Positions 1-59,996 of a stretch of 59,996 nucleotides of DNA are shown piece after piece. The stretch's first letter is position 1. Every line of letters starts with the position of its first letter. The position numbers and the translations under genes were made by a program. The DNA comes from a virus (taxonomy: Duplodnaviria; Caudoviricetes), in the IMG/VR virus record IMGVR_UViG_3300020042_007026, positions 1-59,996 of that record. The stretch is one strand, 5' to 3'. The notes below the pieces were generated by a model that saw only the letters and a program-made list of their open reading frames with translations, was not told where the DNA came from and ran no database searches.

Positions 1-28
1 AGACACACACTCACCCGTAAGGCAGCAC

Positions 29-44
29 TCCAGGCTAAATGGAT
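29..44. repeat. 16-bp direct repeat TCCAGGCTAAATGGAT, copy 1
   Basis: Identical to 1316-1331; inverted ends TCCA...TGGA. Confidence 0.85.
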
Positions 45-178
45 TATCAGCTAGTTATCCGGGTATAGAAACCTGCCCTTGCCGATAGGTAAGCAAGGGG
101 AGTTATGAACCAATAGCGTTTATTTTTATCTATTCAAATAATCTCGTTTCTCTAGGTGGTAATGGTCAGTATAGGCGA

Positions 179-517
179 CTAACTGCCTAAGTTGCTCTCG
201 GCTAGTTCCTGTTTCTCAATTAGGTAAAACAACTGGTCTAGCCACTTGATAGCAATTTCAGCGTTCAACGCGTAGGCAACTAGCCCTGCCCCTAACAAGT
301 CAAGTTCCATAAAATAACCATAATGACCCTTTGGAACATAGTCGTAAGGTAAGAAGTGGTCGTCATAGTTGATTAGGTAGAGAAACGCATAAAACGGACT
401 AGCCAAGTCAGCGTCAGCCGGGTAATTGCTGTGGCACTGGTAAAGGCGTTCAAGGTCGCCTAAATGCTCTGGCGTAGCGTTCAGGAACTCGTCTAGGTCG
501 TCAAATTGGCTAAACAT
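179..517 (-). CDS. hypothetical protein
   Basis: ORF track 179..526; ATG at 517 overlaps the upstream stop (TAATG coupling). Confidence 0.65.
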   Translation of the reverse strand: MFSQFDDLDEFLNATPEHLGDLERLYQCHSNYPADADLASPFYAFLYLINYDDHFLPYDYVPKGHYGYFMELDLLGAGLVAYALNAEIAIKWLDQLFYLIEKQELAESNLGS

Positions 518-744
518 TATTTCCACTCCTTACCTAGTGCTGTTAGCAGCACACTAGGCGAAACACGCAATAGGCGACACAAGGTCGCAATAGTGTCTGC
601 CGGCATCTCTCTTTGCTGGTGGAAATACCTAGACAAACTGGACTTTTGAAGCCCTGTTGCGATAGCGAACTGGTTTAGCGACCTAAACCCTTGTTTCTGG
701 TATTGAGCAACGAACCAAGCGTAAGTCTTTTCTGGCGTAATCAT
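517..744 (-). CDS. XRE/Cro-family helix-turn-helix transcriptional regulator
   Basis: SLNQFAIATGLQKSSLSRYFHQQREMPADTIATLCRLLRVSPSVLL fits the XRE HTH pattern; ATG at 744 coupled to the upstream stop. Confidence 0.8.
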   Translation of the reverse strand: MITPEKTYAWFVAQYQKQGFRSLNQFAIATGLQKSSLSRYFHQQREMPADTIATLCRLLRVSPSVLLTALGKEWK

Positions 745-1022
745 TACTCGCACCCACACTCTCGGCTCTTGAAACTATCCACAACAGACCACTCGTTCAA
801 TGGAATTGTGAATAGAAAACTGGCGTTAGTTTCCAAGTTGCGAACCTGAAACGCCGACCAAATGTTCTGGTCGTTCATCTGGAACTGCCAAACAACACTC
901 TCAACCTGAACTCTTGTGCCTAGTTTCATCAAGGTATCGCCAACAACGATCTCGTTAGCTCGTCTTGCTTTGTATCTGTAATGGCTGTGGCTCTCGCCTT
1001 GCCCTTGCTCTTGTAGTTTCAT
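744..1022 (-). CDS. hypothetical protein
   Basis: Track ORF 744..1172; ATG at 1022 preceded by AAGGAG is the likely start. Confidence 0.65.
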   Translation of the reverse strand: MKLQEQGQGESHSHYRYKARRANEIVVGDTLMKLGTRVQVESVVWQFQMNDQNIWSAFQVRNLETNASFLFTIPLNEWSVVDSFKSRECGCE

Positions 1023-1315
1023 TGAAACTCCTTGTTTAGTGAATAACTGCCGGTTAGCAGGTAGAGCCATACTAACCCCGAATAGACACAAAACACCATA
1101 GACACCACACCCGGCAGCACTCCCCGAAATAGCCCTAAATTGACCAGCACCAGAATAAAAATAAAACGCCAAGTATCAAGGTCTAACCATAGAGAGAGAA
1201 GATAAGAGAGATACACACACACTCCACCAGACACTCCTACACGCCACTAGACACGACTAGCCACTAGATACCCGGCTAATGCTCTCTCTCTGCCTAGTGC
1301 CAGGAGAGCAGCTAG

Positions 1316-1331
1316 TCCAGGCTAAATGGAT
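1316..1331. repeat. 16-bp direct repeat TCCAGGCTAAATGGAT, copy 2
   Basis: Identical to 29-44. Confidence 0.85.
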
Positions 1332-1572
1332 CACCGGACAACTGGTCGTGCCTGGATCACTAGACCAGCTAATAGTTGATAACAGCAACCGGCAACCCTC
1401 GCTGACCTGACCACACCAGCCCTAAGCCCTTGCCACCATTGAGCAGTAGCCTAAAACGCCCATACACGCCCTAATTCGCCCTATGCCACCTAATACTCGT
1501 CTGCCTATGTAATGCCCTACAAGACCCCATAGAAGCCCATTTTGACCATAGAGCAGATAATCGGCGTGGCAA

Positions 1573-1601
1573 CTGACCAAATAGCCCTAGTGTCGTATAA
1601 T
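1573..1601 (+). promoter_or_regulatory. SigA-type promoter CTGACC-N17-TATAAT
   Basis: Consensus spacing; preceded by CGGCGTGGC. Confidence 0.55.
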
Positions 1602-1610
1602 CCAGCGTTC

Positions 1611-1653
1611 CGGCGTGTCGTGATTAGGTGGAATAGCTGACCGGTGCTATACT
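1611..1653 (+). promoter_or_regulatory. CGGCGTGTCG box followed by an extended -10 TGcTATACT
   Basis: The same 10-mer recurs at 1699-1708; TGnTATACT at 1645-1653. Confidence 0.5.
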
Positions 1654-1698
1654 CAGCGACCACCCCAGACCAGCGTTATCAAATTGTTATACAGAATA

Positions 1699-1740
1699 CG
1701 GCGTGTCGTTTTGACTTATGCCACCGGTTATGCTAAGGGT
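1699..1740 (+). promoter_or_regulatory. CGGCGTGTCG box followed by TTGACT-N17-TAAGGG promoter-like element
   Basis: Good -35 at 1711-1716, imperfect -10. Confidence 0.4.
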
Positions 1741-1798
1741 TGAACAGGTCTGCCCAGGAGAAATCCACGCTTGGTACCCATAAAGTTAGGCAGTAGCC

Positions 1799-1811
1799 TA
1801 TAATGGCTCAT
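1799..1811 (+). promoter_or_regulatory. -10 element (TATAAT) of a probable leaderless transcript
   Basis: TATAAT plus 7 nt then ATG 1812; same geometry at 4848 and 53744. Confidence 0.6.
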
Positions 1812-2315
1812 ATGACTAATTCAGGAAATTTTAAACATGGGTCGCAAACGCTATTGACGCCTATAGAGCTCAAGAAGCTTACTAAGTCGTTGCTAGACCC
1901 TGGGCACGAAGAGTTTGGTGAGCCAGGCAGTCAGTATCAAGACAGTAATCACCTGTATTGGCAGAACAGCAGTAGGTGGGGTGCTTCCGGTGAGTGTGAG
2001 AAAACCTCTAGATGGATACACCCGTATCTACCACAAGGATCTCAGATAGTCAATATGAACAGCTCTAGAGAAGATTCCTGGGTTGATGAGGGCGGACAGA
2101 AAAGAACTGCCTCAGTAGGGAACCACTACGTCAATGTTGTGCCTACAACAGAAGGTCCACACGTAGTAGACTTCACACATAGGCAGTTTCAAAACAGTGC
2201 CGGTCTACCGGTAGTGCAGCATATTAACGATTTTATGACAAGATCGTCTATGAAAGGCTACATTTTAGACCAAGAGCAGCTTTCTCCTGAACTTAAGAAG
2301 AATTTGGGCGAATAA
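1812..2315 (+). CDS. papain/transglutaminase-like Cys-His-Asp protein
   Basis: ASGECEKTS ... NHYVNVV ... VVDFTHRQF gives a C-H-D order; track start 1803, leaderless start 1812 preferred. Confidence 0.55.
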   Translation: MTNSGNFKHGSQTLLTPIELKKLTKSLLDPGHEEFGEPGSQYQDSNHLYWQNSSRWGASGECEKTSRWIHPYLPQGSQIVNMNSSREDSWVDEGGQKRTASVGNHYVNVVPTTEGPHVVDFTHRQFQNSAGLPVVQHINDFMTRSSMKGYILDQEQLSPELKKNLGE

Positions 2316-2782
2316 TGAGCAGAAAACAAGAGTTTTTTCAAAGTATGTTACCTGAGACCATGTATCATGGTGCAGAGGAGCACGAGAGAGACAGTATCTC
2401 CAGTAATGGGTTACTAGGAGGTCACATTACCCCTGATGTCTCACATGCTTCTCAGTATGGTAACCCGGATATTTGGGAAATAAAAAAACACCCTGGAATT
2501 GTGCCAGCTGATGGCGAGCCTTATGGAGATGGCTGGACTGAGGATGATGAGGTCTATTGGGCAAAAAAGGTTCCTCCTACCCATGTTAAACGTGTAGCGC
2601 ATGTTATCCGGCATTTTGATGCTAATGGGTATGAAGTTAACCAAGAAGTTCACTGGCACAAAAGAGAAGAATGCCCAGACAACTTTGATTACGTTTTCCC
2701 TGTAAACGCTCAAGGTGGTCACTCTAATATGGCTACTAGACCACACCCTACAAATCCTAGTTTTAAAGTAGGGGACTATTAA
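2315..2782 (+). CDS. ADP-ribosyltransferase-fold protein (Tpt1/PARP-like), paralog A
   Basis: MYHGA...ISSNGL..GHIT...ASQYG..DIWEI; full-length similarity to 2782..3264. Confidence 0.6.
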   Translation: MSRKQEFFQSMLPETMYHGAEEHERDSISSNGLLGGHITPDVSHASQYGNPDIWEIKKHPGIVPADGEPYGDGWTEDDEVYWAKKVPPTHVKRVAHVIRHFDANGYEVNQEVHWHKREECPDNFDYVFPVNAQGGHSNMATRPHPTNPSFKVGDY

Positions 2783-3264
2783 TGAGCAGAAATGAAGAGT
2801 TTGACTACGGGCGTGTGCCTTCTGTGCTATACCACGGTACAGATGGTGCTCTTAGGTCGTCTATTGCATCTAAGGGTCTAAAAGGCGGTCACGTTACTGA
2901 TAACGTTGACCTAGCAGCCGAGTATGCCGCACCTGATCTTTATGAGGTTAGAAAGCATCCTAATGTTATACCTACAGACCACCCTGATGCAGAAGGTGCT
3001 GCAGACTTCTGGGATAGAGATTCTGGGGTGTTTTGGGCTAATGGAGTACCGCCTAGCCACCTCAAACGTGTAGGGCACGTAATAAGCCATATGAACAATG
3101 ACGGAGAGTTTTATTACAATGAGGTTCATTGGCATCCTAAAGAAAATTGCCACCTAAGTTTTGATATGGTACACCCTGGCGATATTAGTCCTGATGATGT
3201 GTTTGGTAAAAATCTTAGACAACACCCTACAGATCCTACTTTAAAGGTGAGTAACTACCAATGA
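2782..3264 (+). CDS. ADP-ribosyltransferase-fold protein, paralog B
   Basis: LYHGT...IASKGL..GHVT...AAEYA..DLYEV. Confidence 0.65.
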   Translation: MSRNEEFDYGRVPSVLYHGTDGALRSSIASKGLKGGHVTDNVDLAAEYAAPDLYEVRKHPNVIPTDHPDAEGAADFWDRDSGVFWANGVPPSHLKRVGHVISHMNNDGEFYYNEVHWHPKENCHLSFDMVHPGDISPDDVFGKNLRQHPTDPTLKVSNYQ

Positions 3265-3740
3265 GTGAACTTTTAGGTGATGACGGCAAGCCATGGGATG
3301 GCGAGTCAGCTATTACAAAGCCTGAGTACTTTAAGTCTAAATATAGTGGACCACAGGTCCCTATGACTGGTCGTGTGGCTAGAATGCATAACATAACTTA
3401 TGTGCCTATGACAGAAGAAGAGACCATAGAGCATGAAAATGAGAACTTTAGTCCACCAGTAAGAGAACCTAAGTGGTTTTATCCTAATGAAAAAGAAAAG
3501 CAGTTAGATAGAAATACCCCTTTGTTTAGTAAACAGTCACATTTTACCACTAGAGGCATTAGACACTACGTAGATAATCCAGATGTACTTGTAGATCACG
3601 AAACTGATTACCCTACACCAGTAGTCTACACAGCTAAAGATGGTAAGATGTGGATACACAATGGGCATCACAGGATCATATCTTCCCGCCTGCGTGGAGA
3701 ACAGTCTATCAAAGTAATTGACCGTGGAGTAGGTGCCTAA
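3261..3740 (+). CDS. ParB/Srx-like domain protein
   Basis: PTPVVYTAKDGKMWIHNGHHRIISSRLRGEQSIKV resembles the ParB N-terminal DGHHR motif. Confidence 0.7.
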   Translation: MSELLGDDGKPWDGESAITKPEYFKSKYSGPQVPMTGRVARMHNITYVPMTEEETIEHENENFSPPVREPKWFYPNEKEKQLDRNTPLFSKQSHFTTRGIRHYVDNPDVLVDHETDYPTPVVYTAKDGKMWIHNGHHRIISSRLRGEQSIKVIDRGVGA

Positions 3741-4087
3741 TGGAACTCAATGAGAATCAATTTGAAGGTGTGGCTCCTAAAAAGTGGCTCACCGATGAAG
3801 AGTATAACAAGCGCTTTACAGAAGAGAGAGATGCTAAGCAAGACTACACTGATGAGGATATCGCAGCGTATAAGCAGCATGAGTCTCAGTGGAAGTTGAT
3901 CACTCCTCTTAGAACTCAGGCTAAAGCCTTTTTTAAAGGAGATACCTCTGCAGTAAACAAGGGTATGGAGATCTTTAAAGACTATAATCCTACTGAAGAA
4001 CAAGTTACAGATTTACTTAAGTTTTCTAGAAATGTTGATGGCGATGACATCATTAAGAGAATGGACACACACTTTGGAGCTAAATAG
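3740..4087 (+). CDS. hypothetical protein with N-terminal LNENQF tag
   Basis: Coupled ORF starting MELNENQFEGV. Confidence 0.7.
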   Translation: MELNENQFEGVAPKKWLTDEEYNKRFTEERDAKQDYTDEDIAAYKQHESQWKLITPLRTQAKAFFKGDTSAVNKGMEIFKDYNPTEEQVTDLLKFSRNVDGDDIIKRMDTHFGAK

Positions 4088-4823
4088 TAAGCAATTTAAA
4101 CAACCGCACCAGATGTCGCCAGAAGAGTTTGCTGCACATCCAGCTGCTGTATTCCATGGTACTTACTTGCCTGATGAAGATGTCTTTAATTTAGATAAAC
4201 GTAATCCTATTACTTCTACAGGAGATGATGGTCCTCCTAGAATACGCATTACAAACCCCTTCAGTGGTAAAGAAGAGGTTTATGAAGCACAGCCTAAAGC
4301 AAAAATACATTTAGGTACTTTTCAAGCTGCTCTAGAAAGACTTTATAAAAATGTTTTGGATACAACACAACAAGGAACAGTTCACACATTTTGGCAAACT
4401 CCTAAAATTTCGGGGGCTTCTGTAAATCAAGAAGTGACTAAAATTCCTGGATTTGATAAGTATAGTTTTAATGATCCTAATCCTGAAGAAGTAGCTCATT
4501 ACGCTCCAGGATCCCAGTATTATGAAAACCAAAATGAAGATCTATTTAGCGCTTCTTTTGCTACTGACACTCCTAAAAAAGTGTTAGCGTCACAAGCAGA
4601 CTACGTAAAAGCCGCTTTGGATCGCGGTGTACCTGAGTCTGAGGTGCACCCAAGAACTTTGGCGCAATATAAGTCTGGTAATTTAGGAAAAATGCAAATA
4701 ACTTCAGATCTTGCAAAACTTATGAGAAATAATCCATACAAGTTAGGTCCACTAACAGAAGCAGGACCAAGATGGAATTATGTAAACTCAAATGAAGAAG
4801 GTCCCGAAAGACCTAAAATTTAG
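4074..4823 (+). CDS. ART-like protein with N-terminal LNSKQF tag
   Basis: VFHGT...IHLGTFQAALER...YYENQNED; TTG at 4074 gives MELNSKQF, matching the previous gene; track start 4032. Confidence 0.55.
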   Translation: MELNSKQFKQPHQMSPEEFAAHPAAVFHGTYLPDEDVFNLDKRNPITSTGDDGPPRIRITNPFSGKEEVYEAQPKAKIHLGTFQAALERLYKNVLDTTQQGTVHTFWQTPKISGASVNQEVTKIPGFDKYSFNDPNPEEVAHYAPGSQYYENQNEDLFSASFATDTPKKVLASQADYVKAALDRGVPESEVHPRTLAQYKSGNLGKMQITSDLAKLMRNNPYKLGPLTEAGPRWNYVNSNEEGPERPKI

Positions 4824-4847
4824 ACATAAAATGCTAACGTAGGTAAG

Positions 4848-4860
4848 TATACTAGTACCT
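4848..4860 (+). promoter_or_regulatory. -10 element TATACT for leaderless ATG 4861
   Basis: TATACT plus 7 nt then ATG; no SD. Confidence 0.55.
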
Positions 4861-5325
4861 ATGACTGAACAAGGATCTCAATTTACATGCCCACAATGTG
4901 GTAAGCCTCAATTTACCGCAGAGTTTGGATTTGAGCGTCACCAACATCCAGTAGGCGAAGTAAAAGACCCATGCGTTTTTTGTGGAGAAAGCACTTCTGC
5001 TGGTGGAATAAATAAAATTGATCGTACTGCCAAAGACCCTATTGCAGATTTTGTTAGTAAAATTGGTATTATGAATCCTAAGTTTGTCAATAGAGTTCCA
5101 GGAACGTGGTCAGATCCAAATGACTCAAGTAAAACAATAGAGGGGTACTCTTGTGCCGATTGTTTGAGTGCCCCTTGTGCAACATGTAGTAAACAAATAC
5201 CTTTAGATGAAGAAATTCCAGATCAAGTTGGACAATGGCACCACCACGGATGTTTAAATCCTAAAGATGCAGCTGAAGGCTACCAAGACTGTGAATGTGA
5301 CGATTGTGAAAAGTGGCGTAAATAA
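4861..5325 (+). CDS. Cys-rich multi-zinc-ribbon protein
   Basis: CPQC, CVFC, CADC, CATC, HHHGC, CECDDC. Confidence 0.7.
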   Translation: MTEQGSQFTCPQCGKPQFTAEFGFERHQHPVGEVKDPCVFCGESTSAGGINKIDRTAKDPIADFVSKIGIMNPKFVNRVPGTWSDPNDSSKTIEGYSCADCLSAPCATCSKQIPLDEEIPDQVGQWHHHGCLNPKDAAEGYQDCECDDCEKWRK

Positions 5326-5675
5326 TGGGCACACCAAGACAACTTAGAGAACACTTCTTTCACGTCAGCCCTAAAGAAAATCGTGTAGGTATAGAATCAG
5401 AAGGTCTTGTACCTCATAACAGACATGAAGGTGTGCAGGATGTTCCTGCTGGAGTATACGTTAATCAAGGCAAGCCTGACATTGATTATGGCGATGATAT
5501 CTACGCAATTAAAAAAGAAGCAATTGATCCTATTCCAGATCCTATGGATGAACTTGGTTTTTACTCTAAACACCCGGTAGGCATTAGTGACTTTAACAGA
5601 GTAGGTCACGTGTTCATTAACAAAGGTCATACAGAAATACATTGGCATAAAGAGGAGGACTGTCCTAATGGGTAG
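5325..5675 (+). CDS. ADP-ribosyltransferase-fold protein, paralog C
   Basis: FFHVS...IESEGL...GVYV...YGDDIYAI; shares the RVGHV...EIHWH.EE.C tail with 2315 and 2782. Confidence 0.6.
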   Translation: MGTPRQLREHFFHVSPKENRVGIESEGLVPHNRHEGVQDVPAGVYVNQGKPDIDYGDDIYAIKKEAIDPIPDPMDELGFYSKHPVGISDFNRVGHVFINKGHTEIHWHKEEDCPNG

Positions 5676-6033
5676 AAGTAAAGCAAGTTTTAAAAATGTT
5701 GCGCCTTTACATGACCTTACTCAGATTATGCCAGCCGATGTGTACGATAATCTACACAAGTACATTCAAAGCTCAATAGTCAAAGGTATTATAGAAAGCA
5801 GTAGGAATGATCCTACTAAGAAGGTGCGAGTTCACATAACCGTCCCAACTGGGAGCCGCGGGGTGAATCCGGGAGACACTGGTACTCTAGATAGAGAGTA
5901 TGCTGCAGAGTATGGCAGAAATACTATGCCGGGGGGATTTAGAATAACTAGTAAGAGTGTGTCAGCTAAAGAGCTATTTACTGATGGTGATCTGACTAAA
6001 TGGGTTTGGAATCCTGGAAAGAATGAACAATGA
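5668..6033 (+). CDS. ART-like domain protein, possibly degenerate
   Basis: KVRVHITVP...VNPGDTGTLDREYAAEYG...ITSKSVSAKELFTDGD resembles the YRAV..INPGDWVT...YA type of ART-like domain. Confidence 0.45.
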   Translation: MGRSKASFKNVAPLHDLTQIMPADVYDNLHKYIQSSIVKGIIESSRNDPTKKVRVHITVPTGSRGVNPGDTGTLDREYAAEYGRNTMPGGFRITSKSVSAKELFTDGDLTKWVWNPGKNEQ

Positions 6034-6653
6034 CAGAAATAGGTCCACAGTTTGAAGGAGTTTCTCCTATCTGGAAAAAAGAAGCCAGAGAGATGGATGC
6101 GGTTGACGCGCGTCAAGCAGCTAGCCCTATCCACATTTATGAAGGTGACGGATGGACAATGGACAATGGTGATCAGTACAACACTGTTTATGCCGCTAAG
6201 AGTGCGGGATACGGACGTCACACCATTCTAGGAAGAGTCCAAGTACACGCAGTTACAGGCGTAGCTCATATAGACACTCACCCAGACTTATCTCCTTCAC
6301 AAAGAGCTGTTACTGCAATTTCTATGCTAAAAGCAGCAGATAAAATCCATAGACAAAATACTGGTAAGGGTATTAGTACAGACTATGGAACTAGTGTTAA
6401 AGGAAATAGGTTTATAAAAAGCCTTTTACCTAAATCAACTCACGACACTATTGAGTCTAAAAGAGAAACAGCCCTACAACCTATTATTGAACCAGACCAG
6501 GATAAAGACAGTACTATTATGGAATGGACAGATAGTGAACTTAGAGGTATGTATGACTACATATCCAAGGATTCTAAAAAAAGAATTGTATTGCAAAAAA
6601 CTTATGACCCAAAGACTTTGAAATCTAATGGAAAGAAAACTTGGCTGGCATAA
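6030..6653 (+). CDS. hypothetical protein with N-terminal IGPQF tag, possible degenerate GNAT fold
   Basis: MTEIGPQFEGV; IDTHPDL...AISML...TSVKGNRFIKSL parallels the GNAT at 10013. Confidence 0.55.
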   Translation: MTEIGPQFEGVSPIWKKEAREMDAVDARQAASPIHIYEGDGWTMDNGDQYNTVYAAKSAGYGRHTILGRVQVHAVTGVAHIDTHPDLSPSQRAVTAISMLKAADKIHRQNTGKGISTDYGTSVKGNRFIKSLLPKSTHDTIESKRETALQPIIEPDQDKDSTIMEWTDSELRGMYDYISKDSKKRIVLQKTYDPKTLKSNGKKTWLA

Positions 6654-6725
6654 TGACTAAACAAGACTTAGCGTTCTAATTTTAAATTTTTTTGCCATAA
6701 TTGAATAGAACTTAAGGACGCCGTA

Positions 6726-7262
6726 ATGAGCACACACCACATTCAAGCATTAGCTAATCTAGCTAACATGCATTACATCGCTACTCAAATACACGCGCGT
6801 ACTCCTATAAGGGATGAGACAGGTAACAGCGTTGTTGATTATATGAACAAGGCTACAGAACACCTAAACGAGTCAATGTTCCACTCCACTACTGGTGATG
6901 CACAAAAGTCTTTATTTTCTTTAAGACAAACGTACCAACACACTCATGGTGTTTTGGGCATGTTATTAGCTGCTGGTGAAAAGCAATACGACCAGGCTAA
7001 ACAAGGTCTAATTGCTCCAGACACTGCTATGGCAAACATGCGTGATATGGCGTCTTTTACTGAGCACAACTCTGCCTTTTTAGAAAAGGGCAAAGACATT
7101 GTTGCTAATGAGCAGGAAAAAGGATTAGCTCAGGTAAGCAACACAAGAGATCAGCTAGACAACGCTAGAGATGTTGTTGAAGGTATTGCAGATGAAAAAA
7201 ACTTACTTCTTCCAGGCAGCTGGGTTAACCGTGGTGACGGCAAATCACCTAATGGAGAGTAA
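6726..7262 (+). CDS. hypothetical helical protein
   Basis: ORF with AAGGA SD and an upstream CATAAT. Confidence 0.7.
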   Translation: MSTHHIQALANLANMHYIATQIHARTPIRDETGNSVVDYMNKATEHLNESMFHSTTGDAQKSLFSLRQTYQHTHGVLGMLLAAGEKQYDQAKQGLIAPDTAMANMRDMASFTEHNSAFLEKGKDIVANEQEKGLAQVSNTRDQLDNARDVVEGIADEKNLLLPGSWVNRGDGKSPNGE

Positions 7263-7696
7263 TGTCTAAAAACGACGATTACAATAATTATGGTAACCAC
7301 TATGGTACTCCTCCTGAAGACTCAGGTACCGGCTCTGAGGAACAGTTTAGTATTGAGCCAGTTTACCAACAGATGCTCGGTCATTTAGCAAAAGCACATA
7401 AACTAGCTACAGAGTATTCTACACATCACAATTTAGGTGCACACGTGCCTACTATTAAACGGATACAGGGCTTGGTTACTGAGGCTGCGGGTCATTCAGC
7501 ATCTTTCTTGCAAGGTAGGGCAGCACACGCTTTAAATCAAGCACTAAATGAAACACTTAGTATTTCTAAAGACTATTACAAAAACCCTATTGCTTATCTT
7601 AAAGAGTATAAAGATCCCAAAGATCCTTGGAATCGATTTCACAAGCATATAGGATGGTTTGTAGAAAAAGCAGAAAAAGAATCTGGTAAAGAGTAG
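7262..7696 (+). CDS. hypothetical protein
   Basis: Coupled ORF, GGAG SD. Confidence 0.7.
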   Translation: MSKNDDYNNYGNHYGTPPEDSGTGSEEQFSIEPVYQQMLGHLAKAHKLATEYSTHHNLGAHVPTIKRIQGLVTEAAGHSASFLQGRAAHALNQALNETLSISKDYYKNPIAYLKEYKDPKDPWNRFHKHIGWFVEKAEKESGKE

Positions 7697-7699
7697 TAA

Positions 7700-8254
7700 A
7701 TGGCTTTTGAACCTATAAAAATTTGGGCTGGTAGAAATAGCGTCCCTATGAAAGACGATCTACCCGGATATCCTGATGATCCTACAAAGTTCAAACTATT
7801 TCATAATTCACCTCATAAATTTGAACCAGGGGATATTGTAAACCCTACAACTTCTGTTTACGAAGCTTCTATAAACCAAGGTATGGAAGAAGAAGATGTA
7901 GACGATAGAAGCAAAACTCCTATGGCATGGGCAGCTCATGATCCTGGTTATATGAAAACATATCACAGGTACACTTATGAAGTAGAACCAATTACAAAAC
8001 ACAGCTGGGTAGAAAAAGATCCAGTAGGGTTTGAAAATGATGAGTATGCCGCTCCCGAAGGTTATAGAGTAAAACAAGTAGTCTGGGATAAAGAAAAGGA
8101 CACATGCTCTAAATGCGGTGGGTATAGCAGTCATCGATGCCCTGATTGTTCTGGAACTGGAATGTCGCCGTCTAAAATTGCTGGATTACAAAAAGCCGGG
8201 TATAGATTAAGTGACATTCAAAAACAATTACGAGAAAATGGGTACCATGCCTAG
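7700..8254 (+). CDS. Arr (rifampin ADP-ribosyltransferase)-like ART with C-terminal Zn ribbon
   Basis: LFHNSPHKFEPGDIVNP...AWAA...YTYEVEP...EKDP parallels the Arr YHGT..L..GD.L / VY.VEP / E.DP motifs; CSKCGG...CPDCSGTG. Confidence 0.6.
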   Translation: MAFEPIKIWAGRNSVPMKDDLPGYPDDPTKFKLFHNSPHKFEPGDIVNPTTSVYEASINQGMEEEDVDDRSKTPMAWAAHDPGYMKTYHRYTYEVEPITKHSWVEKDPVGFENDEYAAPEGYRVKQVVWDKEKDTCSKCGGYSSHRCPDCSGTGMSPSKIAGLQKAGYRLSDIQKQLRENGYHA

Positions 8255-8546
8255 AAAAAAGAAACAAGAACCTGAAATTCCTATACATGTATTGGAACAA
8301 CAAGCTACAGATGAGCTTAATGACAAAATGAGCCAAATCTATACGGATTTTCCTGAAGATGAGCATGATAAACTGAGAGATAAGCTATACTACAAAGCAG
8401 GGAAAGACATACACGAAGAGTATGTGAAGCTATACCCAGCATGGGCTAGAGTTTATGGACCAAAGCCAGCTAAAGTTAAATCAGTACAATTTAAAGGAAT
8501 CCAGGGAAATGTTGGATTAGATATAGAGGCTAAAAAGTATGACTAA
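8247..8546 (+). CDS. hypothetical protein
   Basis: Track ORF 8211..8546; start uncertain (8238 or 8247). Confidence 0.6.
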   Translation: MPRKKKQEPEIPIHVLEQQATDELNDKMSQIYTDFPEDEHDKLRDKLYYKAGKDIHEEYVKLYPAWARVYGPKPAKVKSVQFKGIQGNVGLDIEAKKYD

Positions 8547-8889
8547 TCCTAATGAACTCGACTTTAGTGATATTAATGAGACTAATGCTCCAAGAACACT
8601 TGGTGAGCTACACGAGCTGACTGAAGGCAGATCTATAAGTCAAGAGCAGTTTAGACACGTTATGGACGTAGGTTCTAAACGCACTGCTAATGAGGAAAAG
8701 AAGTCTCCAAGTGCTGTTCCAGAAGGAATGGCTAATCCTAATTTAGGTGACTTGGAATTACAGGTTAACTCTCAGCACATAGGGTGTAACAACTGTGGAA
8801 CTCCAGTTCCTCGTGATGTTCATGAAGCTGAAGGCGGTCTATGTTATGATTGTTGGAATGACAAACAAGAGGAAGGAAGACATGAGTAA
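8539..8889 (+). CDS. hypothetical protein with C-terminal Zn finger
   Basis: CNNCG...GLCYDC; GAGG SD. Confidence 0.65.
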   Translation: MTNPNELDFSDINETNAPRTLGELHELTEGRSISQEQFRHVMDVGSKRTANEEKKSPSAVPEGMANPNLGDLELQVNSQHIGCNNCGTPVPRDVHEAEGGLCYDCWNDKQEEGRHE

Positions 8890-9190
8890 ATCACCTGCAT
8901 GGCAAAGAGCAGAGGGCAAAAACCCTAAAGGTGGATTAAATGCCAAAGGTAGAGCTTCTGCTAAAAAAGAAGGTCATAACCTCAAAGCACCAGTAAAAAG
9001 TGGCGACAATCCACGTAGGGCGTCTTTCTTGGCAAGAATGGCTGGCAACCCAGGTCCGGAGCACAAACCTAATGGTGAGCCTACTAGACTGCTTTTAAGC
9101 CTACAAGCATGGGGTGCATCATCTAAAGCAGATGCTAGACAAAAAGCTGCTGCTATCCGTAAGCGTAATGAAGGAAAGAAGAAAAAGTAA
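8882..9190 (+). CDS. basic phage protein (DUF6321-like)
   Basis: MSKSPAWQRAEGKNPKGGLNAKGRAS...RRASFLARM...SLQAWG recalled as a widespread phage family; ATG at 8882. Confidence 0.7.
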   Translation: MSKSPAWQRAEGKNPKGGLNAKGRASAKKEGHNLKAPVKSGDNPRRASFLARMAGNPGPEHKPNGEPTRLLLSLQAWGASSKADARQKAAAIRKRNEGKKKK

Positions 9191-9348
9191 TGGCTACCAA
9201 AAAAGTTTGGGAAACTCCAGATCCTACTAAAAAAGACAAGAAGTTGTCTAAATCTAAAAAGGCATCTGCTAAAGCTCGTGCTAAAGCGGCTGGTCGTCCT
9301 TACCCTAATCTAGTAGACAATATGGCGGCTGCTAGAAAGAAGAAGTAA
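9190..9348 (+). CDS. small basic protein (52 aa)
   Basis: Hand-translated MATKKVWETPDP...AKARAKAAGRPYPNLVDNMAAARKKK; coupled to both neighbours. Confidence 0.75.
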   Translation: MATKKVWETPDPTKKDKKLSKSKKASAKARAKAAGRPYPNLVDNMAAARKKK

Positions 9349-10013
9349 TGGGTGCAAATCTAGATGATTTTCTAGCTCATGCTAAATCTATAGATTGGTA
9401 CCATGCTGGTCCACACCAAGGACTAACTGACCTTTTGCAAAATGGTATGAAAGAGCCTAGACTACAAACTCCGGGACTTCCTAGCGTAGTTGATAACTTG
9501 CCAAGACTGGGTGCTTTTGGTGCTGGCATTAATCTAGCGTCTAACCCTGCTGATGTAAAAGAGTACTTTAAAGGTAGTGAGCCAGATAAGTGGGATCCTA
9601 ATAAAAAAGCAGCTTTGCTTACTGCTAAGTTTACTGGTAAAAACCCTTTAGTTTTTGCATCCTATAAACATGGAGTTGAAACCCCAAATTTTAGAGAAAC
9701 TCTTTGGAACGCATTAGACGAAGAAGCTAAGAAAATAAAACAACGTATTGTAAGCGGCGATATAGAAGATCATAGAGGCGATTACCTTCTTGGCAAGTTA
9801 GACTGGGTACAAAGAGGTGTTGAAAACGACAGCCCGGAAAGAGTTGGTCAAGCTGCTCCTTATGCAGGATTTGATTCGTATATAACAGACAATCACCAAC
9901 TACGACATGTAGGTGAAGAAGATAGCCTTCAAGCAGTAGTTAACAAGCCTTATGCTATGCGTGCTCTTCGTGTAAAGCATGGCAACCTTAGCGAAATGTT
10001 TGGTGAAAGATAG
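9348..10013 (+). CDS. ADP-ribosyltransferase-like protein (ART-PolyVal-like)
   Basis: WYHAG...GAFGAGINLASNP..VKEY...KNPL...AGFDSYI. Confidence 0.6.
   Translation: MGANLDDFLAHAKSIDWYHAGPHQGLTDLLQNGMKEPRLQTPGLPSVVDNLPRLGAFGAGINLASNPADVKEYFKGSEPDKWDPNKKAALLTAKFTGKNPLVFASYKHGVETPNFRETLWNALDEEAKKIKQRIVSGDIEDHRGDYLLGKLDWVQRGVENDSPERVGQAAPYAGFDSYITDNHQLRHVGEEDSLQAVVNKPYAMRALRVKHGNLSEMFGER
9998..10013 (+). repeat. 16-bp direct repeat GTTTGGTGAAAGATAG, copy 1
   Basis: Identical to 10357-10372. Confidence 0.9.
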
Positions 10014-10372
10014 TGGGTAGAAACAAAGCAGCCTTTCACGGCTATACACTAGAGTTTGAACACGCAGATACTTCTCCTGTAGAAGACTGTGATCACCACA
10101 GAGTAGATGCTTTCACTAAAGATGGCGAACAAATAGGTAGCCTAATGTGGTTTACTCCTGACGCGGGTGCGCGTACCTCTGGGTCAATAGATGTAGACGT
10201 ACACCCTGAGCATAGACGTAAAGGCGTAGCTACAGCTATGTACAAGTTTGCTTTACAAAAAGCTGAGGAGCACAATATTATTAAGCCAGATCTACTTAGA
10301 TCATCTTACGGACCTCAAGGTTATAGATGGGCAAGATCTTTAGGATTGCCTAAGAAGTTTGGTGAAAGATAG
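10013..10372 (+). CDS. GNAT-family N-acetyltransferase
   Basis: IDVDVHPEHRRKGVATAMY acetyl-CoA motif A. Confidence 0.85.
   Translation: MGRNKAAFHGYTLEFEHADTSPVEDCDHHRVDAFTKDGEQIGSLMWFTPDAGARTSGSIDVDVHPEHRRKGVATAMYKFALQKAEEHNIIKPDLLRSSYGPQGYRWARSLGLPKKFGER
10357..10372 (+). repeat. 16-bp direct repeat GTTTGGTGAAAGATAG, copy 2
   Basis: Identical to 9998-10013. Confidence 0.9.
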
Positions 10373-10381
10373 CATATTTTA

Positions 10382-10485
10382 TGTTATACTTTTACTAGGT
10401 ACGCCAATTGGGTACTGTAAATAAATACTGTGCTTCGGGCAGTTATATAACTAACCAAGGCACAGTTGTCGTCTAAGGAGACAAC
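10382..10485 (+). promoter_or_regulatory. hsp20 promoter (TGtTATACT) and structured 5' UTR, candidate RNA thermometer
   Basis: Three hairpins; the last (GTTGTC-G-TC-TAAG-GA-GACAAC) covers the AAGGAG SD. Confidence 0.55.
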
Positions 10486-11001
10486 ATGCACGTAAACATA
10501 CCAGAACCATGGGACAAAAATAAAAGGATAAGTCCTTATGATCCATGGGATAAGAAAAAAGAGTGGGAAAAACCTGCTCCACCAAAGGTCGTTACAATTT
10601 CTGACCTATTTCCTCGTCTAGATCGTCTATCTATTGGATGGTCTCCACTTCTTGAGCAACTCAAAGAAGTTACAAATAATAAGCCAAGCTATCCTCCATA
10701 TGACATTGTTCAGCTGGATGAAGACACAAATCTACTCAATGTAGCTGTTGCTGGATTTACTAAAAAAGAAGTAACTGTTACTGTAAAAGACTCAGTTATT
10801 ACTATTGAAGGTAACAAAAAAGAAAAGCAACGTGGCGAAGTTGTTTACCAAGGCATTGCTACTCGTGACTTCAAGCTCTCTCTAGCTATTGCTGAGTACT
10901 GGGAAGTTACTACTGCTCAAATGGAAAACGGTATGTTAACGATTGAGTTTAACAAGACCCTTCCTGAAGAGTTGAAGCCAAAGGTAATTGACATTAAGTA
11001 G
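10486..11001 (+). CDS. hsp20: small heat shock protein (Hsp20/IbpA-like)
   Basis: PSYPPYDI...AVAGF...YQGIATRDF...AQMENGMLTI...PEELKPKVIDIK. Confidence 0.95.
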   Translation: MHVNIPEPWDKNKRISPYDPWDKKKEWEKPAPPKVVTISDLFPRLDRLSIGWSPLLEQLKEVTNNKPSYPPYDIVQLDEDTNLLNVAVAGFTKKEVTVTVKDSVITIEGNKKEKQRGEVVYQGIATRDFKLSLAIAEYWEVTTAQMENGMLTIEFNKTLPEELKPKVIDIK

Positions 11002-11016
11002 ATCTTAGTGTAGAAT
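10988..11016 (+). promoter_or_regulatory. consensus SigA promoter TTGACA-N17-TAGAAT
   Basis: Perfect -35 and 17-nt spacer; predicted start near 11023, upstream of the mini-tmRNA. Confidence 0.8.
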
Positions 11017-11021
11017 CGTAG

Positions 11022-11050
11022 TATCACCTGAGTATGTGTAGAAACTGCTC
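11022..11050 (+). ncRNA. compact H-type pseudoknot candidate in the mini-tmRNA leader
   Basis: CAC/GTG stem with loop GAGTA pairing to downstream TGCTC. Confidence 0.35.
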
Positions 11051-11053
11051 TTA

Positions 11054-11135
11054 GGGCTAGAAATGGTGTCGATTGCAGAACAAAGCCTCCAGTAGGACTC
11101 TGTAAGACCGCAGTTCAATTCTGCGCTGGTCCACC
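11054..11135 (+). ncRNA. minimal tmRNA-like RNA (tRNA-like domain only)
   Basis: Acceptor GGGCTAG/CTGGTCC with G3.U70 and A discriminator; stemless D-loop AAATGGTGTCGA; P2a TTGCAGA/TCTGTAA; GAC linker; T-arm CGCAG-TTCAATT-CTGCG. Confidence 0.8.
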
Positions 11136-11149
11136 CATGGAAGGAAAGT

Positions 11150-11323
11150 ATGCCAACATATCATTTTACTTGTAAAGAGTGTGACTCTACTGTAAGTCAC
11201 CTAATTCCTTTAGAGGAAGATATAGTAGCCCCCAAATGTTTGTCTTGTAATGAACCTATGGCTAGGGTATTCTCAATTCCTAGTATTGTATTCCGTGGTG
11301 GTGGTTGGGGCAGCAGTAATTGA
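11150..11323 (+). CDS. FmdB-family zinc ribbon protein
   Basis: Hand-translated MPTYHFTCKEC...PKCLSCNEPMARVFSIPSIVFRGGGW; GGAAGGA SD. Confidence 0.85.
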   Translation: MPTYHFTCKECDSTVSHLIPLEEDIVAPKCLSCNEPMARVFSIPSIVFRGGGWGSSN

Positions 11324-11769
11324 AGACATGTTCTTTGTGTAAGGTTGAAAAATCTTACGATCAATATATAACAAAACGGCGTAATAAAGATGGTGTAACT
11401 GCTATGTGTCGTGATTGCACTTTGCCCAGGAGTCGCCAACAATATAAAGAAAAGCCTGAACCTCAGAAGAAGGCTGTTAAAGAACGTAAATCTGGACATC
11501 GTGCTCGGGTAACCCAGTACAAGGTAGAAAACCCTTGTGACGATTGTCAAAAGTTTTATCCCTCCTATGTAATGCAGTTTGATCACGTTAGGGGTATAAA
11601 AAAAGCAGGGATCTCTCAGATGATTAGTGATGGGTATCCCTGGAATGAAATAGAAGAAGAAATACAGAAGTGCGAGTTAGTTTGTGCAAATTGCCATGCT
11701 GAACGCACATTTATGAGGCTAGGTTCTAGCCAACTCGACTACTACCATGAGGACTACCAACTTGATTAA
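11320..11769 (+). CDS. HNH endonuclease
   Basis: CSLC..CRDC; PCDDC..MQFDHV...CELVCANCHAERT. Confidence 0.85.
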   Translation: MKTCSLCKVEKSYDQYITKRRNKDGVTAMCRDCTLPRSRQQYKEKPEPQKKAVKERKSGHRARVTQYKVENPCDDCQKFYPSYVMQFDHVRGIKKAGISQMISDGYPWNEIEEEIQKCELVCANCHAERTFMRLGSSQLDYYHEDYQLD

Positions 11770-12283
11770 GAACCCTATTGAAGTAACACTAACTGAAAAA
11801 GAAGTAGCTGAAGGACTAGAGTTTGTCCGTAAAGTTCGTGAGAATAAAGAAAAGCATGGCGTTCGTGACATGATGTTTGATCTTAAAAATACTTCTGAAG
11901 GAATTAACACTATTGGTCACTTAGGTGAAATTGCTGCCGCTAAGTTACTAGGTCTAGAAGTAAACCGTGATATTTACGTACATGGTGATGGCGGTCTTGA
12001 TTTAGAGCTTAATGGGGTATCAATCCAGGTAAAAACAAGCAAACTGCCTAAAATGATATTTAACCATCATTTAGCTTTTTCTACTGATATTGCTGTACTA
12101 ACCCAGTATATTGGAGAAGACAACCGTCATGCTGAAAAAGACCCTAGGTTTCTTATTTGGGGTTGGATTAATAAGGAAGACTTTATGGAAAAGCAGTATC
12201 CCTATGACTTTGGTTATGGTACTAGGCTAGTTGTTGAGTCAATACAGCTAAACCCGATAGAAAAGTTAACAAAAGTAAAATGA
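11747..12283 (+). CDS. PD-(D/E)xK-like nuclease
   Basis: GHLGEIAA...DGGLDL...IQVKTS. Confidence 0.55.
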   Translation: MRTTNLIKNPIEVTLTEKEVAEGLEFVRKVRENKEKHGVRDMMFDLKNTSEGINTIGHLGEIAAAKLLGLEVNRDIYVHGDGGLDLELNGVSIQVKTSKLPKMIFNHHLAFSTDIAVLTQYIGEDNRHAEKDPRFLIWGWINKEDFMEKQYPYDFGYGTRLVVESIQLNPIEKLTKVK

Positions 12284-12414
12284 TGTTTTTATGGTTAGTA
12301 CTGTCTATACTAGGAGTTGTAAGTATTATTGTTGTAGGGCTATTTTGTATAGTTGTCTTTCTTGATGCAATACTAAATCCCTCTGATATAGATTCAGATA
12401 TTTGGAAAGAGTAA
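12280..12414 (+). CDS. small membrane protein (44 aa)
   Basis: Hand-translated MMFLWLVLSILGVVSIIVVGLFCIVVFLDAILNPSDIDSDIWKE; ATGA overlap. Confidence 0.6.
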   Translation: MMFLWLVLSILGVVSIIVVGLFCIVVFLDAILNPSDIDSDIWKE

Positions 12415-12416
12415 AC

Positions 12417-12602
12417 ATGAGATTTGTTAGTCAATTACGTACTGGCTTAGCTGGTGGACGTGGTACAGGAAGTATGCCTATCTCTACTCGTTATGACGGT
12501 CCTGGAGTTAATGCTCAAAAATTTGGTCCAAAGCAGTCTATTGTTGGCGAGACCAACTACGCAAGTAGTAACAAAGGAATTGCAAGTTCAGGAAGCTACT
12601 AA
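12417..12602 (+). CDS. small Gly-rich hypothetical protein
   Basis: Track 12402..12602; ATG at 12417. Confidence 0.55.
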   Translation: MRFVSQLRTGLAGGRGTGSMPISTRYDGPGVNAQKFGPKQSIVGETNYASSNKGIASSGSY

Positions 12603-12736
12603 TGCTTAGCACTCAGTTTGTTACAGCTGCTGGCATGTATGGTGGTCCTAGAGGCACATACGGAACTTACCTTGTAGGTCAAAACGTAGACCTAGGAAGT
12701 TTTAAAACTGATAGAGAAAGACAGTCAGGTGAATGA
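12602..12736 (+). CDS. small hypothetical protein with N-terminal LSTQF tag (44 aa)
   Basis: Hand-translated MLSTQFVTAAGMYGGPRG...; coupled to both neighbours. Confidence 0.65.
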   Translation: MLSTQFVTAAGMYGGPRGTYGTYLVGQNVDLGSFKTDRERQSGE

Positions 12737-12840
12737 TTCCAGATCCAGAAGATGAATTTGAATTTGATTTTGACGTTGATGATGACTTTGAGTTTGATTT
12801 TATCACATTTGATGATGAAGATGACGAGGATGAAGAATGA
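12733..12840 (+). CDS. extremely acidic 35-aa peptide
   Basis: MIPDPEDEFEFDFDVDDDFEFDFITFDDEDDEDEE; ATGA overlaps at both ends, AGGT SD. Confidence 0.6.
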   Translation: MIPDPEDEFEFDFDVDDDFEFDFITFDDEDDEDEE

Positions 12841-13106
12841 GCTCCTCTACACTAGGCAACCAATTTAAAGGTAATCTACAACCAGGGATGAGTGGTCTAT
12901 CTAACTACTGGTGGAATATGCCTTATATGATTCAAGGAATAAACGGTGGTGCTGCACTAAGTACCGAAACTGGAGTTCCACTTGGCACACCTTCTGAAGA
13001 AATTCTTGCTAAAGTAGGTGGAGGAGTAAAGACAGCTGAGGATTTCAGCGATCAAACTCCAGCAACTACACAAGGTATGTCTCAAGGCGGCACAGCAGCT
13101 GGTTAG
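12837..13106 (+). CDS. hypothetical protein with N-terminal LGNQF tag
   Basis: MSSSTLGNQFKG; GAGG SD. Confidence 0.65.
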   Translation: MSSSTLGNQFKGNLQPGMSGLSNYWWNMPYMIQGINGGAALSTETGVPLGTPSEEILAKVGGGVKTAEDFSDQTPATTQGMSQGGTAAG

Positions 13107-13112
13107 GAAAAC

Positions 13113-13298
13113 ATGTTTGCATTATTAGCTCCAGTTCTTGGAAGACTTGGTGCCTCTATGGGGGCAGAAGCCGCTGTTAGTATGGGGGCACGTGCAGGGG
13201 GCATTGGACAAAGTATCGGTTCAAGTTTAGGTCAGCAAGCTGGTTATTCAGCTGCTAGACACCTAAGCGGTCAATTTAATAATAATCGGAATAACTAA
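13113..13298 (+). CDS. Gly/Ala-rich small protein with C-terminal LSGQF
   Basis: AGGA SD; glycine-zipper-like sequence. Confidence 0.6.
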   Translation: MFALLAPVLGRLGASMGAEAAVSMGARAGGIGQSIGSSLGQQAGYSAARHLSGQFNNNRNN

Positions 13299-13365
13299 GT
13301 AAATAAAAGTATAATTCCGCTCTCATCTAGGTCACAATACGTAATAATTTATAGATGAGGTTATA

Positions 13366-13626
13366 ATGAAACTTTTTATGGTTATTTTCAAGAGAACTAT
13401 TGCTCTTGTAATTTTAAAGGTTAGCGGTGTGCTAGCCGCTGGTTCAGTCTTTGGTGCTGAACTATGGCAGTCTGCTTCAATTGCAGCCTTTGTTGGCATC
13501 ATGGAAGTTGCTGAGTCTTTGGCTCGTGCATACGTAGTAGATGGTCAACTAGACAAAGATGAGATCAACGTTGCATTTGCAAGTTCAGCTGAAGCCGCTT
13601 TAGCAGAATCTAAAAAAGACAAGTAG
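13366..13626 (+). CDS. holin-like membrane protein
   Basis: Two hydrophobic segments, charged C-terminus, near the endolysin. Confidence 0.55.
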   Translation: MKLFMVIFKRTIALVILKVSGVLAAGSVFGAELWQSASIAAFVGIMEVAESLARAYVVDGQLDKDEINVAFASSAEAALAESKKDK

Positions 13627-15569
13627 TGGATGGTCTGCGTAAATTCGCAGCATCAATCGGGGTCTTATTTGTAGCTTTACTGCCTTTACTATTTGCATCA
13701 CCAGCGTACGCCCAAACTTTAGAAGAGGCACAAGCCGCTCTTGTTGCAGGTAGACAAGAGGTAATTGATGCTACCCAGGCTAGAGAGACGGCAGATCAAA
13801 CAGTAGCTAGTGGTCTAATTGAGCTAAATACTGCCACTACAAACGCAGAGACTGCTCAAACTAACTATGATACCACTTTAATTCCAGACCCTACTTGGAC
13901 AGCACCGACTTATCAAAAAGAGCATGTACGTACAGTTACAAACACTAGACAAGTAGAAGTACGAACTCTTGTTCCACGCACCGAGACAGTTTTCCAAGAG
14001 CAGGTACTTCCAAACTTATTATTTAACTCAGACTTCTCTCAGGGGAACGCAGGTTGGGGCGGGCTTTCAATTGGTTGGCAAAACTCTCAGCCAGGCTATT
14101 TTAATGGAAACGTTGCCTTCTCCTATCAGAACCAAACCGTTAGCCAAGGTCTATTCTCTGGACCTTTCCAGAACGCAACGTTAACCCTATCTGCCGACTG
14201 GTTTAATGACGACTCAAACAGAAATATCACTGACTCGTACTCAATGAAAGTTATAGCAAAAGACATTAACCAAAACCCGGTTGGAACTGCCACATATACA
14301 TCTACCGGAAGACATGACTGGGAGAGCAAGTCAGTAATCCTCGAAGCTACAGGACCGGTCTCCTATATTACTGTTGAGTTTTCTGGGATAGATAATGGAT
14401 TCTGGGCAGGTAACTATGGTCCTCGTATGAAAAACCCAACACTTAGCATCTCCCACGGTCAGATGGTAACTCAGACAACTTACGAAGAAGTCATCACTTA
14501 TGAAGAAGAGGTCTACTACACCTACGAGACCTACTACACCACAGAGCTAGTGACTACTGAGGGAACTCTTGATGTAAAGATCACCGAAGGCGGTCAGGCA
14601 ACTTTTAACGCACCAGAAGGTTCAGTTTTTGTTTCTAGCAACTTAAGATACGAAGCTATTGATCGCCCCGAGTGTGGTGTCAACATTCGACCAAACCTAC
14701 AAGGCAACCAGGTAACTATTGAGGCAGATAACGCAGTTTGGGGTGACCCTTGTGGTGGCTGGTACAAGCACGTGATTGGAACTCTTATCTACGAAGGGCA
14801 ACCAACTGCTCCCCTAGTAAAAGACGAAGCATTATTAGCTATTCTGGTTAATAAGGTCTCTGTAAAAAATATTGCACAAGAAAAATACAACGAAGCAGTA
14901 GCCCTACAGGCAGTAGCCGTTACTAGAGAATTAGCAGCAAATAATGCAATCCCTATTTTAGAGCAGGCAATTATTGACGCTACCCCTATTGTAGTTCCTC
15001 CAGTAGAACCTGAGCCTGAGCCTCCGGTTGTAGAGCCAGAGCCAGAACCACAGCCAGAACCCGAACCGCAACCTGAACCTGAACCACAACCTGAGCCTGA
15101 GCCTCAGCCAGAACCTGAACAAGGGTCAAAAGAAATTCCTGTTGAACTGTCTTCTAAAAACCTCATGGAAGTAAACCTAGCCGCAGTAGACCCTACTGAA
15201 CTTACTGAGGCTCAAGCAGAACAGCTTGTTGCAGCCGCTATTGAAACATTTGAGACTGCTGAAGCAGGAAGCCCAGAGTATGAACAAGCTTTGGATGCCT
15301 TGTTTCTTGCGGCTCAAGAAGACGACATTGTTGTAGACGAAGCATTAGCCGCTGTTCCTTTGATTGGAAATCTTGCTGTTGGGCTTACTGATGCCATTAA
15401 CTTTGCAGGTAACATTGGTGCGGATATGTCGCCTAAAGTACGTGAATTAGCGGAAAAACAAGTACTCGTGTCTGTAGTTGCTGTTGGTGCAGCAGTACAG
15501 GCAGCCGCAGGAGCAGCCACTAGTGCAGCAGCCGCTGCTTCTAGTTCAACATCTAGTAGAAAGAACTAA
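13626..15569 (+). CDS. large exported/membrane-anchored protein with carbohydrate-binding-like domain and Pro-Glu linker
   Basis: Signal peptide (ASPAYA), NLLFNSDFSQG..W beta-sandwich motif, (EPEPQP)n, C-terminal hydrophobic Ala-rich helix. Confidence 0.7.
   Translation: MDGLRKFAASIGVLFVALLPLLFASPAYAQTLEEAQAALVAGRQEVIDATQARETADQTVASGLIELNTATTNAETAQTNYDTTLIPDPTWTAPTYQKEHVRTVTNTRQVEVRTLVPRTETVFQEQVLPNLLFNSDFSQGNAGWGGLSIGWQNSQPGYFNGNVAFSYQNQTVSQGLFSGPFQNATLTLSADWFNDDSNRNITDSYSMKVIAKDINQNPVGTATYTSTGRHDWESKSVILEATGPVSYITVEFSGIDNGFWAGNYGPRMKNPTLSISHGQMVTQTTYEEVITYEEEVYYTYETYYTTELVTTEGTLDVKITEGGQATFNAPEGSVFVSSNLRYEAIDRPECGVNIRPNLQGNQVTIEADNAVWGDPCGGWYKHVIGTLIYEGQPTAPLVKDEALLAILVNKVSVKNIAQEKYNEAVALQAVAVTRELAANNAIPILEQAIIDATPIVVPPVEPEPEPPVVEPEPEPQPEPEPQPEPEPQPEPEPQPEPEQGSKEIPVELSSKNLMEVNLAAVDPTELTEAQAEQLVAAAIETFETAEAGSPEYEQALDALFLAAQEDDIVVDEALAAVPLIGNLAVGLTDAINFAGNIGADMSPKVRELAEKQVLVSVVAVGAAVQAAAGAATSAAAAASSSTSSRKN
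15000..15119 (+). repeat. coding Pro-Glu/Gln tandem repeat (EPEPQP)n
   Basis: Degenerate 18-nt units inside 13626..15569. Confidence 0.85.
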
Positions 15570-15570
15570 C

Positions 15571-15738
15571 ATGAAGAAATTCTTCAATGACATCGTAGGT
15601 CAAATTTGGACCCTACTTGGTATGTTTGTTGCTTGGATTGTTCTGGAAGGTACTGCCAAGGAGGTAGTCGGTTGGGGTATTGTTATCTCTTCCGTTATCT
15701 GGTTGATTACTTTTCCACTGCGAAAAGACGACGAGTAG
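15571..15738 (+). CDS. small two-TM membrane protein (holin-like)
   Basis: MKKFFNDIVGQIWTLLGMFVAWIVLEG...; ATG at 15571. Confidence 0.65.
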   Translation: MKKFFNDIVGQIWTLLGMFVAWIVLEGTAKEVVGWGIVISSVIWLITFPLRKDDE

Positions 15739-15774
15739 TAGATAATAGACGTATATACCTGAAAGGACATACAT

Positions 15775-16272
15775 ATGTCAGAAAAAGTTGCAGTTTACGT
15801 AGAACCATTTCCTAAAGCAAAACGTGGAGATGGATTTAAGAACTTTGCCTCTTACCGCACAAACCCACACCGTGGCGTTGACTGGTCAGTTGCTGGGGGA
15901 CTTAAGATCAAGGCTATTACAGGTGGAACAGTTATGGAAGTTGGCGAAACTAAGATCTTGGGTAACTATCTAATCCAGTCCACTTATGATGGTCACTTTA
16001 TTCTTTACGCACACTTCCAAGTTCCAACAACTCTAAAGCAGGGTGACAAGGTTGAAGCTGGAAAGACTGTAGTCGGTCTAGTTGGAACAACCGGAACCGC
16101 AAGTACTGGAAACCACCTACACGTTACTTACGGCGTTAAGAAGAACCTTATCACTGCTGGTATAGAAGACCTTCGTGACTTGTTTGCAGTACTTGATGCA
16201 GCACCTAAAAAGTCTGTTGTAGCAAAGGTCGCAACAGCAGTTAAGAAAGTTGTGCCTACTAAAAAGGCATAA
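15775..16272 (+). CDS. M23 peptidase endolysin
   Basis: HRGVDW, LYAH, GTTGTASTGNHLH motifs; basic C-terminal tail. Confidence 0.85.
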   Translation: MSEKVAVYVEPFPKAKRGDGFKNFASYRTNPHRGVDWSVAGGLKIKAITGGTVMEVGETKILGNYLIQSTYDGHFILYAHFQVPTTLKQGDKVEAGKTVVGLVGTTGTASTGNHLHVTYGVKKNLITAGIEDLRDLFAVLDAAPKKSVVAKVATAVKKVVPTKKA

Positions 16273-16286
16273 TTAAAAAACATACA

Positions 16287-16481
16287 ATGATTCCTAGAAA
16301 GCCCCTGACCATAAACAATGGTGCTGCACTTAAGCGCACTAAAATGTTTAGACAGTCAGGGGCTCTTCAATCACCAAGAAATCAAAAACAAGAAACCTCT
16401 ATTTTTGTACACGCGCGTACGGGTAGACAAAACTCAGAAGGTTTTGGTGGAGGAAAAGTAGTAGGGAAACGGTTGAGTTAA
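16287..16481 (+). CDS. small basic hypothetical protein
   Basis: ORF fills the gap. Confidence 0.5.
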   Translation: MIPRKPLTINNGAALKRTKMFRQSGALQSPRNQKQETSIFVHARTGRQNSEGFGGGKVVGKRLS

Positions 16482-16482
16482 T

Positions 16483-16824
16483 ATGGATCAAATGATACTA
16501 TATTGGGCTGCTGGAATTATTACAGTAGGTTCAGCTTTAGGTATGCTGCTGATGGTCCTAAAACGCTTTCACAAGCGCGTACAGGGCTTTATGGATACAT
16601 GGGATCAATTTCATAGAGACTGGGATGGAGAGCCTGCTATGCCCGGTAGAAGCGCTGTTCCAGGTGTTATGGAGCGACTCAATAGAATTGATGGAGAACT
16701 AAAGCGTAATGGCGGTTCTTCTATGAAAGATGCAATTAATAGAGTTGAAAAGAAACTTGAACAAATTGATGGTAGACTGGATGAAGGCAATAAACGGTTT
16801 GACGAAATCGAGATGAGATTATAA
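16483..16824 (+). CDS. membrane protein with coiled coil (lysis-cassette associated)
   Basis: N-terminal TM; DWDGEP..PG..VPGVMERL...NGGSSMKDAINR. Confidence 0.65.
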   Translation: MDQMILYWAAGIITVGSALGMLLMVLKRFHKRVQGFMDTWDQFHRDWDGEPAMPGRSAVPGVMERLNRIDGELKRNGGSSMKDAINRVEKKLEQIDGRLDEGNKRFDEIEMRL

Positions 16825-17339
16825 TGGCTAGAAATTCTAGAAATAGACATGATGTAACTACACTCCCAGGTACCAATAACCCTATTGGTAACGCAGGTAG
16901 CTTTTCACTTGCTGGCGGTACTGGTGCAGCAGGAGAGCTTTTAAAAGGCATAGGTTCTAGACTACAGGCAAGAGCAATGGCTAGTAGTCAGGCTAGAGCA
17001 ATGCTAGAAGCTACTAAGATTACTGCTGCTGCTGGATTAGCTCAAAGAGAGATGGAGCTACAAGCTGAAGCTGAAGCTCAGCAAAGAGAGCACGAAGTAG
17101 TTATCAAGACTACTCGTATGAATAACACTCATGCAATTCGAAAAACTAGGGTTGAAGCAGAGCAAGCTCGTCTAAACCAGCTACAGTCTACAGTTCACAC
17201 ACATGAGATGCTAGATAGAATGAGAGACGATTTCCCTGATTCTGATCTAAACTTTGAGACAGAGCGTGGTCAAAGCATAAGGATTACCCGCCCGAAGGGG
17301 GCGTCCTCTGAAGATTCAGAGGGTGGGAGGCTCCTCTAG
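16824..17339 (+). CDS. hypothetical coiled-coil protein
   Basis: Coupled ORF. Confidence 0.65.
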   Translation: MARNSRNRHDVTTLPGTNNPIGNAGSFSLAGGTGAAGELLKGIGSRLQARAMASSQARAMLEATKITAAAGLAQREMELQAEAEAQQREHEVVIKTTRMNNTHAIRKTRVEAEQARLNQLQSTVHTHEMLDRMRDDFPDSDLNFETERGQSIRITRPKGASSEDSEGGRLL

Positions 17340-18201
17340 ACGAAGAACTGGTGCATTTAGCCAAGGCTCAGCTAGCGGTAGAGGCACACCTGTAAACCCT
17401 AACCAGGTCCCTGGTGCAGCATCTGTCCCTCTAATTACTCCTCATTTTGAAGAAGCACAAGCACAAGTAAACACAGAGTCTGTAAATGAGTCTGGTATTC
17501 CTCAATCAACTACAGAGGGTAATGCTACTTCTGCTGCACCAGCTACTCCTATTAGAGATCCTAAACATGGGTTCTATAAAGAAAATGGCGAATTTGAAAC
17601 AGATCCTGCAAAAATTGCTTCTGCTTTCGTAATGAGACCTGCTACCACTAGATCTACTGGTCAACCTTTTGGTGCAAGACACCCTGAGTACATACACCCA
17701 GAATCTGGAGTTAGCACAGAAAATATTTCTAGGCTTAATGAAACTAGAGCTACTCCTACTTTATCTCCAGGAATTAGAGTTAGGTTTGATGGACCTGATC
17801 CAGGAAGATTTAAGCTAAGCGATTTTGTACCTGGTCAATGGGTTAAAAAACAGGGTGAAATTACACCGTCTGGAATGGGCTGGGATGGTTCAGAAAAGGG
17901 CAGAGCTAAGCATGAAGCAGGATTGTTAGACAAACTTGTTATGCCGGCTGCTCTTAAAATTGCTGCAATTCATTTACAACTAAACACTGAAAAAAGAGGT
18001 AAGGCTACAGGAGTTGTTGCAGTAGCTGATAAAAATGAAACAAACACTCCTCAATGTTCTTTCTGTGGCACAGTAGGTGAAGCAGACAATAAGCAAGGAT
18101 TCGTTGCTGAACACGCCATCACAAAAAATGGATGGTGTAAAGCCGCAGTAATGGCACACAATGCGATGCACCCACTAAAAGGTAACCTAGAGGAACTTTA
18201 A
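17323..18201 (+). CDS. hypothetical protein
   Basis: 292-aa ORF; C-terminal CSFC...WC...H..H. Confidence 0.65.
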   Translation: MGGSSRRRTGAFSQGSASGRGTPVNPNQVPGAASVPLITPHFEEAQAQVNTESVNESGIPQSTTEGNATSAAPATPIRDPKHGFYKENGEFETDPAKIASAFVMRPATTRSTGQPFGARHPEYIHPESGVSTENISRLNETRATPTLSPGIRVRFDGPDPGRFKLSDFVPGQWVKKQGEITPSGMGWDGSEKGRAKHEAGLLDKLVMPAALKIAAIHLQLNTEKRGKATGVVAVADKNETNTPQCSFCGTVGEADNKQGFVAEHAITKNGWCKAAVMAHNAMHPLKGNLEEL

Positions 18202-18202
18202 A

Positions 18203-21190
18203 ATGTTGGATAAAATTACGCTTATGGCGTTAGGAATTAACCCTAATACAGATCCTAATAACCCAAATACTTGGTCTGATGAACTGAAGATTAATCATAA
18301 ACGAGTTCTTGACTCATTAGGACCTGATTCTGATAAAGTTCAAGTAAGACCTCAAGGTGATGTATCAGGGCAGTCTGGTTCCTTTGTGCCTGCCTCGTTA
18401 GGTGCTGAGATGTATGGAGAAGATCCTGAGCCAGGAGTTCTTAATGCTGAAAGCCTTTCTCAGGGAGCCACCTCTACAGGTGAGTCAACTAGTGACGTTG
18501 ACACGTCAGATCTTCAAGACTTAGACACTGCTCCAAAAGGTGTTAGTAAAGCTGAATGGAGTAAGCTTAGCCCTAACGTAAAAGAGGCAGTTCAAGAGTA
18601 CATACAAGCGCATCGGGAATACGTTTCAAAGTATTCTAGAAATGGGAAACTTCCATCAGAGGATTTTTTAGCAAAAGATTACCGTAAACCCAACAACACA
18701 GAGGCATCGGCGGAGTGGAATAACCTGGGTGGGTTGATTGAATCATTAAGCGAAGAATTAGGAACATCTGCATTTTTAAATGGAGAACGGGCTACTTACG
18801 CAAAAAATCAAATAGACCATAAAAGTTCTTCTTCCTACGACATAGGTCAACATGCAGACGCTGTTGGTTCAGCAAAATTATTTCAACTTCTTGGGCAAGC
18901 TTATCCTTTAGGTTTTGGAAAGCAGTTTGAAGACCCAACTCGTTTTACAGCTCCTTTAAGAAAAGCAACTAAAAAAGAGCTAGAAGATCTTTCAAAAAAC
19001 ACACGGTTTGACCCTAGTGACTGGCAAGATGAGCCACAGACTCCATCTACTTCTAGGTCAGCACCTGCTGATGACGAGGATGAGTATTCAGATGACGATG
19101 ATGATTACTCATATGACGATGGTGAAGACTACTCAGACGAAGAAGATGAAGAAGAAACTGGACCAAGTGAAGGTTTTGATGGAAGTAGCATAGGTGGTTT
19201 ACAGCCTCACACTCAAGCACTTTATGCGCTAAATGAGGAGCTAAACACACACAATGCCAGATCTTCAGGTTATGCGGCTGTAAAAGCAGCTCTCAATAGA
19301 GTTCAAGCTGGACCTCACCAAAATACTGATGAGGGTGAGCGTGCAAGAATTCACCAAATACTTGAGGAAGAGAAATCTACGCATAAAAAGAACAGTATTA
19401 TGCATGTTGCGTTGAATAAAGTACAGACTAACCTTAACTTTGGTTCATCTGCAGAACCTACAATAGAAGAGCAAAACCAGGCACAAACTGAGTCTGGAAG
19501 TAACGTATCTGCTCAGATGACTGAAGCTGGGGTTGCACCTGGTCAAACTCCTCAAAGACTGGTTACTACTACTGACCAAAATGGTCACCCTAACATTTTA
19601 TACACTGCTCCTAATGGTGCTACTAGTGAGCAAAGAGCTGTTCATGGTCCAAATAAAGAGCATGTTGGGCATGTCACTATTTGGAAAGATTCCCAGGGCA
19701 ACGTTAAAGGAATCATGGGACCTTACGATTTTAACGGGGTTCCGGGAGAATCTCCTCTTGAAGATATGCGTGGTATGGCGGAACTTCAATCACAAAATCT
19801 TGATAAGAGCATACAAAAGACCCCTACTCTTTATGACGGAACTGTCTTTAAGTCATCAGGTCCAAAATTAACAGATCCTTCAAATGATTCTCTCTACAGT
19901 AGACTTGTCAAACCAGAGTTTGACGAAAATGAAGAAGAAGAAAATGAAGAGCCAGCACAACAATCAGCTGTAGAACCAGAGACATCTTCTTACTCAGGAC
20001 CTGGATCAGTAGAATACGCTAATAAAGAAGATGCTCCTGCTTCTGGTGGAGTAATGCCTGATGGGTCAGCTCCTACATGGAAAGATGTGCACGTTGCAAT
20101 TACAAATGGAACCAAGAGGACATCATCGCCTGGGGCTAAACGTTACATTAAAAAAGTAGCTCCTGATCTTGGCGGTCACGTACTTGACATATCTGATACA
20201 TTCTACGCTGTTCAAAGTCACCCAGATTTTACACCTGAAGCTAAAGAATCTGCTATTAATGAAATAAAGTCAGGTGCTCAACCTATTTACGACTGGATAA
20301 AAGGAAAAGCAGAGTCTACTCCAGATGAAGTAGCTACAGGTCTTCCTAGAAGTTTACGTCAAGACCAAATGGTAAGTGACTACCAAGGCATCATAGCTCG
20401 TAAAAATACCAAAGTTGATGAGTCAACTGGTTTGAGTAAAGAAGCAAAAGATGTCTACGCTGAATCAGCTACATTTGCTGAACGAGCTAAAGAAGAAGGA
20501 AAGCTTGGACCTGCAGATGTTATGTACGCAAATAGGACACGTAACAATGTTGACTCTAGGGGTAAAAGCTACGGAACTTCTAGATCTGGGATGACTTCTG
20601 AGCAGTACGAAGATTGGGCTGCTCAAAAGAAGTCTGAGGGATGGACAGACTGGAAGGCTGAAAAGCCAATGTCTTCAGAAGATCTTGCAGCTCAAAAGAA
20701 GGCAGCTTCTGCATCTAGAACAAAGTCAGTTAAGATACCACAAGCAGGTTCCTCATACTCATCTACACTTCCTAAAGAAGAACGATTTGATAGTGATCTA
20801 CGACCAACAAACGTTGATAAAGACCACTGGACTGCATTGAAGACTTACCATCCACAAGCTGCGGCTTTTGTGTCTATGTACGCTCATAAGTGGCATAACC
20901 TAGTTGACTCTGGCACTATAGCACCTGAAGGTAATGCTTCTACTGGAGAAACACCTAGATACACTGTGGACCAATTAAAGTCGGATAAGCAAGCTGTTCT
21001 AAATATGTTTAGCCCAAGAATGGCTGGCGTTATACACAACGGTGCTAATACTGATAAGCTCTATAAAATGGCTCCTTTGTTAAGCAAGACAAAGCTATAT
21101 CAAGATCGCCCATTTGGTTTAATAGACACAGACCATGATGCTGCTGATAGAATTAACCACATTCTTCGAGCCTACCCAATGCCAGAATAA
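18203..21190 (+). CDS. large acidic low-complexity protein (995 aa)
   Basis: GAGGA SD; D/E tracts; no recognisable domain. Confidence 0.75.
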   Translation: MLDKITLMALGINPNTDPNNPNTWSDELKINHKRVLDSLGPDSDKVQVRPQGDVSGQSGSFVPASLGAEMYGEDPEPGVLNAESLSQGATSTGESTSDVDTSDLQDLDTAPKGVSKAEWSKLSPNVKEAVQEYIQAHREYVSKYSRNGKLPSEDFLAKDYRKPNNTEASAEWNNLGGLIESLSEELGTSAFLNGERATYAKNQIDHKSSSSYDIGQHADAVGSAKLFQLLGQAYPLGFGKQFEDPTRFTAPLRKATKKELEDLSKNTRFDPSDWQDEPQTPSTSRSAPADDEDEYSDDDDDYSYDDGEDYSDEEDEEETGPSEGFDGSSIGGLQPHTQALYALNEELNTHNARSSGYAAVKAALNRVQAGPHQNTDEGERARIHQILEEEKSTHKKNSIMHVALNKVQTNLNFGSSAEPTIEEQNQAQTESGSNVSAQMTEAGVAPGQTPQRLVTTTDQNGHPNILYTAPNGATSEQRAVHGPNKEHVGHVTIWKDSQGNVKGIMGPYDFNGVPGESPLEDMRGMAELQSQNLDKSIQKTPTLYDGTVFKSSGPKLTDPSNDSLYSRLVKPEFDENEEEENEEPAQQSAVEPETSSYSGPGSVEYANKEDAPASGGVMPDGSAPTWKDVHVAITNGTKRTSSPGAKRYIKKVAPDLGGHVLDISDTFYAVQSHPDFTPEAKESAINEIKSGAQPIYDWIKGKAESTPDEVATGLPRSLRQDQMVSDYQGIIARKNTKVDESTGLSKEAKDVYAESATFAERAKEEGKLGPADVMYANRTRNNVDSRGKSYGTSRSGMTSEQYEDWAAQKKSEGWTDWKAEKPMSSEDLAAQKKAASASRTKSVKIPQAGSSYSSTLPKEERFDSDLRPTNVDKDHWTALKTYHPQAAAFVSMYAHKWHNLVDSGTIAPEGNASTGETPRYTVDQLKSDKQAVLNMFSPRMAGVIHNGANTDKLYKMAPLLSKTKLYQDRPFGLIDTDHDAADRINHILRAYPMPE

Positions 21191-21252
21191 AAGTACTTTT
21201 AGCAATATAAAGACTTTAAAATATGTAATCCTTGTATTATTAAGGAGTAATT

Positions 21253-21498
21253 ATGGCTACTTGCGCTAACTGTTCTAATGAAGCATTCTTTGTTTATCAG
21301 GTTACTGATTCATATGGAATTGACTTCTGTTCTGCTCACGTACCTAACTTTTTGCGCTCTGAAAAGTACAGCTCAAGCCTTATTACACTAGAACTACCTG
21401 TTATTGAAGAACCAGTTAAGACATCCAAAAAGAAGTCTACTGATCCGGTAGTTGAAGAAGCACCTGCATATCCAGAAGCAGAAGATGCCTCTAATTAG
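21253..21498 (+). CDS. small Zn-binding protein
   Basis: CANC...FCSAH; AAGGAG SD. Confidence 0.7.
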   Translation: MATCANCSNEAFFVYQVTDSYGIDFCSAHVPNFLRSEKYSSSLITLELPVIEEPVKTSKKKSTDPVVEEAPAYPEAEDASN

Positions 21499-21721
21499 AA
21501 AGTTTGCCATTCAGGGTCATCCCGTCCCTAATGGATATACAAGACCTCGTGGACCATTTCCACCCGAAGTCCTAGCGCAGGCTGGGGTGGTTCATGAAGA
21601 ATACGATACCGACTCTTTACACGAAGCACTAGATGACGTTCGCATGTTCCGATGTCGGGAATGTGAAGAGATACTCTACGAGGATGAACTTATCAATCAT
21701 GATTGCGAAAGCGAGATTTAA
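21485..21721 (+). CDS. small protein with C-terminal Zn finger
   Basis: FRCREC...NHDC; ATG at 21485. Confidence 0.65.
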   Translation: MPLIRKFAIQGHPVPNGYTRPRGPFPPEVLAQAGVVHEEYDTDSLHEALDDVRMFRCRECEEILYEDELINHDCESEI

Positions 21722-21723
21722 AA

Positions 21724-22374
21724 ATGGCAACAAATGAAAATGGAAATCTGCTGGATTCAGCAGGAAACGTAGCTGTAGACTTCGTGTGGGGAAACTTCCC
21801 ACTACAGCCAAACGACGTACGTGAAGAAAACGGTGGAGATCTTCTTGACCCAGATCTTGACAACCACGTCATTGCTTACGAAGGTTGGAATGGTTATCCA
21901 CTATTCAGCCGCCCAGGTCTAGCAGGTCTAGAGGGTGCTGGATATATTGTCGTTCCTAGCGTAATTGGTCAGACTACTGCTAACGCAACCGATATCCTTG
22001 AAGATGCTGGTCTTGTTGTTACTGTTGGAACCGCTGCTTCACAGACTGCAAAGACTGTCACCGCTATTAGCCGTACTGCTGGCGAAACTACCATCTCGGC
22101 AACTGCTTCAAGCCACGGCTTCCCAGTAGGTGCTACCGTCACTATCAGCAACACTGGTTCTTCAGCTGCTAACGGTACCTACACAATTCTAACTTCTGCT
22201 ACTAACTCCTTCACAGCATCAGGTACTGCTACAACTGTTCTAGCTCTAACCTCAATCACTGGTTCAGCTGTAGGTGCTACTGGAACTGTAAAGACCCAGT
22301 CAGTTGCCGCAGGTGCTAACGAGATTGAAGTAGGCGATGCAATTACTATCGTTGCTTACGCAGCTGCTAGCTAA
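21724..22374 (+). CDS. PASTA-like structural protein with inserted beta domain
   Basis: VVPSVIGQTTANATDILEDAGL...GTVKTQSVAAG is a split PASTA pattern; insert SHGFPVGATVTI..NGTYTI. Confidence 0.65.
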   Translation: MATNENGNLLDSAGNVAVDFVWGNFPLQPNDVREENGGDLLDPDLDNHVIAYEGWNGYPLFSRPGLAGLEGAGYIVVPSVIGQTTANATDILEDAGLVVTVGTAASQTAKTVTAISRTAGETTISATASSHGFPVGATVTISNTGSSAANGTYTILTSATNSFTASGTATTVLALTSITGSAVGATGTVKTQSVAAGANEIEVGDAITIVAYAAAS

Positions 22375-22392
22375 TAATTAAATAGTTTAAAA

Positions 22393-23268
22393 ATGGCAAG
22401 GTCCTGGGATCCGTCTAATCAACCTGATCAGCAAATTCGTTTAGAAGCTGCTCAGAGACTGGATCCTAGGGCTGAGCTATATCAGGTAGATCCTGATGTG
22501 GCTGTTGAGCTTCTTAGGCTCCAGCAAGGAACTGGAGGTGCGTACACCTCTATTGAAAGTCCATTTAAGGCTCTTCCTAATGCACCGTCTGTAGGTGAGT
22601 TTGCTAAGACTGGTCAATTTGCAGAAGCTAGATCTTTATTTTTTGACGATGCGGTTCGTGCATCACAACTTGGCTACGATATCACTACTGGTAGCTACTA
22701 TGTCACAAGCACTGCTTATGATCCTTCTACAAAGAGCAGGTATACACGAGGCGGTATTGAGTACGACAACTTAGCGTCTGATGCTAGAGACTACGAAACC
22801 GAAGCTGCTCCAATTACGGTTAAACCAACTTCAACTACTAACCCTTTAAAACCTAGAACAATTGCTGCTGGTTATAGAGCTGGAACTAGTGAAGACGGTA
22901 GTGCAGGAACTTTAACTGTAATTTTTAGAGATGGCAGTTACTATAACTACTACGATGTAGAGCCGTATTTATGGCAACAATTTAAGCAGGTAAAATCTAA
23001 GGGTAGATTTATACGTATGTATTTAGATCAAAAGCCTAGAGGATACGCTAGCGTTTCATACATTACTGCTATAGCTCAAAAAACAGAGTACTATGTCTCT
23101 CGTACTAACCAAGTTATTTCTAAGGGTAAACAAGGAATGACTCCTAAGAGACAACCTAACTTAGATAGAAGATTGCTACAAGCCGAGCGAGCAACAAGAA
23201 GAGCTGCTAGACTTGCTAGGGCAGCAGGAACAAATCCTGCACGAAACAGAGGAAAAAGGCGAGCTTAG
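22393..23268 (+). CDS. KTSC-domain protein
   Basis: AAGY...TLTVIFRDGSYYNYYDV...WQQFKQVKSKGRFI. Confidence 0.75.
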   Translation: MARSWDPSNQPDQQIRLEAAQRLDPRAELYQVDPDVAVELLRLQQGTGGAYTSIESPFKALPNAPSVGEFAKTGQFAEARSLFFDDAVRASQLGYDITTGSYYVTSTAYDPSTKSRYTRGGIEYDNLASDARDYETEAAPITVKPTSTTNPLKPRTIAAGYRAGTSEDGSAGTLTVIFRDGSYYNYYDVEPYLWQQFKQVKSKGRFIRMYLDQKPRGYASVSYITAIAQKTEYYVSRTNQVISKGKQGMTPKRQPNLDRRLLQAERATRRAARLARAAGTNPARNRGKRRA

Positions 23269-23272
23269 ATTA

Positions 23273-23590
23273 ATGCCAAAGACACACAATATCGGAAAAC
23301 AACACTTCGTACAATTGTTTAGACTACCAGTAAAATGGGGTGCTAAACTACTTGTAGTAGGTCATACACAGGAAATAGAATACCCATACAGAACTTCTAA
23401 ACCTGTTATGATTAGATTACCCTTTTACCGTGTTTTAGTTATCGGTAAATGGAGCGGACAACTAGAAGAAGAAACAGCGCTTTCAACTGCGCTAGAAATG
23501 CGAGTATTAACTGATGAAGATTTTCAAGAAGGATGGACCCCAGCAGCCTACGAAGCTGGAGAAGAGGGTAGCCTCCATATCAACTCCTGA
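23273..23590 (+). CDS. hypothetical protein
   Basis: Track 23213; ATG at 23273. Confidence 0.65.
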   Translation: MPKTHNIGKQHFVQLFRLPVKWGAKLLVVGHTQEIEYPYRTSKPVMIRLPFYRVLVIGKWSGQLEEETALSTALEMRVLTDEDFQEGWTPAAYEAGEEGSLHINS

Positions 23591-23750
23591 TCTTGTTATT
23601 TGGGCAGAAAATGCTCTATACATAATAGGAAAAGAAACTACTGGTTGGCTAAAAACCAAAGAGTCTGTTCTTTTAGATGAGGCAGAGTTAGGTGCAGAAG
23701 CACTTTTAGCGGTTATAAAAGAGCTAAAAAAGAGGGCAAATGAGTTTTGA
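23514..23750 (+). CDS. hypothetical protein upstream of terminase
   Basis: ORF overlapping the terL start. Confidence 0.6.
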   Translation: MKIFKKDGPQQPTKLEKRVASISTPDLVIWAENALYIIGKETTGWLKTKESVLLDEAELGAEALLAVIKELKKRANEF

Positions 23751-25320
23751 AGAAGATAAATTTGAGGAAATAAATCCTGATTTTTATAAAGAAGACAGAG
23801 AACCTGTTGTAGATGACTTTGAAGAGCCAGAAGATGAGCTTTCTAGAGAATTTGTTGAACGACTAGTAGACAAAATAATGGAGTTCATGGTCGTACTTGT
23901 AGGTCATGATTTGCATCACTATCAAAAGCCACTGGCTAGACGTATTATTGAGTCTGTTATCATTGGTGATGGTGAAGAAGTCACTGCCCTTGCTGCTAGA
24001 CAGTCAGGTAAATCAGAAACAATTGCTAACACAGTTTCTACTCTTATGCTATTAATGCCTAGGCTTGCTAAAATTTACCCAGATTTACTTGGTAAGTTTA
24101 AGGATGGTATTTGGGTAGGATTGTTTGCTCCTACTGAATCACAGGCAGAAACATTGTTTAGCAGAACTGTAACTCGTCTAAGCTCTGAGCGTGCTCAGGA
24201 GATCCTTAGTGATCCTGAAATTGACGACATAGCCGCAAAAGCTGGTGGAGTTACTAAGATGATTAGGCTAAAGAAGTCTGGATCAACTCTTACAATGATG
24301 ACCGCAAACCCTAGAGCTAAGATTGAGTCTAAGTCTTTCCATCTTGTTGTTATTGATGAGTGCCAAGAAGCAGACGACTTTATTGTTACTAAGTCTATCT
24401 CTCCTATGATGGCGTATTACGCTGGTACTATGGTAAAAACAGGAACTCCTACCACTCATAAAAATAACTTTTATAAGTCTATTCAATTAAACAGAAGAAG
24501 ACAAACCGGTAAAAGTTCTAGGCAAAACCATTTTCAATGGGACTACAGGGATGTTGCAAAGATCAACCCTGATTATAATAAGTTTATAAAGAAAGAAATG
24601 ATACGTATTGGAGAGGAGTCCGATGAGTTTCAGATGTCGTACAACTGCAAGTGGCTACTTGAACGAGGAATGTTTGTCTCTTCTACCCTCTTGGATGAGC
24701 TTGGTGATACTAGCCAAAAAATCGTCAAAACCTGGCACCAAACACCCGTCGTTGTTGGAATCGACCCTGCAAGAAAAATGGACTCAACCGTTGTCACTGT
24801 TGTCTGGGTGGACTGGGACAGACCTGATGAGTTTGGGTATTATGAGCATAGAGTCCTTAACTGGTTGGAACTACAAGGTGACGACTGGGAAGAACAATAC
24901 TTCCAAATAGTAAACTTTTTAAGCAACTACGATGTATTAGCAATTGGTATTGATGCTAATGGTGTTGGTGACGCGGTAGCACAGCGTCTAAAAATTCTTA
25001 TGCCTAGAGCTGAGGTTGTAGCTCTCACATCTAGCCAGTCGGAACAATCAAAACGATTTAAGCACTTACAGGAACTCTTACAAAGAAGATCTCTAGCGTA
25101 CCCATCTCATGCAGAGTCTAGGCGTCTTCGTATATGGAAGCGTTTCTATCAGCAAATGACTGATGTTGAAATCAAGTATAAAGGTCCTAATTTTACTGTA
25201 GCAGCACCTGATGAGACCTACGCACATGATGACTTTGTAGATAGTTTAGCAATGGCGTGCTCTCTTACTAGGGAACTAGTAATGCCGGAGATCAATGTGT
25301 CTTCAAGCCCGTTTTTTTAA
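23740..25320 (+). CDS. terL: terminase large subunit
   Basis: ARQSGKS Walker A, VVIDECQ Walker B, TGTP, VGIDPA and HDDFVDS nuclease motifs. Confidence 0.95.
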   Translation: MSFEEDKFEEINPDFYKEDREPVVDDFEEPEDELSREFVERLVDKIMEFMVVLVGHDLHHYQKPLARRIIESVIIGDGEEVTALAARQSGKSETIANTVSTLMLLMPRLAKIYPDLLGKFKDGIWVGLFAPTESQAETLFSRTVTRLSSERAQEILSDPEIDDIAAKAGGVTKMIRLKKSGSTLTMMTANPRAKIESKSFHLVVIDECQEADDFIVTKSISPMMAYYAGTMVKTGTPTTHKNNFYKSIQLNRRRQTGKSSRQNHFQWDYRDVAKINPDYNKFIKKEMIRIGEESDEFQMSYNCKWLLERGMFVSSTLLDELGDTSQKIVKTWHQTPVVVGIDPARKMDSTVVTVVWVDWDRPDEFGYYEHRVLNWLELQGDDWEEQYFQIVNFLSNYDVLAIGIDANGVGDAVAQRLKILMPRAEVVALTSSQSEQSKRFKHLQELLQRRSLAYPSHAESRRLRIWKRFYQQMTDVEIKYKGPNFTVAAPDETYAHDDFVDSLAMACSLTRELVMPEINVSSSPFF

Positions 25321-25411
25321 AAATAATGATTTAAGCCTTTATTTATACTCGTTTTGAGTCAAACTAATTACTGGAATACTGCAGTTCCAATTCTAACTAT
25401 AAGGAGTCCCC

Positions 25412-25807
25412 ATGGGCATTTCCCCAAACCCTATGTTTCCAGAGCGTGCGCCACAAGCGTACGAACTAAAAGGCGCAGGCAACATCGAGCGTAGAGGTCC
25501 ACTTCGTTTTGAAGAAGGTATCGCTACTGACACCGACGTTCCTAACGACTTCCAGAAGGGCATCATGAGCGGCTTTGCAGCAGCTCCTGGACGCCCAAAC
25601 CGCAATGCACCAGTATGGCAGAAGACAGCTGCTGAGACCCTATCAGAGCGCGCACACGTGGGCTCTGCTGCATGGATCGAAGCACCTACTTTCCTAGGTG
25701 AATTTGCACACGGTTCATTCACTAACTACGCAGAACAAACTGTAGAAGTTAAGGCTGTATCTGGTGGTAGAACAGCTCGTTTGAACCCAACAGTAGTTCA
25801 AGACTAA
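25412..25807 (+). CDS. conserved head-region hypothetical protein
   Basis: AAGGAG SD; codon usage like the capsid gene; RRGPLRFEEGIATDTDVP. Confidence 0.75.
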   Translation: MGISPNPMFPERAPQAYELKGAGNIERRGPLRFEEGIATDTDVPNDFQKGIMSGFAAAPGRPNRNAPVWQKTAAETLSERAHVGSAAWIEAPTFLGEFAHGSFTNYAEQTVEVKAVSGGRTARLNPTVVQD

Positions 25808-25828
25808 TAACAAGCTAAGTTAACCTCT

Positions 25829-25866
25829 TCTTGCCCCCGTCCCCTATAAGGGGGCGTAGGGGCGAG
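25829..25866 (+). other. GC-rich stem-loop between genes
   Basis: CTTGCCCC-CGTCCCC-TATAA-GGGGGCG-TA-GGGGCGAG; no U tract. Confidence 0.55.
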
Positions 25867-25895
25867 ATAAGGTGCTAGTTTGAGGAGACGGCATA

Positions 25896-26177
25896 ATGGC
25901 ATCAGTACCCGCCAACGAAAAGCTTTGGGCTTTGATTGTAACTCAAGCCAAAGCTAAGTACACTAACTATCCTAACCCAGGTGCTAGTCACTGGGTTCAC
26001 CAGCAATACCTGAAACATGGTGGTCGCTTCATTGAGACTAGCGAAGAGACTCGTCGCAAGAAAATTGCTGAAAAAATGCTTCAAGATAAGCTGCGTAAGA
26101 AAGTAGCTCATAAAGGTCTTGACAAAGATAAGAACTCTAAAAAGCCTATACCAAAGAAGAAGTCTAAGGATAAATAA
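25896..26177 (+). CDS. basic phage protein (DUF5872-like)
   Basis: PANEKLW...AKAKY..YP...ASHWV...Y.KHGGRF plus Lys-rich tail. Confidence 0.6.
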   Translation: MASVPANEKLWALIVTQAKAKYTNYPNPGASHWVHQQYLKHGGRFIETSEETRRKKIAEKMLQDKLRKKVAHKGLDKDKNSKKPIPKKKSKDK

Positions 26178-26181
26178 ATAA

Positions 26182-27915
26182 ATGTCTTTTGCAGACTTTT
26201 CACCCCCAAGCTATAGAGCGGCTTCCTCTGACCTAACAATCTCTATTTCCCCATTAGGTCTAGTTGAGCTTGCTGACGAAGAGTTTGAGGTTCATGGTCC
26301 TCGTCTAAACCGTTATAGCCTTAACTGGGCTATGTATCTAGGTCACCACTGGGGCTATCGCCGTGAACAAGGCGAAATGCAAATTGCGATTAATTACTAT
26401 CGTGCATTTATTGACTACATTAATAGATTTACTTTTGGAAAAGGCGTCCACTTTAAATCTCCCAAAGCAACTGAGGCTATTGTTCCTAAACTCCTAGAAC
26501 GTGTTTGGGAAGTAGACAACAACAAAATGCAGATCCTTTTTGAGATGGCTCAAACTGGGGCTTGTACAGGAGATACCTTTGTAAAGGTTGCATATGAAGA
26601 GGCTTGGGAAGATAGCGTTGGAAGAATGCACCCTGGTCGTGTGCGTGTACTTCCCCTAAACCCAGCTTTTTGTTTTCCTGAGTTTCACCCTCACGATAGA
26701 ACTCGTCTACTTAGATTTAAGCAAAAGTATCGTTTTTGGGGAACATCCCTAGAAGGTACTCGTCAGGTATTTACTTACACTGAAATTCTTACCGATGACA
26801 TTATCGAAGAGTACATTAACGACGAGCTTATTGACAGCCGTCCAAATCCTCTCGGTCAAATTCCAGTAGTACACATCCCTAATGTTCCTGTTTCAGGATC
26901 TCCATGGGGTCTTGCTGATGCACACGATATCATTACTATCAATAGATCATTCAACGAAATCTCTACAGATATTGCAGACATTATTAACTACCACGCAGCC
27001 CCTGTAACAGTTATTGTTGGTGCTAAGGCGTCTAACCTTGAAAAGGGTGCTAAAAAGGTTTGGGGTGGTCTGCCTAAAGATTCTCAGGTGTTTAACCTTG
27101 AAGGTGGAGGAGCCGGTCTTGCTGGTGCGATGGAGTACCTATCTTCTCTAAAAACTGCTATGCACGAAATGATGAACGTTCCAGAAACTGCTTTGGGTCA
27201 AGTTCAGCCAATTTCTAACACTTCCGGTGTAGCTCTTTCTATTCAGTATCAGCCATTGATGAACCGCTGGTCTCAAAAAACTGCCCAGTACGGCAAGGGT
27301 CTAGAACGCATTAATGAAATCATTATGTTGAACCTTGTAGTTAAAGAGCCAGAAACTCTTATTTATAACCCAGAAATAGATGGTAACCTAAAGCCAGGTC
27401 AGTTAACTCAGCTAGACCCTAATGACCCTATTACATATTTGTCTTTCGCTCATTTTCCTGAGCCATTGCCTTTGGATAAACTAATCTTGATGAGCGAACT
27501 TCAGCAAAAGATGTCTCTTGGTCTAGAGTCTAAAGAAGGTGCCCTACGTTCTTTGGGAGAAGAATTCCCAGAAGAGAAGCTTGAAGAAATTCGTAGAGAA
27601 ATGATTGAAGATGCTAAGGCTGATGGAGCTTTGAGCCTCATTAAGGTGCAGCTACAAAAAGAGATTATGGACATGACAGGTATGATGCCTGGACCTGAAG
27701 GCGGTACAGCTACTCCTATTGACCCAATGATGATGGGCGATGGAGACGTTCTTGGTGACGGAATACAAGGCAATCCAGAAGAAGATGCTGAAGATCCGGA
27801 ACTAAACTCTAATATGGAAGAGGCACAAGGTGAAGCGACTATGCGTGAAGCCTTAGTCCAACAAGCTTATGGGGCTAATATCCCAACAAGAGATCCTATA
27901 GATAACAATAAATAA
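26182..27915 (+). CDS. portal protein
   Basis: Position after terL; NPLGQIPVVHIPN, SGVALSIQYQPL; SPP1 gp6-like features. Confidence 0.9.
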   Translation: MSFADFSPPSYRAASSDLTISISPLGLVELADEEFEVHGPRLNRYSLNWAMYLGHHWGYRREQGEMQIAINYYRAFIDYINRFTFGKGVHFKSPKATEAIVPKLLERVWEVDNNKMQILFEMAQTGACTGDTFVKVAYEEAWEDSVGRMHPGRVRVLPLNPAFCFPEFHPHDRTRLLRFKQKYRFWGTSLEGTRQVFTYTEILTDDIIEEYINDELIDSRPNPLGQIPVVHIPNVPVSGSPWGLADAHDIITINRSFNEISTDIADIINYHAAPVTVIVGAKASNLEKGAKKVWGGLPKDSQVFNLEGGGAGLAGAMEYLSSLKTAMHEMMNVPETALGQVQPISNTSGVALSIQYQPLMNRWSQKTAQYGKGLERINEIIMLNLVVKEPETLIYNPEIDGNLKPGQLTQLDPNDPITYLSFAHFPEPLPLDKLILMSELQQKMSLGLESKEGALRSLGEEFPEEKLEEIRREMIEDAKADGALSLIKVQLQKEIMDMTGMMPGPEGGTATPIDPMMMGDGDVLGDGIQGNPEEDAEDPELNSNMEEAQGEATMREALVQQAYGANIPTRDPIDNNK

Positions 27916-28030
27916 TTTTAGTTTGACAAGAAACTAGTTGGTTGTTTGCTTATTCTTATAGTATACCCACTGACAAGGTCACGTGCTCACACATCGGAAA
28001 ACGACCCACGAGAATGAAAAGAGAATAATT

Positions 28031-28792
28031 ATGGATGAAAACCTAGAGGTAGAAAATACTACCGAACAAGCTATACCTGAAGCTGTTGCTGAGGAGAGTT
28101 ACTTGCCAAACACTGATAAGGTTGCTGAAGCAATTCAGAAAGCCCGTGCTCAGGAAAAGGCAAAGCTATACCCTCAAGTAGAAAAGCTACAGGAAGAGCT
28201 AACACTCCTTCGCAAGGAGCGTGAAGAACGCCAAGCCGTAGAGGCTGAGCGTGCAGCAAAGCGTCAAGCTCGTGAATCCGAGCGTTTAGCTGAACGTAAA
28301 AAGCAGGAAGAATCAGAACTCGAAGTTCGCGATCTACTTGCTAAAAAAGAGCAGGAATGGGCAACCAAACTTGAGGCTGAACGTGTAGAGCGCGAAAAGG
28401 CATTTGCTCTTCTAGAGCGTGAGCGTGAATTCCAGGATCTGCAGCAGTATCGTTTGCAGCGTCTAGAATCAGAGCGCGACTCCATTATCCCAGAACTAGT
28501 TGATCTAATTTCTGGAAATTCCCGTGATGAAATTGAGCAGAGTATCGCGGGTCTTAAAGAACGTTCTGCAAAAATCTTCGATTCTGTTGCGCAAGTCGCA
28601 CAGCAGAGCCGCAAGGAGATGACTGGTACGCGCATTACAGTACCAGCCAACGGACCCCTCGACAATGATTCGGACTCAGCTACGTTAACCCCAGACAGTA
28701 TTTCAAATATGTCAATGGCAGAATATGCAAAGAATCGCTCAAAGCTTTTGGGCGGTAATAATAACCGTGGACAGGGATTGTTCGGTAATTAA
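28031..28792 (+). CDS. capsid scaffolding protein
   Basis: Glu/Arg coiled coil, MSMAEYAKNRSKLLG tail, just before the capsid gene. Confidence 0.85.
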   Translation: MDENLEVENTTEQAIPEAVAEESYLPNTDKVAEAIQKARAQEKAKLYPQVEKLQEELTLLRKEREERQAVEAERAAKRQARESERLAERKKQEESELEVRDLLAKKEQEWATKLEAERVEREKAFALLEREREFQDLQQYRLQRLESERDSIIPELVDLISGNSRDEIEQSIAGLKERSAKIFDSVAQVAQQSRKEMTGTRITVPANGPLDNDSDSATLTPDSISNMSMAEYAKNRSKLLGGNNNRGQGLFGN

Positions 28793-28828
28793 CCACCCAA
28801 CTCATAACCGCTTCTGAAAGGAGCAAAA

Positions 28829-29947
28829 ATGGCAGGATCTGCTATTACAGGTTCGTCCCAGCTCGCTGGTGCACCTACCGCTTACTCAGGCTCTAACTCC
28901 CAGTTGAGCCAATCTATCCAAACTATCTGGTCGAAGGAAATTCTTTTCCAGGCTATGCCAATTCTACGCTTTGAGCAGTTCGCTGTTAAGAAGACAGAAC
29001 TAGGTGTTGCTCCTGGTCTACGTGTTAACTTCCTACGTTACAAGAACTTCTCAGTGGACCCAACTCCACTATCTGAAGGTGTACGTATGTCAACCAACGC
29101 TCTAACCGCAGAGCAGATTGCTATCACCGTTGCCGAGCACGGATACGCAGTTGCAGTTTCAGAACTGTTGCTAAACGCATCTTTCGACGACATCATGGCT
29201 TCTGCTTCACGTCTACTTGGTCGCCACATGGCACAGTACCTTGACGTACAGGCTCGTAACACACTGTCAGCAGCTACTTCATCTGTTTACGGTTACGACC
29301 GCTCTGGTTTCTCAGCTTCAACTACCTTCAACACATACGCAGAAGGTACCGTTGGTACTTCTCTTGCATCATTGACTGGTCAGTTCAAGCTAACCACCGG
29401 TGCTATCAAGGATGCTGCACTTACTCTTGCGAGCAAGAACATCCCAAGGCTCGGAGAGACCTACGTCCAGTTCATTCACCCTAAGCAGTCTCGTGACCTT
29501 CGCTCAAACCCAGAGTTTATCGAAGTAACCAAGTACGCTGCTCCAGGTAACTTCATGCTAGGTGAAATCGGTCGTCTATACGACGTCGTATTCATCGAGA
29601 CCACTCAGGTTAACAAGCTAACCAACGGTGTTGCTGTAAACTACGGTTCTCTTGTTGGTGCACCTGCAAGCCAGGTTGAGGTTCCTGTAAAGGCTAACAC
29701 TAACCCTGGTTCAGGTGGTAACCCAATCGATGCTAGCCCAACCGCTACTTCAGGTACCCCTGGTGCAGACGTTTACGAATCAGTAATGATTGGTGACAAC
29801 GCATTCGGTCACGCTATCTCACTTCCAGTTGAGCTTCGTGATGGTGGTGTTCTAGACTTTGGTCGTGAGCACGCACTAGCATGGTACGCTATCTGGGGTC
29901 TAGGTGTTATTACTGACCAGGCTATCGTTAAGGTTTACACTAACTAA
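28829..29947 (+). CDS. major capsid protein (N4-gp56-like HK97 fold)
   Basis: PLSEGV..., IHPKQSRDLR, GEIGRLYDVVFIET, DFGREHALAWY; AAAGGAG SD. Confidence 0.95.
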   Translation: MAGSAITGSSQLAGAPTAYSGSNSQLSQSIQTIWSKEILFQAMPILRFEQFAVKKTELGVAPGLRVNFLRYKNFSVDPTPLSEGVRMSTNALTAEQIAITVAEHGYAVAVSELLLNASFDDIMASASRLLGRHMAQYLDVQARNTLSAATSSVYGYDRSGFSASTTFNTYAEGTVGTSLASLTGQFKLTTGAIKDAALTLASKNIPRLGETYVQFIHPKQSRDLRSNPEFIEVTKYAAPGNFMLGEIGRLYDVVFIETTQVNKLTNGVAVNYGSLVGAPASQVEVPVKANTNPGSGGNPIDASPTATSGTPGADVYESVMIGDNAFGHAISLPVELRDGGVLDFGREHALAWYAIWGLGVITDQAIVKVYTN

Positions 29948-29966
29948 TAGCCAAACCCTCTCGTGT

Positions 29967-29990
29967 TGGGGGGCTCGCAAGAGCCCCCCA
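29967..29990 (+). terminator. 10-bp GCAA-tetraloop hairpin after the capsid gene (terminator or mRNA stabiliser)
   Basis: TGGGGGGCTC-GCAA-GAGCCCCCCA; weak U tract. Confidence 0.65.
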
Positions 29991-30031
29991 TTCACAAAAA
30001 AACCACATAAACAAACAAGGAGAAAAATATC

Positions 30032-30403
30032 GTGGCAAACAATCCAACAAGTCCTTTGGACGCAACCGGTCGTGCTGCAGAACAAGCCGCTAAAAAGAAT
30101 GCTGCAGAAATTAGAAAGCGCCAAGATGAGATGGCTATCTCTCGTGCCGCTGAGGAAGAGCTACTAGAAACCGCTGTCTTTGATCCAAAGAAGCCTGACA
30201 CCCCAATTATGATCGATGAGATCGAAGAAGTTGGTGTAGCGGTTAACAATGAAAAAGTAGTGATTCGTGTGCTACATGACATTGAAGAGATGACTTATGG
30301 AGTAGGCAACACTTACACCTTTAAAGCAAATGTTAAGTACTCCGTACCAAAGGATCTAGCTGACTATCTAGAAAACCTTGGTTACATTTGGCGGGCTAAC
30401 TAG
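30032..30403 (+). CDS. conserved hypothetical protein after capsid
   Basis: AAGGAG SD, GTG start. Confidence 0.75.
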   Translation: MANNPTSPLDATGRAAEQAAKKNAAEIRKRQDEMAISRAAEEELLETAVFDPKKPDTPIMIDEIEEVGVAVNNEKVVIRVLHDIEEMTYGVGNTYTFKANVKYSVPKDLADYLENLGYIWRAN

Positions 30404-30419
30404 CACCGTCTAATAAACT

Positions 30420-30465
30420 GCCCGCTCTGTTAGTACCGCCTTCCTCCTAGCAGAGCGGGCTTTTT
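30420..30465 (+). terminator. intrinsic terminator
   Basis: 14-bp stem GCCCGCTCTGTTAG/CTAGCAGAGCGGGC plus TTTTT. Confidence 0.85.
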
Positions 30466-30529
30466 CATGTTTGGACAGATTTTCTAAGTAAAATACGAGA
30501 ACATAGATACATACCTTTATGGAGGACCC

Positions 30530-31828
30530 TTGGCAGTTTTAGCTAATCTTGCAAATCAACTTCGCTTTGAACTTGGCGATCTTGGTAAGTCTTTCGTAAC
30601 TAACTTTGTTGCTGATGGTACAACCAATAGATTTAGACTTCACTATTCCCCACTAGATGGTAATGGTGTAACTGTCTTTAAAAATGGCGTTAATATCTCT
30701 ACTGCTTCCTCAGTTGAAGAACAGACTGGTGTATTGGTTCTAGACACAGTTCCTGCTGATGGTGATGAGATTCTTGTTAGTGGTACCTATTACAGGTATT
30801 TTACTGCAACAGAAATAATTAAAATTGTAGAAGAAGCTCTAGTAACCCATACTAATGGGCACACTGATGTTGTCGGACGACAAATCACTGTAGAAAACCT
30901 GCCTACTGTTGAAGAATACCCTGTAGTTATACATGCGGTTACTTTGGCGCTGTATACCCTAGCAACAGATGCATCTTTTGATATTGACATTCAAGCACCA
31001 GATGGTGTAAACATTCCTCGTTCTGAACGATACCGTCAGTTAATGGATATGGTTCGTTCAAGGCAGGAACAATACCGTGAGCTGTGTACTCTTCTTGGTG
31101 TTGGTCTATACAAGATCGATGTATTTAACCTTAATAGGATTTCTAAGGCTACAGGAAGACTTGTTCCTATGTATCTACCTCAAGAGGTCGACGATCGTTC
31201 ATACCCAGAAAGAACACACGTTGCTACACCTACTCTAGGTGCTATAGCTCAACCTTGGGAAACTGAAGCTGGAGAGATCACTGCTTACCAGGGTCGTTCA
31301 TTTATTACGTCACTTGATGTTACAGCTAACCTTGCTGGAAAGTCATTTACTGTAAAACTTCTTAACCAACGTAACTCGCCACTTGCTGTACGAAACTTTA
31401 CTCTTTCTGTAGATGCTCCTGGTATTGACACTATTACTGCCGCAGCTAGAACTGCAGGAAGTACAACTATCACAATCACTACTAGTGCTGCCCATGGATT
31501 AAGCACAGGAAACTCAGTAGTTATTACAAATGTTGACAGTACTGTAAATGGTGTATACACAATCTTGAGTGCTAACCCAGCAAACACAACCTTTACAGTT
31601 ACTGGTACTGCCACTACTGTGTTGGCTTTAACTGCACTAACTGGTCAAGTTGAGACTAATGTTTCAAAGGAATATACCTTTACATTCTCCTTGACTAAAG
31701 AAGAAACACGAATGGTAGCAGAAAGAACTTACTGGTCACTTTCTGCTGTTGATGATTTTACAGGAGATATTACAGAAATTAAGGGCGGAAAGTTCTTTAC
31801 TGTTAGAGGAACTACAATCGTAATATGA
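30530..31828 (+). CDS. head-tail adaptor-like structural protein with inserted beta domain
   Basis: Position; DIDIQAPDGVNIPRSERYRQL; GGAGG SD. Confidence 0.65.
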   Translation: MAVLANLANQLRFELGDLGKSFVTNFVADGTTNRFRLHYSPLDGNGVTVFKNGVNISTASSVEEQTGVLVLDTVPADGDEILVSGTYYRYFTATEIIKIVEEALVTHTNGHTDVVGRQITVENLPTVEEYPVVIHAVTLALYTLATDASFDIDIQAPDGVNIPRSERYRQLMDMVRSRQEQYRELCTLLGVGLYKIDVFNLNRISKATGRLVPMYLPQEVDDRSYPERTHVATPTLGAIAQPWETEAGEITAYQGRSFITSLDVTANLAGKSFTVKLLNQRNSPLAVRNFTLSVDAPGIDTITAAARTAGSTTITITTSAAHGLSTGNSVVITNVDSTVNGVYTILSANPANTTFTVTGTATTVLALTALTGQVETNVSKEYTFTFSLTKEETRMVAERTYWSLSAVDDFTGDITEIKGGKFFTVRGTTIVI

Positions 31829-32286
31829 GTCCTATTAATCCTAATGCCCCAATTTTTCCAGAGCAAGATGTTGCCCTAATACCTAGCTATGATGAGCCAT
31901 ACGATCCTAATGATTACCCAGAAGCAGGAACTCCTCCACAAACTGTAGATCCGGATATTGATTGGCAAGAAGTAGACATTAGCTTATTGCCAGGAGTTCC
32001 TGCTCAACGTGGTGCTACTGGTCCTTCTGGTCCTACTGGTGCTGCCGGTGCAACTGGTCCTACGGGTCCTACTGGACCTACTGGACCGTCAGGACAGTCT
32101 TACTCATTTACCCCAGATGATTCGCAGTCTGTTTGGAACATAACACACAACCTTGGGTTTAAACCAAGTGTTCAAGTAGTAAACGCTATTGGAACTGAAT
32201 TTTTTGGGGATGTAGTTTACACTAATAATAACCAGTTAACCGTGACATTTAGTGCCCCTGTGTACGGCACTATCTATCTTTCTTAA
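31825..32286 (+). CDS. collagen-repeat fibre protein
   Basis: Gly-X-Y run; WNITHNLGFKPSVQV domain. Confidence 0.8.
   Translation: MSPINPNAPIFPEQDVALIPSYDEPYDPNDYPEAGTPPQTVDPDIDWQEVDISLLPGVPAQRGATGPSGPTGAAGATGPTGPTGPTGPSGQSYSFTPDDSQSVWNITHNLGFKPSVQVVNAIGTEFFGDVVYTNNNQLTVTFSAPVYGTIYLS
32011..32094 (+). repeat. collagen-like (Gly-X-Y)9 coding repeat
   Basis: GATGPSGPTGAAGATGPTGPTGPTGPSG. Confidence 0.9.
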
Positions 32287-32295
32287 GGACATACA

Positions 32296-33504
32296 ATGGC
32301 TAAATCATTTTTGACGTCGATTAACCTCAACAGTAACTCTCTACTAAACGGTAGAATTGATGCTCGTTGGGCAACTACTCCGTCAGGAACCACTAACCCA
32401 GATGGTACTGGCACAGCTGTTGCTGGTCAACTTTCATCTTACTCAGGTACTATGTACGTATTTAATGGTACTGCTTGGACTGCACTGTCCACTGCGGGCG
32501 GTACTGTAAGCAGCGTTAGCGGTACTTCAGGCAGCATCGATGTAGCCAACGGCTCTAGCACCCCAGTAATTTCCCTAGCCACTGCTTACGGTGACTCTGT
32601 AAACCCTTACGGCACAAAGACTATGAACTACGTTCTAGCAGCTCCTAACGGATCAAATGGTGCTCCAACTTTCCGTGCACTTGTTGCTGCTGATGTTCCT
32701 ACCCTTAACCAAAACACTACTGGCTCTGCTGCGACACTAACTACTTCAAGAAACATTAACGGAGTTGCGTTTAACGGTTCTGCTGATATTACAGTCACTG
32801 CTGCTGCGGGTACTCTTACAGGCAATACTCTAAACTCTGGGGTAACTGCTTCATCCCTTACTTCAGTAGGAACTCTTGCAAGCCTAGACGTTACTGGTGC
32901 TGTGGTTATTGGTGGAAACCTAACCGTTAACGGTACAACTACCACTATCAACTCAACCACAATTAGCGTAGATGACAAGAACATTGAACTTGGTTCAGTA
33001 GCTTCTCCTACAGATATCACTGCTGATGGTGCAGGTATTACCGTTAAGGGTGACACCGACAAGACCTGGAACTGGGTTAACGCAACTGACTCATGGACAT
33101 CTTCTGAAGACATTGACTTGGCATCTAGTAAGGCGTACCACATTGCAGATGCTCAGGTTCTTAGTGCTACTACTCTAGGTGCCGCAGTTGTTAACTCTAG
33201 CCTTACAAAGGTAGGTCTAACTACTGCTGGTTTTGTAAAGACTGACTCAAGCGGTAACCTAACCACTGACACTAACACCTACGCTAAGAAGGTCACCGCT
33301 GCTGGAGCCGCTTCTTCAGGTACTACAATCGTGGTTAACCACGCCCTTGGTACTTGGGTTACTGCACAGCTGTTTGAAACATCTACTGGTGCTCAGGTTG
33401 AAGTTGACGTAACTAACGCCTCAACTTCTGGTGGAACAACTACATTTACTTTTGCATCCTCAGTTTCAGATAGAAGTGCATACACATACGTCATTATTGG
33501 TTAG
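32296..33504 (+). CDS. tail/neck fibre protein
   Basis: Thr/Gly/Ser-rich; SRNINGVAFNGSADIT, GNLTVNGTTTTINSTTISVDDKNIELG fibre motifs. Confidence 0.8.
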   Translation: MAKSFLTSINLNSNSLLNGRIDARWATTPSGTTNPDGTGTAVAGQLSSYSGTMYVFNGTAWTALSTAGGTVSSVSGTSGSIDVANGSSTPVISLATAYGDSVNPYGTKTMNYVLAAPNGSNGAPTFRALVAADVPTLNQNTTGSAATLTTSRNINGVAFNGSADITVTAAAGTLTGNTLNSGVTASSLTSVGTLASLDVTGAVVIGGNLTVNGTTTTINSTTISVDDKNIELGSVASPTDITADGAGITVKGDTDKTWNWVNATDSWTSSEDIDLASSKAYHIADAQVLSATTLGAAVVNSSLTKVGLTTAGFVKTDSSGNLTTDTNTYAKKVTAAGAASSGTTIVVNHALGTWVTAQLFETSTGAQVEVDVTNASTSGGTTTFTFASSVSDRSAYTYVIIG

Positions 33505-33513
33505 GATTAACCT

Positions 33514-34899
33514 ATGGCAAGATTATTTAAAACTGGCATAACTGCTGAAGGTGACATCTCCACTAGTGGAAAAGTTAGCGTAACTGCATCTGCTGGTGAC
33601 GAGGGTGGAGAAATCTTCCTCAATAAATCAGCAACTAACACCACACTTACTGGCGGCGTAACAATAGACGTTTGGCAGAACAGACTTCGTTTCTTTGAGC
33701 AGGGCGGAGATGCCAGAGGTTTTTACATAGACATCTCCACTGGAGGCAACTCTGTAGGAACTAACCTAGTTGGTGGAGGCGGCGGTACGACTACCAATGC
33801 GCTTACTATTGCCTCTCCTTTAACTGGCACTTCATTTAACGGGTCATCTGCGGTGACTATTGGTCTAGGCACCTCTCTTCCGTCAGTTACTAGTGTTAAC
33901 GGGACTACTATACCTTCTGCCGCTACGCTGCTTACATCCACCTCTACCTCCTCTGCCCTAACTACTGTAGGAACTATTGGTACAGGTGTTTGGAACGGCA
34001 CTGTAATAAACCCTACCTACGGCGGTACTGGTGTAAACAACGGTTCAAAGACAATCACTCTTAGCGGTAATACTACTATTGGTTCTAGCACCCACACTGT
34101 AGCATTTGTTACTTCAGGAAACACAAGCGTAACACTTCCGACAACTGGTACTCTTGCAATTAGCTCTGGCTCTCAAACATTTACTGGGGTGCAGTCAATG
34201 ACCTCTCCTGCAATAACTACAAGCATTACTACGCCTTCTACAAGTTTTGACCTAGTAAACACTACTGCTACAACAATTAATTTTGGTGGTGCGGCTTCAA
34301 CACTCAACATAGGTAAAACTGGGCTTGGAAACACTGTCACAATTGGTAACGCTCTATCCGTAACTGGAAGGTTACTGGTTGGAGGAGGAAACGGAAGCAC
34401 GGGGCTAACTGTAGAAGATACAGGAGAACTTTTAACTGACGGGGCTATATCTGCAACTGGGACAGTGACTGGCGGAAACCTTACCACTGGTGGAACACTA
34501 ACCAGAACTACTTTAAACGGTGGAGGCACAACAGGGGCGTCTATTAACAACACCGGTCAGTTTATTAGAACCTCATCATCCCAAAGATATAAGCAAGACA
34601 TTCAAGACGCTGAGTTTGTGTATGAGGATGTTTTGGCTTTAGCACCAAAGACCTTTAGGCTAAAAGATGAGGCACAAGAAGACCCTAATTCTAGAGTTTA
34701 CGGCGGACTTATTGCTGAAGAGGTTGACCAACTTGAAAGCCTTAAAGTCTTTGTAAACTATCAGACTCAGGAAGACGGCTCAAAAATTCCAGACGGTATT
34801 GCCTACGGAGAAATGGTGGCGGCATTGATATCAGCAATTAAACATCAAGACGCTAGAATCCAAGCCTTAGAAGCCCAAGTTCAGGCTCTATCTGAGTAA
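33514..34899 (+). CDS. tail fibre with C-terminal intramolecular chaperone (peptidase S74)
   Basis: TSSQRYKQDI...GLIAEEV...LISAIKHQDARIQALEAQV. Confidence 0.9.
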   Translation: MARLFKTGITAEGDISTSGKVSVTASAGDEGGEIFLNKSATNTTLTGGVTIDVWQNRLRFFEQGGDARGFYIDISTGGNSVGTNLVGGGGGTTTNALTIASPLTGTSFNGSSAVTIGLGTSLPSVTSVNGTTIPSAATLLTSTSTSSALTTVGTIGTGVWNGTVINPTYGGTGVNNGSKTITLSGNTTIGSSTHTVAFVTSGNTSVTLPTTGTLAISSGSQTFTGVQSMTSPAITTSITTPSTSFDLVNTTATTINFGGAASTLNIGKTGLGNTVTIGNALSVTGRLLVGGGNGSTGLTVEDTGELLTDGAISATGTVTGGNLTTGGTLTRTTLNGGGTTGASINNTGQFIRTSSSQRYKQDIQDAEFVYEDVLALAPKTFRLKDEAQEDPNSRVYGGLIAEEVDQLESLKVFVNYQTQEDGSKIPDGIAYGEMVAALISAIKHQDARIQALEAQVQALSE

Positions 34900-34936
34900 G
34901 TAAAGCCCTATAATTAGTTAGGGTTTAGGAGAACAC

Positions 34937-35539
34937 ATGAGAAGCTCAGACATACAAGGTCGATTTAATATCGACTATGAGGCTAAGTCTATGTATGAGG
35001 GTGTGGCTGAGGATCTTGGCGGCACAGTAGGTACTGAAGTCAGCTGGTTTAGATGGCAAGACTACTATTTAGCTGAAAACTACACAGACATTGTGGATGA
35101 CATTTATGACGTCTCTAGCTCTACTCCTACTAAGGGTCGTAGATGGATGCTTCCATTTGATTTCCCAGTAGTCATGGCGCAGTTGATCCGTTCTGCTAAC
35201 GTTATGAACGAGCGTGGTTTTTATGTATCAGATACTCTAAGGCTCGTATTGAACGTAGGAGAAGTCCAACGACTATTACCAAGCCTTTTAAGCAACCCTA
35301 GCAACCATATTAAAGATAGAATTGTCTACAGGGATCAAGTATTTGTTCCTACTCGTGTTTTACCTCGCGGTGCCTTTGGCTCTCGCTTCTCTGTTGTCAC
35401 TATTGATTGCAACCAGATGAACGCAGAAGAGCTAGTAAATGACCCGCAGTTTCAAAAGTATGCGTCTGTTTCTAAAGCAGACTTTAGGACAATTGGCTAT
35501 GGCTCTTCAAGCTATGGCTCTGATCTTTACGGAGAGTAA
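34937..35539 (+). CDS. head-closure/stopper-like structural protein
   Basis: Position; DRIVYRDQVFVP beta-barrel; C-terminal YG repeats. Confidence 0.55.
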   Translation: MRSSDIQGRFNIDYEAKSMYEGVAEDLGGTVGTEVSWFRWQDYYLAENYTDIVDDIYDVSSSTPTKGRRWMLPFDFPVVMAQLIRSANVMNERGFYVSDTLRLVLNVGEVQRLLPSLLSNPSNHIKDRIVYRDQVFVPTRVLPRGAFGSRFSVVTIDCNQMNAEELVNDPQFQKYASVSKADFRTIGYGSSSYGSDLYGE

Positions 35540-35541
35540 AT

Positions 35542-35757
35542 ATGCCACTAGTTAAACCTACAATAGGACAAACCTCTTGGGGTACTACCCTAAACACTGC
35601 CTTAGACTATCTAGACACTAAGGTAGGACCTTGGGTTGCTGTTCCGGCAACAGCAACTTCAACAGGCACTGCAGGTCAGGTAGCATACGCAGCTGGGTTT
35701 TTGTACGTGTGCGTGGCAACTAATACCTGGAGACGTGTTGCTTTATCTAGTTGGTAA
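35542..35757 (+). CDS. mini fibre/decoration protein
   Basis: PTIGQTSWGTTLNTALD plus VPATATSTGTAGQVAY..FLYVCVATNTWRRVAL. Confidence 0.6.
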   Translation: MPLVKPTIGQTSWGTTLNTALDYLDTKVGPWVAVPATATSTGTAGQVAYAAGFLYVCVATNTWRRVALSSW

Positions 35758-35778
35758 TGACTAAATTTAGGAAGTATA

Positions 35779-35967
35779 ATGCAAAAAGTAAAAACACATA
35801 AAGTAAAAAAGACCGTAAATGGTAAAGGAAGCAAGCCTGTAAAGGACTATCACAAGGGTACGATCTCTAAAGGGGAGCATGACGTTGCCTCTAAAAATGT
35901 ACACAAAAAGTATGGCACTACTGGTGATGGTCCTAAAAAACAAACAAGAGTACGAGTAAAGCACTAA
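35779..35967 (+). CDS. small Lys-rich protein
   Basis: ORF, AGGA SD. Confidence 0.65.
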   Translation: MQKVKTHKVKKTVNGKGSKPVKDYHKGTISKGEHDVASKNVHKKYGTTGDGPKKQTRVRVKH

Positions 35968-36113
35968 TGCCTTTTAAGTCTAAAGCTCAACGTAGGTGGA
36001 TGTACGCCACACATCCTGGTATGGCTCAGGAATGGTCCAAGGAGACCGCAGGAAGCTCTAGGCTGCCCGAAAAGGTTAGTAGTCGTAAAAAGACTAGCAC
36101 AAGGAAGAAGTAG
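35967..36113 (+). CDS. small basic protein (MPFKSKAQRRWMYA type, 48 aa)
   Basis: Hand-translated; coupled start. Confidence 0.75.
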   Translation: MPFKSKAQRRWMYATHPGMAQEWSKETAGSSRLPEKVSSRKKTSTRKK

Positions 36114-36118
36114 CCTGT

Positions 36119-36361
36119 ATGCCCCATTTAACAAAGATTAACCCTAAATTACCAGAGTTCCATGAAACTGGTGGAGGAGTACAAAAGATCATGAGTCACT
36201 TAGATGAACTACACCAAAAAGAGCTGGCTGCAATGGAAGCTAAGCACGCATATGAAATGCACTCATTGAAAAAGAAGCACGCTGATCAGAAGTCGGCATC
36301 AATGGCTAAACTTATAAGACCATCTAAAGCTAAAGTAAGAACTAATAAAAGTGCGCGTTAG
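36119..36361 (+). CDS. small basic His-rich protein
   Basis: ORF. Confidence 0.6.
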   Translation: MPHLTKINPKLPEFHETGGGVQKIMSHLDELHQKELAAMEAKHAYEMHSLKKKHADQKSASMAKLIRPSKAKVRTNKSAR

Positions 36362-36575
36362 AACTAAAGACGGTGTTGGTCACGAAGTCAAGAAGAAGAA
36401 GTCTAATAAAGGCATCGGTAAAAAAGGCGACATTATAGTTGACCATACTGCTAAGAAAACAGGCAAGTATGATAAGATGAATTTAACTAAGGTTGCTAAA
36501 TCTAAGACCGTTGAGCAGGGTGCAAAGGCTACTCGTAGATGGCATAAAGACAACCCCCAGAAAAAGGAGAAGTAA
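36351..36575 (+). CDS. small Lys-rich protein
   Basis: KGDIIVDH...YDKMNLTK..KSKTVEQG...WH. Confidence 0.65.
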   Translation: MRVRTKDGVGHEVKKKKSNKGIGKKGDIIVDHTAKKTGKYDKMNLTKVAKSKTVEQGAKATRRWHKDNPQKKEK

Positions 36576-36976
36576 TGGCTAGTGAGCGATACGTACCAGA
36601 GGGTGGTTGGAGCCCTAATCTTACAAAAAGAGACAGGCGTCAGGTCGAAAAAAGATACGCTAAGAACATGAGAAAAAATGTTCTTCCTATTGCTGCAGGA
36701 ACTGCAGGTATTATGAGAGGTGTTGCACGTTCTGCTGAAGTAAGCTTAGACGAGCAGGGAATTAGAGAAACTCAAGGAGTTGCTAATTCAGCTGATGCAA
36801 ACCTAACTAACATCTTAAACAAAAGCCAACTAGGTCCATTTTCTCGTATGAAAGCAAACGCTGTTGTTAAAAGAAATGTTAGATCTGGTCTAAAAGAGGG
36901 TGGCGCTCTTGGTAGATCGTTGTTTAAGAGCCCTAAAGAAATGAAGAAAGCAATTAAAAAGGATCTTGGTAGATAA
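36575..36976 (+). CDS. basic hypothetical protein
   Basis: AAGGAG SD, coupled. Confidence 0.65.
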   Translation: MASERYVPEGGWSPNLTKRDRRQVEKRYAKNMRKNVLPIAAGTAGIMRGVARSAEVSLDEQGIRETQGVANSADANLTNILNKSQLGPFSRMKANAVVKRNVRSGLKEGGALGRSLFKSPKEMKKAIKKDLGR

Positions 36977-37035
36977 TGCCAGAATGTAAATGCGGTAATT
37001 GCAAGTGCGGAAAGAAGGACCCAAGTGGCAAGTAA
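36976..37035 (+). CDS. 19-aa Cys-rich micropeptide
   Basis: MPECKCGNCKCGKKDPSGK; TAATG coupling. Confidence 0.45.
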   Translation: MPECKCGNCKCGKKDPSGK

Positions 37036-37186
37036 GAAGTCTGACCCTACACCTATCTACACTAAGATGGTTAAGGCTAAAGGGTACGATCCTCTAAAGG
37101 GAAAACCAGCTGGCACTGCCAGTAAATCAGTTCCAGCAAGGCTTGTGCGTGATGCTAAAGCCTCTAAACAGAAAAAAGGTAAGTAA
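37025..37186 (+). CDS. small Lys-rich protein (53 aa)
   Basis: Hand-translated from GTG with AAGGA SD; stop overlaps the next ATG. Confidence 0.6.
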   Translation: MASKKSDPTPIYTKMVKAKGYDPLKGKPAGTASKSVPARLVRDAKASKQKKGK

Positions 37187-37416
37187 TGGCAACAACAAAA
37201 AAGTGTAGCTGTGGCAAGTGTGCCAGTTGCAAGAAGTCTTGGACAGACTCAAAAGCTGACAAGAAGCAAGACAAGAAGCTCGAAAAGGGCATGACCCCAG
37301 CTCAGAAAAAGAAGTTTGAAGCTGCGGACAAGAAGATGGACGCTAAGAAGCCATCTAAAAAAGAAGATGTTAAAATGGACAAGGCATTAGCCAGAAAGAT
37401 CAAAGGTAAGAAGTAA
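37186..37416 (+). CDS. Lys-rich protein with N-terminal CxCxxCxxC
   Basis: KKCSCGKCASCKK...DKKQDKKL...FEAADKKMD. Confidence 0.7.
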   Translation: MATTKKCSCGKCASCKKSWTDSKADKKQDKKLEKGMTPAQKKKFEAADKKMDAKKPSKKEDVKMDKALARKIKGKK

Positions 37417-37619
37417 TGGCAAATAGAGCAGGTAAGAAACTAATCAAAGCAACCGCTAGAACAATCGCTAAAGGAGCGGCTTCAGGAAAGTCGTCGTTTA
37501 CTCCGGCTGATGTAAGTGGTGCGTTTAAAGCAGGAACTGACATGGGTGTTTCTAGAAGAGCAATGGGCAGAGCCGTTACTAAAGGCGTAAAACAGGGTAA
37601 CAAGGCTAAAAAGAAGTAA
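37416..37619 (+). CDS. small basic protein
   Basis: Coupled ORF. Confidence 0.65.
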   Translation: MANRAGKKLIKATARTIAKGAASGKSSFTPADVSGAFKAGTDMGVSRRAMGRAVTKGVKQGNKAKKK

Positions 37620-37645
37620 GTACCTCATACTGTAAAGGAAATATA

Positions 37646-37888
37646 ATGGCTAAAGATCCAATGAAACAAGTTGCTAAACAAGGCAAAAAAGAAGCTGTAA
37701 AACAACTAAAAAGAGCGGGCACTGTTCGGGGTGCGGCTGACATTTGGGCTGGTAACAACCCAGCAAGGCGGTCTAGTTCTACAATAAAGAAGGCAGATGA
37801 CAAGGTAAATACTGCTAAGGCTAATGCAACAGGTGCTGGGCTTAGTGCTAGAAAAATCAACAGGATTGTTAAAAAAACCTCTAGATAA
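37646..37888 (+). CDS. small basic protein
   Basis: AAAGGA SD. Confidence 0.65.
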   Translation: MAKDPMKQVAKQGKKEAVKQLKRAGTVRGAADIWAGNNPARRSSSTIKKADDKVNTAKANATGAGLSARKINRIVKKTSR

Positions 37889-37912
37889 CCTAGTCTAACC
37901 TAATTAAAGTTT

Positions 37913-37939
37913 ACCCTGCCAAAAGCAGGGTTTTCTTTT
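37913..37939 (+). terminator. intrinsic terminator
   Basis: ACCCTGC-CAAAA-GCAGGGT plus TTTCTTTT. Confidence 0.75.
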
Positions 37940-38014
37940 ATTCTTAAGATGTAGTAATTCGTGCGAACTACTACCTATTTATTTAGAGCCTGCGCCTCGA
38001 TTGGGGATTTGCAA

Positions 38015-38209
38015 ATGTCTGCGAAAAACGTTAAACCTTGGTGGGATAGAGTTAATAACTACTACCTATTTGATGAACGAAAACAGTTCATCCGAGGTGC
38101 TGTTGGGTTTAGACCTAACAACCCTCAAGAGGCTATGATGGCTCAAATACTTGCCGGATACGTTAACGCCGAGTTTGCACAACCTAAATCGCTAGGCAAG
38201 AGGAAATGA
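38015..38209 (+). CDS. hypothetical protein
   Basis: Track 37961; ATG at 38015 with GGGGA SD. Confidence 0.6.
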   Translation: MSAKNVKPWWDRVNNYYLFDERKQFIRGAVGFRPNNPQEAMMAQILAGYVNAEFAQPKSLGKRK

Positions 38210-38517
38210 AGCACGTCTTAAAACACTTCCCACAAGCTGCGGCAGAAGCTGCTCGCTCTATGACGTACGATCTACGTAATAGTGCTATTGAGCATGGCTG
38301 GAATCCTGAGATTGCTAACAGTTTGCGAGTTACCCATACCGGATCTGCTTTTAAAGTACACGTTCCTAAAAAGCACAGAAAGACAGTGCACGAGTTAGAG
38401 TATGGCACGCAGTCTGCACGACCTACTGCTGTTTTACGTAAGTTTAACAACCGACCTGAGTATATGGAAAAAGCTTTTATGAAAAGCATGTCTAGATTAA
38501 CGGGAGGTAAACTATGA
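38206..38517 (+). CDS. tail completion/neck protein candidate
   Basis: ELEYGT...P.AVLR motif; position. Confidence 0.55.
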   Translation: MKHVLKHFPQAAAEAARSMTYDLRNSAIEHGWNPEIANSLRVTHTGSAFKVHVPKKHRKTVHELEYGTQSARPTAVLRKFNNRPEYMEKAFMKSMSRLTGGKL

Positions 38518-39197
38518 CGTTTTTGCTTTCAGAAGATAAAGCACTTAGAGAGCTACTGCAGGGAATTACAGTCCATGATCAAAAATCAGACGGTAACGAC
38601 GTTCCTCGTCAGGTTGGTGTTTGGTTTGGTCAACCTGATCAAGAGCTTCGTGCTCAAGCTTACCCGTATATCACAATTGATATGATCGATGTTGTTAGAG
38701 AAGTGGACCGTGAAGTTCGTGGTTTAGGTTCTCCTGATTACTTAATTCCTGTTGGATTTGACGAGGAAAACTTGAGCTATGTTATTCCTAAGCCAATTCC
38801 AGTAAGTATTGATTATCAAATTACTACGTATGCTCGTCATCCTCGTCATGATCGAGAGCTTATGACTCAGATTTTATTTAATAAATTACCATTTAGATTT
38901 GGGTGGTTAGAAGTACTAGAGAAGACTGAAACTGTTGGAGAGGAAACTACCAACACCAGTACTCTAAGACGTCTAGACGTCCTTAACGTTTCTAAAAGAG
39001 ACGTAACCGAACAAGCAAAACGTTTGTTTGTAAATGCAATAACTGTGCGTGTTTCAAGTGAAATTGCTCAAGAAACTGCATCCACATTATACAAAGTACA
39101 AGAAGTCAACATCCAAGGTCCTGACACTACTACCGGTAGATCAGATAATCCTGATTATTGGTCTTTTGGTTCGATCACTATTACGCCCCCAAACTAA
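38514..39197 (+). CDS. tail terminator-like protein
   Basis: YPYITID, PIPVSIDYQITTY; precedes the sheath. Confidence 0.7.
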   Translation: MTFLLSEDKALRELLQGITVHDQKSDGNDVPRQVGVWFGQPDQELRAQAYPYITIDMIDVVREVDREVRGLGSPDYLIPVGFDEENLSYVIPKPIPVSIDYQITTYARHPRHDRELMTQILFNKLPFRFGWLEVLEKTETVGEETTNTSTLRRLDVLNVSKRDVTEQAKRLFVNAITVRVSSEIAQETASTLYKVQEVNIQGPDTTTGRSDNPDYWSFGSITITPPN

Positions 39198-39231
39198 ACT
39201 ACACAGAACAACTACCCTATAGGAGACAAAT

Positions 39232-41001
39232 ATGACGTATTCACGTCCTGGCGTTTACATTAGTGAACGCGACCTACCAACACCAGTAACCAGTGTTGGA
39301 ACTGCAAACGCTGCAGGTGCATGTATCGGTTACTTTGCAAAAGGAACAGAAACAGTAACAAGAGTTTCATCTTGGTATGAATTTGCTTCCATATATGGCG
39401 ACGTTAGCCAGCTGTACCCAGCAACTTACGGAGTCAATCAGTTCTTCCAAAATGGAGGAAACGAGCTGTATGTGCGTAGAGTCACCTATAACGCTGCTGT
39501 ATCAGCAGTAAACGTAGTGTCTCAAACATCAGGTACTAATACAACAAAGTTTGTATCAAAATACAAGGGTACTGACGCTAACTTACTTCGCGTTAAGCTA
39601 ACCCCAATTGTTGCAACTAGACTTGCAGTAACTGCAATTGAGTACGCAAGCGGTACAGTTACAGTAACTGCTGCAAACAACCTAGCTGTTGGAGATATTG
39701 TCAGTATTACTGGGGCGACTTTTGCTGGGTACAACACTACTGTTGTTGAGCTTCCTGTAGCTACTGCTTCAGCGACAGGGTTTACTGTTTCTGCAACTGT
39801 GTCTGGTAGCCCTGCTACTTCTACTGCTACTGCAGTTGTGTACAGCCACTACTGGGATCTTGTTGTTGCCAAAGAAACTGTAGCTAATGAATCTCCTGAT
39901 GTGTTTGGTAATGATATTGTTTTAGAAACATACAATAACGTTCTTTTTAACAACAAACTATCAAGTGACTACATTGGTACTATTCTAACTCTTCGTTCTG
40001 AGTATATAAAAGTAGATGAAACTTCTGGTACTTTTGATGCAACTAAGAGACCTGCTTACGCTAATCCTTTAGTATTTACTAGCGGTAGTGATGGTTCTGC
40101 TCCTGATGCAGCTGAGTACACAGGCAGTGCTAATGCTGTTCTAAAAGAGTTTGATGCTCTAGAACGCCCATTAGTAATGTTTGCTCCTGAACTAGGTAGC
40201 CAGATTACGTCTACTTTTACTGAAGCTGATGTACAAACCGTACAGAATGCAATGTCAAGTTGGGCTGAGTCTAACGGTAAAGCGTTTGTAGTGCTAGATA
40301 CCCAAGGAGGAAAAACTGTTAGTCAGGCTATTACATACGGCAACACTTTAACAGCATCTAGCTATTCAGCTCTTTACTACCCTAACTACTACGTGTCAGA
40401 CTCAAAAGCACAGAGTGCAAATGCCCTACGCCTTGTAGGTCCTTCTAGTGCTATTGCAGGATTAATGATGGCTACTGATCGTGCTGTTGGTCCACACAAG
40501 TCTGCTGCTGGTATCTCTGCTAAAGTAGCTAATGCGGTAGCTCTTGAGCTTGCATTTACCTCAACTGATCTTGACAACCTAAACACTGCTACTAACCCAG
40601 TCAATGCTATCCGCAATGTTCCTGGTGCAGGAATTGTAGTAATGGGCGGTCGTACACTAAAGTCAAGCAGCAGCATTAGCAAGTACATTAGCACTCGCCG
40701 TTCAATGTTCTACATTAAGCGTCAGATGGAAGTGTTGACTCAGTTTGCTTTATTTGAAAATAACAGCGAAGAACTATGGTCACGTATCCGTACTACTCTA
40801 ACCGCCTTCTTGAATGAGTACCGCAATCAAGGCGGTCTTCGTGGAGCAAATCCAGATCAGTCTTTCTACATTAAAGTTGATGCAGAAAATAACAATGCTA
40901 CCAGTATTGCTGCCGGTGTTGTTAACGTTGAAGTCGGTGTAGCGTTAGAACGCCCAGCTGAGTTCGTTGTAATTACCCTCAGTCAAACCACCACTATTTA
41001 A
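39232..41001 (+). CDS. tail sheath protein
   Basis: YSRPGVYISE, YYP, GGRTL, KYISTRR, ALERPAEFVVI. Confidence 0.95.
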   Translation: MTYSRPGVYISERDLPTPVTSVGTANAAGACIGYFAKGTETVTRVSSWYEFASIYGDVSQLYPATYGVNQFFQNGGNELYVRRVTYNAAVSAVNVVSQTSGTNTTKFVSKYKGTDANLLRVKLTPIVATRLAVTAIEYASGTVTVTAANNLAVGDIVSITGATFAGYNTTVVELPVATASATGFTVSATVSGSPATSTATAVVYSHYWDLVVAKETVANESPDVFGNDIVLETYNNVLFNNKLSSDYIGTILTLRSEYIKVDETSGTFDATKRPAYANPLVFTSGSDGSAPDAAEYTGSANAVLKEFDALERPLVMFAPELGSQITSTFTEADVQTVQNAMSSWAESNGKAFVVLDTQGGKTVSQAITYGNTLTASSYSALYYPNYYVSDSKAQSANALRLVGPSSAIAGLMMATDRAVGPHKSAAGISAKVANAVALELAFTSTDLDNLNTATNPVNAIRNVPGAGIVVMGGRTLKSSSSISKYISTRRSMFYIKRQMEVLTQFALFENNSEELWSRIRTTLTAFLNEYRNQGGLRGANPDQSFYIKVDAENNNATSIAAGVVNVEVGVALERPAEFVVITLSQTTTI

Positions 41002-41015
41002 TTTAAGGAGTTAAA

Positions 41016-41639
41016 TTGGCAACTATTATCAACAACCGTTCTACCCTAGAGACGGATCCAATCAGAAACTTTAGGTTCCTGGTTACTTTTAAACCACTGA
41101 ACGTCCCTAACGCCACTTGGCTTACTAATGCCCCTAAAAAGGTAACAGTAGGGTTTACATCAGTATCTGGTCTATCAGTAACCACTGACAGTATCCCTTA
41201 CCGTGAAGGTGGCTACAACACCACTGTTCACCAGATTCCTGGTCAGAGTTCTTTTAGCCCGCTAACGCTACAGCGTGGTGTGGTTCTAGGAACTAGACAG
41301 CACTGGGATTGGATGCGTCAGCTTTTCGCTACTGTTCAAGGTGGCTCAGGTAGTGCAGACCAAACTACTAATTTCCGTTGCGACATTGAAATTGCGGTGC
41401 TATCACACCCGATTCCAGGTTCTGGTGCTAACTCAAGTCGTACTGGCAACAGCACTAGCTATGATGATCACGTAGCAATGAGATTCCAGGTATACAATGC
41501 TTGGCCAACCTCAGTAGCTTACTCAGATCTAAATGCTGGTGACAACGCAATTCTAGTAGAACAGATCAGCCTTGTACACGAGGGCTTTGATGTTAACTGG
41601 GCACCTGATCTAAAAACAGCTGCTCCAACATTCAACTAA
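41016..41639 (+). CDS. tail tube protein (T4 gp19-like)
   Basis: DPIRNFRFLV, GFTSVSGL, YREGG, LTLQRG, NAWPT..YSDLNA, LVHEG. Confidence 0.95.
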   Translation: MATIINNRSTLETDPIRNFRFLVTFKPLNVPNATWLTNAPKKVTVGFTSVSGLSVTTDSIPYREGGYNTTVHQIPGQSSFSPLTLQRGVVLGTRQHWDWMRQLFATVQGGSGSADQTTNFRCDIEIAVLSHPIPGSGANSSRTGNSTSYDDHVAMRFQVYNAWPTSVAYSDLNAGDNAILVEQISLVHEGFDVNWAPDLKTAAPTFN

Positions 41640-41665
41640 CATAATTAAACAAAGGAATATAATAC

Positions 41666-42484
41666 GTGACTGAATTAAAGACAATTAATGCGGGTACAAG
41701 CCCGGACCTTGCTAACTCTCTTGTTAATGAGGCACTAGCTGAACCTGAAAAAGTTGTAGAACCTGCAAATATAATCCCTCCATTCAACAATGTAGTAGTG
41801 CTCCCATCTGGTCATATTGGGTCAGATGGGAAGCTACTTACAACTGCTGAGGTGAGAGAACTTACTGGTGCTGATGAAGAAGCCCTATCTAAAGTAGATA
41901 CTTTAAGTAGGCTGTGGTCAGTGGTTCTTAGTAGAGGGGTCGTAAGAATTGGTAACGATCAGGCTACTGAACAAGTACTAGACTCTTTGCTAATTGGTGA
42001 TAGAGAAGCTCTAATTCTTGGTGTTTACAAAGCTACTTTTGGACCTACTTCAAATCTAGATGCGTATTGCCAGGGCTGTAAAGAATTTAAGCAAGTTGCG
42101 ATGGATTTAAATCAAGACATCAAAACAAAGGTGCTTCTAAACCCTGCTACAGACCGTACTTTTGAAGTGTATGGGCGTAAGAACAAGTACCTTGTGTCTT
42201 TACCTACTGGTTCTGCTCAAAAGGAATTAGGTGCAGATCCAAATAGAACTGACGCAGAACTAAAAAGCTTGCTTTTAGAAAACTGCGTTTTAGAAATAAA
42301 TGATCAACCAGTAATTAGTAAAACTCAAATCAAAGGTATGGGAATTGCTGATAGAACTACTGTAGTTGATGAGATTGCTAATCGTGCTCCTGGACCACAA
42401 TTTAACGACTTTGAAATAGACTGCCCAACCTGCGGCGGAAAGGTGGTAGTTCCGGTAAGTCTCGGAACTATCTTTCGATACTAG
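41666..42484 (+). CDS. tail assembly chaperone (T4 gp26-like, with Zn ribbons)
   Basis: EVRELTGADEE, LLIGDRE, CQGC and CPTC; between tube and tape measure. Confidence 0.75.
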   Translation: MTELKTINAGTSPDLANSLVNEALAEPEKVVEPANIIPPFNNVVVLPSGHIGSDGKLLTTAEVRELTGADEEALSKVDTLSRLWSVVLSRGVVRIGNDQATEQVLDSLLIGDREALILGVYKATFGPTSNLDAYCQGCKEFKQVAMDLNQDIKTKVLLNPATDRTFEVYGRKNKYLVSLPTGSAQKELGADPNRTDAELKSLLLENCVLEINDQPVISKTQIKGMGIADRTTVVDEIANRAPGPQFNDFEIDCPTCGGKVVVPVSLGTIFRY

Positions 42485-42644
42485 TAAACTATTTACATAT
42501 AAAGTATTGATGACCCAATGGAAGACTTTAGTAGACGCGTATCCTGGGTGGTCTCTAACTGAAGTCAGATCATTGACTCCTAGAGAAAGACTTAATTGGC
42601 TTGAGATTGCACGAGAGTACGGAAAGGTAGTGAAGAATGTCTGA
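42474..42644 (+). CDS. chaperone C-terminal extension (probably reached by +1 frameshift; alternative ATG 42510)
   Basis: Hand-translated ...MTQWKTLVDAYPGWSLTEVRSLTPRERLNWL; no SD before 42510. Confidence 0.6.
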   Translation, partial: FDTSKLFTYKVLMTQWKTLVDAYPGWSLTEVRSLTPRERLNWLEIAREYGKVVKNV

Positions 42645-44940
42645 AGGTGATTTTGGCAAGAGCTTAGAAAACGCTAACACTTCTACTGATAGGCTCATAA
42701 AAAAGTTTAAAGAACTAGACGGTCTTGTAGGCAGACTAGATAAAAAAATGAGTGGTCTTGGCTCAGGTCAAAGTGGCAGATCTAGTAATGGATTTAGTCT
42801 AGGTACTGATGGAGCTTCTTTTGGCAATATTGCAAATAGCATGGCTAAAGGTATTGAAGGAGGTGCAAAAAGCGGTGCTGATGCACTAAGAATGGTGCCT
42901 CATCCTTATGCACAAATTGGGGCTATGGCTTTAGAAAAAGCTGGTCAAGCTGCTGGTGGTACAGTTAGGGCTATTGGTGCTTCCTTTAACATGATGCCTG
43001 ATGTTAATGCCACTATGAGTCGCATGTCTCAAGGGTATAACCTTGCAGTTATGAATGGGTATAGCGGAGCTAACAATGAGGTGCGTGCTGGAATGCAGCG
43101 TGGCACACTTGCAATGATGGGTACCGGTCTTACTGCTCCTGGAAGTGATATGCAGGTTGCAGGAATTTTGGCATCCAGTGGTGTTGCATTCGGTAGTTCC
43201 GCTTACGCTTCAAAGGTTAGAGAAACTTCTGGGTTAGCTAAATACCTAAATATTGATAACGGTGTTGCTGCGCAATCCATGGCTAACGTAACAAGCGGTG
43301 CTAGCTCATCAGCTTTGATGCGTAACCTTGGAATTATGACATCTGATCCTATGAGTGGAAAGATGTACTCTTTCAAAGATATTGCTGCGCAATTTGAAGA
43401 GAGGGTAATCAAGCCTGGAGGCAAATTAACTGCTGAGGGTGTTATGGACTCCTACCACAGAGGTTTCCTTGGAGTAAGTTTACAAAATTCAGGGTTTGAC
43501 GAAACACAACAGCAGATGATTCTTCAGAGTCTTATGAGTAGAGCTAAGACTGGTAAAGGAATAGACTTTTCTAATGCTGAGGAAATGGATAAGCTTGCTG
43601 CTGACAACCCTATGCTCGCTCAATATAGACTGAATACTTCTGATACTAAGCAGATGCAAAAGGCTGAAGGTGCTTATAAAACGGGTGTTGATGCTGCTGT
43701 TGGTGGATTAGAAGTGCTTAACAATGTAGCAGGAGATCTTGCTGCAACTTTTGGTGCTTTAAAATCTGGAGTAGAGGTATTTGCCGGACATCGTGCAGGT
43801 TCTGGGGTTATAGACGTTATTAAAAGTATTTTTCCTGGTGGTGGCGGTGGTAGCCAAACTATGGGCACTGCCTTTGCTTCTGGATCTATGTCAAGTATTA
43901 GTGGTGTAGGTGGCAGCTATAGCGGTTCACGTGGTGGTGGCGATACCTCAACTGTTGTTGCAGGAGATGCCCCATCTGCAGGTGGATCTACACCAGCTCC
44001 TAGTTCTGGTACTGGATCAGGCACAGGTGGAACAGGTGGAACCTCAACAAATGCAAAACCACAAACATCAAATAAACAGTTTTCATGTATTAAACCCATA
44101 AAAGGTGGAAAGGTAATCGCTGATTATGGAGTTAAAGGAGCTAGATGGAAGGGCGGTACCCACAAAGCTTTGGACTGGACTATTCCTGAAGGTACTCCCG
44201 TTGTTGCAGCCCATGATGGTATAGTACACATTTCTGACAACCTTCAGTCTGAGGTAGGTCGCTACATTAGGCTTTGGTACACAGGTGCTGGGCAAGATAG
44301 GACTTTTTCTACAGGCTATGCTCACTTAAGTAGTTTTGCTGTTGCTGACGGTGCAAGCGTGAAGCAAGGAGACCTTATCGCATACAGTGGTAGAACTGGA
44401 ACTAACTGTGACGGTCCACACCTTCACTTTGAAGTATGGAGAAATGGTCAACGTGTAAACCCACATGACTACATTACAGGAGAAGCATCTGGAACTCCAA
44501 GTGCTTCACAGTCATCTGTAAAAGGAGCTAACACTTCAGGAGGAGATGTTGGTACATCTAGCACTAAAAATGCTCTTCCTATTTCTTATACTGCACAGCA
44601 ACAGGTTGCGTTTAGTAGAGGAAACGTTTCTGGATCTGGAAAAGTAGACTACTACGGAGGAGGCGGTGGTGGAACATCTTCCTCAATTGCCGTAGATCCT
44701 TTATCAGGTGCAGGGTACTCACCTACTCCAACTGCCACAAACTATCTTGCTGTTACTAGCCAAGGTTCTGAAACAAACCATCCTTTGTTAAAGGGCAGTA
44801 GTGGAGGCGGTAGCTCTCCTAACGTACAAATTAATTTGACTATTGGTAGAGCAACAGATACTGAAGCAAGACAATTTGCGCAAAAGGTCAAAGAGTACTT
44901 GGAAGAAGACAGATTAATTTCAAACATGGGTAGGTCATAA
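42637..44940 (+). CDS. tape measure protein with C-terminal M23 peptidase
   Basis: Helical Ala/Gly-rich N-terminal part; HKALDW, YAHL, GPHLHFEV. Confidence 0.85.
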   Translation: MSEGDFGKSLENANTSTDRLIKKFKELDGLVGRLDKKMSGLGSGQSGRSSNGFSLGTDGASFGNIANSMAKGIEGGAKSGADALRMVPHPYAQIGAMALEKAGQAAGGTVRAIGASFNMMPDVNATMSRMSQGYNLAVMNGYSGANNEVRAGMQRGTLAMMGTGLTAPGSDMQVAGILASSGVAFGSSAYASKVRETSGLAKYLNIDNGVAAQSMANVTSGASSSALMRNLGIMTSDPMSGKMYSFKDIAAQFEERVIKPGGKLTAEGVMDSYHRGFLGVSLQNSGFDETQQQMILQSLMSRAKTGKGIDFSNAEEMDKLAADNPMLAQYRLNTSDTKQMQKAEGAYKTGVDAAVGGLEVLNNVAGDLAATFGALKSGVEVFAGHRAGSGVIDVIKSIFPGGGGGSQTMGTAFASGSMSSISGVGGSYSGSRGGGDTSTVVAGDAPSAGGSTPAPSSGTGSGTGGTGGTSTNAKPQTSNKQFSCIKPIKGGKVIADYGVKGARWKGGTHKALDWTIPEGTPVVAAHDGIVHISDNLQSEVGRYIRLWYTGAGQDRTFSTGYAHLSSFAVADGASVKQGDLIAYSGRTGTNCDGPHLHFEVWRNGQRVNPHDYITGEASGTPSASQSSVKGANTSGGDVGTSSTKNALPISYTAQQQVAFSRGNVSGSGKVDYYGGGGGGTSSSIAVDPLSGAGYSPTPTATNYLAVTSQGSETNHPLLKGSSGGGSSPNVQINLTIGRATDTEARQFAQKVKEYLEEDRLISNMGRS

Positions 44941-46484
44941 TGCCAGCTGGTTACGAAGACAACAGTAATATTACGAACGAAGAGGTGCTGCAAGCCAACC
45001 TGGATCTTCCAAAAGCTAAGGCGTATGTAAAAACTCTACAAAAATCTATTAATGCATCAAGAAAAAAGTTAAAAGATAAGCACCGTGCTGGTGAAACTTG
45101 GAAGCTTTGGGTAGGGGCTGATGCATCTGGTGCGTTTAGTTTTGGCTCTCAACCATACTTTGACTTAGTTGCTCCTAGTGTTAACTCTATTAATGGGTCT
45201 GCCACACCCCTAAATGAGCCTTTCCAACTATATTTTACAGAGGCAGAACGCATAAGATATGCTGTAGAAACTGGTACAATCGATGGCTTAGGGTACCCTA
45301 CTTCCAGAACTCCTTACTCTGTATGGGTTATGAAATACAGGGCGGGTGCCTACAGTGAGTACTACAAACCAAGTTTTAGAGGTAACACAAGCCTTTTTGG
45401 TGGAGGATGGTTTAATGAAGCGCTCTATGATACACTTACCCATTCTAGCGTTCAGAGAAGGTCTATTGCTACAACAGTGTTTATACTTAGTGATAAGCAA
45501 GTAGAGTACTGGAAAGAACAAGAAAACATCAATAAAAAGATGTACTCTTTAAGACGTGCAAAACGTAAAGTACAGGAATACGAAGACATTATTGATTCTG
45601 GACCGGACATTAGTTTAATTGCTCCGGATGGTACTCTAAACCAACAAGCGTTTATTAACATGGTATACAACGTAGGTAGTGTTAAAGAAGCATACTTTAG
45701 TTCTAGAACTGATTTTTTAAATGAGTTAACTACTCTACGAGAAGTAAACACCCCTACAGCTGTTACAAATGCATCCCAGCTATGGGTTAGTGGATTTACA
45801 AATAAAGGGATGATTCAGCCTGATACAAAGTTAGCTACTCAAAACTTAAATATGCCTGAAGAAGTAGCCCTGCCTTCAGTAGACCCAAAGTCAACTGTTT
45901 TAACAAAACGGTTTGACCCTACCGGATTTCAATTTTTGTATAATCCTGCTTCTGTAGACATGCAGTACACAGGACAGCTGGGTGTCGATCCGAATATGCA
46001 GACAAATGGACTAGACCAATTTAACCCTTTAGGTGTGTATACCCAGGCAACCGTTAACTTTAATATTTTAATTAATAGAATGTTTGACTTTAAATATTAT
46101 GATAGAGCTACGGGAGTTATTGCAGACAAATACAAAAACGACAATATTTACTACCCTAGACAACCTGAAATAAGTGAGCAAAAAGACATCTTTAAAAAAG
46201 GCACAATGTACGATGTAGAGCACCTACTTAGAGCTGTGCTTGGGTTTGGTATGCCTTCCTACTTAGGTAGAAATATGTCCGATGGTAAAACAGCGGACTT
46301 GGGATTTATTACGGGTATTCCTGTAGAACTTCACTTAGGAAGTAACTTGCGTTATTTAGGAAACGTTTCTTCACTACGTGTTTCTCACGTACTATTTGAT
46401 GAACGCATGGTGCCTATTTTTACTAATCTATCCATAAGTTTTGCTCGACTTATTGACCCTACTCAATACAACACTACTTCTTAG
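44940..46484 (+). CDS. baseplate/tube-initiator protein
   Basis: GFQFLYNPASVDM, KGTMYDVEHL, PVELHLG..LRY; follows the tape measure. Confidence 0.6.
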   Translation: MPAGYEDNSNITNEEVLQANLDLPKAKAYVKTLQKSINASRKKLKDKHRAGETWKLWVGADASGAFSFGSQPYFDLVAPSVNSINGSATPLNEPFQLYFTEAERIRYAVETGTIDGLGYPTSRTPYSVWVMKYRAGAYSEYYKPSFRGNTSLFGGGWFNEALYDTLTHSSVQRRSIATTVFILSDKQVEYWKEQENINKKMYSLRRAKRKVQEYEDIIDSGPDISLIAPDGTLNQQAFINMVYNVGSVKEAYFSSRTDFLNELTTLREVNTPTAVTNASQLWVSGFTNKGMIQPDTKLATQNLNMPEEVALPSVDPKSTVLTKRFDPTGFQFLYNPASVDMQYTGQLGVDPNMQTNGLDQFNPLGVYTQATVNFNILINRMFDFKYYDRATGVIADKYKNDNIYYPRQPEISEQKDIFKKGTMYDVEHLLRAVLGFGMPSYLGRNMSDGKTADLGFITGIPVELHLGSNLRYLGNVSSLRVSHVLFDERMVPIFTNLSISFARLIDPTQYNTTS

Positions 46485-46494
46485 AAAGGAATAC

Positions 46495-46770
46495 ATGATC
46501 TACACAGATAGCAGATACGCTACAGGATCTATTAGCTATATAAACGATGCTAGATTAGAGAAAAATCAATTGTCTGTATATAGAACTTTTCCTACGCTTG
46601 TTACTAACTTCTTAGCGTATACCTGGACAGATAATGACAGGATTGATGTAGTTGCTGCTCAATTTTTGGGATCGTCTACTTTATGGTGGAAAATTATGGA
46701 TGTTAATCCTGAAATAGCTAACCCATTTAACATTACACCCGGAACTACGCTAAGGATTCCAAGTGCGTAA
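46495..46770 (+). CDS. LysM/tail-X-like baseplate protein
   Basis: DRIDVVAAQFLGSSTLWWKIMDVNP...PGTTLRIP; AAAGGA SD. Confidence 0.85.
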   Translation: MIYTDSRYATGSISYINDARLEKNQLSVYRTFPTLVTNFLAYTWTDNDRIDVVAAQFLGSSTLWWKIMDVNPEIANPFNITPGTTLRIPSA

Positions 46771-48037
46771 TGGCAATTATAAAAAATTAAAAAGGAATAC
46801 GGATTATACAATATCTTTTCCTACGCTTCCTTCAATACAAAAAACTCCTCTTTTTGTTGAGTTGATACAAAAACAAGGTAGTCACGATATATTGATATTA
46901 AGATTTACTTCCTCTAGCAATGCATGGTTTCAAAATTTAAAAACAGGTGTTCCTATTAAATTTAACTGGAAGCAGGGGCACCTTACTAACACTTGGTATG
47001 GGTATGTCTCTTTTGTATCTAAAGTTATTGCTTCACAAAAGGTAGCTATGATGGAAGTGTATTGTATAGGGGCATCTTTTGTACTAAAAGAAAGTAGTAC
47101 ACGAGTGTTTTATAACACTACTGTTACCAGTGTTGTAAAACAAATTGCATCTGAGTTTAACTTAAACTTTATAGGTGAACCCGACACTAGGAAGTTTGAT
47201 CAACTTGTTATTGCTGGACATTCTTACTGGGAGTGGATGACTGAGTACGCAAATAAAATTGGGTATGGCTTCTATGTAAACAATACAGACTTAGTTTTTA
47301 GACCGCTAGATAAGTTGATAGACAGAACAATTGCAGAGTCTCCTATTTTGGATTGGTCCAGCCCGCATACTACTATTGAGACTGAATCTCAGGGAAAAAC
47401 ACTAGAGTACCTAAAGGTATTAAATGGTGAGTTTATTGAGTCTGATCTTCGAAGATCTATAAAAGTGGTTGCTGGAGTTGATCCAGTTACTAGCCAACTA
47501 GTCCAGTCCTCAAGTAATCCTAAATTTTTAGGAACTAAGCTTCGTTCAAATGTTAGCGATGTTTATTTCTCAGATTACAGAAGTGACCACGTTGTTCATA
47601 ATGAGTTAGACGCTAAGAGCGCTTCTGAAGGTAGTGCCCATTTAACAAGGTTTAATCTACCGGCATACGCAAAAGCAAAAGGTGACCCTAGATTTAAACC
47701 GTACTCTACTGTATACATTCAAAACACAGGAAAACTTACGGATGGTTATTGGGTAGTAAAAGAGGTTAGGCACCAATTTACTAGGAATAGGCTTTATGAA
47801 GCCCAACTTCATTTGATCACAGATGGTACTGGGGTCAATGAAACTAGCACTTTTAGGCAGGCAAAACCCGATCTAATTGGTATTGTTAATTCAGGACAAG
47901 TAATGCGCTTAGATGCTCTTACACTGCGCACAGACACTACTAGACTATACCAAAACGGATCTGCTGTAAACCAATCGGGGCAAGGATTTAACCGTACTCC
48001 TGCACGTTGGATAACGACACTAAAAGGAAATGTATAA
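46763..48037 (+). CDS. baseplate hub (gpD/gp27-like)
   Basis: SYWEWM..YANKIG, GDPRFKP, DGYWVVKEVRH. Confidence 0.8.
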   Translation: MRNGNYKKLKRNTDYTISFPTLPSIQKTPLFVELIQKQGSHDILILRFTSSSNAWFQNLKTGVPIKFNWKQGHLTNTWYGYVSFVSKVIASQKVAMMEVYCIGASFVLKESSTRVFYNTTVTSVVKQIASEFNLNFIGEPDTRKFDQLVIAGHSYWEWMTEYANKIGYGFYVNNTDLVFRPLDKLIDRTIAESPILDWSSPHTTIETESQGKTLEYLKVLNGEFIESDLRRSIKVVAGVDPVTSQLVQSSSNPKFLGTKLRSNVSDVYFSDYRSDHVVHNELDAKSASEGSAHLTRFNLPAYAKAKGDPRFKPYSTVYIQNTGKLTDGYWVVKEVRHQFTRNRLYEAQLHLITDGTGVNETSTFRQAKPDLIGIVNSGQVMRLDALTLRTDTTRLYQNGSAVNQSGQGFNRTPARWITTLKGNV

Positions 48038-48456
48038 TGAGTGGAACCTCAGTATTTAAAGAGAGAACTTTAGCATTCCCATTTAAAATATCTCAAAATG
48101 GGCTAGTGGCTGTAGTTGATGACCAAGAGTCTATTTGGTCAAATAAAGTAAAGTCTGTGGTAGGGACTACTGTAAGAGAACGCGTAATGCGACCTGTTTT
48201 TGGATCTAGACTTAATGAGCTTGCATGGAATACCGAAGGGTATGCTAAACAGTCTGTGCAGTCATTTGTTGAACAAGCATTTTTGACTTGGTTGCCATCT
48301 CTAACACTTAATGAGGTCACTGTGTCTGATATTGATGATGCAGGTCAGCTAAACATATCTATTTCATACTTACTTCCTAATGATACTGCTTCAGTAACAA
48401 CAGTAGGAATTGTCGCAGTTTCTGGTAACCTACAACCTACTCAGGAGATACGATGA
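48037..48456 (+). CDS. baseplate wedge gp25-like protein
   Basis: LAFPF, GTTVRERVMRPVFGS. Confidence 0.85.
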   Translation: MSGTSVFKERTLAFPFKISQNGLVAVVDDQESIWSNKVKSVVGTTVRERVMRPVFGSRLNELAWNTEGYAKQSVQSFVEQAFLTWLPSLTLNEVTVSDIDDAGQLNISISYLLPNDTASVTTVGIVAVSGNLQPTQEIR

Positions 48457-50375
48457 CTGACGCATCTAATAACTTGCCTATTTCAATTGACTACACTAGT
48501 AGGGATTTTTACTCTCTTAAAGAAGCTTTAACAGCTAGAGTTAAGGCAAACATTCCTACGTGGTCAGGAAATGACGCTGCTGATTTTGGAGTGGCTCTTA
48601 TAGAGGCGTTTGCTTATATGGGAGACATTGCAAATTACTATATTGACCGTGTCGCTAATGAGTCTTACTTAACAACCGCAACTCAAAGATCAGCTATTTT
48701 GGGTCATGCAAGGTCTTTGGGGTATACAGTTGATGGGTATAGACCCTCAACAACTACTTTGACATTTGGTAACTCTTCTGCAGGCTCTATAACTATTCCT
48801 GCGGGAACTATTGTGTACACAGATATCTTGGTAAATAAAGACATAAAAAGAATTAAATTTACTACTGATGAAAGTCTTAGCGTTCCTGCTAATACTTCTT
48901 TAGCTTCAAGTGCGTATAGTGTGGATGCTACCCAAGGCTACCCTCTAGCAACAGCTGTAACAACTGAGGCAGAGTTAGTAGAAACTGACATTTACGGTCT
49001 TTTACTATCGGAGACTACCGGTCAAGCAAACCAGGAGTACGTTTTAAATGACAGTAATGTTGTCGATGAATCTTTAAATGTTTACCTATGGGATGGGTCT
49101 TCTTACGTAAAATGGACTAGGGTTACAAACCTTACTTTGTATAAAAGGAATGATCGTGTTTACACATCTTACATTGGAGAAGACGATTACATAAAGATTC
49201 AATTTGGAGATGGCGTTTCAGGGGCAATACCTCCTTTCGGTAGTCAGGTATGGGTGGCGTACAATTTAGGTGATGGTATATACGGAAACATTGCAGAAGA
49301 AAAAATCGGTACATCAGGAGCATATATTCTTTACGCCCCGGGTATTTCTGGATCTTCAATGAGCGCTTTGATGGCTGCGATTACTTTTACAAACACAGCC
49401 CCCGCTTTTGGTGGTGCAAATCCTGAGAGTAACGCTTCTATTAGAGCCGGAGCTCAGACAGTTTCTGGAACGATTTCTAGAGCGGTAACACTGCTCGACT
49501 ACGAAAACGTAGCACTAACATCATCTAACATTGGAAAAGTAAAAGCATACGCATATAACTACTCAAACGTAACTTTATTTGTAGGACCTAAAAGAGACAG
49601 TGTTGTACCTTCTGGGTTTGTGGTAGGTGCTGCGGACCTATACCCGGGTTATGACAGTACAAATACAACTACCACCAATGAGATGCGCAGTCTTGTAAGT
49701 GAAGTCTATGATGTGGTGACTTTGTACTCTCAGATCGGTGTGTCTGTTACTGTGTCCCCTGTTAAGTACACCCCTATAAATGTTGCTTACACGTTTAAGG
49801 CTTTACCTGGGTTTAGCTCAGTTGAAGTGGGTAGATCTATTCTTTCTTATTTATCCTCAAAGTTTTCGTATGTAAATGCAGGTATAGCAGACGTAATCAC
49901 CCAAGAGACTTTGCTTAGAGAAATAATCTCTGTAGAGGGTGTATCAACAGCTACTATCACTGTTCTATCTAGAGGTAGTTCCGGTGTAAACACAATTACT
50001 GGGCAGCCTGGAGAAGTACTTGTTATTAGCACAGACACTATAACTGGAGTAAACCAGACTGACGTTAAGCTATCCGGATTAACTGCTACTTGGAATGGAT
50101 CTACCTCTTCTCCTACTGTTGCGTTTAATGCTGACATATTTAACTATACCTACGCTGTTACGGGCACTCCTGTTGCTGGGTTTGTAATCACACCAAGTAT
50201 TTCTAGCGGAAACATTGCTGCTGGTGCGGTGATTACTGTTGGTGGAGTTATTGTGGCATCTGGAACTTCAACAACTATACCGCTAACGCTTGGAACTAAC
50301 GCTACTACTATTTCAGTTACTGATGTTAGTGGAGTCAGAACTAACTACGCGATAACTATTATACGAGGCTCATAA
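48453..50375 (+). CDS. baseplate J-like wedge protein with C-terminal cadherin-like beta sandwich
   Basis: IDYTSRDF, AYMGD..YYIDR.ANE, FGDGVSG.IP, RAVTLLDY. Confidence 0.9.
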   Translation: MTDASNNLPISIDYTSRDFYSLKEALTARVKANIPTWSGNDAADFGVALIEAFAYMGDIANYYIDRVANESYLTTATQRSAILGHARSLGYTVDGYRPSTTTLTFGNSSAGSITIPAGTIVYTDILVNKDIKRIKFTTDESLSVPANTSLASSAYSVDATQGYPLATAVTTEAELVETDIYGLLLSETTGQANQEYVLNDSNVVDESLNVYLWDGSSYVKWTRVTNLTLYKRNDRVYTSYIGEDDYIKIQFGDGVSGAIPPFGSQVWVAYNLGDGIYGNIAEEKIGTSGAYILYAPGISGSSMSALMAAITFTNTAPAFGGANPESNASIRAGAQTVSGTISRAVTLLDYENVALTSSNIGKVKAYAYNYSNVTLFVGPKRDSVVPSGFVVGAADLYPGYDSTNTTTTNEMRSLVSEVYDVVTLYSQIGVSVTVSPVKYTPINVAYTFKALPGFSSVEVGRSILSYLSSKFSYVNAGIADVITQETLLREIISVEGVSTATITVLSRGSSGVNTITGQPGEVLVISTDTITGVNQTDVKLSGLTATWNGSTSSPTVAFNADIFNYTYAVTGTPVAGFVITPSISSGNIAAGAVITVGGVIVASGTSTTIPLTLGTNATTISVTDVSGVRTNYAITIIRGS

Positions 50376-50376
50376 A

Positions 50377-51090
50377 GTGATTCAAGACGGCTATGGTAAT
50401 CGCAGATTTTATGGAGTATATAGGGGCATAGTAGTAGATAATAAAGACCCTGAAGGATTGTTTAGATTAAAGTTAAAGATTCCTCAAGTGCTGTACGATC
50501 AAATTTCTGATTGGGTGTGGGCATCTTTTCAACCGGGTTCTGGTAATATCACTCCTCCTGTTGACTCTGGAGTGTTTGTGATGTTTGAAGGTGGCGATCC
50601 TTCATTTCCTATTTGGATGGGTAGTTTTCAAGAGATAGCTCCAACAGCAGTCCGCTGGTCTCCAGCGTTTACTGCAACTGGGCTTGTGTTTAGTGGAGCT
50701 GGTTCTACATACCCAACGTATAACAGCTACTACGTTAAACAGGGTCAGCTAGTTACTTTTAATATAAAAATTGATCTAACTACTGTTACTAACTTTGGTA
50801 CTGGTCAGTACAAAGTAGAACTGCCGTTTGCACCAATTCCTAGTGCGGGAAACCACTTTTTAGCATGGGCTTGGGTAGACCCTGATTTGCCTCCCGATGA
50901 GTTAAACGGGCATATTCAAATAGTTGCTGACCATATTCCTGGCTCTCAAACACTAGACATGCACTGGTTGAAAACGACTACCGCCAACCCTAAACCTATT
51001 ATTGAAAGCACTTTATCTCAAGGAAACCCAACAACTTTTATCACAGACAGTAAAATGTATGTAAATGGCACGTACATTTGTGTTGCGTAA
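50377..51090 (+). CDS. baseplate spike protein (gp5/VgrG-like OB fold)
   Basis: FYGVYRGIVVDNKDP..RLKLKIPQV...VFVMFEGGDPSFPIWMG. Confidence 0.85.
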   Translation: MIQDGYGNRRFYGVYRGIVVDNKDPEGLFRLKLKIPQVLYDQISDWVWASFQPGSGNITPPVDSGVFVMFEGGDPSFPIWMGSFQEIAPTAVRWSPAFTATGLVFSGAGSTYPTYNSYYVKQGQLVTFNIKIDLTTVTNFGTGQYKVELPFAPIPSAGNHFLAWAWVDPDLPPDELNGHIQIVADHIPGSQTLDMHWLKTTTANPKPIIESTLSQGNPTTFITDSKMYVNGTYICVA

Positions 51091-51116
51091 GTAACCTCTT
51101 TTAGTAAGGATTAAAA

Positions 51117-53741
51117 ATGATAGCAACTTCTCTATATGGCTCTTCAGTGGCTCCTGTAAAAGCAACTGCTTTGAGCCACTCTACTGTTAGAGTATCATGG
51201 TTCTCTCCTAATCCTTCTAATTTCCAAGCTATTAGGTTAGTTAGAAACCAGTACGCTTTTTCTGAAAACCAAGAAGACGGCGAAATTCTTTACGAGTATA
51301 ACGGTCAGGGTGACTCTGGTGAAGCTGACGTAACAGAGTTTTTTGATGGTGTTGACACAAGTTTAAGCACAGTAGATTTAATTCCTGGTCAACATGCGTA
51401 TTACTCTATTTGGCTATTGTTATCAAACGCTTGGGTAAACGCTGGTCAGGCTTCTGCTCTTGTTCCAAGTGAACACGGATCATCAACTAGTTCTTCTGTA
51501 GAACTAAAGACTACCCACACAAAGGTAATGGAGTTGCTTCCTAGGGTATACACTTCTGCTACATACAGCCCATTTGATGAAATAGATGAAACTTCTGATC
51601 TTTACAAGTTTATGAAAGGCATTTCTTTAACCTTTGATGAGATGCTGACTCTTGCTGATTTAACTGCTCCTAGTGCGTCATCAAGGGGAATTCCAGATAA
51701 TGTTGTTCTTACAGCATTTAAAAACTTAGGTCTTAGAGTAACTTCTATAGCTCCAACATTTTACAAAAAAAGTTTGCTAAGTAAAGCTCCTTATTTGCTC
51801 TCTATCAAAGGAACTAAAGAAGCTCTACAAACATTTGTTGAAACTTACACGGGATTTAATGCCACAATATCTGACACCTCTAAGCCCCCTACTGCTGATT
51901 TCAATTACTCTAATCTACTACTAAATGCTCAGGATAGTAACTTCCATAAAGGTGGTTTGGGCAGTTGGAAATCAGTAAGCAACGCTACTTTAACCGTAGA
52001 ATCTAGTTCTGACATACCTACGACCGAATCCGGAGTTCTTGCAGGATATTCATTAAAATCACAGTATAGGTTAAAAGTAGTTACTGCTGATAATACTCCA
52101 ACGGATATCCTATCTCAATGGCGGTTAGGTGGTAGTGCTCAAGATCAAACTCCTAATATTTATGAAGCTTTAGGTGATGGCATACCTGTTGAACCTGGTG
52201 AAGAATACACTTTTTATTGGGCTATGAAATTAGGTACTGGAACTACTCCTGCTGTTAAACCAGTTATTAAATGGTATGACACTTATGGGTCTTTGATTAG
52301 CACAGAAACTCCTTCTAGCGCAATAAATGCAACTAGCAGCTGGGTACGAAATGAGTACACTAAAATTGCTCCTGGTAAAAAAACTCTTTCTACAGGGTAT
52401 TCTATAACTACTACAGGTACTATTATTAGCTCTATTGGTCATGGACTTAGTTCAGGTGACACTGTTTACTTTGAAGATGAATTTTTGCCTTTTGTTGGTG
52501 TAAGGACTGTATCTTCTGTAACAGATGATGATAACTTTATAATTGATTTTAGTAATGATGGAATCACTCTTGAAGATGTATCTAGCTCTGTTGTTGGTGG
52601 TGTAACCATACTAACAATTGGAGATGGCAACACAAGTCAACTTCAAAGTAATAATCTTATAACTAAAAGTTCTGGTACTGGAACTTTACAAAGTGGGACT
52701 AGACTTACTGGCATACTAAGTGAAAACACGTTTACAGTTAATTTACAACCTAGCGTAGCTTTAACGGGAGCAACTATACTTGCAAGCATTTACGGTGCTA
52801 CTGTTGACTTTTACGTGTATAAAACTAACTCTGCTGGGGATGGTCCAGAAACTCCTGCCCGATATGCAATGGTTGGGTTTACACAAACTGATCGTGCCAG
52901 CACTTTTTACATGTCATCTTTTCAGTTTGCAAAATCAGGTGTAGCTGGATTTATTGAGGCTAGATGTGTGGATGTGTACTTAGAGCCTTCAAAAATTAAC
53001 TATTTGAGTAACCCTTCTTTTGCTGAATCTACTACCGGATGGACTAGCCCTGGAGGAACCTTAACTAACCTTGAAAACAGCACTCTTGTAGGGGTCCCTT
53101 ACTCTTCAGTAGGAAAAATGGCTAAACTAGTTACTTCTTCTTCTTCAAGTTCTTCTTCAATTCCTGATATTAGAACTACATCAGCAGTAACAATTTCTAC
53201 TAGTAACAGCTACTATACATTTTCAATTTATATCAAAGGTGACGCTAACTACACATTAAAGCTAGGTCTAAATAATGGTGGAGGTCGTATAAAAGATACA
53301 ACCATAAATGTAACTACTTCATGGCAAAGATTCTCTGTAACTATGTACGTTACTAATCCAAGCTCTGGACTATATCCAATTATTTATGGAACAAGATCTG
53401 CTGCTCAAACAATCCGTTTAAAGTATGCTCAATTAGAAGAAACACAAAAAGCTACAGATTATTTTGACGGCAGTTTTATTAACCAAGAAGCTTTTTGGAG
53501 CGGTACTAGTAACGCATCAAAATCTTATGTGTATGTAAATAAAAGTCAAAAAATGGCTGAAATGTCAGTGCACTTAAACGATTGGGTTCCTTTAGGATCG
53601 GTATGGATGCTTCGTTCATACTATGGAATCGAAGCTATAGGTCTTCCTTCTATTACTACAGTTAGCTCTCTTGAGTCGTATGGAAGTAGTAGTAGTAGTG
53701 GTGTTGGTGGAGGTAGTCGGTTGGTAACCGTGTCTGTTTAG
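51117..53741 (+). CDS. baseplate wedge/tail protein with carbohydrate-binding-like domains
   Basis: ELLPRVY, IKGTKEAL..FVE..TG; NYLSNPSF..STTGW. Confidence 0.75.
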   Translation: MIATSLYGSSVAPVKATALSHSTVRVSWFSPNPSNFQAIRLVRNQYAFSENQEDGEILYEYNGQGDSGEADVTEFFDGVDTSLSTVDLIPGQHAYYSIWLLLSNAWVNAGQASALVPSEHGSSTSSSVELKTTHTKVMELLPRVYTSATYSPFDEIDETSDLYKFMKGISLTFDEMLTLADLTAPSASSRGIPDNVVLTAFKNLGLRVTSIAPTFYKKSLLSKAPYLLSIKGTKEALQTFVETYTGFNATISDTSKPPTADFNYSNLLLNAQDSNFHKGGLGSWKSVSNATLTVESSSDIPTTESGVLAGYSLKSQYRLKVVTADNTPTDILSQWRLGGSAQDQTPNIYEALGDGIPVEPGEEYTFYWAMKLGTGTTPAVKPVIKWYDTYGSLISTETPSSAINATSSWVRNEYTKIAPGKKTLSTGYSITTTGTIISSIGHGLSSGDTVYFEDEFLPFVGVRTVSSVTDDDNFIIDFSNDGITLEDVSSSVVGGVTILTIGDGNTSQLQSNNLITKSSGTGTLQSGTRLTGILSENTFTVNLQPSVALTGATILASIYGATVDFYVYKTNSAGDGPETPARYAMVGFTQTDRASTFYMSSFQFAKSGVAGFIEARCVDVYLEPSKINYLSNPSFAESTTGWTSPGGTLTNLENSTLVGVPYSSVGKMAKLVTSSSSSSSSIPDIRTTSAVTISTSNSYYTFSIYIKGDANYTLKLGLNNGGGRIKDTTINVTTSWQRFSVTMYVTNPSSGLYPIIYGTRSAAQTIRLKYAQLEETQKATDYFDGSFINQEAFWSGTSNASKSYVYVNKSQKMAEMSVHLNDWVPLGSVWMLRSYYGIEAIGLPSITTVSSLESYGSSSSSGVGGGSRLVTVSV

Positions 53742-53756
53742 TGTATACTACAACCT
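53721..53756 (+). promoter_or_regulatory. SigA promoter TTGGTA-N17-TATACT, leaderless, for the replication operon
   Basis: 17-nt spacer; -10 ends 7 nt before ATG 53757. Confidence 0.65.
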
Positions 53757-54023
53757 ATGGACATTTTAATTAACATACTTATTTCTGGAATGGCAGTTGC
53801 CTACGTAGTTGAATTGATCACAGCGGTCACTAGTAAGCTTCTTCCTTCTTGGATTTTAAAAGCAATTTTACCTTTGCCGTTTAGTGTGCTAAGCTTATAC
53901 CTTCTTGGTGGATCTGGAATTCCGCTGATAATTTATGGGTTAGCGTCATCGTGCATAGCCCTAGTTGTGGTATTCTTTGTAAACCGCCCAGTAACAAACC
54001 AGGTGATAACCACACGTCGCTAA
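53757..54023 (+). CDS. small multi-TM membrane protein
   Basis: Three hydrophobic segments. Confidence 0.7.
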   Translation: MDILINILISGMAVAYVVELITAVTSKLLPSWILKAILPLPFSVLSLYLLGGSGIPLIIYGLASSCIALVVVFFVNRPVTNQVITTRR

Positions 54024-54035
54024 TATCGGAGTACA

Positions 54036-55001
54036 ATGCATAAGGAAGATCAATTCCGTCGTTTGTCTTTAGGACCTTCGGAACTAAAAATACTATTAAC
54101 CCTAGAATACTTTGCAGATAGCAAAGGGGTCGCTGACCCTACCATGAGCATACTAGAAGAAGTTACTGGCTACAGTCGTATGCAGATTTCACGCTCGGTC
54201 AAAACTTTGGTCAAAGAAAAGTATGTCGAAGTCAAGCGCTTAAAGCGTCTTGATGGTTTTAACCATCGTAATGTCTACCAACTGCTTAGTAACACTAATG
54301 TTACAGTGCCAAACGATAGTAACACTGATGTTACAAATACTCCCGCGTCGCAGAGGCAAAGTAACGTCGATGTTACATCAATTACTAATAAAGCTTTAGT
54401 TATTAAGATAGATAAAGCATTAGATACTACGTATCTAATGGAAGGAGAGAAAAAAGTGGTCAATCGTTGGAAAGATGATGATGACGATCTTGCGGGTGTG
54501 GGACTGATCCAAGACAAGCCAGTACAGGCAAAGAAACCCTCTAAGCGTGAGCCTAAAACCAGGCACAGCCGTCCTATCGAGGAGTGGACTCCAGCCGATA
54601 TGGCTACCGAATTTTCCTACAGGGTCTACCAAGCACTGCCTGGCATACCTGGCGTTGTAAACACACGCAACCTGTGGGGCGCACTAGCTAAAAACCGTAA
54701 AAACTTTGGGGTAACCGCTGTTCTTGAGTACGAAGTTCTAGAGAAATACTTTGCTGACGCTCGCAACCTGACCTCGCTAAAACAAGCGCCTGCGTATGCT
54801 CACGCTAAGTTTCTAACTTTTTTGACAAACAACATTCAGGCAGTAGCCTCTGATCTTGGCGTGGAAGATTTGCCAGAAGACATCCCTGTGGTTGAGCCAC
54901 TAAACAAGTACGTGTATGCCTCAGATGGTCGTCGGTTTGACAACTCGATGCCCGGTAGGTTAGCATTGAAAGAACACGAAAAAAGGACGGCAACTAAATG
55001 A
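54036..55001 (+). CDS. replication initiator-like HTH protein
   Basis: PTMSILEEVTGYSRMQISRSVKTL winged HTH, NVY; precedes the loader and helicase. Confidence 0.7.
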   Translation: MHKEDQFRRLSLGPSELKILLTLEYFADSKGVADPTMSILEEVTGYSRMQISRSVKTLVKEKYVEVKRLKRLDGFNHRNVYQLLSNTNVTVPNDSNTDVTNTPASQRQSNVDVTSITNKALVIKIDKALDTTYLMEGEKKVVNRWKDDDDDLAGVGLIQDKPVQAKKPSKREPKTRHSRPIEEWTPADMATEFSYRVYQALPGIPGVVNTRNLWGALAKNRKNFGVTAVLEYEVLEKYFADARNLTSLKQAPAYAHAKFLTFLTNNIQAVASDLGVEDLPEDIPVVEPLNKYVYASDGRRFDNSMPGRLALKEHEKRTATK

Positions 55002-55723
55002 GCTACGATGTATCCAAACTAAGCGGAGATAAACGCCACGTTATTGCACTGGGCTCAAACATTCCACGTAGGTTTATTGGTATGGAGCCATCTGATATCC
55101 AAGAGATGTCAGGAACCTTTCCACAGGAAATAGAAGATTGGATTCAAAATGTACTTGAAGGCAATGTTATTAAACAACTCGGTGGTATCGGCGTTACTGG
55201 AGTCGGTCTGCTATTTGATGGTGGTCCTGGTCTAGGAAAAACTACTCACGCTGTAGTTACCCTTATGGAGCTTATCCGTAGGCTGCCAGAAGACAAGAAA
55301 GAAATATCTAGGATCTTTGGCACAGGCAATACAGAGGTAAGCCGTAACTTTAGGTCAGTGTACTACTTGACTTTCCCTGAGTTTGTTGTTCGTAAGAAAG
55401 CTATTATGGAAGCCGATTCAGATACTAGGCGTGAACTGTACGAAGAGATGGAGGGGTTCCACGGTCGTGCAAAAGACGACAACTTAAATGTACGCATTCT
55501 TGTTCTCGATGACCTAGGAAAAGAATACGGTAGCAAATACAATGACGCCAGCTTAGATGAAGTTTTGCGTTCACGTTATGATAAAGGTCTTCCTACAATC
55601 GTCACCACAAATGTTCTTCGTGAAAAGTGGGCAGCTCAATACGGTGAAGCAATGGGTTCTTTTGCCTATGAAGCTTTTGTACGTGTGCAGCTAGGCGCAA
55701 AAGACTTAAGGAAAAATGGCTAA
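54998..55723 (+). CDS. DnaC/IstB-like helicase loader ATPase
   Basis: GGPGLGKT, LVLDDLGKE, RSRY..LPTIVTTN. Confidence 0.9.
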   Translation: MSYDVSKLSGDKRHVIALGSNIPRRFIGMEPSDIQEMSGTFPQEIEDWIQNVLEGNVIKQLGGIGVTGVGLLFDGGPGLGKTTHAVVTLMELIRRLPEDKKEISRIFGTGNTEVSRNFRSVYYLTFPEFVVRKKAIMEADSDTRRELYEEMEGFHGRAKDDNLNVRILVLDDLGKEYGSKYNDASLDEVLRSRYDKGLPTIVTTNVLREKWAAQYGEAMGSFAYEAFVRVQLGAKDLRKNG

Positions 55724-56013
55724 TGGATATCAAATGGAGGACCATCCAATTTTTTATATCCACTAATGGCGTATGCGAAGTACAGTCAGACGATACCTCT
55801 ACAAAAAAACTAAGGTGCACCTGTAGGGAGTTTTCAGTTTTTGCTCGTTGTAAGCATGTAAAGTTTGTTAAAGACCGTATTGGTGAAACAGGTATCTTTA
55901 CAGTTAAGCTAGCAGAAGATACAGACTCAGAAAACATAATTGCAGCTATGGATGACCCAGATATGTTTCGCAGTTTTTTAATACACCACGCAAAAATAGA
56001 GGCACTTGATTGA
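55723..56013 (+). CDS. SWIM zinc-finger protein
   Basis: CTCREF...RCKH. Confidence 0.8.
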   Translation: MDIKWRTIQFFISTNGVCEVQSDDTSTKKLRCTCREFSVFARCKHVKFVKDRIGETGIFTVKLAEDTDSENIIAAMDDPDMFRSFLIHHAKIEALD

Positions 56014-56435
56014 AAGGCGGGGATATCAGTAATGCAACTCCGCCAAAGATTGTAGTCCTTGTTGATGTTGTTGCCACTATCACTCAGAAAGAAGTAACTT
56101 CAGGCACCGGGTTATTTAAAAAGAAATCAAAAAAATCAAGCTTCAGTATAAATCTAAAAGAAGTATCGCACCTTTGGTCAGTAGGAAATAGGTTTGGTCT
56201 TTCAATAGAGCTAGCCGGATTTGAGGATCAAGGCTGGACAACAGAAGATCTTGAAACACTAATGGAAACCTTAGAGCGTCAAGTATCTAATCCGTTTAAC
56301 TACGCTGAAGTGTACGCAGACGTAGACCAACTTGTCTCCTTGCTACCGTATCGTAGTAATCTAAAAGGAGTCATTGATTTACCAGGGCGTGTTGCAAGAT
56401 ACGGTTCCTATGGTGTAGAATTATCTAATCTTTAA
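56010..56435 (+). CDS. hypothetical protein
   Basis: TTG start coupled; MKGGDISN. Confidence 0.7.
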   Translation: MKGGDISNATPPKIVVLVDVVATITQKEVTSGTGLFKKKSKKSSFSINLKEVSHLWSVGNRFGLSIELAGFEDQGWTTEDLETLMETLERQVSNPFNYAEVYADVDQLVSLLPYRSNLKGVIDLPGRVARYGSYGVELSNL

Positions 56436-56448
56436 GAAGGAATAAGAA

Positions 56449-57699
56449 ATGGCATACGATAACGAGTACCGCTTAGTCAGCAAGGTCATACGTGACCGTA
56501 ACATAATCCCAGTAATTGAAATAGGGATTAAAGACGATTGGATTGTTGACGATGATCTTCGTCGCATTTGGAAGTTTGTACGTGAGCATTATGTAAAGTA
56601 CCGTGAAGTTCCTACCGCAACTACAATCAAAGATAACTTCCCAGCATTTAAAGTGCTAGATGTACAAGACAGCATTGACTATCTTATTGACCAGATGGTT
56701 GCTTTCCGTCGCCGTACCCTAACCAAAAATGGTATTGAAGATTCTTTGTCAAAGATGGTTGTCAATGACCACGAAGGCGCACTCTCAGAAATGAGCAAGA
56801 CAGTTACTCTTGTCAATGAGCAGGGTAACGTAGGAACAACTCACATAGACTTGACTAAAGACCCTACTAATCGTTTCTTAGAGTACGAAAACCTTCAGAA
56901 CTCAGTTCTTCTAGGAATACCAACAGGGTTCAGTAAGATCGATGAAGCTACTGCTGGATTGCAGGGAGGGCAGTTGATTACTGTTATTGCTCCACCTAAA
57001 ACAGGTAAGTCACAGATTGCTTTACAGATGGCAGTAAACGTTCACCAGGCTGGTAAAGTTCCTATGTTCCAATCTTTTGAGATGAACAATCACGAACAGT
57101 CACAGCGTCACGATGCTATTCGGGCTAACCTATCAGCTAAGAACCTTCGTATAGGAAAGCTGAACAGTCAAGAAGAAGAACGCTATATTGACATGCTTGA
57201 AGAGATGAAGACGTCACACCCTTTCCATCTAGTAGATGCCGTTAATGGATTAACAATCGACTCTCTAGTAGCAAAAGCAGAGCAACTAAAGCCAGACATC
57301 TTATTTGTTGATGGCGTTTACCTTATGCTAGATCAAATTAGCGGTGACGCAAACACTCCACAAGCTCTTACAAACATTACTCGTGGTCTTAAACGTGTTG
57401 CCCAGGTATTGAACATCCCTGTGGTAATTACTACCCAGACATTGCTATGGAAAATGAAAGGCGGCAAAGTTACAGCTGACTCAATTGGTTACTCATCTTC
57501 ATTCTTCCAAGACTCCGATGTTATTCTTGGTCTTGAGCCTGTTGAAGCCGATGATAAGCGCCGTACTTTGAGGGTAGTACAGGCACGTAACTGTGGTCCA
57601 TCTGATGAAACGATTACTTGGGACTGGGATACCGGTTGCTTCCACGATGAGTCCAAGTCTTACACCTGCAAGTATTGCACCCCATGGAGCGCAGTTTAA
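56449..57699 (+). CDS. dnaB: DnaB-like replicative helicase
   Basis: GIPTGF..ID..T.GLQ, APPKTGKS, SFEM, LFVDGVYL, QDSDVIL. Confidence 0.95.
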   Translation: MAYDNEYRLVSKVIRDRNIIPVIEIGIKDDWIVDDDLRRIWKFVREHYVKYREVPTATTIKDNFPAFKVLDVQDSIDYLIDQMVAFRRRTLTKNGIEDSLSKMVVNDHEGALSEMSKTVTLVNEQGNVGTTHIDLTKDPTNRFLEYENLQNSVLLGIPTGFSKIDEATAGLQGGQLITVIAPPKTGKSQIALQMAVNVHQAGKVPMFQSFEMNNHEQSQRHDAIRANLSAKNLRIGKLNSQEEERYIDMLEEMKTSHPFHLVDAVNGLTIDSLVAKAEQLKPDILFVDGVYLMLDQISGDANTPQALTNITRGLKRVAQVLNIPVVITTQTLLWKMKGGKVTADSIGYSSSFFQDSDVILGLEPVEADDKRRTLRVVQARNCGPSDETITWDWDTGCFHDESKSYTCKYCTPWSAV

Positions 57700-58703
57700 T
57701 GTTTGACGTTGAAGAGACTCTCGATGTCCTAGGTATAGAGTATACTACGAGGAATGCCGAGGCTAATGCCTTGTGCCCTATGCATGAGCGTACCACTGGT
57801 CGCCAAGATAGCAACCCTTCTTGGTGGATTAACCTTGAAACTGGTGCTCATATCTGCTTTTCTTGCCACTATAAAGGCAACCTTTTACAGCTAGTCTGTG
57901 ACATAAATGAGTTTTACATAAAGCTGCTAGACGGCTCGTACGGGTACGATTATGCCGCAGGTAAGTCTTGGTTGGCAAATGCCTCTGATACCCCCGTAGA
58001 GAGGCTGCTAGACCACCTAAAGGCTATTCCAAAGTTCATTCAACCCATACCAAAACCAGTGCCTATGTCAGAAGCACGTCTAGCTGTATTTGTAGATCCA
58101 CCTTTAGAAGAACTTACCAAGAGGGGCATAACTCCTGACTCTGCTAAAAAGTATGGGATCTTATGGGACGCAAGTAAGAAGAACTGGATCCTTCCTCTTC
58201 GCCACCCCGACACAAACTACCTAATGGGATGGCAAGAAAAGGGAACAGTAACCCGCAGTTTTATGAACCGCCCTGCAGGAATTGCTAAGTCTACTACCTT
58301 GTTTGGTATTGATGCGATCCAAGATAACCAAGATGTGATTTTGGTCGAGTCTCCTCTAGACTGTGCACATATAGATAGCCTAGGAATTACAGGATCAGTA
58401 GCCGTTTGTGGCTCCTCAATCAGTGAAGATCAGGTAAAATTGTTAAGGATATCTAATAGGATTATCGCTGCTTTTGACAACCCAAATTTCGATAAAGCAG
58501 GTAAAAAAGCCAGTGACGAACTTCGTGTGCTGTCTCGTAAATACGGATTAAATGTTCTGTATTTTAATTACGGGCATAGCACTGCCAAAGATCCAGGAGA
58601 TCTTGGTATCGAAGAACTGCTCTGGGGTATAGCTTCAGCTAAACCATCAATACTTGGAGAATCGGCTTATGTTTACGGGAACACTCAAACCATATCAAGT
58701 TGA
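57699..58703 (+). CDS. dnaG: DNA primase (CHC2 Zn finger plus TOPRIM)
   Basis: CPMH...CFSC; LVESPLD; AFDN..D.AG; KDPGDL; ATG at 57699. Confidence 0.9.
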   Translation: MFDVEETLDVLGIEYTTRNAEANALCPMHERTTGRQDSNPSWWINLETGAHICFSCHYKGNLLQLVCDINEFYIKLLDGSYGYDYAAGKSWLANASDTPVERLLDHLKAIPKFIQPIPKPVPMSEARLAVFVDPPLEELTKRGITPDSAKKYGILWDASKKNWILPLRHPDTNYLMGWQEKGTVTRSFMNRPAGIAKSTTLFGIDAIQDNQDVILVESPLDCAHIDSLGITGSVAVCGSSISEDQVKLLRISNRIIAAFDNPNFDKAGKKASDELRVLSRKYGLNVLYFNYGHSTAKDPGDLGIEELLWGIASAKPSILGESAYVYGNTQTISS

Positions 58704-59996
58704 AGCCGTTGAAAAAATGGTTACTAGTAAAAAGATACTAGTTGCGTATGAAATGGGTCTAGGTAAAACACCTATGACAATTGCCGCCATAGAAAAACTT
58801 AGCTCTAATCTAACTCTAATTGTTTGTTTAGCCAGCTTAAAGTATCAATGGCAAAAAGAGATCACAAAGTTCTCCAATAAAAAAGCTCTTGTAATTGACG
58901 GAACAGTTGCTCAAAGAGCAGCTCAGTACAACTCAATGCTAGAGTACGACTACGTAATTATGAATTACGAACAAGTTGTAAACGACTGGGATCGAATTAA
59001 AGCTGTCCCTTTTAATGCTATGGTGTGTGATGAAGCTACTGCCATCAAAGGTTTTAGAGCCAAACGATCTAAAAAAATCAAAGACCTATCTAAAAACATT
59101 CCTATTAGGTTTGCTTTAACAGGAACTCCAATTGAAAATGGAAGACCTGAAGAGATGTACTCTATTATGCAGTTTGTCAATAAAGACATCTTAGGTAGGT
59201 TCGATATCTTTGATAAAACATTTATTGTTAGAAACCGTTTTGGTGGCGTAGACCGTTATCGTAACTTAGAGCTACTTCACGACACAGTTAAAAAAGCTAC
59301 CGTTCGCAAATCTCAAAAAGATGAAGATGTAAAACCTTATCTACCGGATGCAGTGTATAGAGAGCCTTTAACTGTAAAGCTCGATAGAGCTGCTCAAAGA
59401 CTGTACAACCATATATCTAAAGACACCATTAACCTTTTAATAGAAGCCAGTGAAATATTCGGATCTAACTTTAACGTTGCTGCTCACTACGGTCAAATGT
59501 ACGACCCAGGTGACCCAGCGAATGAAATGCGTGGGCAAATAATGTCTAGAATTTCGGCGTTAAGGATGCTTTGTTCTAATCCACAAAGCTTGATTACCAG
59601 TGCCGTCAATTTTGATCAGCACACAGGCAAAGGAAGCGCTTACGTGCATTCATTAATGGATCAGCTAGAAGGGTTAAGTAAGAACAACAAACTAGACGCT
59701 ACTCTAACCTACATCAAAGAACATCTAGATATAGATCCTTCTTATAAAGTAGTTGTGTTTTCTTCTTACCTAGACTCAGTAACCCTACTAGAAACTAATA
59801 TAACTAAAAGTGGTGTGCAAGCCGTAAAATACACAGGAGAAATGAATGCCAAAGAAAAAGAAACAGCGAAAGAAGCCTTTCAATCACACCCTGATATACG
59901 AGTCCTTATTAGCTCTGATGCTGGTGGTTACGGTGTTGATTTACCTCAAGCCAACCTCCTAGTAAACTACGATCAACCCTGGTCAGCAGGACTAGC
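58669..59996 (+). CDS. SNF2-family helicase (runs off the window end)
   Basis: Hand-translated MFTGTLKPYQ...AYEMGLGKT...VCDEAT...ALTGTPIENG...GGYGVDLPQANLLVNYDQPW; absent from the track because it has no stop. Confidence 0.9.
   Translation, partial: MFTGTLKPYQVEAVEKMVTSKKILVAYEMGLGKTPMTIAAIEKLSSNLTLIVCLASLKYQWQKEITKFSNKKALVIDGTVAQRAAQYNSMLEYDYVIMNYEQVVNDWDRIKAVPFNAMVCDEATAIKGFRAKRSKKIKDLSKNIPIRFALTGTPIENGRPEEMYSIMQFVNKDILGRFDIFDKTFIVRNRFGGVDRYRNLELLHDTVKKATVRKSQKDEDVKPYLPDAVYREPLTVKLDRAAQRLYNHISKDTINLLIEASEIFGSNFNVAAHYGQMYDPGDPANEMRGQIMSRISALRMLCSNPQSLITSAVNFDQHTGKGSAYVHSLMDQLEGLSKNNKLDATLTYIKEHLDIDPSYKVVVFSSYLDSVTLLETNITKSGVQAVKYTGEMNAKEKETAKEAFQSHPDIRVLISSDAGGYGVDLPQANLLVNYDQPWSAGL

What the first reader, a model, noticed from the sequence alone, without database searches (positions are those of the whole stretch)
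11054..11135. Mini-tmRNA: intact tRNA-like domain with the whole tag-coding and pseudoknot region missing
Seen: an 80-nt element under a consensus TTGACA-17-TAGAAT promoter. It has a 7-bp acceptor stem with G3.U70 and an A discriminator (alanine identity), a stemless D-loop ending GG..UCGA, a 7-bp P2a helix, a GAC linker and a canonical T-arm. The roughly 270 nt that normally separate the P2 strands are replaced by 19 nt (ACAAAGCCUCCAGUAGGAC), which still carry tmRNA-like AAAGCC and GUAGGA. It ends ACCCA, so CCA would need host maturation. Established: these features define the SmpB-binding, AlaRS-charged domain of tmRNA, and tagless tmRNAs are known from some protist mitochondria. Inference: a phage RNA that titrates SmpB to block trans-translation, or enters stalled ribosomes and adds Ala without a degradation tag, possibly countering tRNA/mRNA-cleaving defences. 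I cannot confirm from here whether it has been described.
Basis: partly seen in the sequence, partly recalled or inferred. Interest (0 to 1): 0.9.

Follow-up and report, generated by a model that had tools for sequence, protein, structure and literature searches.

The report
Phage mini-tmRNA: tRNA-like domain only
This phage carries an 80-base RNA gene that is the alanine-tRNA-like head of the bacterial ribosome-rescue RNA (tmRNA) without its tag-coding body, a kind known from one mycobacteriophage and probably used to interfere with the host's ribosome rescue.

Summary
Window 11054-11133 (+) encodes an 80-nt RNA with a 7-bp acceptor stem (G3.U70, A discriminator), a stemless D region, a 7-bp P2a-like helix, a GAC linker and a T arm, downstream of an 11-of-12 sigma-70-like promoter.

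It is a family, not a one-off. 49 viral contigs plus the window carry it, and so do five cultured BRock-like Streptomyces phages, where it is unannotated. Across 42 distinct sequences, 97.8% of cells pair, 17 of 22 pairs show compensatory changes, and G3.U70 is kept in 40 of 42.

ARAGORN and Rfam's tmRNA and tRNA models all miss the window's copy. Rfam's tmRNA model does recognise 6 of 18 family members tested, DS6A's among them. A model built only from such members plus three BRock-like phage copies, none from the window's clade, finds the window copy at 60.8 bits.

A "TLD-only" tmRNA is already published for mycobacteriophage DS6A, and a similar molecule inhibited tmRNA in E. coli (PMC4131195, PMC11915505). 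This is therefore a new, divergent and widespread member of a known kind. Function is inferred: most likely competition with host tmRNA for SmpB and stalled ribosomes.

The parts
10988..11016 (+). Sigma-70-like promoter, TTGACA, 17-nt spacer, TAGAAT. The -35 hexamer overlaps the last codons of the Hsp20-like gene.
   Evidence: 11 of 12 positions match. The -35 and a TAnAnT-type -10 recur at the same place in relatives. Activity was not tested.
11017..11053 (+). Variable leader between promoter and mature 5' end, presumably removed by RNase P.
   Evidence: The leader differs in sequence and length among relatives, while the element begins at the same G. Processing is inferred.
11054..11133 (+). 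The whole 80-nt tRNA-like-domain-only tmRNA homologue, from G1 to the discriminator A.
   Evidence: Model R1 95.9 bits. Independent model R2 60.8 bits, E 4.7e-14, the only match in the window. Covariation.
11054..11060 (+). Acceptor stem, 5' strand (pairs with 11126-11132). The third pair is G.U, the alanine identity element.
   Evidence: helix 1 is 99.7% paired, with compensatory changes in 4 of 7 pairs. Pair 3 is G.U in 40 of 42 sequences and A-U in 2. Pairs 1 and 2 are G-C in 41 and 42 of 42.
11061..11072 (+). Stemless D region with GG (11065-11066) and TCGA (11069-11072).
   Evidence: GG and GA are invariant in all 43 aligned copies, including 5 that were not found by the search pattern. 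Positions 11069 and 11071 correspond to E. coli U17 and G19.
11073..11079 (+). P2a-like helix, 5' strand (pairs with 11099-11105).
   Evidence: helix 2 has compensatory changes in 7 of 7 pairs and is 95.5% paired.
11080..11098 (+). 19-nt cap that stands where tmRNA has its tag-coding and pseudoknot body: an A-rich internal loop, a 3-bp hairpin (11086-11088 with 11094-11096) with a 5-nt loop, then 2 nt.
   Evidence: helix 3 has compensatory changes in 2 of 3 pairs; in relatives Rfam replaces about 312 model positions with about 20 nt.
11099..11105 (+). P2a-like helix, 3' strand.
11106..11108 (+). GAC linker. G and A can form the tandem G.A/A.G pairs with 11071-11072 that open helix P2 in Rfam's tmRNA structure.
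   Evidence: A and C are invariant in 43 of 43 copies. Rfam structure lines. Position 11107 corresponds to E. coli A334.
11109..11125 (+). T arm: 5-bp stem and 7-nt loop TTCAATT.
   Evidence: helix 4 is 99% paired, with compensatory changes in 4 of 5 pairs. Part of the loop was fixed by the search pattern.
11126..11133 (+). Acceptor stem 3' strand and discriminator A.
   Evidence: TCCA is invariant in 43 of 43 copies.
11134..11137 (+). 3' trailer CCCA. CCA is not encoded in register, so trimming and CCA addition by host enzymes would be needed.
   Evidence: the base after the discriminator is C in 50 of 50 copies, and full CCA is encoded in 10 of 50.

Best explanation
The element is a phage gene for a 'mini-tmRNA', the tRNA-like domain (TLD) of tmRNA alone.

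Proposed pathway:
1. Host RNA polymerase transcribes it from the near-consensus promoter at 10988-11016, probably early in infection.
2. It is cut out like a tRNA: RNase P at the 5' end, 3' trimming, then CCA addition.
3. Host alanyl-tRNA synthetase charges it through G1-C72, G2-C71, G3.U70 and A73.
4. Host SmpB binds it through the D-loop TCGA, the GAC linker and helix P2a.
5. It has no resume codon, tag frame or stop codon, so it cannot complete trans-translation. It competes with host tmRNA for SmpB, and probably for EF-Tu and the empty A sites of stalled ribosomes.
6. The result is that ssrA tagging and tmRNA-dependent rescue are suppressed during infection.

Shown here: the sequence anatomy, homology to recognised TLD-only tmRNAs, covariation, and conservation across a phage lineage.
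Inferred: expression, processing, charging, SmpB binding and the effect on the host.
For: Anatomy and covariation:
- (figures in the observation check): 4 of 4 helices covary and 17 of 22 pairs show compensatory changes.
- G3.U70 is kept in 40 of 42 while neighbouring pairs 4-6 change freely.

Homology to recognised tmRNA TLDs:
- RF00023 aligns family members over model positions 1-374: L067 64.2 bits, L058 55.7, L052 47.1, L057 46.9, DS6A 43.2, Alone3 36.8 (gathering score 47).
- Model R2 was built from 7 such or BRock-like copies, none from the window's clade. It finds the window copy at 60.8 bits (E 4.7e-14) and 13 of 13 clade members tested. The best non-member scores 19 bits.
- The clade's departures from consensus, TCGAT for TCGAC and AGAC for GGAC, are the two sides of one compensatory C-G to U-A change at the first Watson-Crick pair of P2a (U-A 34, C-G 8; structure).

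SmpB contact bases:
- The bases equivalent to E. coli U17, G19 and A334 are kept. G and A are invariant in 43 of 43 copies and U in at least 90%.

It stands alone:
- No SmpB gene in the window or in 5 of 5 relatives that are 97-100% complete.
- No full-length tmRNA in those 5.

It behaves like a tRNA gene:
- 19 of 50 copies have a same-strand tRNA within 500 nt, some 0-4 nt away.

Literature (passages read):
- DS6A's ssrA is 'TLD only', and a similar molecule, chargeable or not, strongly inhibits tmRNA, perhaps by titrating SmpB (PMC4131195; PMC11915505).
- Peptidyl transfer to a TLD-only tmRNA occurs in vitro (PMC3895274).
Against: - Rfam's tmRNA model gives nothing for the window copy at E<=10, nor for 11 other members: 8 of 8, and L078, L070 and L064. 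Only 3 of 18 tested members reach the gathering score.
- Ordinary tRNAs score 18-30 bits on that model, so its weak hits alone would not be decisive.
- Nothing here shows expression, charging or SmpB binding.
- The host is unknown, so fit to the host's SmpB and AlaRS cannot be checked.
- Strict conservation of G3.U70 is more than pure SmpB titration needs. By the published account an unchargeable molecule also inhibits. This points to a step on the ribosome and fits the tagless-rescue rival equally well.
- Two members (L061, L076) have A-U at pair 3.
- Folding energy is not exceptional.
- D-loop and T-loop invariance among the 38 pattern-derived sequences was forced by the search pattern. Only the 5 BRock-like copies are free of that bias.
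Confidence: 0.5

Rival explanations
1. Tagless ribosome-rescue helper. The same RNA, charged with alanine and bound to host SmpB, enters ribosomes stalled on broken mRNAs, which are likely abundant during infection. It accepts the nascent chain, so ribosomes are freed (with ArfB, Pth or a second rescue round) without adding a degradation tag. It would add rescue capacity or spare phage proteins from tagging, rather than block rescue.
For: - G3.U70, G1-C72, G2-C71 and A73 are conserved, as expected if charging matters.
- Peptidyl transfer to a TLD-only tmRNA occurs in vitro (PMC3895274).
- tmRNAs of mitochondria that appear to lack a tag frame persist together with SmpB and are thought to help with incomplete mRNAs (PMC11915505).
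- The window keeps the element although ARAGORN finds no tRNA gene in it, while relatives have tRNA genes beside theirs.
Against: - With no stop codon there is no known route to release the peptidyl-TLD.
- The only reported experiment on such a molecule found inhibition of tmRNA (PMC4131195, PMC11915505; the primary paper, Mao et al. 2009, is not held).
- Two members have A-U at pair 3.
Confidence: 0.3
2. Another tRNA-like role unrelated to SmpB. Possibilities: a decoy or sponge for a host or phage factor that recognises tRNA or tmRNA shapes (nucleases, modification enzymes, RNase R), or an RNase P/Z processing signal that punctuates the polycistronic transcript ahead of the zinc-ribbon gene at 11150.
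For: - The element sits 16 nt upstream of the start codon of the next ORF and, in relatives, inside tRNA arrays.
- RNA ligase or RtcB genes lie in or near the tRNA regions of Alone3 and DS6A.
Against: - A processing signal would not need an invariant G3.U70, the D-loop TCGA, the GAC linker or a covarying P2a helix.
- The downstream gene differs among relatives while the element stays the same.
- No RNA-repair gene was seen among the 30 window ORFs scanned against Pfam.
Confidence: 0.12
3. A decaying or aberrant tRNA-Ala gene, or a leftover attachment-site fragment of a host ssrA gene, without function.
For: - The tRNA and tmRNA detectors fail on it.
- ssrA 3' ends are common phage integration sites (PMC11915505 and PMC9004378, passages).
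Against: - Both halves of the domain are present and covary.
- It is conserved from Streptomyces phages (terminase 50-52% identical to the window's) to freshwater contigs.
- There is no 7-nt anticodon loop, and the 5-nt loop varies.
- BRock is reported as having no genes predicted for lysogeny (PMC7453282).
- The gapped pattern gave no true copy in the representative genomes of 185,579 prokaryote species.
Confidence: 0.03

Closest known systems
TLD-only ssrA of mycobacteriophage DS6A (listed as 'TLD only', tmID 11587, in Hudson, Lau and Williams 2014, PMC4131195; the 'Standard, no CDS' form in PMC11915505)
   Same: Same architecture and almost the same length (DS6A L032:28478-28557, 80 nt to the discriminator). 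Both have a G3.U70 acceptor stem, a stemless D loop with the same AATGGTG start, a short P2a helix capped by about 20 nt, a T arm, an A discriminator and no encoded CCA. DS6A scores 77.1 bits on the family model.
   Different: DS6A keeps the consensus TCGAC at the end of the D loop and is seen by RF00023 (43.2 bits). The window copy has TCGAT paired with AGAC and is not seen. The phages are unrelated in type: DS6A is annotated with a tyrosine integrase and a tape-measure protein, while the window's phage has a tail sheath and its closest cultured relative, BRock, is reported as a virulent myovirus. The window copy belongs to a clade conserved over many contigs.
Canonical bacterial tmRNA (Rfam RF00023)
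   Same: The whole tRNA-like domain: acceptor stem with G3.U70, the GG and TCGA D-loop motifs, tandem G.A pairs opening P2, the GAC linker, the T arm and the A discriminator.
   Different: It lacks the resume codon, tag reading frame, stop codon and the roughly 300-nt pseudoknot body. It is not detected by RF00023 or ARAGORN. It is encoded by a virus that has no SmpB gene.
tmRNAs without a tag reading frame in mitochondria (jakobids and others), and ~65-bp CDS-less plastid tmRNAs of Mallomonadaceae (PMC11915505)
   Same: Natural tmRNA derivatives reduced to little more than the tRNA-like domain, relying on an SmpB encoded elsewhere.
   Different: Those are organelle genes, usually of the permuted form, and are presumed to serve the organelle's own rescue. 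This one is a standard-order gene on a phage and is more likely to act against, or in place of, the host's tmRNA.
tRNA-Ala
   Same: G1-C72, G2-C71, G3.U70 and A73, with a normal T arm. It lies among tRNA genes in relatives.
   Different: No D stem and no anticodon stem-loop. RF00005 gives no match at E<=10 and ARAGORN finds none.
Laboratory truncated tmRNAs (TLD constructs used in vitro and in ribosome crystal structures; cited in PMC3895274 and PMC8363625)
   Same: Essentially the same design: a TLD whose P2 helix is closed by a short loop. Such constructs accept the peptide on stalled ribosomes, and one was crystallised on the ribosome with SmpB and EF-Tu.
   Different: Those are engineered from bacterial tmRNAs. 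This one is a natural, evolutionarily conserved gene.

Membership tests
tmRNA tRNA-like domain (TLD) | 7-bp acceptor stem with G3.U70 and an A discriminator (alanine identity) | tested here: met
   G.U in 40 of 42 distinct family sequences, including the window. Pairs 1 and 2 are G-C. The discriminator A is invariant.
tmRNA tRNA-like domain (TLD) | D loop without a D stem, carrying GG and the TCGA motif (E. coli U17, G19) | tested here: met
   Window 11065-11066 and 11069-11072. The motif is followed by T instead of the consensus C, compensated on the other strand.
tmRNA tRNA-like domain (TLD) | Helix P2a opened by tandem G.A/A.G pairs, with a GAC linker (E. coli A334) before the T arm | tested here: met
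   Compensatory changes in 7 of 7 P2a pairs. A and C of the GAC linker are invariant in 43 of 43 copies and its G is kept in at least 90%.
tmRNA tRNA-like domain (TLD) | T arm of 5 bp with a 7-nt TTCNANT-type loop | tested here: met
tmRNA (Rfam RF00023) | Score at or above the curated gathering threshold (47 bits) | tested here: not met
   No match for the window at E<=10. Relatives: 3 of 18 tested reach 47 bits and 6 of 18 give significant end-to-end matches.
tmRNA (full, functional in trans-translation) | mRNA-like region with resume codon, tag reading frame and stop codon, plus pseudoknots | tested here: not met
   Only 19 nt lie between the P2a strands. ARAGORN, which needs a tag peptide, finds nothing.
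TLD-only tmRNA (DS6A type, 'Standard, no CDS') | Homology to recognised TLD-only genes, shown by a model that excludes the query's own clade | tested here: met
   R2 was built from DS6A, L052, L058, L067, LuckySocke, pSt2308 and BRock. The window scores 60.8 bits, E 4.7e-14, as a full-length match. Caveat: four of those seven were themselves retrieved with a pattern derived from the window.
TLD-only tmRNA (DS6A type) | Binds SmpB, is alanylated and inhibits host tmRNA | not testable with these tools
   Reported for 'a similar molecule' in E. coli (PMC4131195 and PMC11915505, passages). The primary paper is not held.
tRNA (RF00005) | Cloverleaf with D stem and a 7-nt anticodon loop; Rfam or ARAGORN detection | tested here: not met
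   The inner loop is 5 nt and variable.

The most novel reading that the evidence does not exclude
TLD-only tmRNAs may be an old, widespread and so far overlooked class of phage genes rather than a DS6A curiosity. They would be inherited within at least one myovirus lineage, from soil Streptomyces phages to freshwater phages, and would also occur in other phage types. Near-universal retention of the alanine identity set would mean they are charged and act on the ribosome: they would convert host trans-translation into an untagged, or aborted, rescue that benefits the phage. That would make control of ribosome rescue a general front in phage-host conflict.
Probability: 0.3. Interest if true: 0.7.

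Novelty: new member of a known kind. Interest (0 to 1): 0.5.

Why it matters
The published record, as far as I could read it, names one phage with a tag-less tmRNA (DS6A). The 2025 tmRNA database counts only 9 'Standard, no CDS' sequences among 97,179 (PMC11915505).

Here the same design appears as 42 distinct sequences, on 49 viral contigs plus the window and on five cultured Streptomyces phages. In the cultured phages it is unannotated, or overlaid by a 'hypothetical protein' call. Most copies, the window's included, are invisible to ARAGORN and to Rfam's tmRNA model.

This suggests that phages interfere with, or substitute for, trans-translation more often than is recognised. It also provides tractable systems in which to test why: BRock-like phages on laboratory Streptomyces strains. 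The conserved G3.U70 gives a sharp, testable distinction between simple SmpB titration and action on the ribosome.

Tried and rejected
- ARAGORN on the window found 0 genes. It also misses DS6A's element.
- Rfam at gathering thresholds found 0 matches. At E<=10 the only matches were two unrelated weak ones, STnc340 and TtnuCD34.
- RF00023 and RF00005 through the genome search gave no match at E<=10.
- GenBank phage DNA search with the locus gave no match. With the 126-nt element it gave only 9 short chance matches at E>=1. L057's element gave no match.
- The strict window pattern in genome contigs gave 14 stretches, none with a flanking acceptor stem or a T arm; the 12 Bradyrhizobium ones share one conserved sequence that begins with ATG.
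- The gapped pattern in genome contigs gave 9 stretches, none a member (best R1 score 17 bits).
- Of the 56 pattern matches in viral contigs, 7 were dropped as false positives. They share a different, non-tRNA-like sequence.
- Expression: no RNA holder is listed among the public runs.
- The DNA contigs of four runs show only that independent assemblies carry the same 80-nt form.
- Host identification was not achieved. A phylum-wide comparison with host tmRNAs was started but not carried through: one search was rejected for a parameter error, and only fetched two bacterial tmRNAs.
- Mao et al. 2009 (RNA Biol 6:355) is not held, so the inhibition experiment is cited second-hand.
- Supplementary tables are closed, so I could not check whether the 79 phage sequences of the 2025 tmRNA database already include BRock-like or other TLD-only genes.
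- Complex prediction was not used, because it takes no RNA partner.
- Literature searches for earlier descriptions found only the DS6A statements. The BRock genome paper reports 29 tRNAs, and its only 'tmRNA' is in the title of the ARAGORN reference.

Full report
**1. What is there**

The window is a 59,996-base virus record estimated 62% complete. It has about 42% G+C and encodes a T4-type large terminase, an SPP1-type portal, a capsid protein and a contractile tail sheath.

The element lies between an Hsp20-family gene (10486-11001; PF00011, E 3.6e-15) and a 57-codon zinc-ribbon ORF (11150-11323; PF09723, 34.3 bits against a cut-off of 34.4).

Read from the sequence, it has:
- a 7-bp acceptor stem whose third pair is G.U
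- a 12-nt D region with no stem, holding GG and TCGA
- a 7-bp helix
- 19 nt inside that helix
- a GAC linker
- a 5-bp T stem with loop TTCAATT
- a discriminator A, followed by CCCA.

The promoter TTGACA-17-TAGAAT at 10988-11016 matches 11 of 12 positions. The minimum-free-energy fold reproduces the acceptor stem, the 7-bp helix and the T arm, but its energy is not exceptional (z = -0.98).

**2. Standard detectors fail**

- ARAGORN finds no tRNA or tmRNA gene anywhere in the window.
- Rfam finds nothing at gathering thresholds.
- Rfam gives no tRNA- or tmRNA-clan match at E<=10 around the element.
- RF00023 and RF00005, searched singly against the record, give nothing at E<=10.

**3. It is conserved, and the structure covaries**

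Of 18 viral contigs that encode the neighbouring Hsp20 homologue, 6 have the element directly after it.

I then searched with a gapped pattern taken from the D loop and T loop. It matched 56 stretches of viral contigs. Seven are false positives of a different sequence. The other 49 carry the element, one of them cut by a contig end. Together with the window they give 38 distinct sequences.

Starting from one GC-rich member, BLAST led to five cultured Streptomyces phages: Alone3, LuckySocke, GiJojo, BRock and pSt2308. Each has a homologous element between tRNA-Val and tRNA-Ser (in pSt2308 a tRNA of unassigned type) in its tRNA cluster (family model 39.6-59.8 bits). It is unannotated in four of them and overlaid by "hypothetical protein" gene 44 in GiJojo.

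On the model-based alignment of 43 copies (42 distinct):
- 97.8% of cells form standard pairs.
- 17 of 22 pairs have changes on both sides.
- 0 of 500 column shuffles reach any of the five observed measures.
- Sliding the partners by 1-3 columns gives 32-46% pairing (the 38-sequence set gives the same picture).
- All four helices covary, including all 7 pairs of the long helix and the 3-bp hairpin inside the 19-nt insert.

Two caveats apply. The alignment was fitted to the structure. The invariance of the D-loop and T-loop motifs among the 38 pattern-derived sequences was imposed by the pattern.

The five Streptomyces-phage copies are free of that bias. They still share GG, GA, the A and C of the GAC linker, the GTTC and ATTC halves of the T loop, and the 3' TCCA.

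**4. Why it is a tmRNA tRNA-like domain**

*Alanine identity.* The G.U third pair is kept in 40 of 42 sequences, while pairs 4, 5 and 6 change freely. Pair 5 shows five different standard pairs. Pairs 1 and 2 stay G-C and the discriminator stays A. That is the alanine identity set of tRNA-Ala and tmRNA (established knowledge).

*Positive control for Rfam.* Rfam's tmRNA model can see such truncated forms. It aligns the DS6A element over model positions 1-374, with 312 positions replaced by 20 nt (43.2 bits, E 6.6e-14).

*Rfam on family members.* It does the same for L067 (64.2 bits), L058 (55.7), L052 (47.1), L057 (46.9) and Alone3 (36.8). It gives nothing for the window, L078, L070, L064 or 8 further members of the window's clade. 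That is 6 of 18 tested recognised, and 3 of 18 at or above the gathering score. Ordinary tRNAs give 18-30 bits on this model, so these hits need the supporting evidence below.

*Independent model.* I built a covariance model from only DS6A, L052, L058, L067 and three BRock-like copies, with no member of the window's clade. It finds the window's element as its only match in the window (60.8 bits, E 4.7e-14, full length). It finds 13 of 13 clade members tested, and the best non-member scores 19 bits.

*The divergence is compensatory.* In Rfam's tmRNA structure, helix P2 opens with G.A, A.G and then C-G. The window has G.A, A.G and then U-A. Across the family this pair is U-A in 34 sequences and C-G in 8.

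*SmpB contact bases.* A ribosome-structure paper places SmpB's Trp122 against tmRNA A334 and U17, with conserved G19 at SmpB's surface (PMC8363625, passage). Counting along the E. coli gene, these are the U and G of the D-loop TCGA and the A of the GAC linker. They correspond to window 11069, 11071 and 11107. The G and the A are invariant in all 43 copies and the U in at least 90%.

**5. What it is not**

- *Not a decoding tRNA.* It has no D stem, and the inner loop is 5 nt and variable.
- *Not a full or two-piece tmRNA.* Only 19 nt lie inside the helix. Five relatives that are 97-100% complete have no full-length tmRNA (only 12-13-bit scraps in three of them) and no SmpB gene. The window has no SmpB gene either.
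- *Not an assembly artefact or a one-off deletion.* A 13.5-kb contig from an independent public run spans 10700-11500 with 11 substitutions and no indel. The 80-nt form also recurs on dozens of contigs.
- *Not a chromosomal gene.* In the representative genomes of 185,579 prokaryote species, the same gapped pattern gave 9 stretches, none of them a member (best 17 bits).

GTAGGA is not conserved in the family, though. It is one side of the covarying hairpin.

**6. Context**

- In 19 of 50 copies a tRNA gene lies on the same strand within 500 nt, in several cases 0-4 nt away. One contig holds 21 tRNA genes around the element.
- The window has no tRNA gene at all but keeps the element.
- The base after the discriminator is C in 50 of 50 copies, and CCA is fully encoded in 10 of 50. 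Most copies would therefore need CCA completion.
- The window's terminase is 50-52% identical to those of the five BRock-like Streptomyces phages, and its sheath is 31-35% identical. The element therefore seems to have been inherited along this myovirus lineage.
- DS6A is a different kind of phage.
- Runs labelled freshwater or lake-water metagenomes hold near-identical DNA. Two of the 20 holder runs have half or more of the sampled words. The host is unknown.

**7. Mechanism**

I commit to competition with host tmRNA as the most likely function. The steps are laid out under the best explanation.

The support is partly published work. Hudson, Lau and Williams list DS6A's ssrA as "TLD only". 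[quoted passage not shown] The 2025 database paper repeats that it inhibited endogenous tmRNA when expressed in E. coli (PMC11915505, passages). The primary paper, Mao et al. 2009, is not held. Peptidyl transfer to a TLD-only tmRNA occurs in vitro (PMC3895274, passage).

The main rival is tag-less rescue that benefits the phage. By the published account, an unchargeable molecule also inhibits, so strict retention of G3.U70 suggests that charging, and hence a step on the ribosome, matters. That fits either ribosome-level competition or tag-less rescue. The two natural A3-U70 variants (L061, L076) could help separate the models.

Nothing here shows expression, charging or binding.

**8. Novelty**

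The kind is known. DS6A has been in the literature since 2009-2014. Tag-less forms are also described in mitochondria and, at about 65 bp, in two plastids.

What is new:
- *Scale.* There are 42 distinct sequences, against 9 "Standard, no CDS" entries among 97,179 in the 2025 database.
- *Cultured phages.* Five carry it unannotated. The BRock genome paper reports 29 tRNAs, and "tmRNA" appears there only in the title of the ARAGORN reference.
- *A divergent clade.* Current detectors miss it.
- *Conserved features.* The alanine identity set and the inner hairpin are conserved.

My searches for earlier descriptions found nothing beyond DS6A. Subscription journals and supplementary tables could not be checked.

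I rate it a new member of a known kind, of moderate interest.

Noticed in passing
window 11134-11136: One public assembly (run X4) carries 76 extra letters exactly after the element's discriminator, where relatives have a tRNA gene 0-4 nt downstream. A strain variant probably still has a tRNA there. The inserted letters were not shown.
   Followed up: no
L104:3854-3979 (Streptomyces phage Alone3, record about 18022-18147): Directly upstream of Alone3's mini-tmRNA lies an unannotated tRNA-like gene. RF00005 matches it at 37.5 bits, with 62 nt where the model has 9 consensus positions in the anticodon-loop region. It could be an intron-bearing tRNA or a second expanded tRNA-like RNA.
   Followed up: no
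L110:600-842 (Streptomyces phage GiJojo gene 44): A 'hypothetical protein' CDS is annotated over the mini-tmRNA (L110:602-679). It is probably a gene-calling error.
   Followed up: partly
L061:424-502 and L076:1039-1117: Two family members have A-U instead of G.U at acceptor pair 3. Their inner hairpin also fails to form standard pairs in the model alignment. They may be uncharged variants, and so natural controls for the role of alanylation.
   Followed up: no
window 1-59996 compared with L019, L026, L030: The window has no tRNA gene by ARAGORN, although close relatives carry tRNA-Trp, tRNA-Asn and tRNA-Thr next to the element. The mini-tmRNA is kept where the tRNAs are absent. The window is only 62% complete.
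   Followed up: partly
all 50 copies, first base after the discriminator (window 11134): The base after the discriminator A is C in 50 of 50 copies, although full CCA is encoded in only 10. This may reflect a constraint of 3' processing or CCA repair.
   Followed up: no
window 10013-10372 and 10486-11001: A small GNAT-family acetyltransferase ORF and an Hsp20-family ORF lie just upstream of the element. The Hsp20 gene's last codons contain the -35 hexamer of the element's promoter, in the window and in relatives.
   Followed up: partly
L033:301-1503 (DS6A gp76) and L104:5664-6746 (Alone3 gene 61): Both of these cultured phages that carry a mini-tmRNA also encode an RNA ligase: RtcB-like in DS6A, and 'RNA ligase' beside the tRNA cluster in Alone3. 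None was seen among the 30 window ORFs scanned against Pfam.
   Followed up: no
L055:2584-2665: A relative's tRNA cluster holds a long-armed tRNA-like gene that matches Rfam's tRNA-Sec model at 33.3 bits, below the gathering score of 47.
   Followed up: no
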